64,000 nucleotides of DNA, taken from positions 1 through 64,000 of the IMG/VR virus record IMGVR_UViG_3300030108_004141. One strand, written 5' to 3'. Position numbers and translations under genes: made by a program. Below are positions 1 to 64,000 of the stretch, piece by piece. The notes below the pieces were generated by a model. That model was given only the letters and a program-made list of their open reading frames with translations. It made no database searches and was not told where the DNA came from. The stretch comes from a virus. Positions within the stretch are counted from its first letter, which is position 1; the number at the start of each line of letters is the position of its first letter.

Positions 1-45
1 AACTAATTTCGCCAACGCAGCAGTCAAAACTTCATAGGAACGATC

Positions 46-780
46 ATGGCAACTGTAGCAACACATTTAAAACCTAATCTTAAATCAACGTACAATCTTT
101 GGAAGTTACTTTCAAATGGAGATACCGTCACTTGTTATTACATGAACATTCCTAAGAGAGCATACAATGAAATCTATGCTGCACGTGTAGATAGGTCAAA
201 AAAAGAGGCTGCTCAAGCGATAGCAACTTGGTTAAATGCTAATGTAGCGTCATTTACATACACAGTTTTAACATTGGCTGACGGATATACACCTAACTGG
301 TGCGGTTCTCCGGATCTAGAATTGATTCACAAAGCATCGGAAGGTTCGTTTGATAAAGTTGCTCTCTACCACACTGCAGAAGATTTCGACGATGATCATA
401 TTCAACGTCGAAAGGCAGCTGCAAAAATATTTGCAGATGAATATAGTTTCGGTTCTACCCAGCTTGCTTGCCCATTACTCGATGCGAATCTCGGTAGCAT
501 ACACGCTGTTCAGGAACTACCAGCTGATTTGCTATCACTCATTACAGACCCATGGATTTCAGTTCGGCAAGCATATGTTTCAGGGGGAACCTCTAATAAT
601 GAAGTTATTGCTATCGAAAAATCGTTTCATCAGGCGAACAATGCGACATATTGCAGCACTGAAGAAGATGGTTCTTGGTATGTTGATGGTCATCCTAAGT
701 ACTCAAACTGGATTGAGGAAAGTAAGACAGGATACAACTTCCTAACGATTCATCCGTATTACAAGTATCTAACAGCCTAA
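46..780 (+). CDS. hypothetical protein
   Basis: 244-aa ORF with AGGA RBS, directly upstream of the neck genes; no motif recognised. Confidence 0.75.
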   Translation: MATVATHLKPNLKSTYNLWKLLSNGDTVTCYYMNIPKRAYNEIYAARVDRSKKEAAQAIATWLNANVASFTYTVLTLADGYTPNWCGSPDLELIHKASEGSFDKVALYHTAEDFDDDHIQRRKAAAKIFADEYSFGSTQLACPLLDANLGSIHAVQELPADLLSLITDPWISVRQAYVSGGTSNNEVIAIEKSFHQANNATYCSTEEDGSWYVDGHPKYSNWIEESKTGYNFLTIHPYYKYLTA

Positions 781-783
781 GAT

Positions 784-791
784 TATAAATA
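784..791 (+). promoter_or_regulatory. T4-type late promoter TATAAATA
   Basis: Exact consensus, intergenic, before gp13; gp55 is encoded in the window. Confidence 0.85.
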
Positions 792-819
792 GCCTCAGAA
801 ATAATTTTCGGAGGCTCGG

Positions 820-1563
820 ATGGCTATACCTACCTCAAGAAGCACGTTCAAGGATTATTGCCTTCGTCGACTAGGATCGCCTGTAATTGATATCAATGTG
901 GACGAAGAGCAAACTCAAGATCGTATAGACGATGCTCTCGCTAAGTTCCGCGATTATCATTACGATGGAACAGAGCGTGTCCTGATATCACATGAGGTCA
1001 CACAAACAGATAAGGATAATGGATACATCACTCTTGAAGAGGATGTTGTTGGTGTTATACGTGTTCTAGATATCGGAGATGCAATAAATGCCTCAAATCT
1101 TTTTAATATCCGATATCAGATTCATCTAAATGATTTATTCGATTTTTCGAGCAGCTCTTATGTGAGTTATGTTATGGCTATGCGTCATGTCGAAACTCTC
1201 GAAGAAATATTCGTAGGATCTAAGCCAATCAGATTTAACAGGCACAAAGACCAACTACACATTGACATGCAATGGTCGGAGGATGTAGCACTCGGTGAGT
1301 ATATAATAATTGATGGATATAAGACTTTAGATCCAGATGTTTATGCTGATGTGTGGAATGATCCTTGGCTTAAGAAGTATGCAACTGCCCTGATCAAACG
1401 ACAATGGGGTGAGAACCTCAAAAAGTTTGAGGGAATGCAACTTCCAGGCGGGATACAGTTCAACGGTCAAAAAATATGGGAAGAGGCGACTGAAGAAATT
1501 AATAAAATTGAGGAAGAACTGAATAGCACACATAGCTTGCCTGTTATGGATATGGTTGGATAA
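820..1563 (+). CDS. gp13: neck protein gp13
   Basis: YCLRRLGSPVIDINV, KRQWGENLKKFEGMQLPGG motifs; synteny 13-14-15-16-17. Confidence 0.92.
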   Translation: MAIPTSRSTFKDYCLRRLGSPVIDINVDEEQTQDRIDDALAKFRDYHYDGTERVLISHEVTQTDKDNGYITLEEDVVGVIRVLDIGDAINASNLFNIRYQIHLNDLFDFSSSSYVSYVMAMRHVETLEEIFVGSKPIRFNRHKDQLHIDMQWSEDVALGEYIIIDGYKTLDPDVYADVWNDPWLKKYATALIKRQWGENLKKFEGMQLPGGIQFNGQKIWEEATEEINKIEEELNSTHSLPVMDMVG

Positions 1564-1566
1564 TAA

Positions 1567-2397
1567 ATGACCACTAATAAGTATTTCAACAACTTCACAT
1601 ATGGACGTGAGCAAGATACCCAAGACGATTTGATTGTTGAGTCAATCAAAATTTACGGTCAGGATGTCAAGTACATGCCACGCACACTTGTAAAGGAGGA
1701 TGACTTATTTGGTGAGGATATTTTATCGAAGTTTGAAACTGCAGTCGATCTCGAAATGTATATCAAAAATACGACCGGATTTGAGGGAGAGGGCGACTTT
1801 CTTTCTAAATTTGGGCTAGAGATCCGAGACCAAGTTACATTTACGATGGCGAGAAAACGCTGGGATCAAATCACAACAGAAAAACTTATCGACGAGGTTG
1901 GTTTCAACTATCAGATAGAAACTGCAAACACTGGTGCTTATTCCAACTCACACTCACTTATGCTAGAAACAGGCTCGGCGAATGGATACTCTATCACATC
2001 GAGTAGACCTAACGAGGGAGATCTGATATTTTTCCCCCTTAATGAAAAGCTCTATGAAATAAAGTTTGTGGAGCATGAGGAAATATTCTATCCTCACGGT
2101 AAGCTCTATACATATGATTTAGCATGTGAGTTGTTCCAGTACAGCAGTCAACAGCTAGATACTGGCAACACTGCCATAGATTCACTCGAGTTGAGTTACT
2201 CAGCAGATCAGTTGTTCTATCAGTTTACATTAGAAAACGGCGATACGCTGACTGGCGAAGATGGTGATTATATCGTTCAGGAATACAGGCTCGAAACTAC
2301 AGACAACGCAGCAAACAACGAGTTCTTCACGCAACAGTCGCTCGATTTTATTGACTTCAGCGAAACGAATCCTTTTTCGGAGGTCGATAGATACTAA
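1567..2397 (+). CDS. gp14: neck protein gp14
   Basis: DLIVESIKIYGQDVKYMPR, FLSKFGLEIRD, C-terminal DFSETNPF. Confidence 0.92.
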   Translation: MTTNKYFNNFTYGREQDTQDDLIVESIKIYGQDVKYMPRTLVKEDDLFGEDILSKFETAVDLEMYIKNTTGFEGEGDFLSKFGLEIRDQVTFTMARKRWDQITTEKLIDEVGFNYQIETANTGAYSNSHSLMLETGSANGYSITSSRPNEGDLIFFPLNEKLYEIKFVEHEEIFYPHGKLYTYDLACELFQYSSQQLDTGNTAIDSLELSYSADQLFYQFTLENGDTLTGEDGDYIVQEYRLETTDNAANNEFFTQQSLDFIDFSETNPFSEVDRY

Positions 2398-3272
2398 TGT
2401 TTGGGTCGCAGTTTTATAATCAATCGATTCGCAAATATGTTGTCATGTTCGGCAACATGTTTAACGATATCGTTGTTCAGAGACTTAACAACTCAGGAAC
2501 TGTAATACAGTCTATCGCCGTTCCGATTGCCTATGGACCGAAAGAAAAATTTCTTGTTAGAATAAGTCAAGATCCTAATTTAGACCGCGAGGTGGCGTTA
2601 CAACTTCCACGTATGGGGTTTGAGGTTGTTAGTTATACATACGATTCGACTCGAAGACTACAGCAAACGATAAAAAATTCATCGGTTTCGACATCAGATT
2701 CAACAGTAAAGAACTATCAATTTACACCAGTGCCATACAATATTGGTGTAGCACTATCTATTTTCGTTCAAAACGCCGATGATGGTGCACAAATATTAGA
2801 GCAAATCTTACCGTTTTTCGGACCTGAGTGGACTAATACAGTCAACCTCATTCCATCCATGAATATTAAGATGGATATTCCGACTATATTGAACGATGTT
2901 GCGGTTGAGGATACTTATGAGGGTGACTTCGTTTCTCGTCGTGCCTTAATATACACACTCAACTTCACTATCAAAGGATACTTCTATGGACCCATACGCA
3001 GCTCTGGTCTTATCACAAGAGTTCAAGTCGACTTGGCAGCAGCGAATGGTGTGGGTGATGTCACCTCTACTGATATCGGTAGAACTGGTCGCTCCAGTAG
3101 GATAGTCATAGTTCCTGGGCAGTTAGCTAATGGTTCGCCGACCGCTAACTCGGCTGCATCCGTCGATCGTTCTTTGATTAGCGCAAACAGTAACTTCGGA
3201 TTCGCTGTAAATACGTTCTTCTTCACTGATGGATTAGATTACAATCCTAAAACAGGGAATGATGAGCCATGA
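2397..3272 (+). CDS. gp15: tail sheath stabiliser / terminator gp15
   Basis: FYNQSIRKYVVMFGNMFNDI, VPIAYGPKEKF, QILEQILPFF. Confidence 0.92.
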   Translation: MFGSQFYNQSIRKYVVMFGNMFNDIVVQRLNNSGTVIQSIAVPIAYGPKEKFLVRISQDPNLDREVALQLPRMGFEVVSYTYDSTRRLQQTIKNSSVSTSDSTVKNYQFTPVPYNIGVALSIFVQNADDGAQILEQILPFFGPEWTNTVNLIPSMNIKMDIPTILNDVAVEDTYEGDFVSRRALIYTLNFTIKGYFYGPIRSSGLITRVQVDLAAANGVGDVTSTDIGRTGRSSRIVIVPGQLANGSPTANSAASVDRSLISANSNFGFAVNTFFFTDGLDYNPKTGNDEP

Positions 3273-3664
3273 AAACTCAGCTCGAAAAAAACTTAGAGGA
3301 TATGCTTAATCTGCCAGTCGAAAAACAAATCGCAGATGAGCAGGTTCCTGTAGTTATAAAGAACAATGATTATGAGTTCGCTCGAGAAAACCTTCACGAC
3401 ATAATCGGTAAAGGGTCAAAGGCTCTTGACGAGTTATGCGATGTTGCTAATGCGAGCCAACATCCACGCGCATACGAGGTTGTTAGCACGCTGATAAAGA
3501 CACTGAGTGATGCAAACTCAAACCTACTCGATATACAAAAGAAAAAGAAAGATATCGAAAAAGAGGATGATAAAGGTCCAAACAAAGTGACTAACAATCT
3601 ATTCGTTGGTAGCACTGCAGATCTTCAAAAAATAGTTAATCCGAGGAAAGTCATAGATGGCTGA
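3269..3664 (+). CDS. gp16: terminase small subunit gp16
   Basis: DYEFARENL, HPRAYEV, NNLFVGSTADLQK. Confidence 0.92.
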   Translation: MKTQLEKNLEDMLNLPVEKQIADEQVPVVIKNNDYEFARENLHDIIGKGSKALDELCDVANASQHPRAYEVVSTLIKTLSDANSNLLDIQKKKKDIEKEDDKGPNKVTNNLFVGSTADLQKIVNPRKVIDG

Positions 3665-5276
3665 AACATACCTCGGTAACCCACTTCTAAAAGCTCCTGG
3701 CGTTCAAATTGATTTTACGAAGGAACAAATCGAAGAGTATGTCAAATGTGCGAAGGATGCCAAGTATTTCATAGAAACTTACATTAAAATTGTCAATGTT
3801 GATAAAGGTTTAGTTTCCTTCAATCTCTATGACTTTCAGGAAAAAATGGTTGACACGTTTGTTAATAATCGTTTCACCATATGTAAATTACCACGTCAGA
3901 GCGGTAAGTCTACCACAGTTGTGGGATATATGCTGTGGAATATTCTTTTCAATGACAATCAAAACTGTGCGATTCTAGCTAACAAAGGGCAGCTTGCTCG
4001 CGATCTACTTGGTAAGATACAACTTTCATACGAAAACTTGCCGAAGTGGTTACAGCAGGGTGTTATCACATGGAACAAAGGTAATATAGAACTAGAAAAT
4101 GGATCGAAGGCTGTAGCAGCTTCTACATCATCATCAGCGATTCGAGGTGGTTCATACAACCTGATATTCTTAGATGAGTTCGCATTCGTTGGTATGAACT
4201 TAGCTGAAGAGTTTTTCGCATCCGTGTATCCTACGATATCATCTGGTACCACATCAAAAATTATCATCGTTTCAACGCCTAACGGTCTAAATCATTTCTA
4301 TAAAATGTGGACCGATGCGATGGAGCATCGTAGCAATTATATTCCTATCGAGGTACATTGGCGCGACGTTCCTGGACGAGATGATAAATGGCGTGAAGAA
4401 ACAATAAAAAATACTAGCGAAGATCAGTTTAGACAAGAGTTTGAATGTGAGTTCATAGGTAGTGTAAATACATTGATCGCTCCTACTAAACTTCGAAGTC
4501 TCGCATTTACTGAGTTCAAAAAGGAAGATTGGGGGTTAGATTATTTAGAACAACCTCAGAAAAACCATGCATATGTCATATCTGCCGACGTTTCACACGG
4601 TGTGGGATTAGATTACTCTGCTTTTTCTGTATTTGATGTGACTCAAATACCATATCGGCAAGTGGCAAAGTACAGAAATGCTGAAATATCACCGATGCTT
4701 TTGCCAGAGGTGATACACAGATATGCTAGATGGTATAATGACGCTTTCGTTTTAGTAGAAAATAACGATATCGGAGGTACGGTCGCCGAAACACTACATA
4801 ATGAATTAGAGTATGACAATATGTTGTCTACTGTTATGAAAGGCAGAGCAGGACAACAAATCAGTGGTGGTTTCGGTGGTGGCACTAATTTAGGTGTCCG
4901 AATGTCAAAACAGGTTAAGAGAATCGGTTGTCAGACATTGAAAGATATGATTGAGTCTGATAAGCTAATAGTACAAGATTTTGAAACTATACAGGAGCTG
5001 TCTACATTTGTAGCAAGGAGACAGTCCTACGAAGCTGAAGAAGGCGCACATGATGATGTAGTTATGACGATGGTAGCATTCGCTTGGCTCACGAGGCAAC
5101 CATTTTTTAGAGAATTAACAGATACTGATATCAGGGCAAGACTAGCTGAGGAAAAATATCATGCAATGCTTGATGACTTGACTCCTCCAGGATTTATCGA
5201 TGATGGTCAAAGCGATGATGTCCTGAATATAGAACGTGGGAGAGCTGATGAGGGATTTTGGTCTTCGGGTTTGTAA
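3657..5276 (+). CDS. gp17: terminase large subunit gp17
   Basis: Walker A PRQSGKS, IFLDEFAF, STPNG, RNase H-like ADVSHG and HDDVVM. Confidence 0.97.
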   Translation: MAETYLGNPLLKAPGVQIDFTKEQIEEYVKCAKDAKYFIETYIKIVNVDKGLVSFNLYDFQEKMVDTFVNNRFTICKLPRQSGKSTTVVGYMLWNILFNDNQNCAILANKGQLARDLLGKIQLSYENLPKWLQQGVITWNKGNIELENGSKAVAASTSSSAIRGGSYNLIFLDEFAFVGMNLAEEFFASVYPTISSGTTSKIIIVSTPNGLNHFYKMWTDAMEHRSNYIPIEVHWRDVPGRDDKWREETIKNTSEDQFRQEFECEFIGSVNTLIAPTKLRSLAFTEFKKEDWGLDYLEQPQKNHAYVISADVSHGVGLDYSAFSVFDVTQIPYRQVAKYRNAEISPMLLPEVIHRYARWYNDAFVLVENNDIGGTVAETLHNELEYDNMLSTVMKGRAGQQISGGFGGGTNLGVRMSKQVKRIGCQTLKDMIESDKLIVQDFETIQELSTFVARRQSYEAEEGAHDDVVMTMVAFAWLTRQPFFRELTDTDIRARLAEEKYHAMLDDLTPPGFIDDGQSDDVLNIERGRADEGFWSSGL

Positions 5277-5287
5277 GGCGCGATTTT

Positions 5288-5295
5288 TATAAATA
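5288..5295 (+). promoter_or_regulatory. late promoter TATAAATA
   Basis: Exact consensus upstream of gp18. Confidence 0.85.
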
Positions 5296-5359
5296 ATCCC
5301 GTGATAACAAAAAAACTAAGAAAACTTTGAGTTATTCAGAGAAAAGAGGAGATTGAATT

Positions 5360-7306
5360 ATGCCATTTCAAATTTCTCCTGGCGTTAATGTCAGTGAAAT
5401 TGACCTAACGACGATTGTGCCTGCAGTAGCGACCACGACAGGTGCTATCGCGATGCACTCGATTTGGGGTCCGTCAAATACACGTGTTCTTGTAGATAGC
5501 GAGGATACTTTGGTAAACCAGTTTTTTGTAACTGGTCCAAACTCTAATACAGCTTCAGACTTTTTCACCGCAGCGAACTTTCTCGCATACGGTAACTCAC
5601 TACAAGTTGTTCGTGTTGTTTCTAAATCAACTGGTACACAAGCTCAAAATGCCACAGGTAACTCAGCTAACACCGCAAGAACCTTTATCGAAAACGATGA
5701 TGACTATGACGAAAACTTTTCCTCAGGGATTTCTAACGTAGGTGGCTGGGTAGCGAAATTTCCAGGTGAACTTGGAAACAATATTAGAGTTTCAGTTTGC
5801 CCAAGCTCAGCTGCTTTCGAAAGCACTTTGACAGGTAATGTCGCATTTACAAATAACAGTGTCACGGTTACAGGTAACGGAACAGCATTTAGCACCGAAT
5901 TGATAGTCGGTGATATTATTCTTGCTGGACCCGATAGAACACCACGTAAGGTCGCGACGATTACTAATAACTTCCTGCTCACGCTTCAAACGAAATATGT
6001 TGGTAACAATGTGGTTGCTAATACGACCACTGGTGTTTCGCCAACTCGTCGCTGGGAGTTCTTTAATGAGTTTGATACTGCTCCTGGAACCTCGGACTTC
6101 GCTAGCAAGTTTGGCTCTAGCACCGACGAGCTGCATATTATCGTTGCTGACGAAGACGGTGGTATCTATGGAACTGCGAACTCTGTAATCGAAAGGTTCA
6201 GTAAACTTTCAAAAGCGAGCGATGCGAAAACTGATGATGGCAGCAATAATTTCTATGTTGATGTTATCAATAATACATCGCAGTGGGTTTGGTGGGCTGC
6301 TCATAACGGTACAACAACCAACTGGGGAACAAGAGCTGAACTAGGTAAAACATTCGGTGCTGCTTCTACAGTTAATAATGTTTCTCTGGTTAATGGCAGA
6401 GATGGTCAGGGTCCATCCGACGCAGACTATATCAATGCTCTAGATGAGTTCAAAGATCCAGAGGTTGTGGATATTTCATTCATTCTAAACTCTGCTGGTG
6501 GCGCGACTCGTGCGCTCCACGCGATCGATAATATCGCCGAGTTTAGAAAGGATTGTATCGTATGTATTTCACCAGAGCGTGCCGATGTTGTCAACAACTC
6601 CAGTTACGTTGGTAAAGAAGTCGTAGACACTATCGCTTTCCGTAACAGTCTCAGATCAACTTCATTCGCTTTCATGGATAGTGGATTTAAATATCAGTAT
6701 GACAAATACAACGATGTTTTCCGATATGTTCCGCTGAATGGTGATACCGCTGGTCTCATGGTTCGCTCCGATAATACTCGCGACCCTTGGTACTCACCAG
6801 CTGGATTTAATCGCGGTATTATGAAAAATGTGGTCAAGCTGTCATTCAATCCTAATAAAACGCAGCGTGATGAACTTTATAAAAACGGAATCAATCCTGT
6901 CATTACTCAGGCTGGTCAAGGAACTTTGCTCTTCGGTGATAAAACGATGCTTGATAAGCCGAGTGCTTTTGATCGTATCAATGTGCGTCGGTTGTTCATC
7001 GTTCTTGAAAAAGCGATTGCAACTGCAGCTAAGTTTTCGCTCTTTGAGTTTAATGATGAGTTCACTAGAGCGCAGTTCAGAAACTTGGTCGAGCCTTTCC
7101 TCAGAGATGTTCAGGGTCGTCGTGGTATATTTGACTTCCGTGTCGTATGTGACGAAACCAATAACACTGGCGAGGTAATTGATAGAAACGAGTTTGTCGG
7201 TGATATCTTCATCAAACCTGCTCGTTCAATCAACTTTATCCAACTCAACTTTGTTGCAGTTCGGACTGGTGTTGATTTTTCTGAAATCGTCGGTCAGTTC
7301 GGCTAA
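5360..7306 (+). CDS. gp18: tail sheath protein gp18
   Basis: SPGVNVSEIDLT, PWYSPAGFNRG, DRINVRRLF, IKPARSINFIQLNF. Confidence 0.97.
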   Translation: MPFQISPGVNVSEIDLTTIVPAVATTTGAIAMHSIWGPSNTRVLVDSEDTLVNQFFVTGPNSNTASDFFTAANFLAYGNSLQVVRVVSKSTGTQAQNATGNSANTARTFIENDDDYDENFSSGISNVGGWVAKFPGELGNNIRVSVCPSSAAFESTLTGNVAFTNNSVTVTGNGTAFSTELIVGDIILAGPDRTPRKVATITNNFLLTLQTKYVGNNVVANTTTGVSPTRRWEFFNEFDTAPGTSDFASKFGSSTDELHIIVADEDGGIYGTANSVIERFSKLSKASDAKTDDGSNNFYVDVINNTSQWVWWAAHNGTTTNWGTRAELGKTFGAASTVNNVSLVNGRDGQGPSDADYINALDEFKDPEVVDISFILNSAGGATRALHAIDNIAEFRKDCIVCISPERADVVNNSSYVGKEVVDTIAFRNSLRSTSFAFMDSGFKYQYDKYNDVFRYVPLNGDTAGLMVRSDNTRDPWYSPAGFNRGIMKNVVKLSFNPNKTQRDELYKNGINPVITQAGQGTLLFGDKTMLDKPSAFDRINVRRLFIVLEKAIATAAKFSLFEFNDEFTRAQFRNLVEPFLRDVQGRRGIFDFRVVCDETNNTGEVIDRNEFVGDIFIKPARSINFIQLNFVAVRTGVDFSEIVGQFG

Positions 7307-7332
7307 ATATAGGTAAAGAGGAGATATAGGAT

Positions 7333-7890
7333 ATGCCATTTAATGTAACAGAGTTTGCCTCTGCTGGTCTACCGTTCGGCGGTGCTCGCCCCTCACTATT
7401 CAGTGTAACGGTCGATACTCCAGCTGGGGTTCCAGCAATCGGTGAAAGAATGTCTTTTACCTGTCGTTCTGCTCAGATTCCTGCTAGTATCTTGAGCACT
7501 ATACCCCAAAGATATTTTGGGCGTGAAGTTAAGATGGCTGGTACAAGAACCTTTGAACCATGGACAGTAACAGTTCTCAATGACGAAGATTTTGTGATTC
7601 GTCAGGCAATGGAACAATGGAGTAATGCAATCAATGCTCATCAAGCCAACTTGCGCGATGGTGGTCTTTCAACACTAGCGAGTTATCGCACAACTGCTAC
7701 AGTCAGTCAGTACAATAAAGTTGGCGATGTGGTTCGCACATATGAGTTTATTAACATCTTCCCAACTAATGTCGGAGCGATTGACCTCGATTGGGATAAT
7801 GCTGATGCGATCGAAATTTTCCCTGTTGAGTTTCAGTATGATTACTGGCAGGTGGTTGCTCCAACTACGACTGGCACCTTAGTGGTCTAA
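7333..7890 (+). CDS. gp19: tail tube protein gp19
   Basis: GGARPSLF, WTVTVLNDEDF, FPVEFQYDYW; follows gp18. Confidence 0.95.
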   Translation: MPFNVTEFASAGLPFGGARPSLFSVTVDTPAGVPAIGERMSFTCRSAQIPASILSTIPQRYFGREVKMAGTRTFEPWTVTVLNDEDFVIRQAMEQWSNAINAHQANLRDGGLSTLASYRTTATVSQYNKVGDVVRTYEFINIFPTNVGAIDLDWDNADAIEIFPVEFQYDYWQVVAPTTTGTLVV

Positions 7891-7934
7891 TAGAGCAGCG
7901 ATCAGTTGATCGGGCGACACAAAAATTGCTTGAG

Positions 7935-7970
7935 TGGAGACCGCTAAATAAAGTTGGCGGTCTCCATTTC
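7935..7970 (+). terminator. 13-bp hairpin terminator containing a late-promoter-like CTAAATA
   Basis: TGGAGACCGCTAA/TTGGCGGTCTCCA followed by TTTC, between gp19 and gp20. Confidence 0.6.
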
Positions 7971-7985
7971 TATTAGGAAAAAGAT

Positions 7986-9656
7986 ATGGCAGTTGAATTA
8001 TTTGGATTTAGAATCGGTCGCGCTGACGATGCAGCGCAACGTGCTGAAGAAATACCTTCTTTCGCACCGCCACCGAATGAGGATGGTGCGATTGAAGTTG
8101 CTTCTGGCGGCGTTTATGGTCAGGTTCTTGATGTTGAAGGTACAGCGAAAAATGAGGCAGAACTCGTTACAAAATATCGCGAGCTCTCAATGCAACCTGA
8201 GTGTGAGCGTGCGATCGAAGATATTGTTAATGAAGCCATTGTAACTAATGAACGTTCGGTTCCTGTTGAATTAAATTTGGATCAGGTAAAACAACCAGCG
8301 CGTGTCAAAAATCGCATCCGCGAAGAGTTTTATAAGATTGGCGAGATGCTCGATCTTTCTAATATTTCGTACGATATATTCAAACGATGGTATATCGATG
8401 GGCGTTTGTACTATCATATCATGATCGACGAAAAGAAACCACGCGAAGGAATTAAGGAACTACGTTACATCGATCCTCGTAGGATACGAAAGGTTCGTGA
8501 GCCAGCTAAAAAAATCAATAACAAACCACCGCCACCACGTGGCTTAAAACCTGCACCCGCATACAATGAATATTACTTATACAATCACTCAGGTATTGGT
8601 GCGCAACAGGCGTCACAGGGTATTAAAATTTCACCAGATAGCATATGTCACATTCATTGTGGTTTGATGGATGGTCGAAATAAGATGATCCTCGGTCACT
8701 TGCAAAAAGCAATTAAGCCAATGAATCAACTGCGTATGCTTGAGGATGCTGTTGTTATCTATCGTCTCGCGCGTGCACCCGAGCGAAGAATATTTTACAT
8801 TGATGTTGGTAACTTACCGAAGATGAAAGCCGAGCAATATTTGCGCGACATGATGACGAAACATAAAAATAAACTCGTCTATGATGCAAATACAGGCGAG
8901 GTCAGAGACGATCGTAAGTTTATGACGATGCTCGAAGATTACTGGTTGCCTCGTCGTGAGGGCGGTCGTGGAACCGAAATTACCACACTTCCTGGCGGTC
9001 AGAACCTCGGTGAAATGGAGGACGTAGATTACTTCCGCAAAAAACTTTATATGTCACTCAATGTTCCAGTGTCGAGACTTGAGGCTGATAATGCGTTCAA
9101 CCTTGGTCGAGCCAGTGAAATATCACGCGATGAGTTGAAGTTTACTAAATTTGTCAGTCGTTTACGAAATAGATTCAGCATGCTGTTCGACGAGTTGCTT
9201 GAAATACAACTTGCTCTAACTGGTGTTATGTCTCGCACAGAGTGGCGATCAATGAAAAATAATGTGAAATATGACTTCATGAAAGATAACTATTTCACCG
9301 AACTCAAAGAACAAGAACTCATCAACTCGCGACTTTCCATACTTCAACAAGCTGAAGCATTTGAAGGAAAGTTTTTCTCAGCTGAATGGATTCGCAAAAA
9401 TGTTCTCAGATTCACTGAAGATGAAATCGCTGAGATCGATGCTCAGATAAAGAGCGAAGGAGGTGACTCAGATCAACCTGAGGAAGATCCGCCACAGGAG
9501 GAGGAAGTCAAGCCCGACTCTAATAATCAAATTGTTGAAATACATAGTTCAGTTGAACCAGAAAAACCTCTTTCTGAAGAAGATAAATTACTCATAGAGA
9601 GCATGACTAAAGCTCTAGATAAAGTGACAAAAGACGAGATTAAGGATGATCTATGA
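7986..9656 (+). CDS. gp20: portal protein gp20
   Basis: [37 protein letters not shown]; acidic C-terminal extension. Confidence 0.97.
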
Positions 9657-11629
9657 GTGTCGTCAGCGAATTAAAGGAAGCTAAACTTCTTGCTGCAGCT
9701 CTTAAGTTAGCAAAGCAGCACTCGAGTGAAATTATCACTGAGGAGATAGAACTTCTTCGTGAATCGCTTGAAACACAAATAAGAAATATAGAAAAATTCC
9801 ATGAAAGCAGTGTTCTTACTGGACCGAAAGGCGATCCTGGTTTAACTGGACCACAGGGAGAGGTTGGACCACAGGGTATCAAGGGCGATACTGGTGCACG
9901 TGGTTCACGGGGTGAGCGTGGCTTAATAGGTGAGCAGGGTTATCAGGGCGAAACTGGACCGAAAGGCGAAAAGGGAGATCCTGGTCCACAAGGTGAGCGT
10001 GGTTTTATAGGCGAACAGGGTGAGCAAGGTGTGCAGGGTCCAGTTGGACCTATCGGGGCAAGAGGCGAGCGCGGTTTACAGGGTGAAAAAGGCGAAAAAG
10101 GCGAACGTGGTTTGCTTGGGGAACAAGGGTTTCCTGGACCGGAGGGTCCACAAGGTCCACAAGGTGAACAAGGTTTGCTCGGCGAACAAGGTCCACCAGG
10201 ACCTGCAGGTGCAGTCGGACCTCAAGGAGTTCAAGGAGAAACTGGACCGAAAGGTGAAATAGGACCTACTGGACCGAAAGGAGAAAAAGGTGATCCTGGA
10301 TCCGACGCTGATGTAACTAAATTAGAAGAGCGACTCGAGGTAACTGTCAAACAAATCAATGACAGAATTTCTAAAGTTGCTGCAGGAAGCGGCGGCGGTG
10401 GTGGTAGCGGTGAGGTCAGATTAGAATTTTTAGATGATGTTGACAGAGCGACTGCCTTAGTAAACGGAAAGTTCCTCAAATATGACTCTGCATCTGGCAC
10501 GTTCGTTGGTGCTGATGCTGGCGGCAGTCTCACTATAAAAGAAGAGGGAACTAATGTAGGAACTAATATTACAACTCTTGATTTTATCGGATCGACTGTA
10601 ACCGCGTCAGGCAACTCAACTTTTGTAACTATCAACTCTAATCCAGATGCTACTTTTATATCAAACACGGCAGCTAGACTGTTAATAAATGATCGCGCGC
10701 AAGTAGCCAACGTCGCTGCTTTGGCAGCTCTCGCTAATACAAACTCAGCTATCAGCAATCTCAATACAAATCTGACTGGTACAAACACTGCTATTAGAAC
10801 TTTGGTCAGCGACCGATTACAGGTTGCCAATGCTGTGGTAAATCTACGAGATTTGAGCGATGTTGCTAACATAACACCCAGTGATGGTCATTTTTTAAAA
10901 TTTAACAATGCTAATTCAACTTTCACTTTCGCTGCTGCATCTGGTGGTGGGACAGATACCTTGGCGAGAAGCGGGATAACAGCGACGAACACTGCTCTTC
11001 GTTTATTGATAAGTGATAGAGCTCAAGTTGCGAATGTAGTTCTCAAAACTGGCAGCACAATGAGTGGGGACTTGGTCCTTTCGGGTGCTGATGTACAATT
11101 AAATTTAGGTGCTAATACTGCAATCAAACAAGGCTCTGCGAATACTATAGTGTTTCAAACAGGGAAAGCAGCTGGTTTAACTACTACGCTGACTCTTGAT
11201 TCAGAGCAAGATTCTACATTTACAGGTGGAATCGTGATGAACGGTAGCAGTAAATCATTGACTCTTAATAATAACATGCTTGATGAGTTTACTGAGTCTG
11301 CTAGCGCACTAGCCAACTCGGGAACCGCTAAAACACTTGATACTAGCGACAATATCCAACTCTATACATTGAATGGCAACGTAACATTTACACTTCCTGC
11401 TTTATCAACTTATCCTGATAACAGCGTAAAAACTATTACAATTGTTGTGAAGCAGGATGGCTCAGGTAATAGAACTGTAGATTTTTCGGCAACAGATGGA
11501 TTTTCTATAAACAATTCTTCATCTGTTCCACAACCAACCACAGCAGCTAACAAGGTTTCGATATATACCTGTCTCGGAATCAAAGAATTATCGGAGTGGT
11601 TTATTTCATTATCATATATTGATGATTAA
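9653..11629 (+). CDS. collagen-like fibre protein
   Basis: 54 uninterrupted Gly-X-Y triplets, [17 protein letters not shown], Asn/Thr/Ala-rich fibre region, C-terminal QDGSGNRTV; ATGA-coupled to the portal gene. Confidence 0.85.
9821..10306 (+). repeat. Gly-X-Y collagen repeat (54 triplets)
   Basis: Translated directly, GPK...GSD. Confidence 0.95.
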
Positions 11630-11643
11630 GAAAGGATTACAAT

Positions 11644-11823
11644 ATGGAAAAAGAACATGTTCTTGGTATGATTAACGTGATTGATGTGTGTGCTAAACGA
11701 GGTGCGTTCGAAGGTTCGGAACTCGGTAGGATTGCAACTTTACGTGCTGTGCTCGTAGCAGAAGCTGAGCCGCCTGAAGAAAAAGATCAGCCGCAAGCCC
11801 AACCAACAGCCAACGAATTATAA
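11644..11823 (+). CDS. small hypothetical protein (59 aa; not in the ORF track)
   Basis: AAGGA RBS; MEKEHVLGMINVIDVCAKRGAFEGSELG...NEL*. Confidence 0.75.
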   Translation: MEKEHVLGMINVIDVCAKRGAFEGSELGRIATLRAVLVAEAEPPEEKDQPQAQPTANEL

Positions 11824-11826
11824 ATA
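11819..11826 (+). promoter_or_regulatory. late promoter TATAAATA
   Basis: Exact consensus upstream of the prohead core genes. Confidence 0.8.
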
Positions 11827-11857
11827 ATCGTGAATTTTAGATAACAGGAGATATTTT

Positions 11858-12076
11858 ATGAGCGATATTGAACAAGCGATCGCGGCTGCTAGAGATAGTA
11901 ATGCTGCCGACTTTCAGTCAAGTATACAGTCCGCTCTCATGGATCGTCTAGGTGACGCAATCGATGCGAGAAAGACGCAGGTTGCTGCTTCATATCTCCA
12001 GCCTGAAGAAGAACCTGAAGAACTCGAGGTCGAAGTAGACGAACCAGAAGCAGAGGAACCTGAGCCTGATGTCTAA
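11858..12076 (+). CDS. prohead core protein, gp67-like
   Basis: Small, acidic C-terminus; lies between portal and protease. Confidence 0.7.
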   Translation: MSDIEQAIAAARDSNAADFQSSIQSALMDRLGDAIDARKTQVAASYLQPEEEPEELEVEVDEPEAEEPEPDV

Positions 12077-12695
12077 ATCTTTTTCGCAGCTTGTAGAGCA
12101 GCTCAACAAACGCTCAAAATTAGAGGAACGTCGGTCAGAGGCTGACGATCCATACTCATATGACCCAAAGGATGATGAGACTAAATCTCTTGAGCCACGC
12201 GCGAAAGGCGAGCGCGACTTCAAAGGCAAACACAAAGTTGAAAAGAAAAAGCATCCTGTTGCTGGTGACGATGTATTTCAGGGAGCTACTAAACCTGGGG
12301 GACCGCATAAGGGTTACGAAAAGGCAGGTGAACCTGTAATCAAGCAAGGTTCTAGTGATGTCAAAGTGAATCACGACGGTTCTAAAAATCCTGATAAGAG
12401 CAAAGCTATACCTAAAAGATTTGGTGATCTTCGGGTAGTAAATCCTGTCAAGGAAAGTGTTGAGCTAGAAGAAACTGCGTTTCAAGATATTCAAAAGATA
12501 GCCAAAAGCAAGCGCGAAGGGCGTGTTCGCTTTTCCAATGGTCGTTTCGAATCTGTCGATCCTGATACGGCTAAAGCTCTCGTTTCGGCTCATGGCAAAC
12601 TGAACTCTGGTAATAAACAAAAATTTGAGCAAACCGTCAACAAAGATTTCACAGGAATGATGAAGATGGTTGACTTCGCCATGGGAAACAAATAG
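12069..12695 (+). CDS. prohead core / internal head protein (gp68 position)
   Basis: Synteny; N-terminal MSKSFSQLVE resembles a capsid-targeting leader; internal VKESVELEE. Confidence 0.55.
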   Translation: MSKSFSQLVEQLNKRSKLEERRSEADDPYSYDPKDDETKSLEPRAKGERDFKGKHKVEKKKHPVAGDDVFQGATKPGGPHKGYEKAGEPVIKQGSSDVKVNHDGSKNPDKSKAIPKRFGDLRVVNPVKESVELEETAFQDIQKIAKSKREGRVRFSNGRFESVDPDTAKALVSAHGKLNSGNKQKFEQTVNKDFTGMMKMVDFAMGNK

Positions 12696-12705
12696 GAGTT
12701 CATAG

Positions 12706-12990
12706 ATGCGCGTTAGACCCATATCGAACACAGTTCAACTTAATTCAGCGAAAAATGTTTTCCTAGCAACTTCTGTGTTAGTGGTTAACACAGGTTCCAC
12801 AGATAGAACCTTAACCATAGCAAATACAGCCTCTATCATAAATGGTGGTGGTGATTATGGTGGCGCGAGTCAGGCTCAAGTGTTCCTCAATGCAGGTGAA
12901 ATGATCATAATCGAAAAACAACCAACAGATACAATCAATGCAGGTAACACAGATACAGTTGGCACGAAAGTTGCGAAGGGGAGCGGATAA
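12706..12990 (+). CDS. hypothetical protein in head operon
   Basis: 94 aa, AGGAG RBS, abuts gp21. Confidence 0.7.
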   Translation: MRVRPISNTVQLNSAKNVFLATSVLVVNTGSTDRTLTIANTASIINGGGDYGGASQAQVFLNAGEMIIIEKQPTDTINAGNTDTVGTKVAKGSG

Positions 12991-13647
12991 ATGAAACTGA
13001 TCTGCGAAGTCAACGAAGATATTCAATGCCTAGTTGAAGACGATCTTAATGAAGAAGGAAAGAAAAATTACTTCATTGAAGGCGTTTTCATGCAAGGTAA
13101 TATCAAGAACAAAAACGGTCGAGTCTATCCCGTTGATGTTCTGAAGAAAGAAGTCGACCGTTATAATAAACAATATATTGCGGAGAACCGTGCTTATGGT
13201 GAGCTCGGTCATCCTCAAGGTCCAACGATCAACCTCGAACGTGTTTCACACATGATTAAAGAGTTGCGCCAAGACGGCGATAACTTCAGAGGAAAAGCTA
13301 AGATTATGGACACGCCATATGGCAATATTGTAAAAAATCTCATGAACGAAGGCGCAAAACTTGGTGTTTCCTCTCGAGGTATGGGAACGCTCGCTAAGAA
13401 AGGTGACTCGATGGAGGTTGGTAAAGACTTTCATCTCGCAACCGCTGGCGATATCGTTGCTGATCCCTCCGCACCACAGGCGTTCGTTGAAGGTATTATG
13501 GAAGGCAAAGAATGGGTTTGGGATAATGGCATCCTTCATGAGGTTGACATTGCTTCAGCCAAACAACAAATCGAAGAAGCTGCTTCAACGAGACGCACTG
13601 AGGCTGAGGTTCTTAAGGTTTGGGAAAAATTAGTGAGGGGTCTATAG
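12991..13647 (+). CDS. gp21: prohead protease gp21
   Basis: NKNGRVYP, GELGHP, LGVSSRGMG, DIVADPSAP. Confidence 0.97.
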   Translation: MKLICEVNEDIQCLVEDDLNEEGKKNYFIEGVFMQGNIKNKNGRVYPVDVLKKEVDRYNKQYIAENRAYGELGHPQGPTINLERVSHMIKELRQDGDNFRGKAKIMDTPYGNIVKNLMNEGAKLGVSSRGMGTLAKKGDSMEVGKDFHLATAGDIVADPSAPQAFVEGIMEGKEWVWDNGILHEVDIASAKQQIEEAASTRRTEAEVLKVWEKLVRGL

Positions 13648-13656
13648 ATCCATTTT

Positions 13657-13664
13657 TATAAATA
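13657..13664 (+). promoter_or_regulatory. late promoter TATAAATA
   Basis: Exact consensus upstream of gp22. Confidence 0.85.
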
Positions 13665-13706
13665 AGACGTCAAGAAATTTCAATGAGGAAATTAGGAGAT
13701 AGAAAT

Positions 13707-14840
13707 ATGTCTGAAGAACTAGAAAAAATCGTCGAGGACGAAGTGCTCGAAGATGCTCAAGATGAGAGCATTGATGAAGCAAAGAAAGCGTCCATGGGCG
13801 ATCCCTCCGAGGTTCCTGAGCCAACAGCAGCAACTGCGAAAGCTCCAGGGAAATCGAAAAATCAGGGAGATAAAGCTCCTCCGGCTCAAGGCTCCTCAGT
13901 AAAACCTGCAACTAAGATGGCTATGCTTAACGCTGCCATGGCACATATGGGTCAAATGAAAAAAGCTGACCTACAAGCCATGATGGGAAAGATGGGCATG
14001 TACGGTACTGAGGGCATGCACAAAGAGGGTATGCATAAAGATAAGATGAAAAAAGAGGGCATGCATAAAGAAGAAGTCGTGCTCGAAAAAGTAACTCGCG
14101 AAGATTTTGATATCACTGATGATGTCGCAGCAATTTTCGCTGGTTCCGAAGTTTCAGAAGAGTTCGTAGCAAAAGCAACCGAAATTTTCGAAACAGCTGT
14201 TGTTGCTAAAGTCAACGATAAGCTCGCCGAAGTTGCTGAGGTTGCTGAGTCAGAACTTGCTGAGTCTACTGAAGTATTCAATAAAGAACTTGTTGATAAA
14301 GTCGATAGCTATCTCGATTATGTTGTTGAGTCTTGGATGGAAGAAAACAAACTTGCTGTAGACATCGGTTTGCGTGGCGAAATTGCTGAGTCTTTCATCG
14401 GCGGTCTTAAAAACTTGTTTGAGGATCACTACATTGATATCCCCGAAGAGAAGGCTGATGTAGTTGAGGAGCTCGCTAACAAAGTTGAAGAGCTCGAGGC
14501 AAAACTCAACGAGTCGATTGAAGAAACGATTGAACTCAAAAAGAAAAATGAAGAGTTCGAGCGTGCTGTAGTTTTTGCTGAAGAAATCGATGGTTTGACC
14601 GAAACTCAAATCGCTAAGATGGAATCTCTATCTGAGGCAGTCGATTTTGAAAGCGAAGAAGATTTCCGTGAAAAACTTCAAACGATCCGCGAAAATTATT
14701 TCGATGGTCCGAAAGAGGTAATCACCGAAACGGCTGGTTTTGATGACGAGCCAATTGAAATTGATGATGAGGAACCTGCGACCCCCAAGGGTGCCATGGG
14801 TGCCTATGTCGCAAGCATTTCACGACAAGTTAAGAAATAG
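13707..14840 (+). CDS. gp22: prohead scaffold gp22
   Basis: KVDSYLDYVVESWMEEN, FIGGLKNLFEDHYIDIPEEK; start chosen after AGGAG. Confidence 0.93.
   Translation: MSEELEKIVEDEVLEDAQDESIDEAKKASMGDPSEVPEPTAATAKAPGKSKNQGDKAPPAQGSSVKPATKMAMLNAAMAHMGQMKKADLQAMMGKMGMYGTEGMHKEGMHKDKMKKEGMHKEEVVLEKVTREDFDITDDVAAIFAGSEVSEEFVAKATEIFETAVVAKVNDKLAEVAEVAESELAESTEVFNKELVDKVDSYLDYVVESWMEENKLAVDIGLRGEIAESFIGGLKNLFEDHYIDIPEEKADVVEELANKVEELEAKLNESIEETIELKKKNEEFERAVVFAEEIDGLTETQIAKMESLSEAVDFESEEDFREKLQTIRENYFDGPKEVITETAGFDDEPIEIDDEEPATPKGAMGAYVASISRQVKK
14010..14069 (+). repeat. 15-nt in-frame tandem repeat (EGMHK x3)
   Basis: GAGGGYATGCAYAAA units with one divergent unit. Confidence 0.8.
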
Positions 14841-14845
14841 CATTT

Positions 14846-14853
14846 TATAAATA
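14846..14853 (+). promoter_or_regulatory. late promoter TATAAATA
   Basis: Exact consensus upstream of gp23. Confidence 0.85.
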
Positions 14854-14890
14854 TTGTTTGAAATAATCTCGAAAGGAGAAGGAGAGTAAA

Positions 14891-16279
14891 ATGTCTGATA
14901 ACCTAATGGAAAAGTGGGGTCCCGTTCTTGATCATCCAGATCTAGATAAGATCGGTGACTCTCACAAACGCCACGTTGTCGCACAGCTTTTGGAAAACCA
15001 GGAGCAATCGGCTCGTGAACAGGGCGTTGGCTCTGGTGGATATAACGCTCCGTCACTACTGGGCGAGGCTGCACCTACGAACGCGATGGGTGCTTCTTCC
15101 TCGACCGCGTCTGACGGTGCTGTTGATATCTTCGACCCAGTGCTAATCAGCCTCGTTCGTCGTTCCATGCCTAACCTGATCGCCTATGACGTATGCGGCG
15201 TTCAGCCTATGACTGGTCCGACTGGTCTAATCTTTGCGCTTCGTTCACGCTTCAGCAGCCAGTCTGGCACCGAAGCTCTGTTCGACGAAGCCAATACCAC
15301 GTTCTCGCGTTCTGCTGTTGCTAACACAGCTTCTCAGCTCGTTGTTGCTAACGCAACTGGTGGTAAAACTCAAACCAGCAATGATCCTACGACTCGTGCT
15401 GCTGACTCAGCTGTCACTGGTTATAGCGTATCAACTGGTGTTTCAACTGCGGATATGGAAGCTCGTGGCGATGGTGCTACGAATGCTTTCCAAGAAATGG
15501 CATTCAGTGTCGAGAAAGTTGCTGTCACGGCAGTATCTCGTGCTCTGAAAGCTGAGTACACGATGGAATTGGCTCAAGATCTTAAGGCAGTTCATGGTCT
15601 TGACGCCGAAACTGAGCTCAGCAATATTCTTTCTGCTGAGATCCTTGCGGAAATCAATCGCGAAGTCATTCGTACGATTAACTATTCTGCAACTCCTGGT
15701 GCTCAGGAAAATGTCACTTCCGCTGGTACTTTCAACCTTGACACCGACTCTAACGGTCGTTGGATGGTTGAGAAGTTCAAAGGTCTGTTGTTCCAGATCG
15801 AACGCGACGCCAACGAAATTGCGAAGGCAACTCGTCGGGGTAAAGCTAACGTCATGATCTGCGATTCGGATGTAGCATCCGCGTTGTCGATGGCTGGCGT
15901 GCTTGACTACAGCCCTGCGATGTCGACGAACCTCAATGTAGACGACACGGGTAACACCTTCGCTGGTGTTCTCAATGGTCGGATCCGCGTTTACATCGAT
16001 CCGTACTTCAGCTCCAATGCTGGCAACCGCTACTTCACGGTTGGCTACAAAGGTGCGAGTGCTTTCGATGCGGGTCTGTTCTATTGCCCATACGTGCCTC
16101 TGCAAATGGTCCGCGCCATCGGCGAAGATACCTTCCAGCCAAAAATTGGCTTCAAAACTCGATACGGAATGGTCGCGAATCCGTTCGCTACGACCGATGC
16201 CGATGGAGTTATTGGTGGCTTCGACGGAAACAAAGCTAACAAATACTATCGTTTGGCTGCTGTTTCAAACCTTATGTAA
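14891..16279 (+). CDS. gp23: major capsid protein gp23
   Basis: CGVQPMTGPTGLIFA, RALKAEYTMELAQDLKAVHGLDAE, FQPKIGFKTRYG. Confidence 0.98.
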   Translation: MSDNLMEKWGPVLDHPDLDKIGDSHKRHVVAQLLENQEQSAREQGVGSGGYNAPSLLGEAAPTNAMGASSSTASDGAVDIFDPVLISLVRRSMPNLIAYDVCGVQPMTGPTGLIFALRSRFSSQSGTEALFDEANTTFSRSAVANTASQLVVANATGGKTQTSNDPTTRAADSAVTGYSVSTGVSTADMEARGDGATNAFQEMAFSVEKVAVTAVSRALKAEYTMELAQDLKAVHGLDAETELSNILSAEILAEINREVIRTINYSATPGAQENVTSAGTFNLDTDSNGRWMVEKFKGLLFQIERDANEIAKATRRGKANVMICDSDVASALSMAGVLDYSPAMSTNLNVDDTGNTFAGVLNGRIRVYIDPYFSSNAGNRYFTVGYKGASAFDAGLFYCPYVPLQMVRAIGEDTFQPKIGFKTRYGMVANPFATTDADGVIGGFDGNKANKYYRLAAVSNLM

Positions 16280-16305
16280 TAATAACCATAAGGCGAGCAA
16301 AAACT

Positions 16306-16337
16306 GGGGAGGGCGAAAGGCTCTCCCCTTTTTTTTT
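16306..16337 (+). terminator. rho-independent terminator
   Basis: GGGGAGGGC-gaaag-GCTCTCCCC followed by T9. Confidence 0.92.
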
Positions 16338-16341
16338 AAAT

Positions 16342-16374
16342 TCCATTTACAATTAACGGTTGTGACGCTATTAT
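16342..16374 (+). promoter_or_regulatory. sigma70-type promoter, TCCM family
   Basis: TCCA TTTACA-N17-TATTAT. Confidence 0.6.
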
Positions 16375-16403
16375 GAGTAATGTCACGAGGGGTCATAATA
16401 TAT

Positions 16404-16411
16404 TATAAATA
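16404..16411 (+). promoter_or_regulatory. late promoter TATAAATA
   Basis: Exact consensus upstream of gp3. Confidence 0.8.
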
Positions 16412-16433
16412 GAGTACACGACAGGATAGACAT

Positions 16434-16991
16434 ATGAGTACTCAAGAACAACCAGATAATCTAAATTATCTTTCGCCACTCGGCTTTCGTTTTCAATTAA
16501 AGCGACTTCCGAATGTAAATTATTTTACACAATCTGTTACTCTACCGACTCTCACACTTAATCCTATAGAGCAGCAAACTTCTCCGTTCGGTATCATACC
16601 CAGACCTGGGGATAGATTACAATATGATCCATTTACACTCAGGTTCCGAGTCGATGAAGACTTAACTAATTATATTGAAATCGAAGACTGGCTGGTGGGC
16701 TTGGGTCATCCTGAAAGTTTTGAGCAAACGAAAGAGTTCGCTGAGTCTAATCCTTCACCCTTCGTAACTAAAGCACGAGGAGGTGGTGCAGCACAAGCAT
16801 CTAACTATGTTTCTGACGCTACTCTTACTGTGTTGACTAGTCATAAAAATCCCCATATAAATATATTTTTCCAGGATGTGTTTCCTATATCGCTAACAGA
16901 GTTGACGTTCGATGTGACTCAACCTGATTTAGAATATCTTGAGGCATCTGTAACATTTAGATATAGGAAGTTCAAAACAGAAAGGATATAG
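16434..16991 (+). CDS. gp3: tail completion / tube terminator gp3
   Basis: NYLSPLGFRF, FRVDEDLTNYIEI, FPISL; usual position after gp23 in marine T4-likes. Confidence 0.88.
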   Translation: MSTQEQPDNLNYLSPLGFRFQLKRLPNVNYFTQSVTLPTLTLNPIEQQTSPFGIIPRPGDRLQYDPFTLRFRVDEDLTNYIEIEDWLVGLGHPESFEQTKEFAESNPSPFVTKARGGGAAQASNYVSDATLTVLTSHKNPHINIFFQDVFPISLTELTFDVTQPDLEYLEASVTFRYRKFKTERI

Positions 16992-16992
16992 T

Positions 16993-17670
16993 ATGTTTCC
17001 TGATGATCTTATTATTGAACGTGTGAATGAATCGAAACCTTGGTTTGAAAAGAACTGCTTCAACCCCGATGAAATATTCACTATGGATGAGTTCAAAAAT
17101 CACATCAACTTTCGCCCTAACCTGAGACAAGAACGAATTAACTGGATAGGTGATATCGGTGAATTAAGTTGGGGAGGTGAAGAATGGTGTTGCGATCAGA
17201 ACAACTGGCCAATAGGTTTGTTTGATCGATTGTTAGATAAGCATGCTGTTTGTCTCGAGGATAGTTCGCGTATCAACAAAAACATAAATGAAATTTGCAA
17301 AAAGCTCGAGCTCTCCTCAGGCTCACCGACTGATGCGCATATCTTCTTTTCGCGCCAATCAGAAAGTAAAAGTTTCAGTGCTCACTGGGACTGGTCATCT
17401 AATATCATATGCCAGTTCTACGGAACTGCTCATATCAAAGTTTATGCAAATATCCCAGAAAACATAGACAACGAACATAGAACATGGGTAAAACAAGAGG
17501 AAGATTTAGAGCTTGTATATGAACAAGATATGGATCCTGGAGATATAGCATATGTCCCTGATCAAACGTATCACTTCTACAACCCAAAGTCTAAACGACT
17601 GAGCATTAGTTTTCCCATGAATGCCAACTCACAAGATAAACGTCAACAAAGACAATGGATTGAGCCATAG
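16993..17670 (+). CDS. JmjC/cupin-type 2OG-Fe(II) oxygenase
   Basis: SFSAHWD (HxD), QFYG, PGDIAYVP...H. Confidence 0.75.
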   Translation: MFPDDLIIERVNESKPWFEKNCFNPDEIFTMDEFKNHINFRPNLRQERINWIGDIGELSWGGEEWCCDQNNWPIGLFDRLLDKHAVCLEDSSRINKNINEICKKLELSSGSPTDAHIFFSRQSESKSFSAHWDWSSNIICQFYGTAHIKVYANIPENIDNEHRTWVKQEEDLELVYEQDMDPGDIAYVPDQTYHFYNPKSKRLSISFPMNANSQDKRQQRQWIEP

Positions 17671-17703
17671 TCCATTTACAATCGTTGAGTTTTAATATAG
17701 AAT
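17671..17703 (+). promoter_or_regulatory. sigma70-type promoter, TCCM family (leaderless uvsY)
   Basis: TCCA TTTACA-N17-TAGAAT-N6-ATG. Confidence 0.75.
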
Positions 17704-17709
17704 GATCTC

Positions 17710-18144
17710 ATGATTAACATTGATGAAATAGTTGAAAGCTGGCGTGAAGACTCTAAGATTGATGATCTCAATTTAGATAAGGAAAACGTTCGGATACCGT
17801 CACTACACTCTAAGTATGTTGGTATGATGGTTGATGAAAATAAATCTTTGCGCACTTTGATCCGCGACCGCGCTATACTGCGCAGACTGCTGAGATCATA
17901 TTATTTGGGCAAGGCAGACACTGACGATTTAGAAAAACTTGGTCGCGATCAGTTCTATGAAAAAATATTGAAGAATGAACTCAACGAGTATATGGATACA
18001 GATGAGCTGATGATTCGGATCAATGCTAGAATATCAACCCAAGAAGAAAAGATCGATGTTCTAAAAGAAATCATAAGATCGATAAACAGCAGAGGATATC
18101 AACTAAAAAATGCGATTGACTGGCACAGGCTGACGATGGGTTAA
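17710..18144 (+). CDS. uvsY: recombination mediator UvsY
   Basis: DSKID, IPSLHSKY, RGYQLKNAIDW. Confidence 0.92.
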   Translation: MINIDEIVESWREDSKIDDLNLDKENVRIPSLHSKYVGMMVDENKSLRTLIRDRAILRRLLRSYYLGKADTDDLEKLGRDQFYEKILKNELNEYMDTDELMIRINARISTQEEKIDVLKEIIRSINSRGYQLKNAIDWHRLTMG

Positions 18145-19601
18145 TGCTCAAGATCAAGAAGTTAGATGAAGTGTGGGCGTTTGTTGAGTGTGAGCCAGGT
18201 CAGTGTCAAGAAATATCTGACTTACTCACGTTCGAGGTTCCTGGCGCAAAATTTATGCCATCCTATCGTAAAAGATATTGGGACGGCAAGATCCGCTTAT
18301 ATGACGCAAAGAAAAGTCGTATCTACACAGGTCTGCATACAAAGATGCGCGACTTCGCCCTGTCTAACAACTATGACATAGAAGTCGATGAAGCACTCTT
18401 AGATACTGATGAAATATCAATCGCTGAAGCACGTGGCTTTGCTAAAAGTTTACACATGCCGATAGAGCCACGTGATTATCAGCTACAAGCATTTTCTTTT
18501 GCTGTGCGCAATCGCCGTGCTGTTTTAGTTTCGCCGACAGGTAGTGGTAAATCGTTGATCGCTTATCTGATCGCTCGTTGGTATAATCAAAAAACACTTA
18601 TCGTTGTTCCTACTGTTTCTCTCGTCATGCAGATGGCAAAAGATTTTGAAGAGTATGGTTACGATAAAGAAGTACACGGTATCATGGCAGGTGTAGAAAA
18701 AACTTCTGCGACTGATATAACTGTTTCAACATGGCAATCTATTTACGAACAGAAGAAACCATTTTTCAAGAACTACAAGGTTATCATCGGTGATGAAGCA
18801 CACTTGTTCAAAGCGAAGAGTTTAACTTCTATTATGACTAAGATGCCAGATACACCATATCGTTTCGGTATGACTGGCACACTCGATGGTGCTGAGGTGC
18901 ATGAGCTGGTGCTTGAAGGTTTGTTCGGTCCGATAGAAAAAGTTGTAGATACAAGCACTCTCATCGATGATAAGAACTTGGCTGATCTTAAGATCAAGAT
19001 ACTTGTACTGAGTCACCCAAAAGAACTACGCAAAGATGTGCTTGATGGCGATTACCAAAATGAACTTGAGGCAATCGTAACTAGCGATGCGCGGAACAAG
19101 TTTATCAAAAATCTTGCTCTGTCACTTAAAGGTAATACATTGATTCTTTATGCGCTGGTTGAAAAACATGGCAAGCAACTATTTGAAATCATAAATGATG
19201 CGACTGAGCAAAATGTATTTTTTGTTTCGGGTGGTGTAGAAGCGCAAGAGAGAGAACGTGTTCGACAGATAGTGGAGCAATCAAATGACAGCATAATTGT
19301 TGCCTCATACGGAACCTTTTCGACTGGTATAAATATAAGGAACCTTCATAATGTCATTTTTGCGAGTCCTACAAAAAGTAGGATCAGAACGCTACAGTCT
19401 ATCGGAAGAGGTTTGAGAACGAGTGATACGAAATCGTCATGCACTCTATTTGATATTGCGGATGATTTTTCTACTAAGAACAGGAAAAACTATACACTCA
19501 ATCATCTAATGGAACGTGTGAAGATGTATAACTCTGAAGCGTTCCCATATAAGTTGTACAATATAAAACTGAGGACAACAGATGAAACCGTTCTATTTTA
19601 A
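18144..19601 (+). CDS. uvsW: SF2 helicase UvsW
   Basis: WDGKIRLY, SPTGSGKS, DEAH, QSIGRGLR. Confidence 0.96.
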   Translation: MLKIKKLDEVWAFVECEPGQCQEISDLLTFEVPGAKFMPSYRKRYWDGKIRLYDAKKSRIYTGLHTKMRDFALSNNYDIEVDEALLDTDEISIAEARGFAKSLHMPIEPRDYQLQAFSFAVRNRRAVLVSPTGSGKSLIAYLIARWYNQKTLIVVPTVSLVMQMAKDFEEYGYDKEVHGIMAGVEKTSATDITVSTWQSIYEQKKPFFKNYKVIIGDEAHLFKAKSLTSIMTKMPDTPYRFGMTGTLDGAEVHELVLEGLFGPIEKVVDTSTLIDDKNLADLKIKILVLSHPKELRKDVLDGDYQNELEAIVTSDARNKFIKNLALSLKGNTLILYALVEKHGKQLFEIINDATEQNVFFVSGGVEAQERERVRQIVEQSNDSIIVASYGTFSTGINIRNLHNVIFASPTKSRIRTLQSIGRGLRTSDTKSSCTLFDIADDFSTKNRKNYTLNHLMERVKMYNSEAFPYKLYNIKLRTTDETVLF

Positions 19602-19974
19602 ACTTGTTAATGGTGATGAAATAATGGCGAATGTTATCGATGAAGATGAAAACCATTATACTATTGATTATCCATTTAAATTCATAGCCCAGCAACATCC
19701 TGTATCAGGATACGTTACAACGAGTCTCGTTCGTTGGGTTCCTATGCAAAGTTTTATGATTCAACCACTGCGTGTCAAAAAATCTACCATCATCACTGAG
19801 GGAAAACTCGCAGATGATATCACAGATTATTATGCGCATGTTCGATTACAAACTACTCGCGAGATAGAAAGTGATGATGAGCAAATAGTTTTTGAAGATG
19901 AAGAGATGACTGAAGAAGAACTTGATGCTCTTGATGAGCTAACGAATCCGGATGCAAACACAACGGTCCATTAG
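19582..19974 (+). CDS. conserved hypothetical protein (Sm-like N-terminus)
   Basis: FKLVNGDEIMA; sits between uvsW and gp55. Confidence 0.7.
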   Translation: MKPFYFKLVNGDEIMANVIDEDENHYTIDYPFKFIAQQHPVSGYVTTSLVRWVPMQSFMIQPLRVKKSTIITEGKLADDITDYYAHVRLQTTREIESDDEQIVFEDEEMTEEELDALDELTNPDANTTVH

Positions 19975-19983
19975 GAGATCTTT

Positions 19984-20523
19984 ATGGCAAAGAAAAAGAA
20001 ACAGCACTATGTGAACAACGCAGATTTATTTGATGCGATGGTCGAATATAAAAACTCTGTCGCTGAGGCAGAAAAATTAGGAAATAAAAAACCAAGAGTT
20101 CCTATGTTCGTTGGGGAATCTATAATGAAGATCGCCACACATCTTGCGTTTAGACCGAACTTTGCTAATTATACTTTTCGTGAAGAAATGATTTCTGATG
20201 GTATTGAAAACTGTTTGCAGTACATCGATAACTTTGATCCTAACAAGTCTAAAAATCCCTTTGCATATTTCACACAGATTATATACTATGCTTTCATACG
20301 ACGTATACAAAAAGAAAAGAAATATCTGTACACGAAATATGCAGCTATAGAAAAAGCTAATTTTTTAGATGAGACTAGTGCGCTTCACGACTCAGAAAAA
20401 AATTCAGGTGTTAAGTATAACTCTGACATACAATATGGTGAGTGGTCTCAGGAGCAGATGGAACAGTTTATGGCAGACTTTGAAGAAAGTCGCAAGAAGA
20501 AACGGAAGAAGAAGGTTGCTTAA
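19984..20523 (+). CDS. gp55: late sigma factor gp55
   Basis: HYVNNADL, EMISDGIENC, NPFAYFTQIIYYAF. Confidence 0.95.
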   Translation: MAKKKKQHYVNNADLFDAMVEYKNSVAEAEKLGNKKPRVPMFVGESIMKIATHLAFRPNFANYTFREEMISDGIENCLQYIDNFDPNKSKNPFAYFTQIIYYAFIRRIQKEKKYLYTKYAAIEKANFLDETSALHDSEKNSGVKYNSDIQYGEWSQEQMEQFMADFEESRKKKRKKKVA

Positions 20524-20526
20524 AAT

Positions 20527-21600
20527 ATGAAGATTGCTGTTATAGGTGACCTACACTGGGGCGCACGTAATGACAATCAAGAGTTTCTAAATTATTTTCA
20601 GAGATTCTTTGATAATGTTTTCTTCCCTGAGTTGGAAGAGCGTGGTATTAGTAATGTTTTACAGGTCGGTGACTTCGTTGATCGCCGTAAATTTATTTCG
20701 TTCGTCACACTAAATCATGTGCGCGAAAAGATATTTGGTGAGTCACATAAGCGTGGTATCACTTGGGATATCTTAGTTGGTAATCATGATACACCATACA
20801 AAAATACAAATGAAATAAATTCATTACAAGAGTTGTTTTCTCAATATAAAGGAATCAACTTTTATCCAGATCCGACTGAAATTAATTTAGATGGTCTTGA
20901 TATCTTACTGCTGCCTTGGATCAATGTCAGCAACCAAGCAACGAGTATGAGAGCAATAAATGAAACGAAAGCTCAGGTTGCCTTTGGTCATTTAGAAATC
21001 AACGGATTTGAGATGCATCCTGGTGCAGTATGTGACCATGGCATTGAGGCTTCGATATTTAACAAGTTCGATATGGTTTGCTCAGGACACTTTCATAAAA
21101 AATCAAACTCATCGAATATATTCTACCTCGGAACACCATATCAAATTATGTGGACCGATTATAATCAGGAAAAAGGATTTTACATCTTTGACACTGATAC
21201 TCGTGACCTAGAATTTATCCCGAACCCATACACTTTATTTCATAAAGTTTGGTATGATGATGCAGGTAAAACATTAGAAAAGATACTATCGACTGATCTC
21301 GGACACCTAAGCAAAGCATATGTTAAAGTGATTGTCAAATCAAAGGAAAACCCATATTGGTTTGATCTCTTTATGAGCAAGATATATAATCTTGCACCGA
21401 TTGATGTTTCTATAGTAGACGACCATTATCATTTAGATGAAATATCAGAAGAAGATCTTGTCTCAGAGGCAGAGGATACATTGACAATCTTATCGAAATA
21501 TATTAATGAACTTGATTACAGTGTAGATAAGAAAGAACTAGATAATTTGATGCGTGGATTATATAATGAAGCTCTGACTCTGGAGACAATATATGATTGA
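20527..21600 (+). CDS. gp47: recombination nuclease gp47 (Mre11-like)
   Basis: DLHWG, GDFVDRR, GNHD, SGHFH. Confidence 0.95.
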   Translation: MKIAVIGDLHWGARNDNQEFLNYFQRFFDNVFFPELEERGISNVLQVGDFVDRRKFISFVTLNHVREKIFGESHKRGITWDILVGNHDTPYKNTNEINSLQELFSQYKGINFYPDPTEINLDGLDILLLPWINVSNQATSMRAINETKAQVAFGHLEINGFEMHPGAVCDHGIEASIFNKFDMVCSGHFHKKSNSSNIFYLGTPYQIMWTDYNQEKGFYIFDTDTRDLEFIPNPYTLFHKVWYDDAGKTLEKILSTDLGHLSKAYVKVIVKSKENPYWFDLFMSKIYNLAPIDVSIVDDHYHLDEISEEDLVSEAEDTLTILSKYINELDYSVDKKELDNLMRGLYNEALTLETIYD

Positions 21601-23299
21601 GTTCCACTTCGTTCGCTGGAAAAATTTTCTATCAACTGGTAATGTTTTCACTGAGGTCGATCTTCACCTTCATGATACCACTCTGATAACAGGAGAAAAT
21701 GGTGCAGGAAAATCTACCATACTCGATGCACTATGTTTCGGGTTGTATGGTAAACCTTTCAGAAAAGTCAAAAAGAACCAACTCATAAACTCTGTTAATA
21801 ATGGTGGCACAGTTGTAGAAGTTGAGTTTATGATAAATGGTAATGATTATAAAATTGTGCGTGGTATAAAACCTGCAATCTTAGACATATATCAAAATGG
21901 TAAACCTAAAGATCAAGCTGCTAATGTTCGTGACTCACAAGAGGATATCGAAAAAAATATATTGAGAATGAATCAGAAGTCATTCACCCAAATGGTCATA
22001 TTAGGATCCTCATCATTTATACCTTTCATGCAGCTTTCTACACATGTTCGGCGCGAGGTTATCGAGGACTTGTTAGATATCGGTGTGTTTTCTACTATGT
22101 CTGCATTACTGAAAGATAGAACGAGTGATAACAAACAAACACTCGCACTAACAGAAAAAGAAATACATGGTATCGACTCGATGATCGATATGCAAAAAGA
22201 GCAAAGCAAGTTCGACGAGGAGCGGCGAAAGTCCGAACTAGAAAGATGCGAAACGCGCATAGGTGAGATCGACTCAAACATAAAAAAAGTCGATGAGGAT
22301 ATTGAGGATATCAACAGCCAGATCACTGAACTCTATAACCAAATATCTGATGAGTCTAAGGTACATAAAAAATCAGATCGAATTTTAAAGCTCGAAACTG
22401 ATTTAGATAAAAAGAAAAAGAACGCATTAAAGGTAATAGATTTTTACAATAATAATGATAACTGCCCAACCTGCACTCAAAAGATTAGTGATGAAATCAA
22501 ATTAGAAAAAATTAAGGAACGAAACGATACTATCGCTGAACTTGATGATGGTATTGAAAAGCTAGCAAAAGAAATCGAAAAGATAAATGTTAGGACAAAT
22601 GAAATTAAGAAACTGCGTGAGGTTATCGAAAATAAAGAAACCGATCTTGTTAGAAGCAAACAAGCTAAGACAGCAGATGAGCGTGAGCGTTCTCTACTGT
22701 TTGGTAAAATCAAAGATCTTAACAACGAAGAGTTTACGCATACTGCAGATAAGCTGCTCGAACTCAATGAACAAAAATCAGAAAAGCTATCGGAGAAGGA
22801 GGGTCTTCTCAATAAGAAACAGATGTTCGAAATAGCTACATTGATTTTAAAAGACAGTGGGATCAAAGCGAAAATCATTAAGCAGTATGTACCAATCATA
22901 AATCAGCTGGTCAACAAATATCTAGCAGCTATGGACTTCTTCGTCAAATTTGAACTTGATGAAAACTTCAGTGAAAAGATTCTATCACGGCATCGCGATG
23001 ATTTTAGTTATGATTCTTTCAGTGAGGGTGAAAAGATGCGTATCGACTTGTCATTACTTTTCACTTGGCGCACCATAGCTAAAATGAAAAACAGTGCTAG
23101 CACGAACCTCTTGATTCTCGATGAGGTGTTTGATGCATCACTCGATACTAATGGTTGTGATGAGTTCCTTAAAATACTAGAAAAGCTCGAAAGCTCAAAT
23201 GTATTCGTGATATCTCACAAAGCAGATATTATGCAAGATAAGTTTCATAATCACATAAGGTTTGAAAAATATAAAAATTTCTCGAGGATAGCAGCATGA
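21593..23299 (+). CDS. gp46: recombination ATPase gp46 (Rad50-like)
   Basis: GENGAGKS, CPTC hook, FSEGEK, LDEVFD. Confidence 0.96.
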   Translation: MIEFHFVRWKNFLSTGNVFTEVDLHLHDTTLITGENGAGKSTILDALCFGLYGKPFRKVKKNQLINSVNNGGTVVEVEFMINGNDYKIVRGIKPAILDIYQNGKPKDQAANVRDSQEDIEKNILRMNQKSFTQMVILGSSSFIPFMQLSTHVRREVIEDLLDIGVFSTMSALLKDRTSDNKQTLALTEKEIHGIDSMIDMQKEQSKFDEERRKSELERCETRIGEIDSNIKKVDEDIEDINSQITELYNQISDESKVHKKSDRILKLETDLDKKKKNALKVIDFYNNNDNCPTCTQKISDEIKLEKIKERNDTIAELDDGIEKLAKEIEKINVRTNEIKKLREVIENKETDLVRSKQAKTADERERSLLFGKIKDLNNEEFTHTADKLLELNEQKSEKLSEKEGLLNKKQMFEIATLILKDSGIKAKIIKQYVPIINQLVNKYLAAMDFFVKFELDENFSEKILSRHRDDFSYDSFSEGEKMRIDLSLLFTWRTIAKMKNSASTNLLILDEVFDASLDTNGCDEFLKILEKLESSNVFVISHKADIMQDKFHNHIRFEKYKNFSRIAA

Positions 23300-23955
23300 A
23301 ATTTGTAGATTTAAAAAGAGAAGGATATCTGTTTGGGCAGATTCCGATAAACCTATACAAAGAAATAGATGCTGAAATACAAGAACTTCTCGATACCAAC
23401 TTTAATGGGGCAGAAACATTTGCCGATAGATTAGCTGGTGCGCTTGAGCATGAGTACCTTTTATGGAAATCACACATAGCAATGGAAGAATTTATAAACT
23501 CTGTTGCCGGAGAATATTTCAAAAACAGTATGTGGTTTGATCCTATAGGTAAAAAATTAAACTTAGATAGATATTGGTGTAACTTTCAAAAGAAAAATGA
23601 ATACAATCCTATACACACCCACAGTGGACATTTGAGTTTTGTCATTTGGCATAAAATTCCTTATGATGCTGCAGAGGAAGCGATGGCACCGAACAGGAGG
23701 CAGATAAACGGGAATCCTCTAGATTTATTTCAGTTCGTATTTCCAGATGCACATGCGAAGGGTGGTGTCAATAATCACAACCTACAAATAGACAAATCTT
23801 TTGAAGGAATGTTTGCACTATTTTCGAATGATCTTTCTCATGTTGTCTATCCATTTTATACGAGCGATGAGTGGAGAATATCTCTTTCGGGCAACTTAAC
23901 TGTCAGAGATGAGAGCAATGAAATAATTAGATATGTTGGGAGATCTGAGCAATGA
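23296..23955 (+). CDS. putative 2OG-Fe(II) oxygenase
   Basis: WCNFQKKNEYNPIHTH, LSHVVYPF, RISLSGN. Confidence 0.75.
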   Translation: MKFVDLKREGYLFGQIPINLYKEIDAEIQELLDTNFNGAETFADRLAGALEHEYLLWKSHIAMEEFINSVAGEYFKNSMWFDPIGKKLNLDRYWCNFQKKNEYNPIHTHSGHLSFVIWHKIPYDAAEEAMAPNRRQINGNPLDLFQFVFPDAHAKGGVNNHNLQIDKSFEGMFALFSNDLSHVVYPFYTSDEWRISLSGNLTVRDESNEIIRYVGRSEQ

Positions 23956-24380
23956 TTGAAATAAAAGGTCATGACCGTAAACTATTACACATCGTGTATA
24001 GGCTTTTTGATTTGAAAGTAGCGAAACGTCACGAGGTCATAGATGCAAATAATTTTCTACAGCTTGCTGCTTTAAATATGCCAAAAGGTAAAACATTTGA
24101 GCCTCATAAACATATTTGGAAAGACGGTGAGAGAGAAGTTATAGCGCAAGAAGCGTGGGTGGTTATAAAGGGAAAGGTCGAGGTTTCTTATTTCAATGAG
24201 CTAGGATACCCCATACAGAAAGAAATACTCGAGGAGGGTGATGTATCGATAACACTTCATGGCGGTCACACATACACTATTCTCGAAGATGCATTAGTTT
24301 ATGAGTTCAAAACAGGTCCATATACTGGCCAAGAAAATGATAAGATATTTTTGAAAGAGCTAGATTATCCAATATTATGA
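23952..24380 (+). CDS. cupin-fold protein (WbuC-like)
   Basis: PHKH, QEAWVVIKG, GGH, YEFKTGPY. Confidence 0.7.
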   Translation: MIEIKGHDRKLLHIVYRLFDLKVAKRHEVIDANNFLQLAALNMPKGKTFEPHKHIWKDGEREVIAQEAWVVIKGKVEVSYFNELGYPIQKEILEEGDVSITLHGGHTYTILEDALVYEFKTGPYTGQENDKIFLKELDYPIL

Positions 24381-25072
24381 CAAACGTAACTATTCGAGGT
24401 GGCATAGGAACTCAGGTTCTTGGCTTCGTTATAAATTTAGCAAGGTATGGTGATAAGATTACTTCCGTGTCATACAACACAGGCAACTATCCTGCTGAGC
24501 AAAGAAAGATAATGAAAGCTGGTTCAGTTCAGGAATATATAGATAAGTGTTTGGATATTATATTTCCGATAGAATACAATAATGTTCCGAATGGTAAAAC
24601 TATTTTGAATGATAAATCTATAGAGCATGCGCTGAAGAACATTACAAGAGCTATATTTTTTGCAGGTCCGAAAAGAGCTGAGGGTTTTGATAGACCGATT
24701 TTACATGTGCGTAAACACGATTATGATACATTATCAGACCAAAGTTATTTTGATTTGATAACAAAGTATGATTGCGAAAATATAGTCACAGACAGTGTCG
24801 ACCACTGCAAAAAGTTCGGTCTGAACTATACAGATGAACCTGAAAATACTATCGGTGACTGGCTTAAACTTGCCAACTCTCGCACTACTTGTGTTGGACC
24901 GTTTTCTACATTTACTCTCATGGCAGCATATTTTAATCCAGCACTCGAACTAAAGGTTGTCGAACCTCAAGAGGCGAACGGTCATGTTTGGGGTGGGAAC
25001 GAGCGTATTGAGTCAGGTAAGAGGCATCTTGCCTTATTTGTTAAGCATTTATCTAATGTGAGCTACGCATGA
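24377..25072 (+). CDS. putative glycosyltransferase, GT11-like
   Basis: GGIGTQ (cf. GGLGNQ), HVRKHDY (cf. HxRRGDY), STFT..AAY (cf. STFSWWAAY). Confidence 0.65.
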   Translation: MTNVTIRGGIGTQVLGFVINLARYGDKITSVSYNTGNYPAEQRKIMKAGSVQEYIDKCLDIIFPIEYNNVPNGKTILNDKSIEHALKNITRAIFFAGPKRAEGFDRPILHVRKHDYDTLSDQSYFDLITKYDCENIVTDSVDHCKKFGLNYTDEPENTIGDWLKLANSRTTCVGPFSTFTLMAAYFNPALELKVVEPQEANGHVWGGNERIESGKRHLALFVKHLSNVSYA

Positions 25073-25692
25073 AAATACTATTATTCTTAGGAGCGGCATG
25101 TCCCTTTGGTACAGAGGTCCATAAACATTTGAGCAACAAGGGTCATGACATAACGTATGAATGGGCGACTGGGCGTGGACAAAAGGTATCAGAGTCTGCT
25201 CTCGAATGGGAAGGTGATCTGATTATTTCTTTTCTGAACTATATCATCCTACCAAAAGAAATATTGGAAAAAGCACCTGCGATAAACTTTCACCCTGGAC
25301 CACCTGAGCATCCAGGAAGTGGTTGTATGAGCTGGGGGTTATACTCAGGACAAAAGATTTATGGCGTCACTGTCCATGAGGTAAATGAAGAAGTCGACGG
25401 TGGTAAGATTTTGAAGGTTCGTCGATTTGATATTTCTGATTGTAAGTCGAGAGAAGAGCTTGAGCATAAAGCCAAAACTGAGTTGCTCACACTTTTCTAT
25501 GAGTATACAGAATACACTGAGTGGCCACGCAAAGCAAGGAAGATTAGCGAAATTGATGTAGCATCAGAACTCGAAAGACATGCGAATACAGATGAGGTCA
25601 ATAAAAAGATCAGAGCATTTCATACAGAAAAGAATCCAGTTTATGTAATGATTGATGGCAAGAGGTTTGAATATGTTCCAAAAAGTGACTGA
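25069..25692 (+). CDS. formyltransferase (N10-formyl-THF dependent)
   Basis: INFHPGPPEHPG, GVTVHEVNEEVDGGKIL. Confidence 0.85.
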   Translation: MKILLFLGAACPFGTEVHKHLSNKGHDITYEWATGRGQKVSESALEWEGDLIISFLNYIILPKEILEKAPAINFHPGPPEHPGSGCMSWGLYSGQKIYGVTVHEVNEEVDGGKILKVRRFDISDCKSREELEHKAKTELLTLFYEYTEYTEWPRKARKISEIDVASELERHANTDEVNKKIRAFHTEKNPVYVMIDGKRFEYVPKSD

Positions 25693-26263
25693 GTTTGAAC
25701 AAAGGGTTGCTGAGTTCTTTGGTGCGCCATATGCTGTCGCAGTAGATTCATGTACCCATGGAGTAGAACTTTGCCTGAGGTATAAAAACTCATCATACAT
25801 GTTCGTTCCTGTTCGCACATACTTATCAATCCCTATGTTAGCTAAAAAACTCAACATACAGTTTTATTGGTCTAATGAGCCATGGGAAAACTATTATGAG
25901 CTCATAGATAAAATATATGACGCTGCAGTTTTATGGGAGCGCGATAGCTATATTCCAGGAACGATGATGTCGCTCAGTTTTCAGTTTCAGAAACATCTCA
26001 GCCTTGGCAGAGGTGGTATGATACTGCTTGATGATAAAGAAGCTCATGAAGAGCTGATTCGTATGAGTTATGACGGTCGTGACCGCGATATGCCTTGGCG
26101 TGATCAGAATGTCAAAACACATGGATATCATTATTATATGACACCTGAAACTGCGATCACTGGAATAGAACGATTGGAAGATGCTATAAATAGAAAGCCG
26201 AAACAGTGGGTCATGAGTGATTGGCCAAATTTATCTTTGATGGAGGTATTTCGTAATGGCTAA
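25673..26263 (+). CDS. DegT/DnrJ-family PLP sugar aminotransferase, compact form
   Basis: VAVDSCTHG, YDAA, SFQFQK (catalytic Lys), GRGGM; only ~196 aa. Confidence 0.85.
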   Translation: MFQKVTEFEQRVAEFFGAPYAVAVDSCTHGVELCLRYKNSSYMFVPVRTYLSIPMLAKKLNIQFYWSNEPWENYYELIDKIYDAAVLWERDSYIPGTMMSLSFQFQKHLSLGRGGMILLDDKEAHEELIRMSYDGRDRDMPWRDQNVKTHGYHYYMTPETAITGIERLEDAINRKPKQWVMSDWPNLSLMEVFRNG

Positions 26264-27221
26264 AGCATTAATCACAGGTATCAGTGGACAAGATGGGAGT
26301 TATCTAACCGAGTATCTTCTAGAACTAGGATACGATGTCTATGGTATAGTTCGCCGCCATAGTGTCGCAGAAAATCAAAGCGCAAGGTTGGTTGATACCA
26401 ATCACAGAATTAAAACATTCTATGGTGACCTGACCGATGAGTTATCTCTGTATCGGATTGTTGAAGAGGTAAAGCCAGACGAGGTTTACAATCTCGCTGC
26501 TATGAGTCATGTGCGAATCAGCACCGATATGCCAGCTTTCACGATAAAAACTAACTCGCTGGGTGTTCTAAATATGCTAGAGGTGGTGCGAACAGTTGTA
26601 CCGAAAGCAAGGTTCTATCAAGCATCATCAAGTGAGATGTTTGGTAACTCTATCGAGCCAGGAGGTATGCAAACTCTAACGACTCCGATGCATCCTGTCA
26701 GCCCATACGGTTGTTCAAAGGTATTAGGATACAACTTGGTTCGGCATTATCGTAATGGTTTCAAAATGCATGCTTGTAATGGTATCTTGTTCAATCACGA
26801 GTCACCTCGTCGGGGAACAAACTTTGTAACTAATAAGGTTGTGAAAACTGCGGTTCAGATCAAGAAGGGTATGGTCGACAAACTCGAGCTAGGAAATATG
26901 GATAGTTGCCGCGATTGGGGTCACAGTTATGATTACGTTCGGGGAATGCATAAGATAATTAATCACGAGGTTCCAGATGACTTCATTATCGCCACTGGTG
27001 ACACTTACTCTGTTAGAGATATGTGTGATCATGTTTTTTCTCGTCTCGATATGGATTATAAAGATTACGTGGTCCAAAATCCGAAGTATATGCGACCGGA
27101 AGAGCTAAAGTATCTTCGGGGTGATTCATCTAAGATTCGTGAAACTTTGGGTTGGGAGCCAACTTACACGTTTGCCTCTATGCTAGATGAGATGATTGAA
27201 CATTGGATGGAAAAGATATGA
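26256..27221 (+). CDS. gmd: GDP-mannose 4,6-dehydratase
   Basis: ITGISGQDGSYL, YQASSSEMFG, YGCSK, LFNHESPRRG, RDWGH. Confidence 0.95.
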   Translation: MAKALITGISGQDGSYLTEYLLELGYDVYGIVRRHSVAENQSARLVDTNHRIKTFYGDLTDELSLYRIVEEVKPDEVYNLAAMSHVRISTDMPAFTIKTNSLGVLNMLEVVRTVVPKARFYQASSSEMFGNSIEPGGMQTLTTPMHPVSPYGCSKVLGYNLVRHYRNGFKMHACNGILFNHESPRRGTNFVTNKVVKTAVQIKKGMVDKLELGNMDSCRDWGHSYDYVRGMHKIINHEVPDDFIIATGDTYSVRDMCDHVFSRLDMDYKDYVVQNPKYMRPEELKYLRGDSSKIRETLGWEPTYTFASMLDEMIEHWMEKI

Positions 27222-27730
27222 GCATTGTCACGAAGATTGCAGACCTTCGGGTCAAATCAGAAAGGTTTGACTTCGAAACTGATAACGCGACTGAGTTATA
27301 CGAAAAGCTCCGAGACGCTATGTGCGAAAATAATGGGATAGGGTTATCGGCGATACAGCTCGGGATACCCAAAAGAGTGTTTGTGATAGGTAATCCGGAT
27401 CAGCCCGATGAAGTAATGCCGTTCTTCAATCCGATTATAGTTGACACATATGGTGAAAAGATACAGTATGAAGAGGGTTGTTTATCGTTTCCTGGTCTTT
27501 TTCTGAGAGTGAATAGATTGGATAACTGTCGGGTTCGATACGCTAATATTAACGGTGAGGTCGCCACTAATCAGTTCAGAGGGATCACATCGAGGGTAAT
27601 ACAGCATGAATATGATCATTTAGATGGTATTTTATACACCTCGAGAACGAATAGGGTCTATTTAGATCAGGCACGCCGAAAACAGAAAAAAATGAACAGA
27701 ATTAGGAAAAAAGAGAAAAAAGTCGCTTAG
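27218..27730 (+). CDS. def: peptide deformylase
   Basis: GIGLSAIQ, EGCLS, QHEYDHLDG. Confidence 0.95.
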   Translation: MSIVTKIADLRVKSERFDFETDNATELYEKLRDAMCENNGIGLSAIQLGIPKRVFVIGNPDQPDEVMPFFNPIIVDTYGEKIQYEEGCLSFPGLFLRVNRLDNCRVRYANINGEVATNQFRGITSRVIQHEYDHLDGILYTSRTNRVYLDQARRKQKKMNRIRKKEKKVA

Positions 27731-27731
27731 T

Positions 27732-27764
27732 TCCCTTTACAATATGAAAATCATGTGATAGAAT
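27732..27764 (+). promoter_or_regulatory. sigma70-type promoter, TCCM family
   Basis: TCCC TTTACA-N17-TAGAAT-N6-ATG. Confidence 0.75.
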
Positions 27765-27770
27765 GGGTAC

Positions 27771-29918
27771 ATGATTGGAGAGAGAGCTATGAAAGATACC
27801 GTTTCTTCGTACGACCCAGCAAATCTTGAAAAACTAGCGAGTTTGCTTGCTACCGAAGATCTTATCGTTGAGCATGCTGCAGTTCCTACTGCGTCATTTG
27901 ATCTAAAAAATCGTAAGGTCGTTTTGCCTACATGGAGAGAGATGAACAAGTCTCTGTACCATATGTTAGTTTTGCATGAAATAGGTCATGCTCTTTATAC
28001 ACCCTTTGAAGAGTTCAAGGGTCACGTCGATGATAACGATAGAAATCTCAAGGATTATATCAATGTCATCGAAGATGCTCGTATTGAGCGTAAGATCAAG
28101 ATCACTTATCCTGGTTCACGGAAAGATTTTAATGAGGGTTACAATACCCTCAATGAGCGTGACTTCTTTGGTTGCTTAGAGCGCGACCCAAGTTCTCTCA
28201 ACCTGATTGATCGTATTAACTTATATTTCAAACTCGGCTCTCGTGTGCATATAGAGTTTGCCCCAGAAGAGCAGATTTTTGTAGATGAGGCTGAAAGAAC
28301 TGTAACATTTCAGGATGTAGTTGCCCTCGCCAAAAAAATATATGAATATGCCCAAGAACAAGCTGAAACTGCTCAGGAGCATCAAAATAACTCAGATGAC
28401 CCCGATGAATGGGATGATTGGGATATAACTAATCCTGATTCTCAAGAAGGCGAAGAAGAAGATAGTGAAGAGGGCAGCGATGGAGAGGGCAGCGATGGAG
28501 AGGGCGACCAAGTAGAAACATCCGAAGATTCAGAGGGTTCTGAGGGTCCTCAGGTAAAGACCGAAGAGCATGAGGGTGGTCACGGTATCTCTGCTCAAAC
28601 CGTTTCTGAGTTCGAGCGCAACATGACAGAGCGAATGGTTATGGATGATGCTCGCGCTCCTGAATATTATGATATCGACCTCAGGAAATTAGATTACAAA
28701 AAAATTGTAATCGATTTCAAATCTGTTATCAAGGAGTTCCAATATGCAACGGAAAGCAGACTTCCTGAGGATGATAACGATGCTATATGGAAATGGTTTT
28801 TGCAAAAAAATAAAAACAGCGTCAACTATCTCGTAAAAGAGTTTGAGATGAAGAAAGCTGCCGAGCAGTATTCACGAGCAAAAACTGATAAGACTGGTAA
28901 AGTGGATCCAAACAAGCTGTTCAATTATAAGTTCAGTGATGATATCTTCTTGCGCAATACAGTTATGCCAGGAGCCAAAAGTCATGGACTTGTGCTGTTT
29001 TTAGATTTATCTGGATCAATGTGTGAAAATATGTTGGGAACGGTATCTCAGCTCTTGTGTCTAACTATGTTTTGTCGCAAAGCTGGTATCCCCCACCGAG
29101 TTTATGGTTTTACAGATTGCTGGTTCAATAGAGAACGCATTATTCCTCCGGCTGGGGATACTCTACTCAGTATAGCAACTCACAATTTCAAAGGAGCTAG
29201 AAATGATAAAGTCAGATTGCTTGAGTTCTTTACTGAAAAAATGAAAAATCAAGATTTTATGTTTATGGCTAAAAATCTTCTCGAGATCGGTTTCGCTCAC
29301 AATTATCGATATAGTTGGTCTCGTAAAAGCTATCCTGAAGGTCTCGATGATGCTACAGTTCCTACCAACTATTCGCTGCCTCTTGGAGGAACACCCTTAA
29401 ATGAATGTCTAGCCTATGCGAGAAACCTGATAGAGGACTTCCGCAAAGAAACCAATTCTGAGATAGCTAATTTTGTATGCCTGACAGATGGCGGCTCTAA
29501 TAGTTTAGATGCTAGATGGGGGATTGCTCGTGATAAAGAAACTCGTATGCAGTCCGATTTTAACAGACATCATAATCAAACTGAGTTTTTGCTGAAAATT
29601 TTGAAAAAAACTTGTGGTGTCCATGCCATAAACTTTTACATCAGTCCTGATCGCAGACCATGGTCTATTTCTTATGAGAATCTTAATGTACAAGAAAGGT
29701 TCCGTAAAGAAAAAATGGTCACTACTCATAACTGGTTAGGATTTGATGATGTTCACACTATCATGGGCGGGAAGGCTCTGAACCATAAAGAGGTATCTAT
29801 CGACGACGCCAAAAAGATACAAAAAGGTGCATTGGCTCGTACTATGATAAAAATGGGTGGTAACAGACGTGGTTCCCGTGTTATCTTGAGTAAGTTTATC
29901 GACCGTATCGCTGCATAA
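27771..29918 (+). CDS. HExxH peptidase-like + VWA domain protein (CobT-like)
   Basis: LHEIGH, NVIEDARIE, acidic linker, MIDAS DLSGS, GGTPL, LTDG. Confidence 0.85.
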   Translation: MIGERAMKDTVSSYDPANLEKLASLLATEDLIVEHAAVPTASFDLKNRKVVLPTWREMNKSLYHMLVLHEIGHALYTPFEEFKGHVDDNDRNLKDYINVIEDARIERKIKITYPGSRKDFNEGYNTLNERDFFGCLERDPSSLNLIDRINLYFKLGSRVHIEFAPEEQIFVDEAERTVTFQDVVALAKKIYEYAQEQAETAQEHQNNSDDPDEWDDWDITNPDSQEGEEEDSEEGSDGEGSDGEGDQVETSEDSEGSEGPQVKTEEHEGGHGISAQTVSEFERNMTERMVMDDARAPEYYDIDLRKLDYKKIVIDFKSVIKEFQYATESRLPEDDNDAIWKWFLQKNKNSVNYLVKEFEMKKAAEQYSRAKTDKTGKVDPNKLFNYKFSDDIFLRNTVMPGAKSHGLVLFLDLSGSMCENMLGTVSQLLCLTMFCRKAGIPHRVYGFTDCWFNRERIIPPAGDTLLSIATHNFKGARNDKVRLLEFFTEKMKNQDFMFMAKNLLEIGFAHNYRYSWSRKSYPEGLDDATVPTNYSLPLGGTPLNECLAYARNLIEDFRKETNSEIANFVCLTDGGSNSLDARWGIARDKETRMQSDFNRHHNQTEFLLKILKKTCGVHAINFYISPDRRPWSISYENLNVQERFRKEKMVTTHNWLGFDDVHTIMGGKALNHKEVSIDDAKKIQKGALARTMIKMGGNRRGSRVILSKFIDRIAA

Positions 29919-29930
29919 AAATATAAAAAG

Positions 29931-29963
29931 TCCATTGCGATATTCGGTTTTATGTGATACAAT
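29931..29963 (+). promoter_or_regulatory. sigma70-type promoter, TCCM family
   Basis: TCCA TTGCGA-N17-TACAAT-N6-ATG. Confidence 0.75.
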
Positions 29964-29999
29964 GTATATATGATGAGTTCAGTGAGAGGAGAATATATT

Positions 30000-31184
30000 A
30001 TGGAACTCGACGAAAAACAACAGTTTTTAGTGAAGGCTCTTAAAGATTGCCATGGCACCGAAAATATCAAAAACAAACAGGTCATTGACCTTGCTGCCGA
30101 ACTTGGTATGGAGCGTCCCAACTGGTTCTTTGATAATTATGGAGTCAAAACTGCCAGAGGTGTTTGGAGTTTACCCGACACTGGTAATTCTGTAGATATG
30201 GCAGCCCAAATTATTCCCATCCGTGAGGAGAAAACGGTGCAGTCAAGGTTCGACCCAAACACCGTCTCTGAGTTCGAGTATGCTCAGGTTCCTGATAAAG
30301 ATTCATCGTATGTCCCATTCGGTGAGTTCAAGGACATTGAAAGTATTATTCGCTCTCAGCAGTTCTTTCCGATATTCATTTCAGGATTATCGGGGAATGG
30401 TAAGACGTTCATGGTCGAACAGGCTTGCTCTCGAGCGAAGCGTCCGATGGTTCGCGTTCAAATGTCTCGTGAAACTGACGAGGATGATTTGATCGGCGGC
30501 TTCCGTTTGGTGAACGGTGAAACCAAGTTCATGAAGGGTCCAGTCCTTCGTGCGATGGAACTTGGTGCTGTGCTTCTGATCGATGAGGCAGATCGTGCTG
30601 ACCCTGGAAAAGTCATGTGCTTGCAGGGTGTGCTCGAGGGCAAGCCATATTATGCTAAGAAAACAGGCGAGGTGGTCAAACCTGCTCCTGGTTTCAATGT
30701 GATCGTAACTGCTAACACCAAGGGCAAAGGCTCCGATGATGGTCGCTATATTTCAGCAACCATTCTCGACGAAGCATGGCTCGAGCGGTTCCCGATTACT
30801 GTCGAGCAAAACTTTCCTTCGGAAGCTATCGAAAAACGTATCCTCAGGAAGCATGATATTGATGAGGAGTTCATCAATCATCTCGTAATGTGGGCTGCTG
30901 TTATTCGCAAGACCTTCTTCGAAGGTGCTATTGACGAGATCATCTCGACTCGTCGTTTGGTTCACATTGCTAAAACATTCAAGATCTTTAATGATCGTGA
31001 GCGTGCTATCACTTTGTGTGTCAACCGCTATGATGAGGAAACTAAGACTGCTTTCCTCGACTTATATGCCAAAGTTGATCCTTCCTTATCTCCGGAAGAA
31101 ACTTTGGATCCCGAGACTCTCCCAAACCCTCTTCGTGAAGGTTTAGAGAGTGAAGCCCAGGACGGTGAAGAGATTCCGTTCTGA
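30000..31184 (+). CDS. MoxR-type AAA+ ATPase (phage CobS-like)
   Basis: GLSGNGKT, LIDEAD, TANTKGKG, ISTRRL; alternative in-frame start at 29970. Confidence 0.9.
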   Translation: MELDEKQQFLVKALKDCHGTENIKNKQVIDLAAELGMERPNWFFDNYGVKTARGVWSLPDTGNSVDMAAQIIPIREEKTVQSRFDPNTVSEFEYAQVPDKDSSYVPFGEFKDIESIIRSQQFFPIFISGLSGNGKTFMVEQACSRAKRPMVRVQMSRETDEDDLIGGFRLVNGETKFMKGPVLRAMELGAVLLIDEADRADPGKVMCLQGVLEGKPYYAKKTGEVVKPAPGFNVIVTANTKGKGSDDGRYISATILDEAWLERFPITVEQNFPSEAIEKRILRKHDIDEEFINHLVMWAAVIRKTFFEGAIDEIISTRRLVHIAKTFKIFNDRERAITLCVNRYDEETKTAFLDLYAKVDPSLSPEETLDPETLPNPLREGLESEAQDGEEIPF

Positions 31185-31211
31185 TTTCGTTAACTGTAGA
31201 AGGTGACTAAT

Positions 31212-31460
31212 ATGTCAAAGACCGATCGTATCCTTGAAGCCCTGATGGGTGGGGAAGAACTTACTGCTAAACAGATGAAGGCTCGCTTCTCTGTAGGCAA
31301 TCCCGCTGAAGTTGTTCGGCAGCTTCGGTTCAAGGGTTTCGCTGTTTACACGAATCCTCGTACGAACAGCAAGGGTAAGACGAAGAACTTCTATCGTCTT
31401 GGCACACCCAGCCGCGCAGTTGTAGCTGCTGGCTATCGTGCACTTGCTCAGGCAGCTTAA
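31212..31460 (+). CDS. small helix-turn-helix DNA-binding protein
   Basis: ELTAKQMKARFSVGNPAEVVRQLRFKG...YRLGTP. Confidence 0.7.
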   Translation: MSKTDRILEALMGGEELTAKQMKARFSVGNPAEVVRQLRFKGFAVYTNPRTNSKGKTKNFYRLGTPSRAVVAAGYRALAQAA

Positions 31461-31490
31461 CACTGAGCATTCTATCTCTCCTCTCTACTC

Positions 31491-31523
31491 GGTCGGGGAA
31501 TTTATTTCCCCGACCACTCTTTC
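31491..31523 (+). terminator. hairpin terminator
   Basis: GGTCGGGGAA-tttat-TTCCCCGACC, weak U tract. Confidence 0.7.
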
Positions 31524-31554
31524 CCTTTACAAAAGTGGAACTATATAGTAGAGT
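31522..31554 (+). promoter_or_regulatory. sigma70-type promoter, TCCM family
   Basis: TCCC TTTACA-N17-TAGAGT. Confidence 0.6.
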
Positions 31555-31581
31555 GAGTGAGTTGTTTAATATGGAGGGAAT

Positions 31582-32445
31582 ATGGCAATCCAAGTTGATG
31601 TAAGTATCGAAGATCTAAGAAGAAGAAAGATCTTTGTAGCCACACCGATGTATGGTGGTGTGTGCGGTGGGCAGTTTTGTAAGTCTATCGCTGACCTAAT
31701 GTCTCTCGCGAGTCAATATGGTGTCCATGTAAATCTTTTCTTTTTATACAACGAAAGTTTAATCACACGAGCAAGGAACTATCTTGTCGATGAGTTTTTG
31801 CGTAGTGATTGCACCCATTTAATGTTTATTGATTCAGATATCGGGTTTGATCCTAATGATGTAATTGCCCTAACTGTTATGTCTGGTTTTGAGGGTGAAG
31901 AAAACGATCGTGAGATAGTTTGTGGTCCATATCCTAAGAAGTGTATCTCTTGGGAAAAAATTAAACGTGCTGTTGATAAAGGGTTCGCGGATGAAAATCC
32001 TAACAAGCTAGAAAAATATGTGGGTGATTATGTTTTTAATCCAGTCGGTGGCACTACTGAGATTCGCCTCGATGAACCTGTTGAAGTGTTAGAGGGTGGC
32101 ACTGGTTTTATGTGTGTTCGGCGTAGTGCCTTTGAAAAATTTGAAAAAGCATATCCTGAGTATCACTATCTCCCAGATCACGCTCGCACTAAAAACTTCG
32201 ATGGATCTCGCGAAATCATGATGTACTTTCAGGCTCTGATTGATCCAGATTCTAAAAGGTATCTTTCAGAGGATTATATGTTTTGTCAGTGGGCACGCAA
32301 AATAGGTATCAATGTATGGATGTGCCCATGGATGAAACTCGAACACACTGGCACTTATGTGTTCGGTGGCTCACTAGTCGATCTTGCTCAAATCGGTGCA
32401 ACTGCTACGGTTGATCAGAGCATGGTTGGTAAAGAACTTGGATAA
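31582..32445 (+). CDS. GT-A fold glycosyltransferase-like protein
   Basis: VATPMYGG, ESLITRARN, FIDSDI (DxD), LSEDY. Confidence 0.7.
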   Translation: MAIQVDVSIEDLRRRKIFVATPMYGGVCGGQFCKSIADLMSLASQYGVHVNLFFLYNESLITRARNYLVDEFLRSDCTHLMFIDSDIGFDPNDVIALTVMSGFEGEENDREIVCGPYPKKCISWEKIKRAVDKGFADENPNKLEKYVGDYVFNPVGGTTEIRLDEPVEVLEGGTGFMCVRRSAFEKFEKAYPEYHYLPDHARTKNFDGSREIMMYFQALIDPDSKRYLSEDYMFCQWARKIGINVWMCPWMKLEHTGTYVFGGSLVDLAQIGATATVDQSMVGKELG

Positions 32446-32458
32446 GGAGAAATATATT

Positions 32459-33127
32459 ATGAAACTTTCTAGTGAAACGAGTGAGGTTCTTAAAAACTTC
32501 GCTTCTATCAATATGTCCTTGATGTTCAAGGAGGGTAAAACTTTGCGAACCGTTTCACCGCAAAAGAGTGTTCTCGCTCAGGTGAATGTTGCTGAAGAGT
32601 TTCCTCAGCAGTTTGCTATCTTTGATATGAATCAGTTCCTCGCAACATTTTCAGCGTTTGAGGATCCTGATATCAACTTCAATGAAAAGAGTTTATCTAT
32701 CAGCAATGGCTCAGGTGGCACTGCACATCTGACATATGCTGCTCCGGAAAACATTATCGCCCCACCCGATAAGGATATCACTCTTCCTTCGGTTGAGGTT
32801 TCTATGAAGATTGAAGAGAAGGCTATGTCTAGCGCATTGAAGATGGCTGGTATCCTAGATCTTCCTGAAGTTGCCTTGGTAGGTCGCGACGGTGTTGCGT
32901 ATCTAACTGCTGTCGACTCTCGTAACCAAGGCTCTAATAGGTTTGAGATGCCTGTCGGCGATACCTCTAACAAGTTTATGATGATTTTCAAAGTTGAAAA
33001 TTTAAAGATTCTTCCTCGGGATTACAATGTAGATATCTCCGCTAAAGGCATCTCACACTGGAAAACTGAGGATGGTGATATTCAGTACTGGATTGCGACG
33101 GAGACTTCCTCTAAATTTGAATCCTAA
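32459..33127 (+). CDS. gp45: sliding clamp gp45
   Basis: LKNFASIN, FAIFDMNQFL, ENLKILP, YWIA. Confidence 0.94.
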   Translation: MKLSSETSEVLKNFASINMSLMFKEGKTLRTVSPQKSVLAQVNVAEEFPQQFAIFDMNQFLATFSAFEDPDINFNEKSLSISNGSGGTAHLTYAAPENIIAPPDKDITLPSVEVSMKIEEKAMSSALKMAGILDLPEVALVGRDGVAYLTAVDSRNQGSNRFEMPVGDTSNKFMMIFKVENLKILPRDYNVDISAKGISHWKTEDGDIQYWIATETSSKFES

Positions 33128-33153
33128 TCTGAAACTTTATATTATGGTGATTT

Positions 33154-34098
33154 GTGATGCGTGAAGATTTTCTCTGGGTTGAGAAATATCGTCCGAGTAA
33201 AATTTCTGATTGTGTTCTTCCTAAAAGTTTGAAAGATACATTTCAGAAGTTCGTTGATGATAAAGAGGTGCCCAACCTTCTCCTCTCTGGTGGGGCTGGT
33301 ATCGGTAAAACAACTGTGGCTCGTGCTATGCTTGATGAGCTTGATGCCGACTCTATAATTATCAACGGTTCGATGAATGGTAATATTGATACACTGAGAC
33401 ACGATATTCGTAACTTTGCTGGTACAGTATCGTTTACACAGGGTAGAAAATATGTGATTCTCGACGAGGCTGATTATCTCAATCCTAACTCGACCCAGCC
33501 AGCTCTCCGAAATTTTATGGAGGAGTTTTCTAATAACTGTGGCTTCGTTCTGACCTGCAACTTTAAAAATCGCATTATCTCTCCTCTACATTCGCGATGT
33601 TCGGTTGTTGATTTTAAAATCACAGGGAAAGAAAAAGCCAAGCTGGCTGGGACTTTTTTAGAGCGTGCTTGTTGGATCTTAGATCAAGAGGGTGTAGCAT
33701 ACGATAAGAAAGTGGTTGCTGAAGTTCTGATGAAGTATTTCCCAGACTGGCGTCGTGTGCTGAACGAACTTCAGCGATATGGTGCTACAGGCAATATCGA
33801 TTCTGGTATCCTCGCTCATGTCAGTGATTTAGATATCACAGGTTTGGTCGATGCCCTGCGTAATAAAGATTTCAAAACTATGCGCAAGTGGGTCGGTACA
33901 AACAGTGAGCAGGATGTCAATGTTCTTTTTCGGAAGCTATATGACACCGCTCATGACTTCCTAGAAAAAGGTAGCATTCCTCAACTCGTTCTTATCCTCG
34001 CCGACTATCAATACAAGTCTGCGTTTGTTGTGGATCAAGAGATAAATCTGGCAGCGTGCTTCACGCAAATTATGGTAGATTGTGAGTTTACTAAATGA
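33154..34098 (+). CDS. gp44: clamp loader large subunit gp44
   Basis: LWVEKYRP, GIGKTT, LDEADYL, LHSRC. Confidence 0.96.
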   Translation: MMREDFLWVEKYRPSKISDCVLPKSLKDTFQKFVDDKEVPNLLLSGGAGIGKTTVARAMLDELDADSIIINGSMNGNIDTLRHDIRNFAGTVSFTQGRKYVILDEADYLNPNSTQPALRNFMEEFSNNCGFVLTCNFKNRIISPLHSRCSVVDFKITGKEKAKLAGTFLERACWILDQEGVAYDKKVVAEVLMKYFPDWRRVLNELQRYGATGNIDSGILAHVSDLDITGLVDALRNKDFKTMRKWVGTNSEQDVNVLFRKLYDTAHDFLEKGSIPQLVLILADYQYKSAFVVDQEINLAACFTQIMVDCEFTK

Positions 34099-34421
34099 TA
34101 AGCATAGATGATATTGGTGGTGAGATCGTAAAGTGTGATGAACGATACGTTGTTAAGGATAACGGTGAACTCAGCAACCTCGTTCTCAGTAGCACAGATT
34201 TGAAACCTAACAAAAGTACAACTGGTCACAAGCATCCTGGTCAAGAGGAAATATATCAGTTCGTTAAAGGCGATGGTGTCATAGAGTTAGATGATAAGAA
34301 TCTTGTAGTGAAAGCAGGTGATATTGTTCTAATACATGACGGTGTCTTTCATCGCGTTCATGCTGGTGAAAATGGTTGTTATTTCGTATGTGTGTTTGAT
34401 GGGAGTAGGAGTCACAAATGA
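34095..34421 (+). CDS. cupin domain protein
   Basis: GHKHPGQEEIY...G.G...FHRV. Confidence 0.85.
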   Translation: MISIDDIGGEIVKCDERYVVKDNGELSNLVLSSTDLKPNKSTTGHKHPGQEEIYQFVKGDGVIELDDKNLVVKAGDIVLIHDGVFHRVHAGENGCYFVCVFDGSRSHK

Positions 34422-34819
34422 AGGTGGGATTTACAGCGAGTTCTTTTGATCTGCTACATGCTGGGCATATTCTTATGCTCAAAGAGGCGAAACATGTTTG
34501 TGACCATTTGATCTGTGGTCTACAAACAGATCCGACCATTGATCGCCCTGAAAAAAATAAACCAGTTCAGGGTTACATGGAAAGATATATACAGTTGTCA
34601 GCAGTAAAGTACGTCGATGAAATTATACCATACGCAACTGAGGCTGAGTTACTTTCTCTCATGCAGCATTTACCGATAGATGTCAGAATCATCGGTGAGG
34701 ATTACATGGGAAAAAACTTTACTGGTAAAGATTTAGATATCCCATTGTATTTCAATAAGCGTCGTCACGATTGGAGTACTTCAGGGTTGAGGCAAAGAGT
34801 GTGTGATGAAACCATTTGA
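34418..34819 (+). CDS. cytidylyltransferase (TagD-like)
   Basis: FDLLHAGH, RIIGEDY, STSGLR. Confidence 0.88.
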   Translation: MKVGFTASSFDLLHAGHILMLKEAKHVCDHLICGLQTDPTIDRPEKNKPVQGYMERYIQLSAVKYVDEIIPYATEAELLSLMQHLPIDVRIIGEDYMGKNFTGKDLDIPLYFNKRRHDWSTSGLRQRVCDETI

Positions 34820-35207
34820 TTATGTGAGTGCTGTTACATATTCTAAGAAGGATATGATGCGTGACACAGACAACGATGAGTTAGCTGAAAAGTCATACGA
34901 GCCATTCCTGACTAACCGTGCTCTTTCGTATCACATTGATTGTGTGCCATATGCGAATGAGATGAACCGTTATCCCGATCTCGATAAACTATTACAATTC
35001 GACTTTTTTATAAATACCCTCAGACCAATGAAGCGTTTTGCTAAATGGGTAAAGCCTGTACAAAATGAAGACTTGGAAGCTGTGATGGAATATTATAGTT
35101 ACAGTCGAGTGAAAGCCGAAACTGCCCTCTCAGTTCTCACTCAGGATCAAATTGAACTGATAAAAGAGAAATTGATAAAGGGTGGACGAGATGGTAAATT
35201 TAGATGA
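34806..35207 (+). CDS. gp62: clamp loader small subunit gp62
   Basis: YEPFLTNRALS, ANEMN, KRFAKW, EYYSYS. Confidence 0.93.
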   Translation: MKPFDYVSAVTYSKKDMMRDTDNDELAEKSYEPFLTNRALSYHIDCVPYANEMNRYPDLDKLLQFDFFINTLRPMKRFAKWVKPVQNEDLEAVMEYYSYSRVKAETALSVLTQDQIELIKEKLIKGGRDGKFR

Positions 35208-35589
35208 AATGGTTGAGGTGGCTTTAAAACAGGATGAAGACTTTCTCAAAGTCAGAGAAACTCTCACTCGTATAGGTATTGCTTCTCGAAGAGATAGGAA
35301 GCTATATCAGTCTTGTCATATCTTACATAAACAAAAAAGATATTTCATAGTGCACTTCAAAGAGCTGTTCGCACTTGATGGGAAACCATCGAACTTTTCT
35401 GAGGAGGATGAGGCTCGAAGAAACACTATAGCGAACTTGCTAGACCAGTGGGGATTGGTGACGCTGTTGAATCGTGATTTGGTTGAGAGCAATTTAGCAC
35501 CCATATCACACGTGAAGATTCTTTCTCACAAAGAGAAAGATGAGTGGATTTTAGAATCCAAATATAACATTGGCAAAAAGAGAGAGTAG
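35191..35589 (+). CDS. regA: translational repressor RegA
   Basis: DFLKVRETLTRIGIA, LYQSCHILHK, HFKELFALDG. Confidence 0.96.
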   Translation: MVNLDEMVEVALKQDEDFLKVRETLTRIGIASRRDRKLYQSCHILHKQKRYFIVHFKELFALDGKPSNFSEEDEARRNTIANLLDQWGLVTLLNRDLVESNLAPISHVKILSHKEKDEWILESKYNIGKKRE

Positions 35590-35590
35590 C

Positions 35591-35989
35591 ATGGGATATT
35601 TTCGTGATAGGACTAACTTCGATAAAGTTCGCATCTTTATGGAAGCATTCGGACAAGAGGTAAAATTAAAACCAGAGTTCCCTGACCCAGAAACTAGAAA
35701 AATGCGCATTGATCTGATTGAGGAAGAACTCGAAGAACTAAAAGATGCGTGCTTCAATAAAGATATGGTTGAAGTTGCCGACGCTCTCACAGACTTGCTT
35801 TATGTTGTGTATGGGGCTGGTCATGCTTTCGGAATAGACTTAGACGATTCATTCCGCGAAGTTCATGTTAGCAACATGAGTAAACTCGGCGAAGATGGTA
35901 AACCTATCTATCGCGAAGATGGTAAGGTCATGAAGGGTCCAAAATTTAAACCACCTGCGTTGCAAGAAGTTTTGGATAAATATCAGTGA
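35591..35989 (+). CDS. MazG/PRA-PH-like NTP pyrophosphohydrolase
   Basis: EELEEL, DALTDLLYV, EVHVSNMSK. Confidence 0.85.
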   Translation: MGYFRDRTNFDKVRIFMEAFGQEVKLKPEFPDPETRKMRIDLIEEELEELKDACFNKDMVEVADALTDLLYVVYGAGHAFGIDLDDSFREVHVSNMSKLGEDGKPIYREDGKVMKGPKFKPPALQEVLDKYQ

Positions 35990-35992
35990 TAA

Positions 35993-36025
35993 TCCCTTTT
36001 ATTGAGCATAAGAATACTATATAAT
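35993..36025 (+). promoter_or_regulatory. promoter of hsp20, TCCM family
   Basis: TCCC TTTTAT-N17-TATAAT (CTATATAAT). Confidence 0.65.
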
Positions 36026-36026
36026 G

Positions 36027-36085
36027 TATGTGTGATGCCTAATGGATCACACGTAACATTCTTGCTTAAATAGGAGGATAACATG
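36027..36085 (+). promoter_or_regulatory. ROSE-like RNA thermometer leader
   Basis: 5' hairpin, then UUCUU-G-CU paired with AG-GAGGA (SD) with a bulged G. Confidence 0.6.
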
Positions 36086-36604
36086 GTTATCAATACAAAT
36101 GCACTTTCACCCTTTGACATTAATCGTCTCACTCCATATGCGGTCGGCTTTGATCGAGTGTTCGATCGACTCTGCGATTATGCCCAACACCAAACTCAAT
36201 CGACAGGGTTCCCACCTTACAACATTCGAAAAGTTGATGAGTATAATTTCTCAATAGACCTTGCTGTAGCTGGACTTTCCGAAAAAGATTTGGAAGTTGA
36301 GGTTTCAGATGGAGTGATTACAGTTCGCTCTACTTATGAAGGTATCGACGTAGAGGGTGCAGGTTCATTCCTACATAAGGGAATGTCGTTCAAGAAGTTC
36401 ACCCGCAAGTTTACTATTGCGGATGATATCATAGTTAAGGGTGCCGAAATGAAAAACGGTATGCTGACTATCGATCTTGAGCGAGTCATACCAGAAGAAA
36501 AGAAGCCACGTATCGTTCCCATAAATGGTAAAGCCGATGTCGGCGAAAACAAAAGCGATGCAGAATTTCTAGCTGAAAAGAAAGAAGATGAGCTTAATTT
36601 CTAA
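36083..36604 (+). CDS. small heat shock protein Hsp20
   Basis: GFPPYNIRK, LAVAG, FLHKG, NGMLTIDLERVIPEEKKPR. Confidence 0.95.
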   Translation: MVINTNALSPFDINRLTPYAVGFDRVFDRLCDYAQHQTQSTGFPPYNIRKVDEYNFSIDLAVAGLSEKDLEVEVSDGVITVRSTYEGIDVEGAGSFLHKGMSFKKFTRKFTIADDIIVKGAEMKNGMLTIDLERVIPEEKKPRIVPINGKADVGENKSDAEFLAEKKEDELNF

Positions 36605-36618
36605 CTGAGTAACAAGGG

Positions 36619-36645
36619 TGGGGGGACATAAGGTCCCCCCATTTA
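36619..36645 (+). terminator. hairpin terminator
   Basis: TGGGGGGAC-ataag-GTCCCCCCA-TTT. Confidence 0.75.
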
Positions 36646-36664
36646 CTTCAATGGGAGCACATAA

Positions 36665-37108
36665 ATGGACATACAAAAACTTAGAAAACAGCTCGAAATT
36701 GATGAAGGAGTTGTGCACGAAATATACAACGACCATCTTGGTTATCCTACTTTTGGGATTGGCCATCTTATTACCGAAGACGATCCCGAACACGGTTCCC
36801 CCATCGGGACAGAAGTGGAAAACGATCGAGTCATTGAAGCCTTCGACAAAGATGTCCAGAGCGTATTGTCAGACTGCTCCATCCTTTATCCAAACTTCGA
36901 AAGTTTGCCAGAAGAAGCTCAACAAATAATCGCAAATATGATGTTCAATCTTGGTCGCCCTAGACTTTCTAAGTTCAGAGGAATGAAGGCTGGTGTAGAC
37001 GATCAAAACTGGCAAAGAGCTGCTGATGAAATGGTCGACTCGCGTTGGTATCGCCAAGTCGGTGCTCGCGCCGAAAGATTAGTGGAGCGGATGCGTGCCA
37101 TCGGCTAA
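36665..37108 (+). CDS. T4-type lysozyme (GH24)
   Basis: DEG...YNDHLGYPTFGIGH, NMMFNLG, SRWYRQVGARAERL. Confidence 0.9.
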   Translation: MDIQKLRKQLEIDEGVVHEIYNDHLGYPTFGIGHLITEDDPEHGSPIGTEVENDRVIEAFDKDVQSVLSDCSILYPNFESLPEEAQQIIANMMFNLGRPRLSKFRGMKAGVDDQNWQRAADEMVDSRWYRQVGARAERLVERMRAIG

Positions 37109-37274
37109 CACAGTATCGGGTCCAGTTCAGTTTCTCGATCCAGATTGGCGCTGTTGGGAATATGATGGCGACGGAACTAAGATATATAAAGTGACTGAGG
37201 GTTATAATAAGAAAACTCCATACACTAAAAAACATTATTACAGTGTACATTTTTGGAAAGGAAGAGCAGGATAA
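37095..37274 (+). CDS. small hypothetical protein (59 aa; not in the ORF track)
   Basis: GTG start with GGAG RBS; ...DWRCWEYDGDGTKIYK...HYYSVHFWKGRAG*; fills the gap. Confidence 0.6.
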   Translation: MPSANTVSGPVQFLDPDWRCWEYDGDGTKIYKVTEGYNKKTPYTKKHYYSVHFWKGRAG

Positions 37275-37280
37275 TTGAGC

Positions 37281-37616
37281 ATGAAACTTGTGCTTCAGAT
37301 TATGACGATGCCCAGCGACTGTAATCCGCAGGGTAAAATATTCGGTGGATTTATTATGAGTAAGATGGACCAAGCAGCAGGAACTATCTGTAAATCTTAT
37401 GATTATGTCACGAAAGCTGCAACCGATATTATATTTCACGCACCAGTTGAGGTTGGCGATATCGTTCAATGTTATGCAGAAATAGAAAAGTCGGGTAGAA
37501 CATCCCATAAAATAAAAGTTGACGTGCATGTCGATGACGAGTTTCACACCAAAGTTTGTGAGGGTGTGTACACGATGGTGCGCACCGATCCACGAGGTCG
37601 ACCAGTTCCGCATTAA
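37281..37616 (+). CDS. hotdog-fold acyl-CoA thioesterase (YciA-like)
   Basis: DCNPQGKIFGGFIMSKMDQAA, PVEVGD, GRTS. Confidence 0.85.
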   Translation: MKLVLQIMTMPSDCNPQGKIFGGFIMSKMDQAAGTICKSYDYVTKAATDIIFHAPVEVGDIVQCYAEIEKSGRTSHKIKVDVHVDDEFHTKVCEGVYTMVRTDPRGRPVPH

Positions 37617-37703
37617 ATTATTACGATTCGGGGTCATTTTAAAAACAGTCACTATATAATGGCAACGACATCCGGTCGTTCGCTCAAATGGAGGAATCCC
37701 ATA

Positions 37704-38711
37704 ATGAAAAAACTGTTAATCATCGCTTCAGCAGCATTACTCGTTTCTGGAGTAGCACAAGCACGTGATCAGATTCGTGTAGTTGGTTCTTCAACTGTAT
37801 ACCCATTCACAACTGTTGTTGCCGAATTGTTCGGTAATATTAAAGGAAAGACTCCGATCATTGAATCAACTGGAACAGGTGGTGGATTCAAGTTGTTTTG
37901 TTCCGGCATTGGTGATAAATATGCAGACTTTAATAATGCATCCCGTGCAATGAAGAAGAGTGAAGTTAAAAAATGCGCGAAGAATGGTATCACTGCAACT
38001 GAAATCAAAGTTGGTTATGATGGGATCGTTCTTGCGAATAGTAAACAATCAAAACGAATGGAAATATCTCTCAAAGAAATATTTCTTGCACTCGCAGCAA
38101 AAATACCTCAAGATGGTAAACTCGTATCAAACCCATATACACATTGGAATCAAATCAATCCTAAACTTCCAAACACAAAGATCCGTGTTCTTGGACCACC
38201 CCCAACATCTGGAACTCGTGATGCATTTGTCGAGTTAGCTATGGAAGGTGGTGCTAAAAAGTTTGGTTGGTTGAAAGATCTTCGTAAGAAAGATAAAAAG
38301 AAGTTCAAAGCTATCGCCCATACCATTCGTGAGGATGGTGCGTATGTAGAAGCTGGAGAAAATGACAACCTGATCATTAAAAAACTTGACTCAGATCCAA
38401 GTTCATTCGGAGTTTTTGGATTTTCTTTCCTAGATCAAAACTTAGATAAGTTACAAGGTTCTGTGATACAGGGTGTTACACCAACTTTTGATAGCATTGC
38501 GGATGGTTCTTATAAGGTATCTCGCCCTCTGTTCATTTATGCTAAAGATCAGCATATGGGTAAGGTTCCAGGCATGAAAGATTTCATAAAACTTTACATC
38601 AGCGAACAAATGACTGGCGAAGAAGGTCGATTAGCAGATGGTGGGTTGATCCCACTTCCTGCTCGTGAAAAAGCTGAACTTGTCAAAAAACTGTTTGCCG
38701 CACTTCAATAA
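37704..38711 (+). CDS. pstS: phosphate ABC transporter substrate-binding protein
   Basis: Signal peptide, VGSSTVYP, STGTGGG, TSGTRDAF, SRPLFIY. Confidence 0.95.
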   Translation: MKKLLIIASAALLVSGVAQARDQIRVVGSSTVYPFTTVVAELFGNIKGKTPIIESTGTGGGFKLFCSGIGDKYADFNNASRAMKKSEVKKCAKNGITATEIKVGYDGIVLANSKQSKRMEISLKEIFLALAAKIPQDGKLVSNPYTHWNQINPKLPNTKIRVLGPPPTSGTRDAFVELAMEGGAKKFGWLKDLRKKDKKKFKAIAHTIREDGAYVEAGENDNLIIKKLDSDPSSFGVFGFSFLDQNLDKLQGSVIQGVTPTFDSIADGSYKVSRPLFIYAKDQHMGKVPGMKDFIKLYISEQMTGEEGRLADGGLIPLPAREKAELVKKLFAALQ

Positions 38712-38719
38712 ATAAGTAC

Positions 38720-39391
38720 ATGGTAGAAGAAGACTTTCAAGCATGGCAAATATACCCAGAACACAGGTGGGTGTTCAACAAGCTGGAACTGGCGTTGCGT
38801 CTCGGATACGACGCTGGTCCAGCTTGTGTCCCAATAACGAGGTCGGGCAAGTATGTGGTTCGTCCGATTTACAATCTGTATGGCATGGGCATTGGTGCCA
38901 AAGTCATACACATAAACATAATGCAATCAAAGAGTATGGAAAATCATGCTCTTATTCCCCCTGGATATTTTTGGTGTGAGTTCTTTGATGGCGACCAATA
39001 CAGTGTCGATTACAAAAGAACGAGGCAACCAAAGGGATCACGGTGGGCTTGGGAAGAAGTCGATACAGCAAGAGGCGAGCGTGATATCGATAATCTTACT
39101 AGGTTCAAATTGTGGGAAAAATGTGAAAACAGAAGAATCTTTTTACCAAACTTTCTCAACAACATTGATGGTGTTCCCGACTTGAATGTAGAATGGATTG
39201 GTGATAAAGTTGTCGAAGTTCATCTAAGAACTGGCAACGATGTTTTTTGGGGGAAGGATGAAGGAGCGAAGGTGATACCTATTTGGGAGGGTGATAATAT
39301 TGAACCAGATATACTGAACATAGCGCAAAACAAAATCGATGCTTCAGGATATCTTAAGGATGTGAGGACTGGCTACAAACTTGTGGATTAA
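38720..39391 (+). CDS. hypothetical protein, ATP-grasp-like motifs
   Basis: VVRPIYNLYGMG, CEFFDG..YSVD, NVE..G...EVHLR. Confidence 0.55.
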   Translation: MVEEDFQAWQIYPEHRWVFNKLELALRLGYDAGPACVPITRSGKYVVRPIYNLYGMGIGAKVIHINIMQSKSMENHALIPPGYFWCEFFDGDQYSVDYKRTRQPKGSRWAWEEVDTARGERDIDNLTRFKLWEKCENRRIFLPNFLNNIDGVPDLNVEWIGDKVVEVHLRTGNDVFWGKDEGAKVIPIWEGDNIEPDILNIAQNKIDASGYLKDVRTGYKLVD

Positions 39392-39424
39392 TCCATTGCT
39401 TCTTCCTTACAATAGGTTTATAAT
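39392..39424 (+). promoter_or_regulatory. sigma70-type promoter, TCCM family (leaderless gp43)
   Basis: TCCA TTGCTT-N17-TATAAT-N6-ATG. Confidence 0.75.
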
Positions 39425-39430
39425 CTTATA

Positions 39431-41914
39431 ATGTTCTATACTAATGCGACCTCTATCAAGAGTGATATTCTCGTGCGCGGATACAAAAACGGGAAAGCAT
39501 TCAAGCGCAAAGTTAAATACAAACCAACTCTCTATGTGACATCACAAAATAGAGAGTCGGAGTGGTCAAACATTTATGGTCATCCCCTCGAGCCTATGAA
39601 GTTCGATAATCTATGGGACGCACGTGCGTTTATTAAGCAGCACAAAGATGTCGGTGGATTTGAAATATATGGTCTGCCTCGTTATGAATATGCCTTCTTG
39701 AATGAAGCGTTTCCTGATGATGTAATATTTGATCGCGAACAGATGCGTATCGTTAACATCGATATTGAGGTCGGATCAGAAAATGGTTTCCCCGATCCCG
39801 AAGATGCTGCCGAGCCTGTCACTGCTATCACTATGAAAGTTGGTAAATGGTTTACAGTTTTTGGGTGTGGTGATTACACACCAACTCGTAACGATGTGAA
39901 ATATATCAAATGCAAAGACGAGCATGAGTTGCTTCATAGGTTCCTCGCTGATTGGGCAAGCCCACATCATCCTGACGTAATCACAGGCTGGAACACTTCG
40001 TTCTTTGACATACCATATCTTGTTCGTAGAATAACATCAGTGCTAGGATATGAGTTTGCTAAGAAATTATCGCCTTGGGGTTTGCTGACCGAAACCACTA
40101 TCAAGATGCAAGGTAAGGAACAAATCAAAACATCAATCGCTGGTGTTACGAATCTTGATTACCTCGAGCTGTATAAGAAGTTCACATATTCACAGCAGGA
40201 ATCTTATCGCCTCGATAACATTGCCCATGTTGAGCTGGGTGAAAACAAACTCGATTATTCTGAGTATGCATCGCTTCATAGTTTATATCGTAACGACTAT
40301 CAGAAGTTCATAGATTACAATATCAAAGACGTTGATCTGGTTGAAAAGATTGACGATAAGATGAAACTGATTGACATGGCTTTGACTCTTGCGTATGATG
40401 CCAAGGTGAATATACACGATGTCTTCACTCAGGTTCGGATGTGGGATGTTCTGATCCATAATCACTTATACAGTAAAAAGATTGCTGTTCCTATCGAGGG
40501 TGGCGGCAGCAAAGACGGTTCTTATGTCGGCGCGTATGTAAAGAAACCGAAGATTGGTATGCACAACTGGGTTCTGTCATTCGATCTCAACTCGTTGTAC
40601 CCGCATCTGATTATGCAGTATAATATTTCACCTGAGAAAAAAGATCAGAACAGAAAGACTAGCACCTCGGTTGACCGAATCTTATCTGGCGAAATTAATA
40701 AGATTGATGGATACAGTCTGACACCGAATGGCTGTTACTTCAAGAACGACAGCCAAGGATTTTTGCCTGAGATGATGCAGCGTATGTATAGTGATCGTGT
40801 CGTCTACAAAGAAAAGATGATTGAAGCGCAAAAGGCATACGAGAAAGAAAAAGATCCTGGCAAGAAATTACAATATAGCAAGGATATATCTCGTTATAAA
40901 AATATGCAGCTCGCGAGAAAAGTTCAGCTCAACTCAGCCTATGGTGCGATCGGTAATCAGTTCTTCAGATTCTTTGATCTAGATCAGGCAACAGCTATTA
41001 CAACTGCTGGTCAGCTTTCGATTCGTTGGGCTGAGGAACGAATTAACAAATATCTAAACAAAACACTCAAGACGGGAAATGTCGACTATGTTATTGCTTC
41101 AGATACGGATTCATTATACATTGTTCTTGACAAACTTGTTAACAAAACTTTTGCGAAGAAGGGTACTCCTGACAAAAGTACGGTGGTCTCTTTCCTTGAC
41201 CGAGCAGCTCGAGAAGTCATTGAACCTGTTATTGATAAAATTTATTCAGATCTTGCTGAAAGTGTAGGTGCGTTTGAACAGAAGATGGTTATGGCTAGAG
41301 AGGTCATAGCCGATAAAGGTATATGGACTGCGAAGAAAAGATATATCCTAAATGTGCATGATTCTGAGGGTGTGCGGTTTGAAAAACCTAAACTCAAGAT
41401 GATGGGCATTGAGGCAGTCAAATCATCGACTCCCGAAACGTGTCGTGATGCTATTAAAAAATCTCTCGAGCTTATCATGAACACCAACGAAAATACTGTT
41501 CAGGAATATATAAATGACTTCCGATCAGAGTTCAATAAGATGCCATTTGAAGATGTTGCCTTCCCTCGTGGAGTTAACAACTTGAATAAATATATGAGGA
41601 AGCAGAAATCAGTGCCGATACATGTGAGAGGCGCGTTGGTGTTTAATCAAACACTTCTAGATAAAGGTCTAGAAAAGAAGTATGAACTTATCAAAGAAGG
41701 CGAAAAGATCAAGTATTCTTATATGAGCCTTCCTAATCCAGTAAGGTCAAATGTGCTGGCAATACTTTCTAGTCTTCCTCCTGAGCTTGGATTGGAGCAA
41801 TATATAAATTACAACCTCCAGTTCGACAAAGCATTTTTAGAACCGCTGCGTGCAGTTTTAGAAGTTATAGGATGGAACGAAGAAAAAAGTAACAGCATAG
41901 AGGACTTCTTTTAA
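39431..41914 (+). CDS. gp43: family B DNA polymerase gp43
   Basis: DIEV exonuclease, SFDLNSLYP, KVQLNSAYG, SDTDS, KKRY. Confidence 0.98.
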   Translation: MFYTNATSIKSDILVRGYKNGKAFKRKVKYKPTLYVTSQNRESEWSNIYGHPLEPMKFDNLWDARAFIKQHKDVGGFEIYGLPRYEYAFLNEAFPDDVIFDREQMRIVNIDIEVGSENGFPDPEDAAEPVTAITMKVGKWFTVFGCGDYTPTRNDVKYIKCKDEHELLHRFLADWASPHHPDVITGWNTSFFDIPYLVRRITSVLGYEFAKKLSPWGLLTETTIKMQGKEQIKTSIAGVTNLDYLELYKKFTYSQQESYRLDNIAHVELGENKLDYSEYASLHSLYRNDYQKFIDYNIKDVDLVEKIDDKMKLIDMALTLAYDAKVNIHDVFTQVRMWDVLIHNHLYSKKIAVPIEGGGSKDGSYVGAYVKKPKIGMHNWVLSFDLNSLYPHLIMQYNISPEKKDQNRKTSTSVDRILSGEINKIDGYSLTPNGCYFKNDSQGFLPEMMQRMYSDRVVYKEKMIEAQKAYEKEKDPGKKLQYSKDISRYKNMQLARKVQLNSAYGAIGNQFFRFFDLDQATAITTAGQLSIRWAEERINKYLNKTLKTGNVDYVIASDTDSLYIVLDKLVNKTFAKKGTPDKSTVVSFLDRAAREVIEPVIDKIYSDLAESVGAFEQKMVMAREVIADKGIWTAKKRYILNVHDSEGVRFEKPKLKMMGIEAVKSSTPETCRDAIKKSLELIMNTNENTVQEYINDFRSEFNKMPFEDVAFPRGVNNLNKYMRKQKSVPIHVRGALVFNQTLLDKGLEKKYELIKEGEKIKYSYMSLPNPVRSNVLAILSSLPPELGLEQYINYNLQFDKAFLEPLRAVLEVIGWNEEKSNSIEDFF

Positions 41915-42285
41915 TGGCTGATATACCCGAGGAATACCTTTCATACGACTTTGGTTTTTCTGCAGTCGACGATCCTTATGAGGCTAAGGAGCAGTCACAA
42001 GAAACAGTGACTGCTGCTGTATCAGAGGATGTCGAAAAAAAGTTAGATTTAATTGAGGAAAAGATTCAAGCACTCACTTCACTTATGTTTAGAATGGAAG
42101 AGGACGGTAATGAAAGAGTGTCAGAAGCAGAACTGCGTGATAAGGTTCGCAGACTTGAGGCAATCATAGTTCCTCTCCTCAACAATCTCCTGAAAACTGC
42201 AGATAAAGATTATATCCATTGGCCAAACCGTGGACCTGCAGTAGAGCAACAGCTTCAGAAAGTATTAGAAATCACCCGAGGATAA
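41914..42285 (+). CDS. conserved hypothetical protein
   Basis: DFGFSAVD, PLLNNL, YIHWPNR. Confidence 0.75.
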   Translation: MADIPEEYLSYDFGFSAVDDPYEAKEQSQETVTAAVSEDVEKKLDLIEEKIQALTSLMFRMEEDGNERVSEAELRDKVRRLEAIIVPLLNNLLKTADKDYIHWPNRGPAVEQQLQKVLEITRG

Positions 42286-42292
42286 GATAGGT

Positions 42293-42610
42293 ATGCTGCC
42301 GTCAAAAGCAGAAATCATGCAAGCACTTGAGTCGGTTCACGACCCACACGTGCCTGTTAGCTTGCACCGAATGGGAATGCTTCGCGAAATCGAAATAAGT
42401 CAAGACGGTGTTGTGAATATTCAGGTGTGTATTCCGTGCATGGGTTGTCCTGGCGTGGGTATGCTTCGTGAAAATATCCGTGAGGCAGTGCTCACACTCT
42501 CCGGTGTCACAGAGGTCAATGTCGAAGAGGGATGGCATTTACCGTGGACACGAGAGATGATTGAACCAGATGTTCAAGATATGATGCGGATTAATGGCAT
42601 ACAGGTTTGA
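42293..42610 (+). CDS. DUF59/SufT/PaaD-like Fe-S assembly factor
   Basis: LESVHDP, MG, GCP, PWTREM. Confidence 0.75.
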   Translation: MLPSKAEIMQALESVHDPHVPVSLHRMGMLREIEISQDGVVNIQVCIPCMGCPGVGMLRENIREAVLTLSGVTEVNVEEGWHLPWTREMIEPDVQDMMRINGIQV

Positions 42611-43524
42611 CGGAGAGAACTAGGATGGATAGAATTTTAATCTTTTCGGTTGGTATCGCCATATCGGTGGTGGCAGCTTGGTACTCGATTATCGGTTTGA
42701 CTACAATATTTGCAGCTGCGTTCATACCGATTATAATTATGGGTTCGGTGCTAGAAGTTGGTAAGATTGTTACAGCTTCATATATGTTTCGAAACTGGAG
42801 CAACATACCCATACTGATGCGAGGATATTTTTCTTTCGCTATTATTATCCTAATGCTTATTACGAGCATGGGTATTTTCGGATATTTGTCAAAGGCTCAC
42901 ATTGATCAGACATTAGGAAGTGGCGATAACACACTACAAATACAAATGCTTGATCAGCGCATACAGCGTCAGCAAAATAAATTAAATGATGCGAACCGTG
43001 TTATCGAACAACTCGATAAATCTGTCGAAACTTTGATTCAATATGATAGGATTCGTGGTCGGGATGGTGCGATAGCGGTTCGGAAATCACAAACCGAAGA
43101 ACGCACCAACCTCAATACCTTGATAGAATCTGCAGCTAATGAAATATCAAAACTCCGTGATAAGAAATTAATTCTGAAAAAAGAACAGCTAAAGTTCGAG
43201 GCAGAAGTCGGACCGATAAAATATATCGCCGATCTAATCTATGGTGATCAGGCTAAAGAAATGATTGATGAGGCAGTTCGCGCTGTCATAATATTACTCG
43301 TTGTTGTGTTTGATCCACTCGCGATACTTTTGATTGTAGCAGCTGGTGGGATTGATGTTGCACCTAAACAACCGAAAAGAAAACTTAATTCTCCATTGCG
43401 AAATGGTAGAAATAAACGTAGAATGAGGAAAGGTACAGAGCGTTGGAAAGGTGATGCTGCTGAAATAATTAGCGGTGAAGATTGGCAAACGACTGAGAAA
43501 GTAACTATACAAAAGGAAAAGTGA
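42607..43524 (+). CDS. membrane protein with long coiled coil
   Basis: Three N-terminal hydrophobic helices, coiled coil, C-terminal TM (VVFDPLAILL). Confidence 0.75.
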   Translation: MTERTRMDRILIFSVGIAISVVAAWYSIIGLTTIFAAAFIPIIIMGSVLEVGKIVTASYMFRNWSNIPILMRGYFSFAIIILMLITSMGIFGYLSKAHIDQTLGSGDNTLQIQMLDQRIQRQQNKLNDANRVIEQLDKSVETLIQYDRIRGRDGAIAVRKSQTEERTNLNTLIESAANEISKLRDKKLILKKEQLKFEAEVGPIKYIADLIYGDQAKEMIDEAVRAVIILLVVVFDPLAILLIVAAGGIDVAPKQPKRKLNSPLRNGRNKRRMRKGTERWKGDAAEIISGEDWQTTEKVTIQKEK

Positions 43525-44586
43525 ATGAGTGATTTTTTTCGTCAGATGGTAAAAGATATTGGTGATGTTGACACACATATCGCCGAGGATGGTTTACATT
43601 CTTCTGAGTTTTCAGGAGCAATCGATACAGGTTCGTACATTCTAAACGCAGCATTGACTGGCAGTTTGTATGGTGGCGCACCCAATAATAAGATTACTGC
43701 GTTTGCTGGTGAGTCGGCAACTGGTAAGACTTTTTTCGTTTTAGGTATTGTTCGTCAGTTTCTAATCGATAATCCTGAGGGCGGTGTTTTCTATTATGAC
43801 ACTGAGGCAGCTGTTACAAAAGATATGATGAGCGACCGAGGTATCGATACCAGTCGTGTTATCGTATCTGAGCAAACTACAGTTCAGAGTTTCAGAACTC
43901 ATGTCATGCGTACACTCGATCGATATCTAGAATCAGATGAGCGACCACCTATCCTATTCGTGCTAGACTCGCTCGGTCAGCTTTCGACTGAGAAAGAAGT
44001 TTCGGACATCGCCGACGGTAAAGATACACGCGATATGACTCGTGCTCAGTTGTTGCGTGGAACGTTCCGTGCGCTATCATTGAAACTTGCTAAAGCTCGC
44101 GCACCTATGCTAGTGACTAATCATGTATTTGATGTGATTGGCTCTTACATGCCTATGAAAGATATGGGCGGTGGTGCAGGTCTGAAGTATGCAGCTTCTC
44201 AGATCGTTTTCTTATCTAAGAAAAAAGATAAGGATGGGACTGACGTTGTCGGTAATATTATTCACTGCCGTATGAATAAGAGTCGGTTCACGAAAGAAAA
44301 CAAAATGGTTGATGTTCGTCTTTCGTATGACGAAGGGTTGGATCGTTATTATGGTTTGCTTGAACTTGCCGAAAAATATCAGATCATTAAGAAGGTCAGC
44401 ACTCGCTATGAACTTCCTGATGGTACTAAACTGTTCGGCAAGCAAATCATGAAGGATCCCGAAAAGTATTTTACCGAGGATATGATGCATCAATTAGAGC
44501 TGGCTGCTGAAACTGAATTTAAATATGGAAAGGTTGGGATCGATGAAGTCGACGACACCCAGGAAAGTGAACTACAAGATTCGTGA
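43525..44586 (+). CDS. uvsX: RecA-like recombinase UvsX
   Basis: GESATGKT, YDTE, LDSLG, DMTRA, GGGAGLKYAAS. Confidence 0.96.
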   Translation: MSDFFRQMVKDIGDVDTHIAEDGLHSSEFSGAIDTGSYILNAALTGSLYGGAPNNKITAFAGESATGKTFFVLGIVRQFLIDNPEGGVFYYDTEAAVTKDMMSDRGIDTSRVIVSEQTTVQSFRTHVMRTLDRYLESDERPPILFVLDSLGQLSTEKEVSDIADGKDTRDMTRAQLLRGTFRALSLKLAKARAPMLVTNHVFDVIGSYMPMKDMGGGAGLKYAASQIVFLSKKKDKDGTDVVGNIIHCRMNKSRFTKENKMVDVRLSYDEGLDRYYGLLELAEKYQIIKKVSTRYELPDGTKLFGKQIMKDPEKYFTEDMMHQLELAAETEFKYGKVGIDEVDDTQESELQDS

Positions 44587-44842
44587 TGAAGACTCAGATG
44601 GACTCGCGGTTATTGAAATATTGGAAGATCCGTTCAGAGGCACTAAGTTTCATTTTGGTGAGGTTGGTTCGTTTGATACCGAAACGGAAGAAGTCGGAGT
44701 GAAATTTCAGTTTACCATAGATGAAGGAGATGATACACTAGAGAAAGATCCAAGGTTTCAAGAAGTAGTTGCCCATATACTTTACAGCATTGTGACGGAT
44801 AATGAGAATAGAACAAACGATTCTACGACACCTAGTTCATAA
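44543..44842 (+). CDS. hypothetical protein at gp40 position
   Basis: Between uvsX and gp41 as for T4 gp40; start uncertain. Confidence 0.5.
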   Translation: MKSTTPRKVNYKIRDEDSDGLAVIEILEDPFRGTKFHFGEVGSFDTETEEVGVKFQFTIDEGDDTLEKDPRFQEVVAHILYSIVTDNENRTNDSTTPSS

Positions 44843-46217
44843 AGAAAATTTTGCTAGAAAGGCACTCCCGTTTTTACGCGATGAGTATTTTTCTGATTCG
44901 AGTGAGAGACTAATATATCATCGGATCAACGAGTTCGTTCAAAAATATAATGATATCCCCTCTCGCGAGGCACTTGAGATCGATCTCGAACAAATAAAAA
45001 ATCTATCAGAGGATCAGTACGGTGGTTGTGTTGATATCATAAAATCTTTAGAGGAGCCTGAGCCTGTTGATGATCAATGGCTTATTGATGAAACAGAGAG
45101 GTTCTGTCAAGACCGAGCAATCTATAACGCTATCATGGACAGCATCGGTATCATCGATGGCAAAGACAAAGATAGAACTAAAGGTAGCATTCCAGAAATA
45201 CTAACCTCTGCGCTGGCTGTTTCTTTTGACAGCCATATCGGTCATGACTTTCTCGAAGATTATGAGGATCGGTTTGATTTTTATCACAGGGTTGAGGAAC
45301 GCATTCCTTTCGATCTTGAGATGCTCAATACAATCACACGCGGTGGTCTTCCTCGTAAATCTCTCAATATTATCCTAGCTGGCACAGGTGTCGGTAAAAC
45401 ACTGGCGATGTGTCATATGGCTGCATCTAATCTTGTGCTCGGTAAGAATGTATTGTACATTACTATGGAGATGGCTGAAGAAAAGATCGCTGAGAGAATC
45501 GATGCGAATCTTCTTAATGTTGCGGTTGATGAGCTAGCACAGTTGCCGAAAAATAGTTATGAAAAGAAAGTTGAGCGTGTTCGTAATAAGACAGTTGGTA
45601 AACTGATTATCAAAGAGTTTCCTACTGCCTCAGCGCATGTGGGTCATCTCAGACATCTGCTCAACGAGCTTCAACTCAAGCGATCGTTCGTTCCCGATAT
45701 TATCTACATCGACTATCTAAATATTTGTTTATCGGCTCGGATCAAAGCAGGTGCGAATGTTAATAGCTACACGTATGTCAAAGCGATCGCCGAAGAACTA
45801 CGTGGCTTGGCTGTTGAAAAAAATCTACCAATCGTATCGGCAACTCAAACAACTCGTACAGGTTACAGCAACTCAGATCCTGGTCTCGAGGATACCTCCG
45901 AGTCTTTCGGTTTGCCAGCGACCGCTGACTTCATGATTGCGTTAGTTTCTTCGGACCAGCTATCAGATCTCAATCAGATCATGATCAAGCAACTTAAAAA
46001 CCGCTACAATGACCCAACAATAAATAGAAGGTTCGTAGTTGGAGTTGATCGCGCTAAAATGAGGATGTATGATTTAGATGATTCGGCTCAGTCAACGTCT
46101 GAGGATAAACCATTGATGGATACAACATCATTCGGTCAGCGAGCAGAAGAAGATGATAATATGAAGTGGATGACGAAAATTGCAGGAAGAAAGGATTTTA
46201 GTAAGTTAAGAGCATGA
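44802..46217 (+). CDS. gp41: replicative helicase gp41
   Basis: AGTGVGKT, TMEMAEE, IDYL, SATQTTR, LKNRY. Confidence 0.97.
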   Translation: MRIEQTILRHLVHKENFARKALPFLRDEYFSDSSERLIYHRINEFVQKYNDIPSREALEIDLEQIKNLSEDQYGGCVDIIKSLEEPEPVDDQWLIDETERFCQDRAIYNAIMDSIGIIDGKDKDRTKGSIPEILTSALAVSFDSHIGHDFLEDYEDRFDFYHRVEERIPFDLEMLNTITRGGLPRKSLNIILAGTGVGKTLAMCHMAASNLVLGKNVLYITMEMAEEKIAERIDANLLNVAVDELAQLPKNSYEKKVERVRNKTVGKLIIKEFPTASAHVGHLRHLLNELQLKRSFVPDIIYIDYLNICLSARIKAGANVNSYTYVKAIAEELRGLAVEKNLPIVSATQTTRTGYSNSDPGLEDTSESFGLPATADFMIALVSSDQLSDLNQIMIKQLKNRYNDPTINRRFVVGVDRAKMRMYDLDDSAQSTSEDKPLMDTTSFGQRAEEDDNMKWMTKIAGRKDFSKLRA

Positions 46218-46384
46218 ATATACAAGAAGCAATTGAAGATTTATTAGAAATGGAAGTTGACGATCGCGAAAGATTTCTCATGACATGTAAACTAGAAGCC
46301 TGTTCAGGTCACAATGATGGTTGGGTCATGGGACATTATCAAACATATTTAGATGCAGCAAAACATTTAGAGGATGCAAATTAA
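46214..46384 (+). CDS. small hypothetical protein (56 aa; not in the ORF track)
   Basis: ATGA-coupled to gp41; MNIQEAIEDLLEME...SGHNDGWVMGHY. Confidence 0.65.
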   Translation: MNIQEAIEDLLEMEVDDRERFLMTCKLEACSGHNDGWVMGHYQTYLDAAKHLEDAN

Positions 46385-46386
46385 TT

Positions 46387-46566
46387 ATGGGCAAAACGTA
46401 TCGCCGCACAAAAAACGTGTGGGAAGATGGAGACACTCGTGAAAGACGCAGCAAAAAGAAAGCAAAGAAAAAGCTCAAGTTGGCTGAACGACGTAGTCAT
46501 GACAAACATCAAGTCTTTGACACATACGCAAGTTCCAGAGATAACAGTCCGCGGAAGCAATTTTAA
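46387..46566 (+). CDS. small basic protein
   Basis: MGKTYRR...KKKAKKK. Confidence 0.6.
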   Translation: MGKTYRRTKNVWEDGDTRERRSKKKAKKKLKLAERRSHDKHQVFDTYASSRDNSPRKQF

Positions 46567-46972
46567 AACTAGGAAAAAAGTTTTAATTGCTGCAGTTTGG
46601 ATGCTCTATGATCAGCTTGGTAATAGAGTCGCACCGAATATCACATTAGAAATTGATCTAATCAAATTACTCATACATGATGAGGCAGTTTTCGGTGATT
46701 GTTTCGCTGCAGACAGTATGAGATACAACAGACCAAGATACTTTCAAATCAGATTGGATGCAGGTTTAAAACTGCCAGTTCTTCTTGAAACATTAGCGCA
46801 CGAAATAGTTCATCTCAGGCAATACGCTAAAGATCAGCTGTATGAATACAGAAACGGAGACAGCCGATACGCTGGCAAACGATACCCAAAAGATTGTGAA
46901 GATCTACCATGGGAAGATGAAGCTCATGCACTGGAGCAGCACATTTATCACAGATACACTTCTCAATTATAA
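46499..46972 (+). CDS. HExxH zincin-like metalloprotein
   Basis: TLAHEIVHLRQY, PWEDEA; start uncertain. Confidence 0.75.
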   Translation: MTNIKSLTHTQVPEITVRGSNFKTRKKVLIAAVWMLYDQLGNRVAPNITLEIDLIKLLIHDEAVFGDCFAADSMRYNRPRYFQIRLDAGLKLPVLLETLAHEIVHLRQYAKDQLYEYRNGDSRYAGKRYPKDCEDLPWEDEAHALEQHIYHRYTSQL

Positions 46973-46975
46973 ATA
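46968..46975 (+). promoter_or_regulatory. late promoter TATAAATA
   Basis: Exact consensus overlapping a stop codon. Confidence 0.75.
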
Positions 46976-46995
46976 GGGAGAAGAGGAGATGATAG

Positions 46996-47949
46996 ATGGC
47001 GTTCAGCAAACCTGCTTTACAGGAACAGCTTAAACCGTTCGGAAAGCTCAAAGTTGAAGGAAATCGATTCAAAGTTTTGTTGGCTGATGGATCGACTGCG
47101 GCACGCATAAATTTTCTTAACACTCTCCAAGATATATTACCCAACGCTGTAATTAAAAATGATAATACAAATTTCAGCTCTGTAGGATATATTCAGGTCG
47201 ACCAGTTTAAAATTGCAGGAAAACCAGCTAAGAGACAAGGGGCTGGCTCTGCTGGACTAAAAAACGAAAATGTCTTTATCAACAGTATCAACAAAGCGAT
47301 AAAAGATACAGGTGGTTCATTAGACGTTTGTTTGATCGGAGGAAATAATGTTAAGATCACGATCAAGCAGGTTTCAAAGGCTGTTGAAATGGGTAGACAA
47401 ACATCAGACTACGCTAAGTCTGATGTTGATTTAATCCACGAAAATGGGATATATAAGATATCTCTGAAACAAGATAATGCTGAAATGTGGGAGTCGGCAG
47501 ACACTCGATTTGGTGAAATGATAAGAACTAAAATAGATGAAGCTCAAAAACAAGGAAAGGTTAAACTTGAGCCAATAATGGCTGCTGGTGGTTCTGTTAA
47601 AAAAAATCAAGGAAAGACCGTTGTAAAAATAGTGCCAGAAAGTAAAGTTAGAATGTCACTAGCAGAGCAAAAGAGTGTTGTTTTCGGTAATGATATAAAA
47701 GAGGGCAAAGGTGCTGTTGTAAAGAAGACATTTAGCACTGCTGACTTTACTTACGAAAATGATTGTTTGTTTATTAAATGCTCGAAAATATATCGAAATA
47801 TCCAAGATGTTAGAACTGCTGGTGAAACGCCAACAATATTAATACGTGCTGATTCTAACAGAAACAGTAAAAAATTAGGAATTGCTGGTCTCAGAATCAT
47901 AGTCAATGTGGAAAACAATCGAACCCGACGTGCATTAGATTTAACATAA
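46996..47949 (+). CDS. hypothetical protein, possible PD-(D/E)xK nuclease fold
   Basis: E..., KSDV...ISLK spacing. Confidence 0.45.
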   Translation: MAFSKPALQEQLKPFGKLKVEGNRFKVLLADGSTAARINFLNTLQDILPNAVIKNDNTNFSSVGYIQVDQFKIAGKPAKRQGAGSAGLKNENVFINSINKAIKDTGGSLDVCLIGGNNVKITIKQVSKAVEMGRQTSDYAKSDVDLIHENGIYKISLKQDNAEMWESADTRFGEMIRTKIDEAQKQGKVKLEPIMAAGGSVKKNQGKTVVKIVPESKVRMSLAEQKSVVFGNDIKEGKGAVVKKTFSTADFTYENDCLFIKCSKIYRNIQDVRTAGETPTILIRADSNRNSKKLGIAGLRIIVNVENNRTRRALDLT

Positions 47950-47951
47950 AT

Positions 47952-47984
47952 TCCCTTTGGTATGGGTCATAGATAAGGTATAAT
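47952..47984 (+). promoter_or_regulatory. sigma70-type promoter, TCCM family (leaderless)
   Basis: TCCC TTTGGT-N17-TATAAT-N6-ATG. Confidence 0.7.
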
Positions 47985-47990
47985 AAGTCA

Positions 47991-49217
47991 ATGCTTAAAC
48001 TTCAAAGCTATCTCACCGAGCAAAAGAATGTTCACATGGAGCACCTCGAAGATCTGGTGCTGAACAAAGGTATTGTCGGTGCACGTGAGATATTTGCATT
48101 CCTGACCTCACTTGGTGAGATGCTTGGCGGCAATAGCAAAAGCAGTATGAAAGCCACTGTCAAGTGGGATGGTGCACCTGCTATCTTTATGGGTGTTGAT
48201 CCTGCTGACAAAAAGTTCTTCGTTGCGAAGAAAGGTTTGTTCAACAAAACTCCTAAGATGTACAAAACGAATGCTGAGATCGATGCTGATATATCTGGCT
48301 CTCTCAACGCAAAGTTCAAAACTGCTCTCGCTGAGTTTGCGAAACTTGGTTTGAAGAGTGGTGTCGTTCAGGGCGATATGATGTTCACCAGTGGTGATGT
48401 CAATACCGAAACAATCGAGGGCAAAAAGTATTACACGTTCCAACCCAACACGATTGTATATGCAGTTCCTATCAATACACCTTTGGGTCGCCAAATCAAA
48501 CGATCAAAGATTGGTGTCGTTTGGCATACAACATACGAGGGAAAAGATATTCAATCAATGCGTGCATCGTTTGGTAAAGGTATTGTTCGTCGGTTGAGAA
48601 AGAGCAGCTCGGTTTGGATGGATGATGCAACTTATCGTGATGTATCTGGTCAGGCGACTATGACTGCTGCTGAAACGAAAGAGTTCCGTGGTCACGTTTC
48701 TGCAGCTGGCAGATTACTTCGCACGATTCCTACTAAAGCACTGGCGACGATAGCGGATAACGAACAGCTCTTGATGATGGTCAAGACGTACAACAATACA
48801 AAGGTCCGAGCTGGTGAACCTATAAAAAATACAACTGCTCATGCTCGTGGTCTGATTACATATCTCGACGCTAAGTTCAAAGCAGAGGAAGACAAACGTA
48901 AAACCGAAAAAGGCAAGCAAGGTGTTCGTGATAGAAAGAAAGAAGTCATGGGACCTTTGCTGACTGTTCCTGTATCCCAGCTCGCTGCGATATTTGATTT
49001 CATGAATACCATTGTAGACGCTAAAGCAATCATCGTTCGTAAAATGAATCAGGCGGCATCGGTCGGTACATTCTTAAGAACGAAAAAGGGATTTAGAGTT
49101 ACAGCACCTGAAGGATATGTTGCTATCGATAAATCTAAAGGGGGAGCAGTAAAGCTGGTCGACCGACTAGAGTTCAGTCGAGCGAACTTTTCTGCCGATG
49201 TTCTTAAGGGATGGTAG
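47991..49217 (+). CDS. ligase-like nucleotidyltransferase with capsid-targeting-like leader
   Basis: MLKLQSYLTE; KWDG, VQGDMMF, PEGYV, VKLVDR in ligase motif order I-III-IV-V. Confidence 0.6.
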   Translation: MLKLQSYLTEQKNVHMEHLEDLVLNKGIVGAREIFAFLTSLGEMLGGNSKSSMKATVKWDGAPAIFMGVDPADKKFFVAKKGLFNKTPKMYKTNAEIDADISGSLNAKFKTALAEFAKLGLKSGVVQGDMMFTSGDVNTETIEGKKYYTFQPNTIVYAVPINTPLGRQIKRSKIGVVWHTTYEGKDIQSMRASFGKGIVRRLRKSSSVWMDDATYRDVSGQATMTAAETKEFRGHVSAAGRLLRTIPTKALATIADNEQLLMMVKTYNNTKVRAGEPIKNTTAHARGLITYLDAKFKAEEDKRKTEKGKQGVRDRKKEVMGPLLTVPVSQLAAIFDFMNTIVDAKAIIVRKMNQAASVGTFLRTKKGFRVTAPEGYVAIDKSKGGAVKLVDRLEFSRANFSADVLKGW

Positions 49218-49378
49218 AAAAGATAAAGAGCGGCGACAGATATATTGTAATGGTGAACGGTAAAATAATGTTTCATGGCAGCACCGAAAATGCTGCTAAG
49301 TTTGCTAAAAGTATAAATAACAGGATAGATAGATCTAATTCGGAGGAAAAAAATGCCATATCAGATTCTAACGCCTGA
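49211..49378 (+). CDS. small hypothetical protein (55 aa; not in the ORF track)
   Basis: MVEKIKSGDRYIVMVNGKIMFHGS...; overlaps both neighbours. Confidence 0.45.
   Translation: MVEKIKSGDRYIVMVNGKIMFHGSTENAAKFAKSINNRIDRSNSEEKNAISDSNA
49312..49319 (+). promoter_or_regulatory. late promoter TATAAATA
   Basis: Exact consensus upstream of the internal-protein cluster. Confidence 0.8.
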
Positions 49379-49997
49379 GGGCTGGAGAAATATTCTACCT
49401 GAGCATAAAGGCGATAAACCTCACAAACACCCTCACGAGGAAAAAACTGAGTCAGAAAACCCTGCGAACTCTTGGCATCTTTGTGCTAAGAATGTAGTTC
49501 ATGAACAGTGGGGCGAGGGTATTTGTGTTCCCGAACTTCATGCTGACCCTGATCAAGATGGTAAGGTTGCTTGGTACGACGTTGTGTTCGAGCACGGTTT
49601 GGAAAGAAAGGTAATGATCGAAAAGCTACAGGTTACGAAAGCTGAGGATCATATGCATAAGGGCAAAAAAGAAAAAAAGAAAATTGCAGAACAGGTTATT
49701 TCAGACTATAGTAAGAAAAATATGGTTCACCATATTACACATGATGAAGATGGTGATGCTGGTAAAAAAATGCCAAGTTCTGATCATGCTCACATAAAGA
49801 ACACTAAACCCACTGCATCAAATATTAAAGATAGAGATGGTGTTCCTCACGATGTTTATCATCATCCGAAAGGTCATACTCTTATTAATAGGAAAGATCC
49901 TAATATGGGTCATTACGCGATGCGCCTAAGTGGCCACCATCATCCACAAAAGGTGATAAAATCATATGACAAATATAATAGTGGTGAGCATTCTTAA
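49353..49997 (+). CDS. His-rich modular protein, probably internal to the virion
   Basis: GGAGG RBS; modules separated by LPE/KTE/IAE; VVHEQWGEG, WYDVVFEHG. Confidence 0.65.
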   Translation: MPYQILTPEGWRNILPEHKGDKPHKHPHEEKTESENPANSWHLCAKNVVHEQWGEGICVPELHADPDQDGKVAWYDVVFEHGLERKVMIEKLQVTKAEDHMHKGKKEKKKIAEQVISDYSKKNMVHHITHDEDGDAGKKMPSSDHAHIKNTKPTASNIKDRDGVPHDVYHHPKGHTLINRKDPNMGHYAMRLSGHHHPQKVIKSYDKYNSGEHS

Positions 49998-50010
49998 AGT
50001 TTAAACCACA

Positions 50011-50063
50011 ATGCGATAAGCTCAAGGGAAACTCGCATAGCAGTAAGTCTAAGGAAAACCTGC
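50011..50063 (+). promoter_or_regulatory. tandem hairpin RNA element over the RBS
   Basis: Two stems with different sequences closing matching 16-nt loops TAAG-YYY-AAGG-R-AAAC. Confidence 0.6.
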
Positions 50064-50064
50064 G

Positions 50065-52959
50065 ATGAAGAAAGCAACGATAACATTTGGTAGGATGAAT
50101 CCTCCTACCGTCGGGCATGAAAAGCTCGTTAACAAGGTTATCGCAGTTGCACGCACAAAACGATCAGAACCTCGTGTATATCTTTCTCATACGCAAAATC
50201 CTAAGAAAGATCCCTTAAAGTATTCTCAGAAAATAAAAAATGCACGCGCTGCATTCGGCAACGTCGTGAAGCAATCAAACATAAAGAACATCGTTGGAAT
50301 TATGCAGTCTTTGGAAAAAGAGGGCATAGAAGAGATCACGATGGTTGTCGGTTCTGATCGTGTATCTAATTTCAGAACCTTCCTAAACAAGTACAACGGC
50401 AAAGACTATAACTTCAAAAAAATTACAGTGGTATCAGCTGGCACTCGTGATCCTGATGATGCTGGTGTTGCTGGAATGAGTGGAACTAAAATGCGTCAGT
50501 TGGCTGCAACTGGTAAAGAAAAAGAGTTCGCTGACGGTGCTCCCTCAGGATTATCTGTAGCACAAAAGAAAACACTCTACAAGGATGTGAGAAAAGGAAT
50601 GAACATACGAGAAGAAGTAGAACTGCTCGAGGCAGAGTTCAAAGATAAGGATCTTGAAAATTATATCAAGAGAGCGCAATATCAAGATTTCGAACCTACA
50701 GTCGATGATGTTGTTTTAGCTAAACATATCTTTCAACAAGACGACGATGAACTCGAGGAAGACGAAGAGGAATTAAACGAGAGAAAGCCACTCACGTTTC
50801 AGCAGAGACAAAAGATAGCAATTCGCATGAAGCGACTCGCTCCAAGAATGAAGCGTCTTCGAGCTATCAAGAAAAAACGTATGGCAACTCCCGATCGTCT
50901 TAAATATCGTGCGCGCAAAGCTGCTTTGAATATCCTTCGTCGCCGAGCTGCTGGCTCTCGTGGCGCGAAGTATGCATCTCTGAGCCGAACCGATAAAATT
51001 AATATCGACAGACAACTCAATAACAGGTACAAAGGTCCAGCACTTCGTAAGATAGTCGATCGTTTTTCTAGACGTATGTTACCAATGATTAGAAGAAAAG
51101 AAATGGAAAGACTGAAAAAAGCAAGGTCAGCTAAAAAAGAAGAAATCGATATTCGATTTGAAACTTTTTTATCTGAAGAAACTTATAAGGGTGTTGATAT
51201 AGGCAACTGGGTATATGAGGGTCCGAAAGATTTTGTTAAGAAACTGATTGATGAGTTCGGCAAGCCAGACTATATTGAAAAGAACCCAGAAAGTGGAGAG
51301 GCATACTCTGCTGTGTTCAAGAACATAGATGGTTTCGATTTCGTTCGTATAGTAGATTCAAACACTAATAAGCTGCACCCATATCCTGCAAAAATATATG
51401 TAGAGGGTGGTTTATATTTCAAAGTTCCACAAGAAATGGTTGGAAAGTTGAAGGAGGCATCCCCAACAATTATAATCGATGAACTGAACGGATTTGTTAT
51501 AGGAAAATGTGCGAGCTTGACCATATGTGCCGCAACGTTGCAATTTGTTATCGATGCTGTCAACGGTGACGCACCTGCGACAAGGGAAGAGTATGATAAG
51601 AGACTTCGAAAAATTATCGATGATGGTAAGACTGATCCAGAAATACCATGGTGGGAAAATAAACTAAATGAATCGGTGATACTCGAAAAAGAAGACAGCG
51701 ATATCGGCGATCGTAAAGGGAAACAACCAGCGCAGTATCACAGTGGCTTGAAAGTTTCAACAAAGAAAAAGAGAGACACTCAGTTTCAACGTCAGGCTAA
51801 AATGAAAGACGATGACCCACGTGCATATAAGAAGGCTCCTGGTGACTCCGCTAAAACTAAACCATCACAATATACAACGAGGTACAAGCAAATGTATGGA
51901 GAGGATATCGATAAGGAGTTCGAAACATTCCTTGAGCAATCATCTGCGCTTGATAGACTAAAGAAGTTCGATAAGTCGCGAGAGGCTGCAGGAAAAAAGC
52001 CAATCTTCACTCCAAGTAAACCAACCACCTTTGTGAAGATGAAGAAACCTGGATTGATGACCACAATGAATGTTCCTGACCATGAGGTTGACAAATATAA
52101 GAAGAAAGGTTTCAATGTACATAGTGAGGAAAATATCGATACAAAGTTTGAACAGTTTCTCGAGTACACAGTAACCCCATCGAGCCATTTAGCACCAACC
52201 TCTGCACCAAGAGATATCATTCCTTCGGTATTTGCTTCCGATGATGAGGATCCAAGTGACAAGGCTTCACGAAAGAGCAAGGTTGATATTTTGTTGCGTC
52301 TCGGTTTAGTGCCGAAAGATGAAATACAAAAGTATCGACGTGCGCTTCGTAATAGAGACACTGCTCTTAAGAATCCTGATTTGCGAAAGAAGCTCGATAA
52401 TTTGCTAGACAAGCTGCTCGACTTTTCCACCAGCGACTCTGCTGTTTATCAGAAGTTACGCAGGTCAGTGACGCAAGAGGATATTGAGCGTCGTGCTGAT
52501 GTCAGAATGATAAAGGTTAAGATGCCTGATGGTCGAGTGGTTTTCAAGAAAGATAGAAAAGAAATCAAAGTCGGCGATGTTCGTGAGGATGAGGCTCTCA
52601 TGAAAAAGCATGATAATGAAAAAGAGCGGTTGAAACTTCGCCATGCTCGAGAAAAAGGTGCGGCAAAAGTTCGTGCGATTCGGCGTGATAATTTGAAAGA
52701 TGAGGTTGAACTTGATGAGAAAGCTCTGAAGGGTTTACAAAACAAAGCTGAAAAATCTGGTATCCCATATGGTATCTTGAAACAAGTTTACAACCGAGGT
52801 ATGGCTGCTTGGAAAACAGGTCATCGCCCAGGAGCAAGTCAGCAACAATGGGCGTATGCTCGCGTGAACTCTTTCATCACAGGTGGTAAAACTAGAACGA
52901 CTGCTGATAAAGATCTTTGGGCAAAGGCAAGCGCAGCTCGAGCTAGGAAGAGAAAATAA
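50065..52959 (+). CDS. 964-aa modular polyprotein with N-terminal HxGH nucleotidyltransferase domain
   Basis: FGRMNPPTVGH, VGSDR, MSGTKMR; then basic and globular modules separated by EExIDxxFExFL(x)E linkers. Confidence 0.8.
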   Translation: MKKATITFGRMNPPTVGHEKLVNKVIAVARTKRSEPRVYLSHTQNPKKDPLKYSQKIKNARAAFGNVVKQSNIKNIVGIMQSLEKEGIEEITMVVGSDRVSNFRTFLNKYNGKDYNFKKITVVSAGTRDPDDAGVAGMSGTKMRQLAATGKEKEFADGAPSGLSVAQKKTLYKDVRKGMNIREEVELLEAEFKDKDLENYIKRAQYQDFEPTVDDVVLAKHIFQQDDDELEEDEEELNERKPLTFQQRQKIAIRMKRLAPRMKRLRAIKKKRMATPDRLKYRARKAALNILRRRAAGSRGAKYASLSRTDKINIDRQLNNRYKGPALRKIVDRFSRRMLPMIRRKEMERLKKARSAKKEEIDIRFETFLSEETYKGVDIGNWVYEGPKDFVKKLIDEFGKPDYIEKNPESGEAYSAVFKNIDGFDFVRIVDSNTNKLHPYPAKIYVEGGLYFKVPQEMVGKLKEASPTIIIDELNGFVIGKCASLTICAATLQFVIDAVNGDAPATREEYDKRLRKIIDDGKTDPEIPWWENKLNESVILEKEDSDIGDRKGKQPAQYHSGLKVSTKKKRDTQFQRQAKMKDDDPRAYKKAPGDSAKTKPSQYTTRYKQMYGEDIDKEFETFLEQSSALDRLKKFDKSREAAGKKPIFTPSKPTTFVKMKKPGLMTTMNVPDHEVDKYKKKGFNVHSEENIDTKFEQFLEYTVTPSSHLAPTSAPRDIIPSVFASDDEDPSDKASRKSKVDILLRLGLVPKDEIQKYRRALRNRDTALKNPDLRKKLDNLLDKLLDFSTSDSAVYQKLRRSVTQEDIERRADVRMIKVKMPDGRVVFKKDRKEIKVGDVREDEALMKKHDNEKERLKLRHAREKGAAKVRAIRRDNLKDEVELDEKALKGLQNKAEKSGIPYGILKQVYNRGMAAWKTGHRPGASQQQWAYARVNSFITGGKTRTTADKDLWAKASAARARKRK

Positions 52960-53291
52960 TGCTTTCGTTCGTTTCGTTCATAGAGTTAACAGAAGAGCCG
53001 AGGATTCCTAGGAAGCCTGGACAACCAGCTGGCTCAGACAAACACTCTGATTTGTATACGGACGAAAATCCAAAGGGAACTATCAAGGGGTTGAAGTTTG
53101 CGACAACAGCTGATGCGAAAGCGAGTGTGGCTAAGATCAAAAAATCAGGTCGATCTCATGCTCATAAAATACAGGCAGCGATAGCTATGGAGCAAAGAGC
53201 TAGAGTCATGGGTAAAACTGCAGCTGCAAACGTATATCGTGCATACATAAATAAGATGAAGAAGAAAACGAAAGAGATGCGAGATGGGTAA
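52959..53291 (+). CDS. small basic internal-protein candidate
   Basis: MLSFVSFIELTEE leader; SDLYTDENPKGTI module. Confidence 0.7.
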   Translation: MLSFVSFIELTEEPRIPRKPGQPAGSDKHSDLYTDENPKGTIKGLKFATTADAKASVAKIKKSGRSHAHKIQAAIAMEQRARVMGKTAAANVYRAYINKMKKKTKEMRDG

Positions 53292-53694
53292 AAAGCTAAA
53301 ATCATTCAAGCAATACAGCAGCGGTGAGATGGGTATAGGTTCTGATGAACTAGCCAACAAATACAAACGCGACACTCCTGGTCAAGAAGAGGGTCATGCT
53401 GTTGCTTCTTTTTCAGCAGATAAACCTGAGCTTTCGCCAACTGCCAGAGAGTCAGGATTGTACACTGCTAATGAAGCTGGACCTTGTTGGGATGGTTATA
53501 AGCAACTCGGTATGAAAAAAGGTAAGAGTGGAAAACCTGTGCCGAACTGTGTGAAAGAATCACAGCCCAATAAATTTGATTCAAGCACTGTTCTTATTTT
53601 CCGTAGGAATCCAAACACAGGTGAAATGAAAGAGATGCGCATCGATAAAATAAAAGTCAACGAATATCTATCGAGAGGATGGGCAAGGAAATGA
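53284..53694 (+). CDS. modular internal-protein candidate
   Basis: LKSFKQY leader; YKRDTPGQ and CWDGY...VPNCV modules. Confidence 0.7.
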   Translation: MGKKLKSFKQYSSGEMGIGSDELANKYKRDTPGQEEGHAVASFSADKPELSPTARESGLYTANEAGPCWDGYKQLGMKKGKSGKPVPNCVKESQPNKFDSSTVLIFRRNPNTGEMKEMRIDKIKVNEYLSRGWARK

Positions 53695-54050
53695 AAACCT
53701 TCAGGCAATATGTCTTAGAGCAAGCAGAGCCGTGTTGTGAAGGTTGTGCTGATGATGACATAATCGAGCAAGCTGAGTATCAGGGTCGGAAAGTAAAACT
53801 TAACAACCCAACTCGCTCCGATAACCCCAAGTCCAAGCGCATGGTTTACGTGCGCAATGATAAGGGAAACGTTGTTAAGGTTTACTTCGGCGACCCTAAT
53901 CTCGAAATCAAGCGCGACGATCCTGCTCGTCGTAAAAATTTTAGAGCGCGGCATAACTGCGATAACCCTGGACCAAAATATAAAGCACGTTATTGGTCTT
54001 GCAAATTTTGGGAGAAAGGCAAGTCGGTCACCGATTTGATGAAAGGCTGA
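53691..54050 (+). CDS. internal-protein candidate
   Basis: MKTFRQYVLE (cf. T4 IPIII MKTYQEFIAE); FRARHNC...YWSC. Confidence 0.75.
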   Translation: MKTFRQYVLEQAEPCCEGCADDDIIEQAEYQGRKVKLNNPTRSDNPKSKRMVYVRNDKGNVVKVYFGDPNLEIKRDDPARRKNFRARHNCDNPGPKYKARYWSCKFWEKGKSVTDLMKG

Positions 54051-54307
54051 TGTACAAATCACTAGAAACTACAATCAAAGAATTAAATCTCAAAGAAGAT
54101 GGACACGATGATGTCGCTTCTATGAAAAATAAAGTTGAGATCGGCTTGAAGGCTTTTGAAAAAATGAAAGCTGCATTAGATAAGTTGCCTGATGAGGGTA
54201 GCATTCCTACATGGTGGACTAATAAAGTCGCAACGGCTGTTGCTCGCATCGACGATATGTCAGATTACCTAGATACGAAAATGAATGGAGAGAAAGATGA
54301 GGAATAA
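54050..54307 (+). CDS. small helical protein
   Basis: TGATG-coupled start; LKEDGH, PTWWTNKVA. Confidence 0.7.
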   Translation: MYKSLETTIKELNLKEDGHDDVASMKNKVEIGLKAFEKMKAALDKLPDEGSIPTWWTNKVATAVARIDDMSDYLDTKMNGEKDEE

Positions 54308-55145
54308 CAAAGATTTCGGTTTGCCTGACAGCTTACTCGATGCTGTTCGTCAGGTCGTAGAAAAGAAACTAGATCCGGTTGATCCTAAAGAACTCAAAGG
54401 GAAACACGCAGATCGCAAGGATAAAGATATCGATAACGATGGTGATGTAGATTCTACTGATAAGTTTTTACATCGACGTCGGAAAGCTATTACGAAAGCC
54501 ATAGCGACGAAAGAAGCAATGCAAAAGCCATATGTTTCTTCTGATCGTGATGGTCACCATGTCATGACTGGTTCTGGTAAAATTTCAAAGAGCTTTAAAG
54601 ATACAAAATCTGCAGCTGCTCACCTCAAGAAAAATTTTACTAAACTTCAAAAAGAAGATGTGAATGAGGGTTACGAAGATACAGTCATGAAAGCTCTCAA
54701 GAAAAAACGTATCGATGGTCGTTTTGACAAAGGAGATCTTTTTGTAAGCAAGCGTGATGTAAAGGCTGCAAGAGATGCGCTCAAAAGAGACTTCAACATC
54801 AAACAGCTTCCAAAAATTGTAGGCGAAGATGATGCTTTGATTGGAGTTGCGAAAAAGCTGAAGAAAGCTAGTAAAGCACATGCTGGTCAAGCAGATAAAA
54901 TTATGAAACATGTCAAAGATATGGGCGAGGCAGCTAACCCTGCTCAGCAAGCAGCGATCGCTATTGCCATGAAGAAGGCTGGTAAGAAACCTAAGAATGA
55001 AGGTGCTATGAAGCGCATGGCAACTGGCGGTGGTATGAAAACTTTCAAACCTAAACCACCTGCCAAGTCGGAGGAAAAGAAAGGTAAGAAAGATATGATT
55101 GATGTCAAGCCATCGATGGAGGCATCAGAACTGCCAAAAAAGTAA
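54297..55145 (+). CDS. modular basic internal-protein candidate; probably extends to 55255 in the -1 frame
   Basis: DKDIDNDGDVD, EAANPAQQAAIAIAMKK; ends at A_AAA_AAG TAA. Confidence 0.75.
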   Translation: MRNNKDFGLPDSLLDAVRQVVEKKLDPVDPKELKGKHADRKDKDIDNDGDVDSTDKFLHRRRKAITKAIATKEAMQKPYVSSDRDGHHVMTGSGKISKSFKDTKSAAAHLKKNFTKLQKEDVNEGYEDTVMKALKKKRIDGRFDKGDLFVSKRDVKAARDALKRDFNIKQLPKIVGEDDALIGVAKKLKKASKAHAGQADKIMKHVKDMGEAANPAQQAAIAIAMKKAGKKPKNEGAMKRMATGGGMKTFKPKPPAKSEEKKGKKDMIDVKPSMEASELPKK

Positions 55146-55246
55146 TAACCAAGGGGCATGAGATCGCAAAGAAACTCATAAAGATGAGATCTAAGGTCGA
55201 TAACCCCTATGCAGTTGGAATGGCAGCTGCGAAAAAGAAGTATGGT

Positions 55247-55254
55247 TATAAATA
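55247..55254 (+). promoter_or_regulatory. late promoter TATAAATA
   Basis: Exact consensus upstream of structural genes. Confidence 0.8.
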
Positions 55255-55316
55255 GAGTTAGAATTTTGTTATGCCGAGTAGTCGGAACAATTTGACGAAA
55301 AGCGAAGGAGAAAAAA

Positions 55317-56033
55317 ATGTCAACTTGGGGATTTGGTCAAGAAAGTAATCAGGTGGCGGCTGGTGCCAACACGGTTGCTGCTATAATTAAAGGACACCAG
55401 CCACACTATCAAGCCGATAACATGGCTTCGAAACGTAACGTAATCGCAACTTCCGCTGGTTGGGTTCGTAGAACTCACGGAACTGGTGGCAGAGCTAATC
55501 GCGCATTTGATGAAATCATTGTCGCAGCTAATCCAACTGGTAGTGATGATTATCCTTCCAGTGCTTCACACATGGGCAAGCCTGATATCGCTCAGGTTTA
55601 TGTTAAGCTGAATGCGAATGGCTTTATCGCTGCTAATACGGTTGCGAATCTATATGTTGTGTTTAACACACCGATGAAGTTCAGGGCGAACACCTCGTCT
55701 GCTGCGAGTAATAACGCTATCATCAATCTAGCTAATACGATCGGCGGTAACGCAGCTGTTGCTATTGCTAACAACAGTGTAACGATCGATAATGCTAACA
55801 ACACTATCGTATTTAAGCTGGGCAATCTACAGGGCGGCACTGGTAATGCTAAAGCTACATATGCCATTGAGTCCAATGTAATCATGTCCGGAATGTCACT
55901 ATATAATCCTGACGTTGGTATTACAGCGGCAGCGAACCTAGTGATCACTGGTGGTGTTGCTAACAACTTGCTTGATGGTAACGGCAATCGCATTACTACG
56001 TTCCAGGTTGCGCGCCCAGCTGGACAAACTTAA
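55317..56033 (+). CDS. virion structural protein (Ala/Asn-rich)
   Basis: Late promoter, AAGGAG RBS, MSTWG...GWVRR, beta-rich composition. Confidence 0.65.
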   Translation: MSTWGFGQESNQVAAGANTVAAIIKGHQPHYQADNMASKRNVIATSAGWVRRTHGTGGRANRAFDEIIVAANPTGSDDYPSSASHMGKPDIAQVYVKLNANGFIAANTVANLYVVFNTPMKFRANTSSAASNNAIINLANTIGGNAAVAIANNSVTIDNANNTIVFKLGNLQGGTGNAKATYAIESNVIMSGMSLYNPDVGITAAANLVITGGVANNLLDGNGNRITTFQVARPAGQT

Positions 56034-56049
56034 TTTGAAAGGTTAAGTC

Positions 56050-56433
56050 ATGGCAGATAAGAAAGTAACACAGCTCACTGAGCTAACAACGACGAATGAT
56101 GAAGATCAGTTGTTGATTGTTGACGATCCGAATGGGACACCTGCTTCCAAACGAATCAATGTGAAGAACTTCTTTTCTACCGTTCCAGCAAATACATCGT
56201 TCACGGCGAACGTGACTGTTTCAGGAAATAAGGTTCTTTTGGCTTCTAACTTGGTTACCACGAAGGCTACGACTGTTAACACTATGATTACCACGTTGAA
56301 GTCAAACCCTTCGTCCAATAACACAGCCACTGAATCTTTGAGTGTAGGACAGATGTTCTTTTCGAATACACATTTGTACATTTGTGTAAATGCAACGAGT
56401 ATCAAGAGGGTAGCGTTATCGACCTTCTCGTAA
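56050..56433 (+). CDS. short fibre/decoration protein
   Basis: MADKKVTQLTEL...LLIVDDP, YICV...KRVALSTF. Confidence 0.65.
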   Translation: MADKKVTQLTELTTTNDEDQLLIVDDPNGTPASKRINVKNFFSTVPANTSFTANVTVSGNKVLLASNLVTTKATTVNTMITTLKSNPSSNNTATESLSVGQMFFSNTHLYICVNATSIKRVALSTFS

Positions 56434-56449
56434 GTTAGGTTTCTAGAGT

Positions 56450-56836
56450 ATGTTTGATTATGTTAGTGACAAGAACTTCATGATGTTTGCGATACAGGGA
56501 TATGATAATCCGATGTGCTCTTCGGAAGAAGAGTTTCAAGAGGATCTGACAAGGATTAGAAGCATCAGTCGTTCGTTTTCTCGTTACCGAAAGACGGGCG
56601 AGATAAATGAAAGGCTGGTGCTTAATCATTTGATCATATTGTATAATGTGTTTGAGGGTGAGTCATTGACTAAGATGCTAGTGTTTAAGTTACAAAGTTA
56701 TCTCGAGTATCTTAAACCATTTTTGATGTTGATCGCTCGTTGGCCAGAATATATTGACGGTGTTTTTGAGGATGTACTAATAGGAACTGATATTTCTATG
56801 GATATGAAATTAGTTGAAAGGCTTAGAAAGATATGA
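56450..56836 (+). CDS. conserved T4-like hypothetical protein
   Basis: YDNPMC..EEFQEDL, RLVLNHLIILYNVF. Confidence 0.75.
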   Translation: MFDYVSDKNFMMFAIQGYDNPMCSSEEEFQEDLTRIRSISRSFSRYRKTGEINERLVLNHLIILYNVFEGESLTKMLVFKLQSYLEYLKPFLMLIARWPEYIDGVFEDVLIGTDISMDMKLVERLRKI

Positions 56837-57036
56837 GACAAAATATGATAGATGCACTAAAGGCTCATGCGTTAGGTAATATTGAAAAACATAAAATGAA
56901 TGTTGAGGTGTATCTTACTAATCCAGTTGGGATAGGTGAGCATCCAGATGTTATGGAGGCTATGGAAAAAGAAATCGATTGTATTTCACATTATCATGAT
57001 AGACTCGAAATGATAGAGAAGTACATAGAAAACTAG
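56833..57036 (+). CDS. conserved hypothetical protein
   Basis: NVEVYLTNPVGIGEHPD. Confidence 0.75.
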   Translation: MRQNMIDALKAHALGNIEKHKMNVEVYLTNPVGIGEHPDVMEAMEKEIDCISHYHDRLEMIEKYIEN

Positions 57037-57046
57037 GAGATGCCGT

Positions 57047-57616
57047 ATGGCAAAAGGAGTCGTAGATCTATTCCTGATTTATCAGTTTATCAAGAGGTTG
57101 GTCACACCGTTTGATAAATGGGATGCTTACAAAGCTGGTGTCATAGATAAAGATGGCAAAGTTATATTGCCGAAGAAAGATCGCACACCCGAGCAGAATA
57201 AATCTTGGGGATACTACGATATCATGATTGCCAATCTTAAAAAATTACTGGCAAAAGTTCCTGGGGGCAGAACTCGTTTAGCATCTTATGCTGCTGCCCT
57301 ACTATTACTGCGCGAGCAAGATGAGCGGTTTCTAAACGATGCAGCATATCTCTACGAAGAGCTAGAAAAAGAAATGAAGATGCTCAGGGAAAACTCGAGC
57401 AAAGATTTTTCAGATCTCCGTACCATGATGGAGGATGCGCCTGCTAATGCAACTGGCGCAGCTGTCGCCGGAACAGGAGATGATCCTGTTCATTGGTCGA
57501 GAAGGCAACCGAAAATAGGTATAAAAGGTAGAAACAAAAAATATGGTCAGGGATTTGATGTAGATGCTTTCTTGAAGCGAAGAAAGAGAGAGCAAGCGAA
57601 AAAGGCAATGAAATGA
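57047..57616 (+). CDS. conserved hypothetical protein
   Basis: PFDKWDAYKAGVIDKDG, ASYAAALLLLRE, EDAPAN. Confidence 0.75.
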   Translation: MAKGVVDLFLIYQFIKRLVTPFDKWDAYKAGVIDKDGKVILPKKDRTPEQNKSWGYYDIMIANLKKLLAKVPGGRTRLASYAAALLLLREQDERFLNDAAYLYEELEKEMKMLRENSSKDFSDLRTMMEDAPANATGAAVAGTGDDPVHWSRRQPKIGIKGRNKKYGQGFDVDAFLKRRKREQAKKAMK

Positions 57617-58092
57617 TAAAAGTATATCTCGCTCTTATGGTTATCGGTATTCTCGGCGCGGCAGCTTGGGGTGCCAAATACTATTACGATAGCACTCAGG
57701 CTCGGATCAGCCAGCTCGTTGCTAATAATGCAACACTCGAGGAGGCAACGAAGCAGCAACAAGAAACGATCAACATCATGATTGAAGATAGAGAGCGGTT
57801 TGAAAAAATAAATAAAGAGTTACAAGGAAAGCTACAAACAGCAGAGCGGTACGGAGATCAGCTTCGTAATACTTTGCGGAAACACAATTTAACGCATCTG
57901 GCTAATAAGAAGCCAGGAATGATAGAAAAGAGGATGCAAAATGCGACTGATAGGTTATGGGGCTGTCTTTATGATATCACTGACCCTGATGGGATGTTCG
58001 CTAATGCCGGAACCGAAAGTCCTTACTGTAACAAAAACAGTAAGAACCGAGGTGCCAATAGTCCAGCACCCGAAGGCAGTCCAGCTAAATGA
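57613..58092 (+). CDS. inner-membrane spanin (Rz-like)
   Basis: N-terminal TM, periplasmic coiled coil, C-terminal Cys; overlaps a lipoprotein gene. Confidence 0.7.
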   Translation: MIKVYLALMVIGILGAAAWGAKYYYDSTQARISQLVANNATLEEATKQQQETINIMIEDRERFEKINKELQGKLQTAERYGDQLRNTLRKHNLTHLANKKPGMIEKRMQNATDRLWGCLYDITDPDGMFANAGTESPYCNKNSKNRGANSPAPEGSPAK

Positions 58093-58336
58093 TATCAAGA
58101 TCTATGTAGTAAACAAAAGCAACTACGAAGATTTTATTAAGGCATACGAAAAGAAAAATGGTGGAGACTCATACATTGCCATATCGGTCAAGGATTATGA
58201 AAATCTATCGCTAAACTTTGCAGAACTGAGACGGTATATAGAACAACAAAAACAAATTATCGTCTATTATGAGGAAGCAGTTAAACCTGAGGAGAAGAAA
58301 GATGGCAGAGGAGGAGACGAAGGAGGTAAAAAGTAA
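57941..58336 (+). CDS. outer-membrane spanin lipoprotein (Rz1-like)
   Basis: Signal peptide with lipobox LMGC; starts inside the upstream gene in another frame. Confidence 0.7.
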   Translation: MRLIGYGAVFMISLTLMGCSLMPEPKVLTVTKTVRTEVPIVQHPKAVQLNDIKIYVVNKSNYEDFIKAYEKKNGGDSYIAISVKDYENLSLNFAELRRYIEQQKQIIVYYEEAVKPEEKKDGRGGDEGGKK

Positions 58337-58643
58337 TCATCACCCAGCCGATACAAACGGTGATGGTGTCGTTGATCCCGTAGAACATCAGATGTATCTC
58401 GAGTTCAAAAGAAAAGAACTTGAAGATGCTGATGCGATGCGAGATGCGCAGCGAACTATGGCTTGGTTCTCTCTGGGTGGTATGCTACTATATCCTGCGA
58501 TAGTTTTGTTAGCATCAATATTCAATATCGATCAGGCAGCGAAGATCCTAGGTGACATGGCTGGTGTTTACTTTATAGCTGTCGCTGGTATCGTAGCTGC
58601 GTTCTTTGGTGCACAGGCTTTGACGAAACCGAAAAAGAAGTGA
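58302..58643 (+). CDS. two-TM membrane protein, holin candidate
   Basis: EF-hand-like DTNGDGVVD, two hydrophobic helices, basic C-terminus; next to spanins. Confidence 0.5.
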   Translation: MAEEETKEVKSNHHPADTNGDGVVDPVEHQMYLEFKRKELEDADAMRDAQRTMAWFSLGGMLLYPAIVLLASIFNIDQAAKILGDMAGVYFIAVAGIVAAFFGAQALTKPKKK

Positions 58644-58651
58644 GAATTTAA

Positions 58652-59116
58652 ATGTTAGAAGATAAAGGTAAGTTCAACGGTAAAATTAACGCCGAGTTCA
58701 CACCACCTAAAACTTGGGTTCTTAACAAGGCACTTTCTTTCACTCCAGATGATATTTCATCTGCAGATATCGATTTATTGAAAGAGGTCGGTGTTAATAT
58801 AAGTGATACAGGAAAGATAACATGTAAGAAAGGTATGCATACAGATCTAGCCTCTGTCCCTCGTGCATGTTGGGCTTTTATTTCCCCTTGGGATGTTGCC
58901 CGAGCAGCTGTGATTCATGATCATCTTTATGCTGCCTTGCGTGATTATTCCAGTAAGGAGGACTACGACATAAACAAGTGGGGTATGGCACGTGGGTTGG
59001 CTGATGATATATTTCTGATGGGTATGAACTCCGCAGAGCCTTCGGTTCCTTGTTGGAAAAAGTTTTTCTGCTATTACTCGGTTCGTATCTGTGGAGGTGG
59101 ACCAGCCTCAGGATAA
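58652..59116 (+). CDS. hypothetical protein (DUF1353-like from memory)
   Basis: TDLASVPR, AAVIHDHLY, ADDIF. Confidence 0.7.
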   Translation: MLEDKGKFNGKINAEFTPPKTWVLNKALSFTPDDISSADIDLLKEVGVNISDTGKITCKKGMHTDLASVPRACWAFISPWDVARAAVIHDHLYAALRDYSSKEDYDINKWGMARGLADDIFLMGMNSAEPSVPCWKKFFCYYSVRICGGGPASG

Positions 59117-59334
59117 TGTTTATGAATTTTAAACACCTCAAGGAAACGAAGAATACATACTTCACGCACTTTCAGTTTGCATTCCCCGAGGCATTGTGGG
59201 CATTTTGTATAAGCATCATCATGTTCATTCATGCATTCTTTCCGTTTCTATTTTGGAATGGGAACTTTGATAGATATGTAAGAGACGCTGTTAAAAGACT
59301 TAACATAGATCAAGAAAGATGGAAAGATGGTTGA
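59116..59334 (+). CDS. small membrane protein
   Basis: TAATG-coupled; HLKE...YFTHF...IHAFFPF. Confidence 0.65.
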   Translation: MFMNFKHLKETKNTYFTHFQFAFPEALWAFCISIIMFIHAFFPFLFWNGNFDRYVRDAVKRLNIDQERWKDG

Positions 59335-59707
59335 CGGAATCCGCACCGATGTTGAAATCTTAAAAAGAGATATGGAGATGATAGCAAGTCTCGCTGGGAA
59401 GTTTGACGTTGCGATAGATAAACTTTCCGCAGTGAGTGTTACTGTTGATAAGATGCTTGCTGTTCATGAAACTCGTTTACAAAACAATGAGCAACAGCGT
59501 GAAATACTTCATCAGCGTATCAGTGATATGAAAAAAGAAATCACCGAAGAGTTCAAATCACTTAAAGAAGAAAATCGTAAACAACACTCTCAAACTAATG
59601 AGCGTCTAGAAAAGTTAGAACGCTGGCGTTGGTTTGTTGTTGGCGTCGCCACGGTGATTGGTTTTTCTCTTGCACAAATGGAGTCTTTGGGAAGAATATT
59701 CGGATAG
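59327..59707 (+). CDS. coiled-coil protein with C-terminal TM
   Basis: LAVHETRL, LHQRI, LERWRWFVVG. Confidence 0.7.
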   Translation: MVDGIRTDVEILKRDMEMIASLAGKFDVAIDKLSAVSVTVDKMLAVHETRLQNNEQQREILHQRISDMKKEITEEFKSLKEENRKQHSQTNERLEKLERWRWFVVGVATVIGFSLAQMESLGRIFG

Positions 59708-59740
59708 TCCCTTTTATTTTGACATCTTTAGCTATATAAT
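59708..59740 (+). promoter_or_regulatory. sigma70-type promoter, TCCM family (leaderless primase)
   Basis: TCCC TTTTAT-N17-TATAAT-N6-ATG. Confidence 0.7.
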
Positions 59741-59746
59741 GATTTG

Positions 59747-60763
59747 ATGATGACACTTCAGGTTGACCATAAGTATATTGGCATGATCTCGACCCAGCTG
59801 CTCCAGTTTAAGCGGAAGGGTGATAGGCTTTATAATTTTCGCTGCCCTTTCTGTGGCGACTCTCAAAAAAATAAATTCAAAGCACGTGGCTATATGTTTG
59901 AGCACAAGGGCACGCTCGTATACAAATGCCATAACTGTGATATCAGTGCCTCACTTTATAAACTCTTAGATTTCGTTGATACTAATGTCGCACGTGCCTA
60001 TCGTTTAGAAACATTCGCGAATCGTGAACACACAGCTAACACAGTCGATGAGTTCATTATCAAAAATGATAAGAGTCCTGTAGTATCGACTAAACCCAAA
60101 CTCGAGCTAGATTTACCACGTATCACCGATCTCCTTGACACACATCGAGCAGTTCAATATCTAAAAGGTCGCAAAGTTCCCGAGGATAGATTCGGTGACA
60201 TGTTCTATGCGAAAAATATGAAAGAGCTCGAAAAACTGAATCCTCTTTACAAAGATAGATTGATAGCCGATGAGCGCATCATCATTCCCTTTCGTGACAT
60301 GACTGGTAATATTGTCGGTGTCACTGGTAGAGCTATGGGTAACTCGAATCTTCGTTATGTTACCATACGTGTCGAGCAAGATAAACCTCTGGTCTATGGG
60401 TTAGATCGCATCGATTACACAAAACAAATCTTTGTTGTCGAGGGTCAGTTTGACAGTATGTTTGTAGATAACTGTATCGCTCCTGGTGGCACAGACTTTA
60501 ATCGTGCTGTGTATTCTCTGCCGAAAGAGCAAGTGACTTTGGTCCTAGATAATCAACCGAGGAACAAACAAGTCGTTAAGAAGGTTGAGTCATTTTGTCA
60601 GAAAGGATATAATTTAGTTATATGGCCAGCAACATGGAAATACAAGGATATCAACGACGGGATAGTAGCAGGAATGAGCCGTCGGGAAATAATGGGCATA
60701 CTAAATACAAACACCCACACGGGATTAAAACTGAAACTAGCAATAAGGGATTGGAAAAGATGA
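59747..60763 (+). CDS. gp61: DNA primase gp61
   Basis: RCPFCGDS, CHNC, VEGQFDS, KDIND. Confidence 0.96.
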   Translation: MMTLQVDHKYIGMISTQLLQFKRKGDRLYNFRCPFCGDSQKNKFKARGYMFEHKGTLVYKCHNCDISASLYKLLDFVDTNVARAYRLETFANREHTANTVDEFIIKNDKSPVVSTKPKLELDLPRITDLLDTHRAVQYLKGRKVPEDRFGDMFYAKNMKELEKLNPLYKDRLIADERIIIPFRDMTGNIVGVTGRAMGNSNLRYVTIRVEQDKPLVYGLDRIDYTKQIFVVEGQFDSMFVDNCIAPGGTDFNRAVYSLPKEQVTLVLDNQPRNKQVVKKVESFCQKGYNLVIWPATWKYKDINDGIVAGMSRREIMGILNTNTHTGLKLKLAIRDWKR

Positions 60764-61458
60764 TACAATCTGTCCGTTTGGTTTCATTTTCGAAACCATC
60801 GGAAGATTTTTCTGAGGATTTGAATGATTGTCAAGACCTTATATCATTTTGCGCAAGGGTATCTAATCCTAGCAACCAATTAAATACTGAAACCACGGAA
60901 AAACTTCTAAGGTACATGATCAAGTACAAACACTGGTCACCCTTTGAAATGGCGAGTGCGTGTTTAGAAATTACTACAACGAGAGATATCGCTCGTCAAA
61001 TATTGCGACATCGCTCGTTTTCGTTTCAAGAGTTCAGCCAAAGATATGCCGATCCTGTGAAAGAACTTGAGTTCACGACGAGAGAGGCACGTTTACAAGA
61101 TTCTAAAAATCGGCAAAATAGTATTGAAATAGAAAATGATCCATCGATTCAAGATGATCCTGCGAAGCAAGAGTTGATATCTGAGTGGAACCGGAAGCAA
61201 GCTGGTATCACCAAACTCGCAACTCAAGCATATCAATGGGCGATTGAAAATAATATAGCGAAGGAACAAGCGAGAGCTGTGTTGCCAGAGGGACTCACTG
61301 TTTCTAGGATGTACATGAATGGAACACTAAGATCTTGGATACACTATATAGAACTACGAACAGAAGCAGGGACTCAGAAAGAACACCGGATTATAGCTGA
61401 AAAATGTGGTGTCGTCATATCGAAGATCCTACCTCTGATCACTGAGTTTCAAAATTAA
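60760..61458 (+). CDS. thyX: flavin-dependent thymidylate synthase
   Basis: HWSPFE, RHRSFSFQEFSQRY, EQARAVLP, TQKEHR; ATGA-coupled start. Confidence 0.96.
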   Translation: MIQSVRLVSFSKPSEDFSEDLNDCQDLISFCARVSNPSNQLNTETTEKLLRYMIKYKHWSPFEMASACLEITTTRDIARQILRHRSFSFQEFSQRYADPVKELEFTTREARLQDSKNRQNSIEIENDPSIQDDPAKQELISEWNRKQAGITKLATQAYQWAIENNIAKEQARAVLPEGLTVSRMYMNGTLRSWIHYIELRTEAGTQKEHRIIAEKCGVVISKILPLITEFQN

Positions 61459-61478
61459 ATCCTTCGGAGAAATAAAAT

Positions 61479-63251
61479 ATGGCGCGAAAACGAGAGCATC
61501 TTGGTATTACTATTGATCTTTCCAGGGAAAAAGACCTATCTGAGTTTGCTATAAGTTTGTTGAAAGAATACTATTGTCGGAAAGATGAAAAGAACTGTCA
61601 AGAGGCATTCGCTCGTGCTGCTGTCGCATATTGCGATGGCGATATGAATCTAGCGCAACGCATTTATGATTATGCATCACAGGGCTGGTTTATGTATTCC
61701 AGCCCTGTTTTGTCTAATGCAGTTTTACCAGACGAAAAAGTAAAGGCTCTTCCGATATCTTGTTTCCTGACATATGTTCCCGACACACTTGAAGGTTTGA
61801 TCGATCACACAGCTGAGTTGCGTTGGCTATCAGTAAAGGGTGGTGGTGTTGGCGGTCACTGGTCCGACGTCCGCTCCGTGAGTAATATCGCTCCAGGTCC
61901 GATACCATTTTTACACACAGTCGACTCAGACATGACTGCGTATCGGCAAGGTAAAACTCGCAAGGGTTCATACGCAGCATATCTCGATATCTCACATCCT
62001 GATATCATAGAGTTTCTTTCTATCCGCGTTCCGACTGGTGACGTCAATAGAAAATGTCTCAATCTCAACCACGCTGTAAATATCACAGATGATTTTATGC
62101 GGGCTGTTGAAAACGATGATGATTGGAATCTTGTTGATCCGAACGATAATAAGCCACGCGAAACAATGAAGGCTCGTAAGCTCTGGGAAAATCTTCTAGA
62201 AGTGCGCTATCGCACAGGAGAACCATACCTTAACTTTATCGACACAGCGAACCGTTATCTTCCCGAAACTCAAAAGAAACTCGGACTCAAGATTAACGGT
62301 TCAAATCTTTGTAACGAGATCCATCTTGTAACAGATAAAGATCGCACTGCAGTTTGCTGCCTGTCCTCTGTTAACATAGAAAAGTTCGATGAGTGGAAAC
62401 AATCAACGATGGTGCGTGATCTTATTCGTTTCCTCGATAATGTGTTACAAGTTTTCATAGACAACGCACCCGATACTATTTCCCGCGCAAGGTTTTCTGC
62501 AGAGCGTGAGCGGTCTCTCGGTTTGGGTGCTATGGGTTTACATTCTTACTTCCAAAAGTGTGAGGCATCATTTGAAAGTGAGCATGCCTCCGAACTCAAT
62601 AAACGTATCTTCCAGCATATCAAGCAAGAGGCTGTAGCAGAAACGAAAAAGATCGCGAAAGAAAAAGGCGAAGCACCAGACATGGTCGGTTCTGGTTTCC
62701 GCAACGCACACTTACTTGCTATCGCACCAAACGCAAACAGTGGTGTTATCGCTGGCACTTCACCATCTATCGAGCCGAGTAAAGCAAACGCATATACACA
62801 TCGCACACGTGTAGGATCATATTTGGTGAAAAATAGATATCTTGAAAAACTACTCAAAGATATCGGTCAAGATACACAAGACACTTGGAGCAGTATTATA
62901 ACTAATGGTGGATCGGTACAGCATCTTGATTTCCTAAACTCACATCAGAAGCGTGTGTTTGCTACAGCGAATGAAATACCGCAGATAGCTTTGGTGAGAC
63001 AAGCTGCTGATCGTCAGAAGTATATTTGTCAGGGACAATCCCTGAATCTATTTTTCCCAGCTGGTGCTAATAAAGGCGAGCTTTCTAAAGTTCACTACAT
63101 GGCTTGGAAGCTGGGATGCAAAGGTTTGTATTATTTACGAACAGAAACTTCAAACCGTGCAGAAAACGTATCAAAGAAAGTTGAGAGAGACCGTTTGATG
63201 GATGGTGTAGAAGTTGAGTCTCAAGAAGAATGTGTAGCATGTCAAGGATGA
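61479..63251 (+). CDS. nrdA: class Ia ribonucleotide reductase alpha subunit (no ATP-cone evident)
   Basis: PISCF, SNLCNEI, VCCLSS, GLYYLR, C-terminal CVAC. Confidence 0.95.
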   Translation: MARKREHLGITIDLSREKDLSEFAISLLKEYYCRKDEKNCQEAFARAAVAYCDGDMNLAQRIYDYASQGWFMYSSPVLSNAVLPDEKVKALPISCFLTYVPDTLEGLIDHTAELRWLSVKGGGVGGHWSDVRSVSNIAPGPIPFLHTVDSDMTAYRQGKTRKGSYAAYLDISHPDIIEFLSIRVPTGDVNRKCLNLNHAVNITDDFMRAVENDDDWNLVDPNDNKPRETMKARKLWENLLEVRYRTGEPYLNFIDTANRYLPETQKKLGLKINGSNLCNEIHLVTDKDRTAVCCLSSVNIEKFDEWKQSTMVRDLIRFLDNVLQVFIDNAPDTISRARFSAERERSLGLGAMGLHSYFQKCEASFESEHASELNKRIFQHIKQEAVAETKKIAKEKGEAPDMVGSGFRNAHLLAIAPNANSGVIAGTSPSIEPSKANAYTHRTRVGSYLVKNRYLEKLLKDIGQDTQDTWSSIITNGGSVQHLDFLNSHQKRVFATANEIPQIALVRQAADRQKYICQGQSLNLFFPAGANKGELSKVHYMAWKLGCKGLYYLRTETSNRAENVSKKVERDRLMDGVEVESQEECVACQG

Positions 63252-63263
63252 TGGAGATATAAC

Positions 63264-63416
63264 ATGGCAAAGAAATCTAAAACAGTTTCAGTAACTGTTC
63301 ATGAGTCGATACCGAAGAAAACCAGTATCGGCGGCAATCACTCGATGATCAAAACATCATCGATGAATAAGAGTAAACGCAGATCATACAAAAAATATAG
63401 GGGGCAAGGGAGATAA
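63264..63416 (+). CDS. small basic protein (50 aa; not in the ORF track)
   Basis: GGAG RBS; MAKKSK...KRRSYKKYRGQGR*. Confidence 0.7.
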   Translation: MAKKSKTVSVTVHESIPKKTSIGGNHSMIKTSSMNKSKRRSYKKYRGQGR

Positions 63417-64000
63417 ATGGATAATATCCGCATCGTTTCTAAATCAGACTGTCCATTTTGCATAAGAGCAAAAGACTGGTTGGACCGTCGAGGATTCACA
63501 TACACTGAGGATGTGATGGATGAAGAGGAAACACGTTTGTCATTTTATCAGCAACACAAAGTTCATTCGGTTCCACAAATTTTTATAAATGACAAACTGA
63601 TTGGTGGATATACACAGCTGTTAGATCAGGGTGATTCATTAGTTCGTCGCATACGCGGTGGACTTATGCAGTTTTCTAAAGTTTACAAACCGTTTCAATA
63701 TCCTTGGGCAGTTGAGATAACTCAACGACATGAAAAGATACACTGGATTGAAGATGAACTTGATTTGAGTGAAGATGTGATGGACTGGAAGTCTGGTAAG
63801 ATGTCTGAAACTGATAAGTCATTCATCGTTCAGATTCTACGACTGTTCACTCAGTCCGATGTCGCAGTCGGAAAAAATTATTACGAACACTTCATACCTG
63901 CGTTCAAAAATAATGAGATCAGAAATATGCATGGCTCGTTCGCTGCGCGCGAGGGTGTTCATCAGCGTGCTTATGCGTTGCTCAACGATACACTTGGTTT
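63417..64000 (+). CDS. nrdB: glutaredoxin-NrdB fusion (runs off window end)
   Basis: CPFC, VPQIF, IGGY in frame with YKPFQYPW, FTQSDVAV, REGVH. Confidence 0.92.
   Translation, partial: MDNIRIVSKSDCPFCIRAKDWLDRRGFTYTEDVMDEEETRLSFYQQHKVHSVPQIFINDKLIGGYTQLLDQGDSLVRRIRGGLMQFSKVYKPFQYPWAVEITQRHEKIHWIEDELDLSEDVMDWKSGKMSETDKSFIVQILRLFTQSDVAVGKNYYEHFIPAFKNNEIRNMHGSFAAREGVHQRAYALLNDTLG

Follow-up and report, generated by a model that had tools for sequence, protein, structure and literature searches.

A family of small covarying hairpins at the start of a late multidomain gene in uncultured marine T4-like phages, a candidate translational operator

The stretch of viral DNA analysed here, referred to as the window, comprises 64,000 nucleotides (positions 1 to 64,000 of IMG/VR record IMGVR_UViG_3300030108_004141). 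Two small hairpins lie between a His-rich ORF and a gene encoding a 964-aa product. The features of the locus, all on the + strand, are as follows.

49312..49319, + strand: T4-type late promoter box TATAAATA, the nearest such box upstream of the hairpins
49353..49997, + strand: His-rich ORF of 214 aa, the upstream neighbour, outside the motif
50011..50038, + strand: hairpin 1, read from the sequence (R1 model 20.8 bits, E 7e-4; -5.4 kcal/mol)
50040..50063, + strand: hairpin 2, a canonical member of the family, read from the sequence (42.8 bits, E 3e-11; -4.2 kcal/mol)
50050..50055, + strand: Shine-Dalgarno sequence UAAGGA, read from the sequence, 9 nt 5' of the AUG
50065..52959, + strand: gene for the 964-aa product, putatively regulated, with its start codon at 50065

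Hairpin 1 consists of ATGCGA (50011-50016), TAAGCTCAAGGGAAAC (50017-50032) and TCGCAT (50033-50038). After an A at 50039, hairpin 2 consists of GCAG (50040-50043), TAAGTCTAAGGAAAAC (50044-50059) and CTGC (50060-50063), and is followed by a G and the ATG at 50065. The outer helix, P1, has 6 bp in hairpin 1 (50011-50016 with 50033-50038) and pairs GCAG with CUGC in hairpin 2 (50040-50043 with 50060-50063). Each P1 encloses an internal loop of UAAG opposite AAAC (50017-50020 and 50029-50032 in hairpin 1; 50044-50047 and 50056-50059 in hairpin 2), an inner 2-bp helix, P2, and a tetraloop. In hairpin 1, P2 is CU (50021-50022) with GG (50027-50028) and the tetraloop is CAAG (50023-50026); this fold is the MFE structure of the isolated hairpin. 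In hairpin 2, P2 is UC (50048-50049) with GA (50054-50055) and the tetraloop is UAAG (50050-50053), the Shine-Dalgarno UAAGGA being the tetraloop plus the 3' strand of P2. An earlier, sequence-only reading of 50011-50067 matches the locus exactly, including a hairpin end 1 nt before the ATG, AAGGA inside the second loop (50051-50055), inner pairs CT/GG and TC/GA in the two loops, and loops alike at 12 of 16 positions. It had called the 16 nt a conserved loop; the conservation stands, but the segment is not one open loop, as a 2-bp helix separates the internal loop from the tetraloop.

The window contains 13 copies of TATAAATA, all on the + strand, compared with 3.3 expected. Neither a sigma-70-like promoter nor a terminator was found between 49150 and 50250, and no late box was found between 49320 and 50010. 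The box at 49312..49319 probably drives a bicistronic late mRNA that would carry the 214-aa ORF and the 964-aa gene. Both in the window and in the related locus L002, approximately 700 nt and an ORF separate the promoter box from the hairpins, which are still located at the start codon. The 3' third of the 214-aa ORF is missing in a sister strain, and the hairpins remain in place. In metatranscriptomes, one contig from an RNA library covers the hairpins; DNA carry-over is possible, and contigs cannot reveal 5' ends. This contig and L002 lack 49676-50010, a 335-nt upstream deletion.

The case for the hairpins from the window alone is weak. RNAfold of 49990-50090 gave z = 0.48 against shuffles, and a degenerate loop pattern with 2 mismatches allowed had 9 matches in the window versus 6.5 expected, which is no enrichment. 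Within the window, a covariance model built from 73 related hairpins picked out 50037-50066 (42.8 bits, E 3e-11) and 50013-50036 (20.8 bits, E 7e-4) alone; the next-best match scored 14 bits. Pattern and covariance-model scans revealed no further copies of the loop elsewhere in the window. It is because of evidence from relatives that the hairpins are taken to be more than chance.

There are 110 places in IMG/VR with the exact 16-mer of hairpin 2, and at 100 of them it has at least three complementary flanking bases. The same 16-mer in 596 Gb of prokaryote genomes has such flanks at 6 of 97 places (Fisher p = 4e-39); at least one of these six, L169, is a misbinned phage contig, and another, L238, is probably one as well. 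The structured form is confined to phages. It is absent from bacterial genomes and is not a host riboswitch.

Twelve distinct P1 cores composed entirely of Watson-Crick pairs were found among the relatives, and P2 likewise covaries. The covariation score is 0.763 in an alignment pre-filtered for pairing, whereas shuffles score 0.206 and slid partners no more than 0.09. From a plain MAFFT alignment of 19 gene-sampled leaders, RNAalifold recovered both P1 and P2, with compensatory changes at four of five pairs. The stems offer too few cases for G-U versus A-C asymmetry to serve as a test of strand. Across the family, hairpins are 22-32 nt long with an intrinsic stability of -1.7 to -6.5 kcal/mol, and consist of a P1 of 3-8 bp, a near-invariant 4x4 internal loop (5' U-N-A-G versus 3' A-A-A-C), a P2 of 2 bp and a cap that is mostly a Y-N-M-G tetraloop (UAAG, CAAG, UACG, UUAG, CUAG or CACG; more rarely UAUG or CAUG). 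Positions U1, A3, G4, G10, A13, A14, A15 and C16 are invariant in the 73-hairpin alignment, and gene-sampled variants depart from them rarely. The internal loop is nearly constant among relatives whose downstream proteins are 45-59% identical. The upstream hairpin of tandem pairs retains the internal loop though it has no Shine-Dalgarno, and therefore loop conservation is not merely conservation of a ribosome-binding site. The hairpins are an RNA structure under selection, in which the stems covary and the loop is conserved. Both properties emerged when the leaders of homologous genes were compared by covariance model and RNAalifold, bearing out what had been proposed from the letters of this one locus.

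The motif occurs at one locus per genome, as a single copy or a tandem pair. It is on the coding strand, and the downstream gene is always from the NTase/basic/DUF5824 family, which has at least 598 relatives in IMG/VR. The tandem arrangement that drew attention to the locus is real in the window but not essential to the family, since 54 of 76 distinct leaders have one hairpin only. Likewise, burial of the Shine-Dalgarno within the hairpin holds for the window but not for several relatives, which have a separate GAGG/GGAG 1-4 nt 3' of the hairpin and no visible alternative pairing. The gap between loop and start codon is mostly 2-8 nt in relatives. Where an exact TATAAATA lies within 130 nt (55 leaders), the first stem begins 1-20 nt past the box in 44, and the hairpin is therefore at or near the 5' end of the mRNA. 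The 5'-terminal site of the hairpin in most relatives equally suits a leader that stabilises the mRNA or recruits ribosomes. Apart from this gene, no late gene of the window, or of the related genomes that were searched, has this leader. The hairpin is absent from the cultured relatives HTVC008M, Melnitz and Syn9, in which the gene is translationally coupled, and the DNA of 49300-51300 has no match among cultured phages.

The 964-aa product carries an HxGH nucleotidyltransferase (phrog_3041) at its N terminus and DUF5824, at approximately residues 850-958, at its C terminus; it also has an Arg/Lys-rich module at approximately residues 238-362 and further modules. Comparison of the NTase domain with PDB sequences and NCBIfam gave only sub-threshold HxGH hints, and a search of the ESM Atlas with residues 213-964 gave no usable match. 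The AlphaFold model of DUF5824 is a small all-helical bundle (pLDDT 75) that has no match in the PDB by Foldseek at E <= 0.001; the model offers no support either way for RNA binding. The hairpins had originally been linked to the nucleotidyltransferase. This link is contradicted by the relatives, in which the motif tracks the whole multidomain gene family and persists with a different HxGH-type NTase (L055, L058) or with no NTase (L031, L061, L063, L125), which weakens the idea that a ligand related to that NTase is sensed. Melnitz and HTVC008M have the NTase and DUF5824 without a hairpin. Melnitz also carries the basic module, as a separate gene, and this module is found in other loci lacking the hairpin. 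No protein domain was found that tracks the hairpin exclusively.

The hairpin family is apparently uncatalogued. Rfam 15 returned no match for the whole window at the gathering threshold, only two chance-level hits for 49900-50150 at E up to 10 (12.9 and 12.5 bits), and no match for 12 related loci at E up to 1, in agreement with the initial impression that this is not a described family. Literature searches for its sequence, for DUF5824, for the name of the gene and for structured RNAs of phages found no description; the motif might be an unnamed candidate in a survey of about 10,000 viral candidate RNAs (PMC10690425).

The position and conservation of the motif fit a translational operator as a functional class. 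The replicase operators of MS2, Q-beta and PP7 are hairpins bound by coat protein. Like the present motif, each is a hairpin of approximately 20-25 nt built around the ribosome-binding site and start codon of a single gene, with a stem free to covary, few fixed unpaired nucleotides and weak intrinsic stability; repression there requires the bound protein. Those operators have a bulged A and a 4-nt loop, whereas the hairpins described here have a 4x4 internal loop beneath a 2-bp helix that is capped by a tetraloop, belong to a DNA phage, are often tandem and lie at the 5' end of a late mRNA, and the binding protein is hypothetical. MS2-type operators have a bulged purine and an ANYA-type tetraloop, include the start codon and are bound by coat protein. 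Assignment to that type was rejected because sequence and geometry differ and a coat protein of this kind is lacking in a dsDNA phage of the T4-like group; the two are alike in function alone. Within the T4-like lineage, T4 has autogenous operators, namely the gp43 hairpin operator, the gp32 pseudoknot leader and the RegA sites, which are also leader RNAs at a ribosome-binding site and are read there by a phage protein. However, the genes that these control are early or middle replication genes and their sequences are unrelated, whereas the gene here is late and its autoregulation hypothetical.

Other known elements resemble the motif in part. The guanidine-II riboswitch (mini-ykkC) has two hairpins, each with a conserved ACGR tetraloop, and is associated with guanidine export or carboxylase genes in bacteria. 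Like the window, it has two small tandem hairpins whose stems covary and whose conserved apical sequences are nearly identical, and in both cases the second hairpin overlaps the Shine-Dalgarno. The present family was not assigned to it because there are no ACGR loops, the conserved part being the internal loop, and because the hairpins are mostly single, restricted to phages, always before the NTase/DUF5824 gene and without an Rfam match. In the T4 late genes e, soc and I-TevI, the late promoter is within an inhibitory hairpin, such that the late transcript lacks the 5' arm. There too, the ribosome-binding site of a late gene is covered by a hairpin beside a TATAAATA promoter, but those hairpins have no conserved loop family. 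This type was rejected because in the 44 promoter-proximal leaders the box ends before the first stem; the promoter precedes the whole hairpin, and the late mRNA thus contains it. CsrA/RsmA sites present ANGGA in loops. Hairpin 2 has AAGGA, but upstream hairpins commonly have UACGGC or UAAGGC without GGA, and it is the internal loop that is conserved instead. Lambda-type nut sites (boxB) have a 5-bp stem, a GNRA-like pentaloop and a boxA partner and act away from start codons, whereas the present hairpins have a different loop architecture and a position fixed relative to the start codon. The PeSL cassettes of T4-type phages occur many times per genome, each with a sigma-70-like early promoter and a terminator stem-loop (PMC2839356), unlike the present motif, which has one locus per genome, no sigma-70 promoter or terminator, and a late box as the neighbouring promoter.

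The hairpin family most likely controls translation of its gene, a reading favoured because the hairpin sits on or beside the ribosome-binding site of one gene family; its position is consistent with the translational control suggested by the sequence-only reading. Judged by sequence comparison, the element, which accounts for almost all of the 5' leader of a late gene, could well be a cis-regulatory RNA specific to that gene in uncultured marine T4-like phages, an identification that we hold tentatively. Our preferred, if still somewhat doubtful, view of its function is a repressing translational operator bound by a putative protein, in which we infer the binding, the partner and the repression alike. 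The internal loop would be the recognition surface for a trans-acting protein, which may be encoded by the host or by the phage, the basic product of the gene itself being one possibility. The Shine-Dalgarno is held in the apical part of the gene-proximal hairpin or follows that hairpin by 1-4 nt, with the start codon at the 3' foot or a few bases from it. Protein binding may clamp this hairpin, which is weak by itself, and deny the 30S subunit access to the ribosome-binding site, and tandem copies would permit cooperative or dimeric binding. The low stability of the hairpins across the family agrees with a structure that would block initiation only when a partner is bound.

It is possible, but rather unlikely, that the hairpins form a constitutive structured leader with no dedicated regulator, in which a 5'-terminal hairpin would shield the late mRNA against 5'-end-dependent decay or display the Shine-Dalgarno in an apical loop as an efficient or standby ribosome-binding site, with the ribosome itself or some general host factor reading the conserved loop. 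The proximity of the first stem to the promoter box in most leaders, the Shine-Dalgarno in the apical part of the proximal hairpin, and a modest stability that ribosomes could overcome are all as expected for such a leader. However, neither stabilisation nor display makes a near-invariant internal loop necessary, and the loop is kept in upstream hairpins without a Shine-Dalgarno and in hairpins 5' of a separate one. The hairpins of the window are, moreover, internal to the transcript, with no late box just upstream of them, and no other late gene searched uses this leader. A very small phage-specific riboswitch seems improbable. The internal loop would be an aptamer for a small molecule, perhaps a nucleotide linked to the transferase, that stabilises the hairpin over the ribosome-binding site and gates translation of the late multidomain transferase protein, with tandem copies acting cooperatively as in guanidine-II or glycine switches. 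Conserved unpaired nucleotides between covarying helices, a stable tetraloop cap, the location on the ribosome-binding site, the occasional tandem and a downstream gene that usually begins with an HxGH nucleotidyltransferase agree with this. Against it, the element has only 22-32 nt and no further tertiary element, no structured form of it is present in the collection of prokaryote genomes, and it outlasts replacement or loss of the NTase. Several relatives with the Shine-Dalgarno outside the hairpin show no alternative pairing and thus no expression platform, and the gene is a late one in a cluster of putative virion-associated proteins rather than in a metabolic operon.

Two further explanations that dispense with translational control fare worse. 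A nut/boxB- or put-like RNA from which RNA polymerase would acquire an antitermination or processivity factor is very improbable: a small hairpin with a conserved loop and covarying stem shortly past a promoter, once per genome and sometimes paired, would suit it, but the position follows the start codon and not the promoter in the window and L002, and neither a boxA-like partner nor a nearby terminator was seen. We know of no nut/put-like mechanism in T4-type late transcription. We give hardly any credence to a DNA-level element (an origin, a pac-like site or a protein-binding palindrome) or to a functionless local duplication arising by chance. There is one occurrence per genome, and the two copies of the window could stem from a 27-nt duplication; yet the strict complementarity of the 12 stem cores points to single-strand pairing and not sequence recognition, the motif is always on the coding strand right before the start of one gene and contains the Shine-Dalgarno of that gene, and the prokaryote control excludes chance.

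To our knowledge, gene regulation in open-ocean T4-like phages is understood almost only by analogy to T4. The hairpin family adds a well-supported compact RNA control element to these phages. It also flags one large uncharacterised late gene family as specially regulated, providing a handle on the function of that family. At 22-32 nt and with a defined conserved internal loop, the element is an easy target for binding, structural and reporter work. Should it prove to be a riboswitch, it would represent a phage-restricted class among the smallest known; should a protein partner be found, the two would constitute a new small RNA-protein recognition pair.

The two hairpins in front of the 964-aa ORF of the window belong to a selected, gene-specific RNA fold that lies on, or touches, the ribosome-binding site. 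On re-reading, the sequence at 50011-50063 agreed exactly with the tandem hairpins described in the sequence-only reading:

From 50011, + strand: hairpin 1, in which ATGCGA and TCGCAT enclose 16 nt of loop; a single A follows.
To 50063, + strand: hairpin 2, in which GCAG and CUGC enclose a loop of the same length (16 nt); next come a G and, at 50065, the ATG.

The ORF that starts at this ATG encodes an N-terminal HxGH nucleotidyltransferase (NTase; phrog_3041), a module rich in Arg/Lys and, at the C terminus, DUF5824. Between modules lie three acidic linkers that repeat the pattern (E/D)xID..FE(T/Q)FL(S)E (residues ~360-375, 612-625 and 690-702).

The window comes from a viral contig of 79.8 kb in IMG/VR (~44% complete), with every gene on the + strand. 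The phage is an uncultured marine T4-like myovirus, since its gp43-type DNA polymerase is ~51% identical to the cyanomyovirus and Methylophilales phage Melnitz versions and the T4 late-promoter box TATAAATA is enriched (13 in the window vs 3.3 expected, on the + strand every time). In the lineage of the window no such box adjoins the hairpins; the nearest, at 49312, is 5' of an inserted 214-aa ORF. Because this box precedes the 214-aa ORF and no promoter-like or terminator-like site was found between it and the hairpins, the window hairpins are probably internal to a bicistronic mRNA, yet still at the start codon. The 335 nt directly upstream of hairpin 1 (window 49676-50010) are missing from the sister contig L002, which keeps both hairpins, and the same indel occurs in one metatranscriptome contig (RNA-library run X15). 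This strain-level indel takes away the C-terminal, His-rich portion of the 214-aa ORF, whose stop then abuts the hairpin stem.

The folding energy of the window alone is ordinary (z = 0.48), and a relaxed loop pattern showed no enrichment within it. By itself the window sequence is a weak case for more than chance, and it is the relatives that decide. When IMG/VR was scanned for exact copies of the hairpin 2 16-mer, whatever their flanks, 110 places were found, 100 of which have at least three consecutive complementary flanking bases. The same 16-mer occurs at 97 places in 596 Gb of prokaryote genomes, where 0, 1, 2 and at least 3 flank pairs are found at 62, 18, 11 and 6 places, a distribution that resembles chance. 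The Fisher p for IMG/VR vs prokaryote flank pairing is 4e-39, a figure inflated by related sequences. Among the six paired prokaryote matches, L169 in a 'Verrucomicrobiales' MAG (NYWG01000148.1) is plainly a misbinned phage fragment, since late promoter, hairpin and NTase gene are all present; L238, whose stem has 5 bp and which has a stretch like hairpin 1 upstream, is probably a second misbinned phage contig. Twelve different 3-bp stem cores are Watson-Crick throughout, and ten of these surround the identical loop. The covariation score for 73 distinct hairpins is 0.763, vs 0.206 with shuffled partners and at most 0.09 with partners slid 1-3 columns; this alignment was chosen for pairing, and its percentage paired carries no evidential weight. 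When leaders were sampled via the protein instead of the loop and naively aligned, RNAalifold recovered both helices unaided, with compensatory changes in 4 of 5 pairs. This score and these changes bear out the earlier proposal of a selected RNA structure with covarying stems.

The "16-nt loop" is itself structured, with positions 5-6 paired with 11-12. The inner pairing seen in the window holds across relatives, where it takes several forms (UC/GA, CU/GG, GC/GC, GG/CC, AC/GU and UG/CA), and both inner pairs are present in 79 of 85 pattern matches with the outer stem vs 22 of 92 without it. Most caps are Y-N-M-G tetraloops (UAAG, CAAG, UACG, UUAG, CUAG, CACG); UAUG and CAUG are less common caps. 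The constant part is a symmetric internal loop, 5' U-N-A-G opposite 3' A-A-A-C, plus G10, and this internal loop is conserved even in hairpin copies that lack a Shine-Dalgarno. The outer stem has 3-8 bp. Isolated hairpins have energies of -1.7 to -6.5 kcal/mol, and the minimum free energy structure is the motif fold in 86%.

The tandem form holds for the window and for 22 of 76 distinct leaders, but not for the family, as the other 54 have a single hairpin. Fifty-five leaders have an exact TATAAATA within 130 nt, and in 44 of them the first stem starts 1-20 nt past the box; by what is established for T4 late promoters, this puts the hairpin at the extreme 5' end of late mRNA. The proximal hairpin reaches to within 0-3 nt of the start codon or overlaps with it. 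Placement of the Shine-Dalgarno within the hairpin is usual (UAAGGA) but not general, since other relatives have a separate GAGG/GGAG 1-4 nt past the hairpin. One subclade (loci L037, L039, L047 and L094) carries, between the box and a single canonical hairpin, a further, unrelated hairpin (AGAATC...GATTCT); at L049 and L061 the upstream hairpin is degenerate, its loop at least 17 nt long. Nine hairpin-less relatives with their own late promoter (L282, L288, L302, L291, L314, L294, L324, L326 and L330) share GCTG(C/T)AGAGGC(G/T) ~20-30 nt before the start codon, which may be an alternative leader type.

A covariance model (R1) found the motif at no more than one locus per genome, in the window's contig, in six related contigs (38-100% complete) and across ~0.9 Mb of related loci. 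It found no motif in the cultured phages HTVC008M, Melnitz and Syn9, in which the homologous gene is leaderless and overlaps or abuts the preceding gene. The downstream gene is of one family throughout, encoding proteins of 600-1270 aa that usually start FGRMNPPTxGH, with DUF5824 detected by Pfam in 39 of 48 complete proteins. The motif is kept where the N-terminal transferase is of a different HxGH type (YGGGFQPFHxGH; L055 and L058) and where it is absent (L031, L061, L063 and L125). The gene, sampled by protein, has at least 598 relatives in IMG/VR, and of the best 74 that were examined, 19 have the motif; most of the others show translational coupling or a leader of another type. The family is built of modules: in Melnitz a small gene of its own (gene 17, L249:3026-3418) encodes the Arg/Lys-rich module, and two members have an AAA_33/Zeta-toxin-like kinase domain. 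Synteny of a helicase, several genes, DUF6267 and the NTase gene is kept from the window phage (window 47991-49217; L146:2806-3768) to cyanophage Syn9 and Melnitz, and at many motif-bearing loci a DUF6267 gene (end ...KGWQK) is immediately 5' of the late box.

A translational operator is the best fit to the motif, and is tentatively preferred. The hairpin alone would be too weak to block initiation, and a trans-acting factor would read the internal loop; the basic product of the gene itself could be this factor. No domain that tracks the motif exclusively was found, and the DUF5824 structural model had no informative structural neighbour. A constitutive 5' stabiliser, or a leader presenting the Shine-Dalgarno, is rather unlikely. 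A minimal riboswitch is improbable, as the motif does not depend on the transferase domain, is absent from bacteria, is very small, and has no expression platform where the Shine-Dalgarno is outside the hairpin. Ligand sensing ahead of an NTase, one of the two roles first suggested, is thus weakened by the persistence of the motif without the transferase; the outline of that interpretation, a selected cis-regulatory RNA at the ribosome-binding site, stands. A nut-like element acting in transcription is very doubtful, and an element at the DNA level, or chance, against which the relatives decide, is scarcely credible.

In its manner of working, the putative operator would be closest to the operators that coat protein binds in RNA phages and to the gp43 operator of T4, whereas its likeness to guanidine-II is superficial; the motif has the defining features of none of the three. 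As first suspected, it matches no described family: Rfam 15 gave no match, and no description turned up in full-text literature searches. A survey of 2023 drew ~8,500 candidate RNAs, all unnamed, from IMG/VR (PMC10690425), and there is a residual chance that the motif is one of them. As a cis-regulatory leader hairpin that probably serves as a translational operator, the motif is of interest for its good support, its compactness and its experimental tractability.

What the first reader, a model, noticed from the sequence alone, without database searches (positions are those of the whole stretch)
50065..52959. 964-aa polyprotein punctuated by internal copies of the capsid-targeting/cleavage signal
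Seen: three linkers EEIDIRFETFLSEE (51139-51180), EDIDKEFETFLEQ (51901-51939) and EENIDTKFEQFLEY (52126-52167), plus acidic linkers (EEELNE, LNESVILE, DEVELDE). They separate an NTase domain, a very Arg/Lys-rich domain (50782-51138), a globular domain and several basic modules. The FxxFL(x)E core mirrors the YxxFIxE core of the T4 targeting sequence. Inference: a polyprotein built by fusing cargo cassettes, charge-balanced by acidic linkers during assembly and released as basic fragments by gp21.
Basis: partly seen in the sequence, partly recalled or inferred. Interest (0 to 1): 0.8.

Follow-up and report, generated by a model that had tools for sequence, protein, structure and literature searches.

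The report
Phage cargo polyprotein with targeting-signal linkers
A 964-residue protein of a marine T4-like phage is a chain of interchangeable modules joined by short signals like those T4 uses to load proteins into its head and cut them, so it probably delivers several proteins into the host.

Summary
ORF 50065-52959 (+) encodes 964 aa, and all six linker strings sit at the stated coordinates. A motif matrix trained on distant relatives scores the three FExFL linkers at 21-23 bits. Nothing else in six frames of the 79.8-kb contig exceeds 12.8.

The host genome is a T4-like marine myovirus (Kyanoviridae-like) with gp21, gp22 and gp23 homologues.

- **Cassettes:** The modules are real cassettes. 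In relatives they are deleted, reordered, or stand alone as ORFs.
- **Leaders:** Such ORFs often begin with a T4-like leader (MLSFKQFVSE, MITFKKYLEE, MKSFKEFIDE; T4 IPII/III is MKTYQEFIAE).
- **Motif:** The junction consensus is E-[DS]-[ILF]-D-x-x-F-E-x-F-[LI]-x-E. It best matches T4 gp23 at its maturation cleavage site, FGSFLTE65.
- **Structure:** All linkers fall in low-confidence segments between modelled modules.
- **Virion evidence:** Published virion proteomes detect homologous nucleotidyltransferases. I checked the S-CREM2 one, which starts MKNFSSFLTEA.
- **Expression:** A late-promoter consensus lies upstream.

Packaging as a fused cargo protein is well supported. Cleavage at the internal motifs is only inferred: one of the three has a canonical L-x-E. 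The charge-balancing idea fails, because the protein has a net charge of +60.

I judge this a new variant of the T4 internal-protein system, shared by about 2,900 or more database proteins. I found no prior description.

The parts
50065..52959 (+). 964-aa mosaic ORF (P0001), stop codon included
   Evidence: It is found on 5 contigs. Relatives at about 90% identity (926 aa) sit on contigs up to 144 kb.
50065..50604 (+). HxGH nucleotidyltransferase domain (aa 1-180; TVGH 15-18, SGTKMR 139-144). It has no N-terminal leader.
   Evidence: phrog_3041 1e-79 and phrog_395 2e-44, both 'cytidyltransferase'. Pfam CTP_transf_like is below its cut-off. pLDDT is 84-91 over most of the domain, lower over aa 121-140. 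Foldseek places it nearest NadD/NMNAT/PPAT, TM 0.6-0.66.
50722..50781 (+). Acidic linker 1, ending EEELNE with an L-N-E site (aa 220-239)
   Evidence: pLDDT below 50 over 220-222 and 224-240. At this junction L006 carries EDIDSDFAEFVEEE, and C48C1 starts a separate ORF with MLSFKQFVSE.
50782..51138 (+). Arg/Lys-rich helical module (aa 240-358)
   Evidence: phrog_23027 3e-19. Helices with mean pLDDT 70-87 over most of the module. Net charge +34 counted with motif 1. It is a stand-alone leader-headed ORF in C48C1 (L001:5582-5953) and Melnitz (L013:4570-4962).
51139..51180 (+). Junction motif 1, EEIDIRFETFLSEE (canonical L-S-E371)
   Evidence: 22.1 bits. Inside the low-pLDDT segment 357-395. It directly precedes the folded globular domain.
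51181..51687 (+). Globular alpha/beta module (aa 373-541), ending LNESVILE
   Evidence: Domain model pLDDT 93.5, pTM 0.89. 163 representative relatives at varied positions in proteins of 40-2490 aa. Precisely absent from L004 and P0040. A separate leader-headed ORF in L006/L007. No Pfam family.
51688..51900 (+). Conserved 'DRKGxQPAxYHxGL...KPAPGD...TKPS' module (aa 542-612)
   Evidence: Present in C48C1, HTVC008M, Melnitz and many mosaics, and permuted relative to other modules. Stand-alone leader-headed forms exist, such as MLTFNEYLVEK....
51901..51939 (+). Junction motif 2, EDIDKEFETFLEQ (F-L-E624, non-canonical)
   Evidence: 21.1 bits. Inside the pLDDT<50 segment 611-627. Relatives read FLSE, FIEE or FLDE at this position.
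51940..52125 (+). Basic module 'SSALDRLKKFDKSREAAGKKPIF...' (aa 626-687)
   Evidence: Found at other positions in P0044 and P0080. Modelled as helices plus a beta hairpin, mean pLDDT about 56-77.
52126..52167 (+). Junction motif 3, EENIDTKFEQFLEY (F-L-E700, non-canonical)
   Evidence: 22.7 bits. Inside the pLDDT<50 segment 688-749. The FLEY variant is conserved in L003, L004 and P0033.
52168..52479 (+). Helical module '...LRLGLVPKDEIQKYRRAL...' (aa 702-805)
   Evidence: A stand-alone 94-aa ORF in L006/L007 (MHNFKDIINTD...) and a stand-alone ORF in L010.
52480..52593 (+). Mini-cassette of about 38 aa (IERRADVRMIKVKMPDGRVVFKK...), aa 806-843
   Evidence: Absent from the 93%-identical relative L003 and the 926-aa cluster. 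Present in L004, P0008 and P0033.
52594..52956 (+). DUF5824 region (aa 844-964): a long helix, the acidic linker DEVELDE (L-D-E885), then the core
   Evidence: Pfam PF19141 6e-20 over aa 845-951. pLDDT below 50 over 876-883. The core is a stand-alone 90-aa ORF starting MITFKKYLEE in C48C1.
49312..49319 (+). T4-type late-promoter consensus TATAAATA upstream of the transcription unit
   Evidence: 13 sites in the window, all on the + strand, against 3.3 expected. The others precede the head genes gp22 and gp23.
12991..13647 (+). gp21-type prohead protease, the presumed processing enzyme
   Evidence: phrog_207 3e-76. The His (GELGHP) and Ser (GVSSRG) align with the residues in T4 gp21 that PMC12991175 mutates as the catalytic pair H85/S140. 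The scaffold gene (13683-14840) and major capsid gene (14891-16279) are adjacent.
47991..49217 (+). Neighbouring DUF6267 (KxDG) protein starting MLKLQSYLTEQ
   Evidence: Pfam DUF6267 3e-105. Its orthologues lie upstream of the NTase gene in HTVC008M, C48C1, Melnitz, Syn9 and P-SSM4 (directly adjacent in Syn9 and P-SSM4); leaders are MMLDFKNFITEQ (C48C1) and INFSKYITED (Melnitz).
52959..53291 (+). Downstream 110-aa ORF starting MLSFVSFIELTEE
   Evidence: The same module is internal in P0067, preceded by ESIDEKFESLFLEE.
53679..54050 (+). Downstream 123-aa ORF; the leader MKTFRQYVLEQ begins at the second Met (53691)
   Evidence: The L004 orthologue starts MKSFKEFIDE and C48C1 starts MKKFKQYIDE. 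The same module is the C-terminal cassette of P0044, P0054, P0060 and P0080.

Best explanation
The ORF is a late-expressed cargo polyprotein of a T4-like marine myovirus. It strings together independently evolving cassettes:
- an NMNAT/NadD-like nucleotidyltransferase
- a highly basic helical module
- a compact alpha/beta domain of unknown fold
- several small basic modules
- DUF5824

Each internal FExF[LI]xE junction descends from, or is equivalent to, the N-terminal leader that heads the same cassettes when they are separate genes. That leader matches the T4 capsid-targeting sequence and the gp21 recognition context.

Inferred mechanism: during prohead assembly the motifs take the protein into the scaffolding core. 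This would make up for the missing N-terminal leader. The gp21-type protease then cuts after the Glu that follows the hydrophobic core, and at the L/I-x-E acidic linkers. The released modules stay with the DNA and are ejected into the host.

Shown: the motifs, the modularity, the linker positions, the leader equivalence, the presence of the protease and the late-promoter consensus. Inferred: packaging of this particular protein, the cleavage, and what the modules do in the host.
For: 1. Motif specificity: the three sites score 21-23 bits; shuffles reach at most 10.7 and the rest of the contig at most 12.8.
2. Cassettes:
   - The globular module is cleanly absent in L004 and P0040.
   - It is a separate ORF starting MIKFSSYIKED or MIRFSSYISED in L006/L007.
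   - The basic module and the DUF5824 core are separate ORFs starting MLSFKQFVSE and MITFKKYLEE in C48C1.
   - Module order is permuted in many relatives.
3. Homology break-points cluster at motifs: 18.3% of HSP ends lie within 12 aa of a motif, against 6.7 +/- 1.2% for random placement.
4. T4 comparison: IPII and IPIII start MKTYQEFIAE and IPI starts MKTFKEFTS. The junction matrix's top hit in T4 gp23 is FGSFLTE 59-65 (15.2 bits; next best 2.5). That is the site after which the 65-residue propeptide is removed (PMC9958956).
5. Glu follows the hydrophobic core: at +5 or +6 in 53 of 61 distinct junction motifs, against a background Glu frequency of 7.4%. A canonical [LI]-x-E occurs in 32 of 61. 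T4 gp21 prefers I/L-x-E and cuts x-x-E more weakly (PMC12991175).
6. Complementarity: among NTase-first relatives without an N-terminal extension, 23 of 28 have internal motifs. Among those with an extension, 1 of 10 does (Fisher p = 1e-4).
7. Structure: all three motifs and all three acidic linkers fall in pLDDT<50 segments between better-modelled modules. The globular domain folds alone at pLDDT 93.5, starting right after motif 1.
8. Genomic context: gp21, gp22 and gp23 homologues are present, and the window's gp23 keeps L-G-E|A at the aligned cleavage site. TATAAATA lies at 49312.
9. Published virion proteomes: the S-CREM2 cytidylyltransferase gp154 was detected in CsCl-purified virions (PMC10665884). 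It is a homologue (E = 3e-19) and starts MKNFSSFLTEA. S-SCSM1 and S-CBWM1 are also reported to carry NMNAT-like virion proteins (PMC9602691). Syn9 gp184 and P-SSM4 gp155 start MKKFSAFLSEA and MKKFSAFLKEA.
Against: - There are no proteomic or cleavage data for this phage or any pelagimyophage.
- Two of the three internal motifs here have Glu at +5 (F-L-E), not the canonical L/I-x-E. About 13% of junction motifs in relatives have no Glu at +5 or +6 (for example FENFVATG in L006).
- The junction matrix does not recover N-terminal leaders in general: 1 of 110 ORFs, which is the chance level. The internal form also carries an extra upstream E-[DS]-[ILF]-D. The two forms are related but not identical.
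- In this sample the largest group of stand-alone globular-domain proteins starts MEYKGIDIG with no leader.
- The T4-class N-terminal pattern test (7 of 201 ORFs against 0.46 expected) used a pattern chosen after seeing the data.
- The complementarity test is confounded by protein length and shared ancestry.
- The authors of the virion proteomes note that abundant non-structural proteins can co-purify with virions.
- T4's CTS has only been shown to work at an N-terminus.
Confidence: 0.55

Rival explanations
1. The protein is packaged but not processed at the FExFL motifs. On this reading the motifs are scaffold- or core-binding helices kept after gene fusion. The protein then enters the head whole, or is cut only at a few acidic L/I-x-E linkers, and acts as one large multi-domain internal protein.
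For: Motifs 2 and 3 lack a canonical L/I-x-E. The internal consensus has its own conserved upstream E-[DS]-[ILF]-D that N-terminal leaders lack, which hints at a binding function. Some polyvalent virion proteins are packaged unprocessed, for example the N4 virion RNA polymerase (PMC5512222).
Against: Glu at +5 or +6 is conserved in 87% of motifs, which fits a Glu-specific protease. The best T4 gp23 match is its cleavage site. T4 gp21 also cuts non-canonical x-x-E sites.
Confidence: 0.2
2. The protein is a cytoplasmic, non-virion multi-domain enzyme or DNA-binding protein. On this reading the FExFL segments are generic amphipathic linker helices, or docking sites for some other partner, and the likeness to T4 signals is convergent.
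For: No direct evidence places this protein in the virion. Many stand-alone globular-domain relatives have no leader. NMNAT-like enzymes have ordinary metabolic roles. The proteome authors caution about co-purification.
Against: The same leader heads unrelated modules in at least six phage lineages, all of which have T4-type head genes. A late-promoter consensus is shared with the head genes. Homologues are reported in several independent virion proteomes. N-terminal leaders and internal motifs are complementary. The extreme basic charge resembles that of DNA-associated internal proteins.
Confidence: 0.15
3. The motif is mainly a DNA-level recombination linker. On this reading a conserved nucleotide block promotes cassette exchange and the encoded peptide has no function of its own.
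For: Cassettes clearly shuffle at these points. By my recollection, the conserved CTS-coding sequence of T-even internal-protein loci has been proposed to aid recombination; I did not check this here.
Against: The three copies differ at most synonymous positions while keeping the peptide. The consensus is defined at the amino-acid level across relatives of only 30-50% identity.
Confidence: 0.05

Closest known systems
Phage T4 internal proteins IPI/IPII/IPIII with the capsid-targeting sequence, processed by the gp21 prohead protease
   Same: The head-assembly gene set is T4-type: gp21, gp22 and gp23 homologues. The leader pattern M-x-x-[FY]-x-x-[FY]-[ILV]-x-E on stand-alone modules matches MKTYQEFIAE and MKTFKEF. 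A Glu follows the hydrophobic core. The payloads are basic, variable and non-essential-looking, and they sit in a plastic locus.
   Different: In this protein the signal is internal and repeated, not N-terminal, and it carries an added acidic E-[DS]-[ILF]-D prefix. Many cassettes are chained into one protein of about 1,000 aa. The payloads include enzymes: an NTase here, and kinase-like and Cu/Zn SOD domains in relatives. There is no sequence homology to the T4 IP bodies. Internal function of a CTS has never been shown.
Maturation cleavage of T4 gp23, and degradation of core proteins gp22, gp67 and gp68 by gp21
   Same: The junction core F-E-x-F-L-x-E reproduces the gp23 site F-G-S-F-L-T-E65|A. 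Multiple cuts within one polypeptide are known for core proteins (PMC9958956).
   Different: In T4 the core proteins are degraded to small peptides that leave the head. Here the fragments are folded or conserved modules that are presumably retained.
Polyvalent proteins of phages and conjugative elements (Iyer et al. 2017, PMC5512222)
   Same: They are large proteins that combine many unrelated domains. They are encoded by portal-terminase phages, predicted to be packaged and delivered with the DNA, and compared by those authors to viral polyproteins.
   Different: Those proteins are thought to be released by embedded peptidase domains such as MPTase. No peptidase domain was detected here; the separators instead look like sites for the prohead protease acting in trans. 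The domain repertoire is different, and that paper does not contain the words cyanophage or Pelagibacter.
Processed ejection and inner-body proteins of giant phages (phiKZ, SPN3US)
   Same: They are head-internal proteins with propeptides removed after Glu, at A/S-x-E motifs, by a T4-related prohead protease. The propeptides are proposed to act as targeting sequences (PMC5694885).
   Different: Those propeptides are long N-terminal regions of 100 aa or more. They are not short repeated internal motifs that separate shufflable cassettes.
Cyanophage 'cytidyltransferase' / NMNAT-like virion-associated proteins (S-CREM2 gp154, S-SCSM1 ORF91, Syn9 gp184, P-SSM4 gp155)
   Same: The N-terminal HxGH domain is homologous (27% identity, E = 3e-19 to S-CREM2). 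They occupy the same synteny next to the DUF6267 gene. S-CREM2 gp154 and S-SCSM1 ORF91 were detected in virions.
   Different: The cyanophage proteins are 286-382 aa, with an N-terminal leader (MKKFSAFLSEA, MKNFSSFLTEA) and no chain of cassettes. The window protein lacks that leader and carries internal motifs instead.

Membership tests
T4-type CTS-tagged internal (capsid cargo) proteins | An N-terminal leader of about 10 aa resembling MKTYQEFIAE | tested here: not met
   P0001 starts MKKATITFGRMNPP, directly in the first strand of the NTase, and has no upstream start. The signal occurs internally three times instead. Neighbouring ORFs and orthologues do carry the N-terminal form.
T4-type CTS-tagged internal (capsid cargo) proteins | A gp21-type prohead protease and gp22-type scaffolding core encoded by the same phage | tested here: met
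   phrog_207 3e-76, phrog_237 2e-80 and phrog_138 4e-158 at 12991-16279. The catalytic His and Ser are conserved.
T4-type CTS-tagged internal (capsid cargo) proteins | An I/L-x-E cleavage site at the end of the signal | tested here: inconclusive
   Motif 1 has L-S-E371. Motifs 2 and 3 have F-L-E. Across relatives 52% of motifs are canonical and 87% have Glu at +5 or +6.
T4-type CTS-tagged internal (capsid cargo) proteins | Physical presence in the prohead or virion, and processing by the protease | not testable with these tools
   The only evidence comes from homologues: S-CREM2 gp154 (3 peptides, 11.2% coverage) in purified virions (PMC10665884), and NMNAT-like proteins in S-SCSM1 and S-CBWM1 virions (PMC9602691).
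T4-type CTS-tagged internal (capsid cargo) proteins | Late expression together with the head genes | tested here: met
   TATAAATA sits at 49312 upstream of the unit. The same octamer precedes gp22, gp23 and other structural genes. There are 13 sites against 3.3 expected, all on the + strand. This is sequence evidence only; there are no transcript data.
Polyvalent proteins (Iyer et al. 2017) | Several biochemically unrelated domains in one polypeptide of a phage with a portal-terminase packaging system | tested here: met
   The protein contains an NTase, a basic module, a globular domain, DUF5824 and small modules. The genome is T4-like.
Polyvalent proteins (Iyer et al. 2017) | An embedded peptidase, or the characteristic conflict domains (MPTase, ART, ArdC-N, MuF and others) | tested here: not met
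   No such Pfam or PHROG hit was found in P0001. The feature is frequent in that class but not obligatory.
HxGH nucleotidyltransferases (NMNAT/NadD/PPAT/cytidylyltransferase superfamily) | The (H/T)xGH motif, the ISxTxxR-like motif and a Rossmann-like fold | tested here: met
   TVGH is at aa 15-18 and SGTKMR at aa 139-144. Foldseek matches NadD and PPAT with probability 1.0 and TM 0.6-0.66. The PHROG match is 1e-79. Pfam PF01467 scores only 16.8 bits against a cut-off of 21. Substrate specificity is unknown.
DUF5824 (PF19141) | A profile match above the gathering threshold | tested here: met
   72.2 bits against a cut-off of 25, over aa 845-951.

The most novel reading that the evidence does not exclude
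T4-like phages of the most abundant ocean bacteria (SAR11, OM43, picocyanobacteria) may use a general 'leader-cassette' system. Any module that carries the FxxF[LI]xE signal, whether at the start of its own gene or inside a polyprotein, would be loaded into the prohead core and freed by the prohead protease. This would let phages shuffle and co-deliver enzymes into the host at the moment of injection. The candidates are an NMNAT-like NTase, P-loop kinases, a Cu/Zn SOD, a KxDG ligase-like protein and DNA-coating basic modules. If so, it would be a DNA-phage analogue of RNA-virus polyproteins that uses a trans-acting capsid protease.
Probability: 0.4. Interest if true: 0.8.

Novelty: new variant of a known kind. 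Interest (0 to 1): 0.7.

Why it matters
T4's capsid-targeting sequence is the classic route for loading proteins into a phage head. It is known only as an N-terminal tag on a few small coliphage proteins.

Here the same kind of signal marks the joints of large mosaic proteins. At least about 2,900 database protein clusters from marine metagenomes share one or more of these modules.

If the motifs are targeting and cleavage sites, three things follow:
- They explain how NMNAT-like enzymes, repeatedly seen in cyanophage virion proteomes, get into the capsid.
- They give a sequence rule for predicting injected proteins in uncultured ocean phages.
- They identify a cassette system through which these phages could vary what they inject.

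The rule can be tested directly with virion mass spectrometry of cultured relatives (Melnitz, HTVC008M, Syn9, P-SSM4).

Tried and rejected
- **Close DNA relatives:** megablast of the gene against the phage collection found nothing.
- **Sequence search of solved structures:** no hit for the NTase region, and only chance-level hits for the globular domain.
- **Fold of the globular domain:** Foldseek against the PDB gave no match below E = 0.05. VIA-align's best was Z 5.7 to YbjN/DR_1245 and type III secretion chaperone-like folds. That is below the level the tool calls meaningful, so I make no fold assignment. There is no Pfam family either.
- **Junction matrix on N-termini:** using the matrix core to find N-terminal leaders in the contig failed (1 of 110 ORFs, the chance level). 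Internal and N-terminal forms are therefore scored separately.
- **Full-length AF2 model:** it modelled the globular module poorly (pLDDT 30-54) because the alignment was shallow there. This was resolved with a dedicated alignment.
- **Literature:** 'cytitidyltransferase' and 'DUF5824' returned no papers. The 21 papers containing 'capsid targeting sequence' include none on marine phages. The pelagimyophage genomics paper (PMC7029224) contains none of the terms 'cytidyl', 'cytitidyl' or 'internal protein'. PhiM9 (PMC4621102) and Sullivan 2010 (PMC3037559) gave nothing on virion cytidyltransferases in their main text.
- **DNA-level recombination linker:** rejected as the main explanation because the copies differ at synonymous sites.
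- **Assembly or frameshift artefact:** rejected, because the same architecture recurs on many independent contigs.
- **Complex prediction:** not run. The binding partner of a CTS is unknown, and enzyme-substrate pairs are poor candidates for that tool.


Full report
**1. The observation**

The ORF at 50065-52959 (+) encodes 964 aa, and no in-frame start lies further upstream.

To test whether the three FExFL linkers exceed chance, I built a 15-column matrix from 44 junction motifs. These came from relatives whose module order differs from this protein. The matrix hits P0001 at exactly three places, with the first Phe at aa 365, 619 and 695, scoring 21.1-22.7 bits. The best of 500 shuffles of the protein scores 10.7. 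In a six-frame scan of the whole 79,763-bp contig the next best score is 12.8, in a non-coding frame. The three DNA copies differ at synonymous positions, so selection acts on the peptide.

**2. Genomic setting**

The contig is a T4-like marine myovirus. Genes for a gp21-type prohead protease (12991-13647), a gp22-type scaffold and a gp23-type capsid protein lie in the window. The protease keeps the His and Ser that align with the catalytic H85 and S140 of T4 gp21.

The closest sequenced phages are C48C1, Pelagibacter phage HTVC008M and the OM43 phage Melnitz, all classified in Kyanoviridae.

The T4 late-promoter octamer TATAAATA occurs 13 times against 3.3 expected, always on the + strand. 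It precedes the head genes and also sits at 46968, 49312 and 55247, around the locus that holds this ORF.

**3. Anatomy**

- The N-terminal 180 residues are an HxGH nucleotidyltransferase (TVGH, SGTKMR). The PHROG 'cytidyltransferase' match is 1e-79, the model is confident over most of the domain, and the nearest folds are NadD/NMNAT and PPAT.
- The C-terminus is DUF5824.
- Between them lie a very basic helical module (net +34 with motif 1), a 169-aa globular domain, and several small basic modules.
- Modelled alone with 61 relatives, the globular domain folds at pLDDT 93.5 and begins right after motif 1. It has no convincing match in the PDB.
- In the full-length model, all three motifs and all three acidic linkers fall in pLDDT<50 segments between better-modelled modules.

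**4. The modules are cassettes**

- A 72%-identical relative (L004) and P0040 lack the globular module exactly between motif 1 and the SVILE linker.
- A 93%-identical relative (L003) lacks a 38-aa mini-cassette.
- In L006 and L007 the globular module starts a separate ORF (MIKFSSYIKED, MIRFSSYISED), and the aa 730-805 module is a separate 94-aa ORF.
- In C48C1 the basic module (MLSFKQFVSE...) and the DUF5824 core (MITFKKYLEE...) are separate ORFs.
- In Melnitz four consecutive ORFs start MQGFKTFLSE, INFSKYITED, MKKFSELTSE and MKKFSEIIEA.

A database search found at least 2,939 proteins of 530-1,687 aa (the length range searched) that share modules with residues 200-964. The order of the modules is permuted, and some carry added P-loop kinase or Cu/Zn superoxide dismutase domains. 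Alignment break-points between 36 non-redundant relatives cluster at the motifs. For HSP ends, 18.3% lie within 12 aa of a motif, against 6.7 +/- 1.2% for randomly placed motifs. For HSP starts the figures are 10.7% against 6.6%.

**5. Link to T4 signals**

Read from the T4 record, IPII and IPIII start MKTYQEFIAE and IPI starts MKTFKEFTS. Orthologous leaders here include MKSFKEFIDE (L004), MKKFKQYIDE (C48C1) and MKTFRQYVLEQ (window, 53691).

The junction consensus is E-[DS]-[ILF]-D-x-x-F-E-x-F-[LIM]-x-E. Scanned over T4 gp23, its core picks FGSFLTE at residues 59-65 (15.2 bits; next best 2.5). This is the point after which the 65-residue propeptide is removed. The window's gp23 aligns L-G-E|A at that position.

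Among 61 distinct junction motifs, Glu is at +6 in 66%, at +5 or +6 in 87%, and forms a canonical [LI]-x-E in 52%. The background Glu frequency is 7.4%. T4 gp21 prefers I/L-x-E and cuts x-x-E more weakly.

**6. Leader and internal motif are complementary**

Of 28 non-redundant NTase-first relatives that start directly at the domain, as this one does, 23 carry at least one internal motif. Of 10 with an N-terminal extension, nine of them leader-like by eye, one carries an internal motif (Fisher p = 1e-4). Length and shared ancestry confound this test, so I treat it as supportive only.

**7. Experimental anchor from the literature**

Virion mass spectrometry of cyanophage S-CREM2 detected its cytidylyltransferase gp154. 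I confirmed that it is the phage's only homologue of this domain (E = 3e-19) and that it starts MKNFSSFLTEA. A second paper reports NMNAT-like proteins in the virions of S-SCSM1 and S-CBWM1. Syn9 gp184 and P-SSM4 gp155 start MKKFSAFLSEA and MKKFSAFLKEA. The authors of those papers did not connect the proteins to a targeting sequence, and they caution that abundant proteins can co-purify with virions.

**8. Weaknesses**

- Cleavage is not shown. Motifs 2 and 3 of this protein read F-L-E|Q and F-L-E|Y, which is non-canonical.
- The internal form has an extra acidic prefix. Its matrix does not find N-terminal leaders in general.
- My T4-class N-terminal pattern test (7 of 201 ORFs against 0.46 expected, p = 5e-7) used a pattern chosen after seeing the data.
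- Many stand-alone globular-domain proteins have no leader.
- The 'charge-balanced' idea fails. The protein has a net charge of +60 and pI 9.8, the predicted globular fragment is acidic and the NTase fragment is neutral.

**9. Comparison and novelty**

The system works like the T4 internal-protein/CTS/gp21 pathway, but it is not a member by the strict definition because it has no N-terminal CTS. It fits the broad concept of polyvalent phage proteins (PMC5512222), but it lacks an embedded peptidase and uses separators that look like prohead-protease sites.

No searched paper describes a capsid-targeting signal in marine T4-like phages or internal copies of one. I rate it a new variant of a known kind. 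Confidence is about 0.55 for the full packaging-plus-processing model. It is higher for packaging alone.

Other first-reader notes in this scan on the same stretch state the same idea. They are not independent evidence.

Noticed in passing
window 47991-49217: A 408-aa DUF6267 protein (Pfam 3e-105) carries a KWDGAP (KxDG) ligase or capping-enzyme-like motif and starts MLKLQSYLTEQ. Its orthologues lie just upstream of the NTase gene in HTVC008M, C48C1, Melnitz, Syn9 and P-SSM4. PHROG 455 models the two as one fused protein.
   Followed up: partly
window 12069-12695: A 208-aa ORF lies between the gp67-like gene and the gp21 protease gene. It starts MSKSFSQLVEQ, with L-V-E at residue 10. It may be a leader-bearing prohead core protein in the position of T4 gp68.
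   Followed up: no
L008:5989-7644 and L009:5995-6729: In two other viral contigs a mosaic protein sits between two baseplate-region genes rather than in the replication-proximal cargo locus. It contains the globular module, a CWxGY...C mini-module and DUF6321. One copy has a leader-like start and the other starts directly at the domain.
   Followed up: partly
P0090, P0080 and P0069 (relatives): Some relatives fuse a Zeta-toxin/AAA_33-like P-loop kinase into the same polyprotein, each preceded by a junction motif (for example ESIDEAFESYLEE|GINDPAIFK). One (P0090) also fuses a C-terminal Cu/Zn superoxide dismutase. In HTVC008M the kinase is a separate gene just upstream of the NTase.
   Followed up: partly
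window 54285-55145 and 53284-53694: Neighbouring ORFs share small modules with proteins of many Kyanoviridae and with the polyproteins of relatives. Examples are KKLDPVD...DKDIDNDGDVDSSD, CWDGYKQ.GMKK...PNCV and AKKLKKASKAHAGQA. P0008 has the last of these inserted just before motif 3.
   Followed up: partly
window, 13 sites (e.g. 784, 5288, 11819, 13657, 14846, 16404, 46968, 49312, 55247): TATAAATA occurs 13 times, all on the + strand, against 3.3 expected. Most sites lie 25-70 nt upstream of structural or cargo ORFs, which fits T4-type late promoters.
   Followed up: partly
window 51181-51687 (model m52dffaa7b6e3): The confidently modelled globular domain has only weak structural likeness (Z 5-5.7) to YbjN-family proteins and type III secretion chaperones. 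It may be a new fold family. 163 representative relatives exist, some inside proteins of up to 2,490 aa.
   Followed up: partly
window 50011-50067: Another first-reader note reports two hairpins just upstream of the start codon that cover the ribosome-binding site. I saw the AAGGA 9 nt before the ATG but did not fold the region.
   Followed up: no
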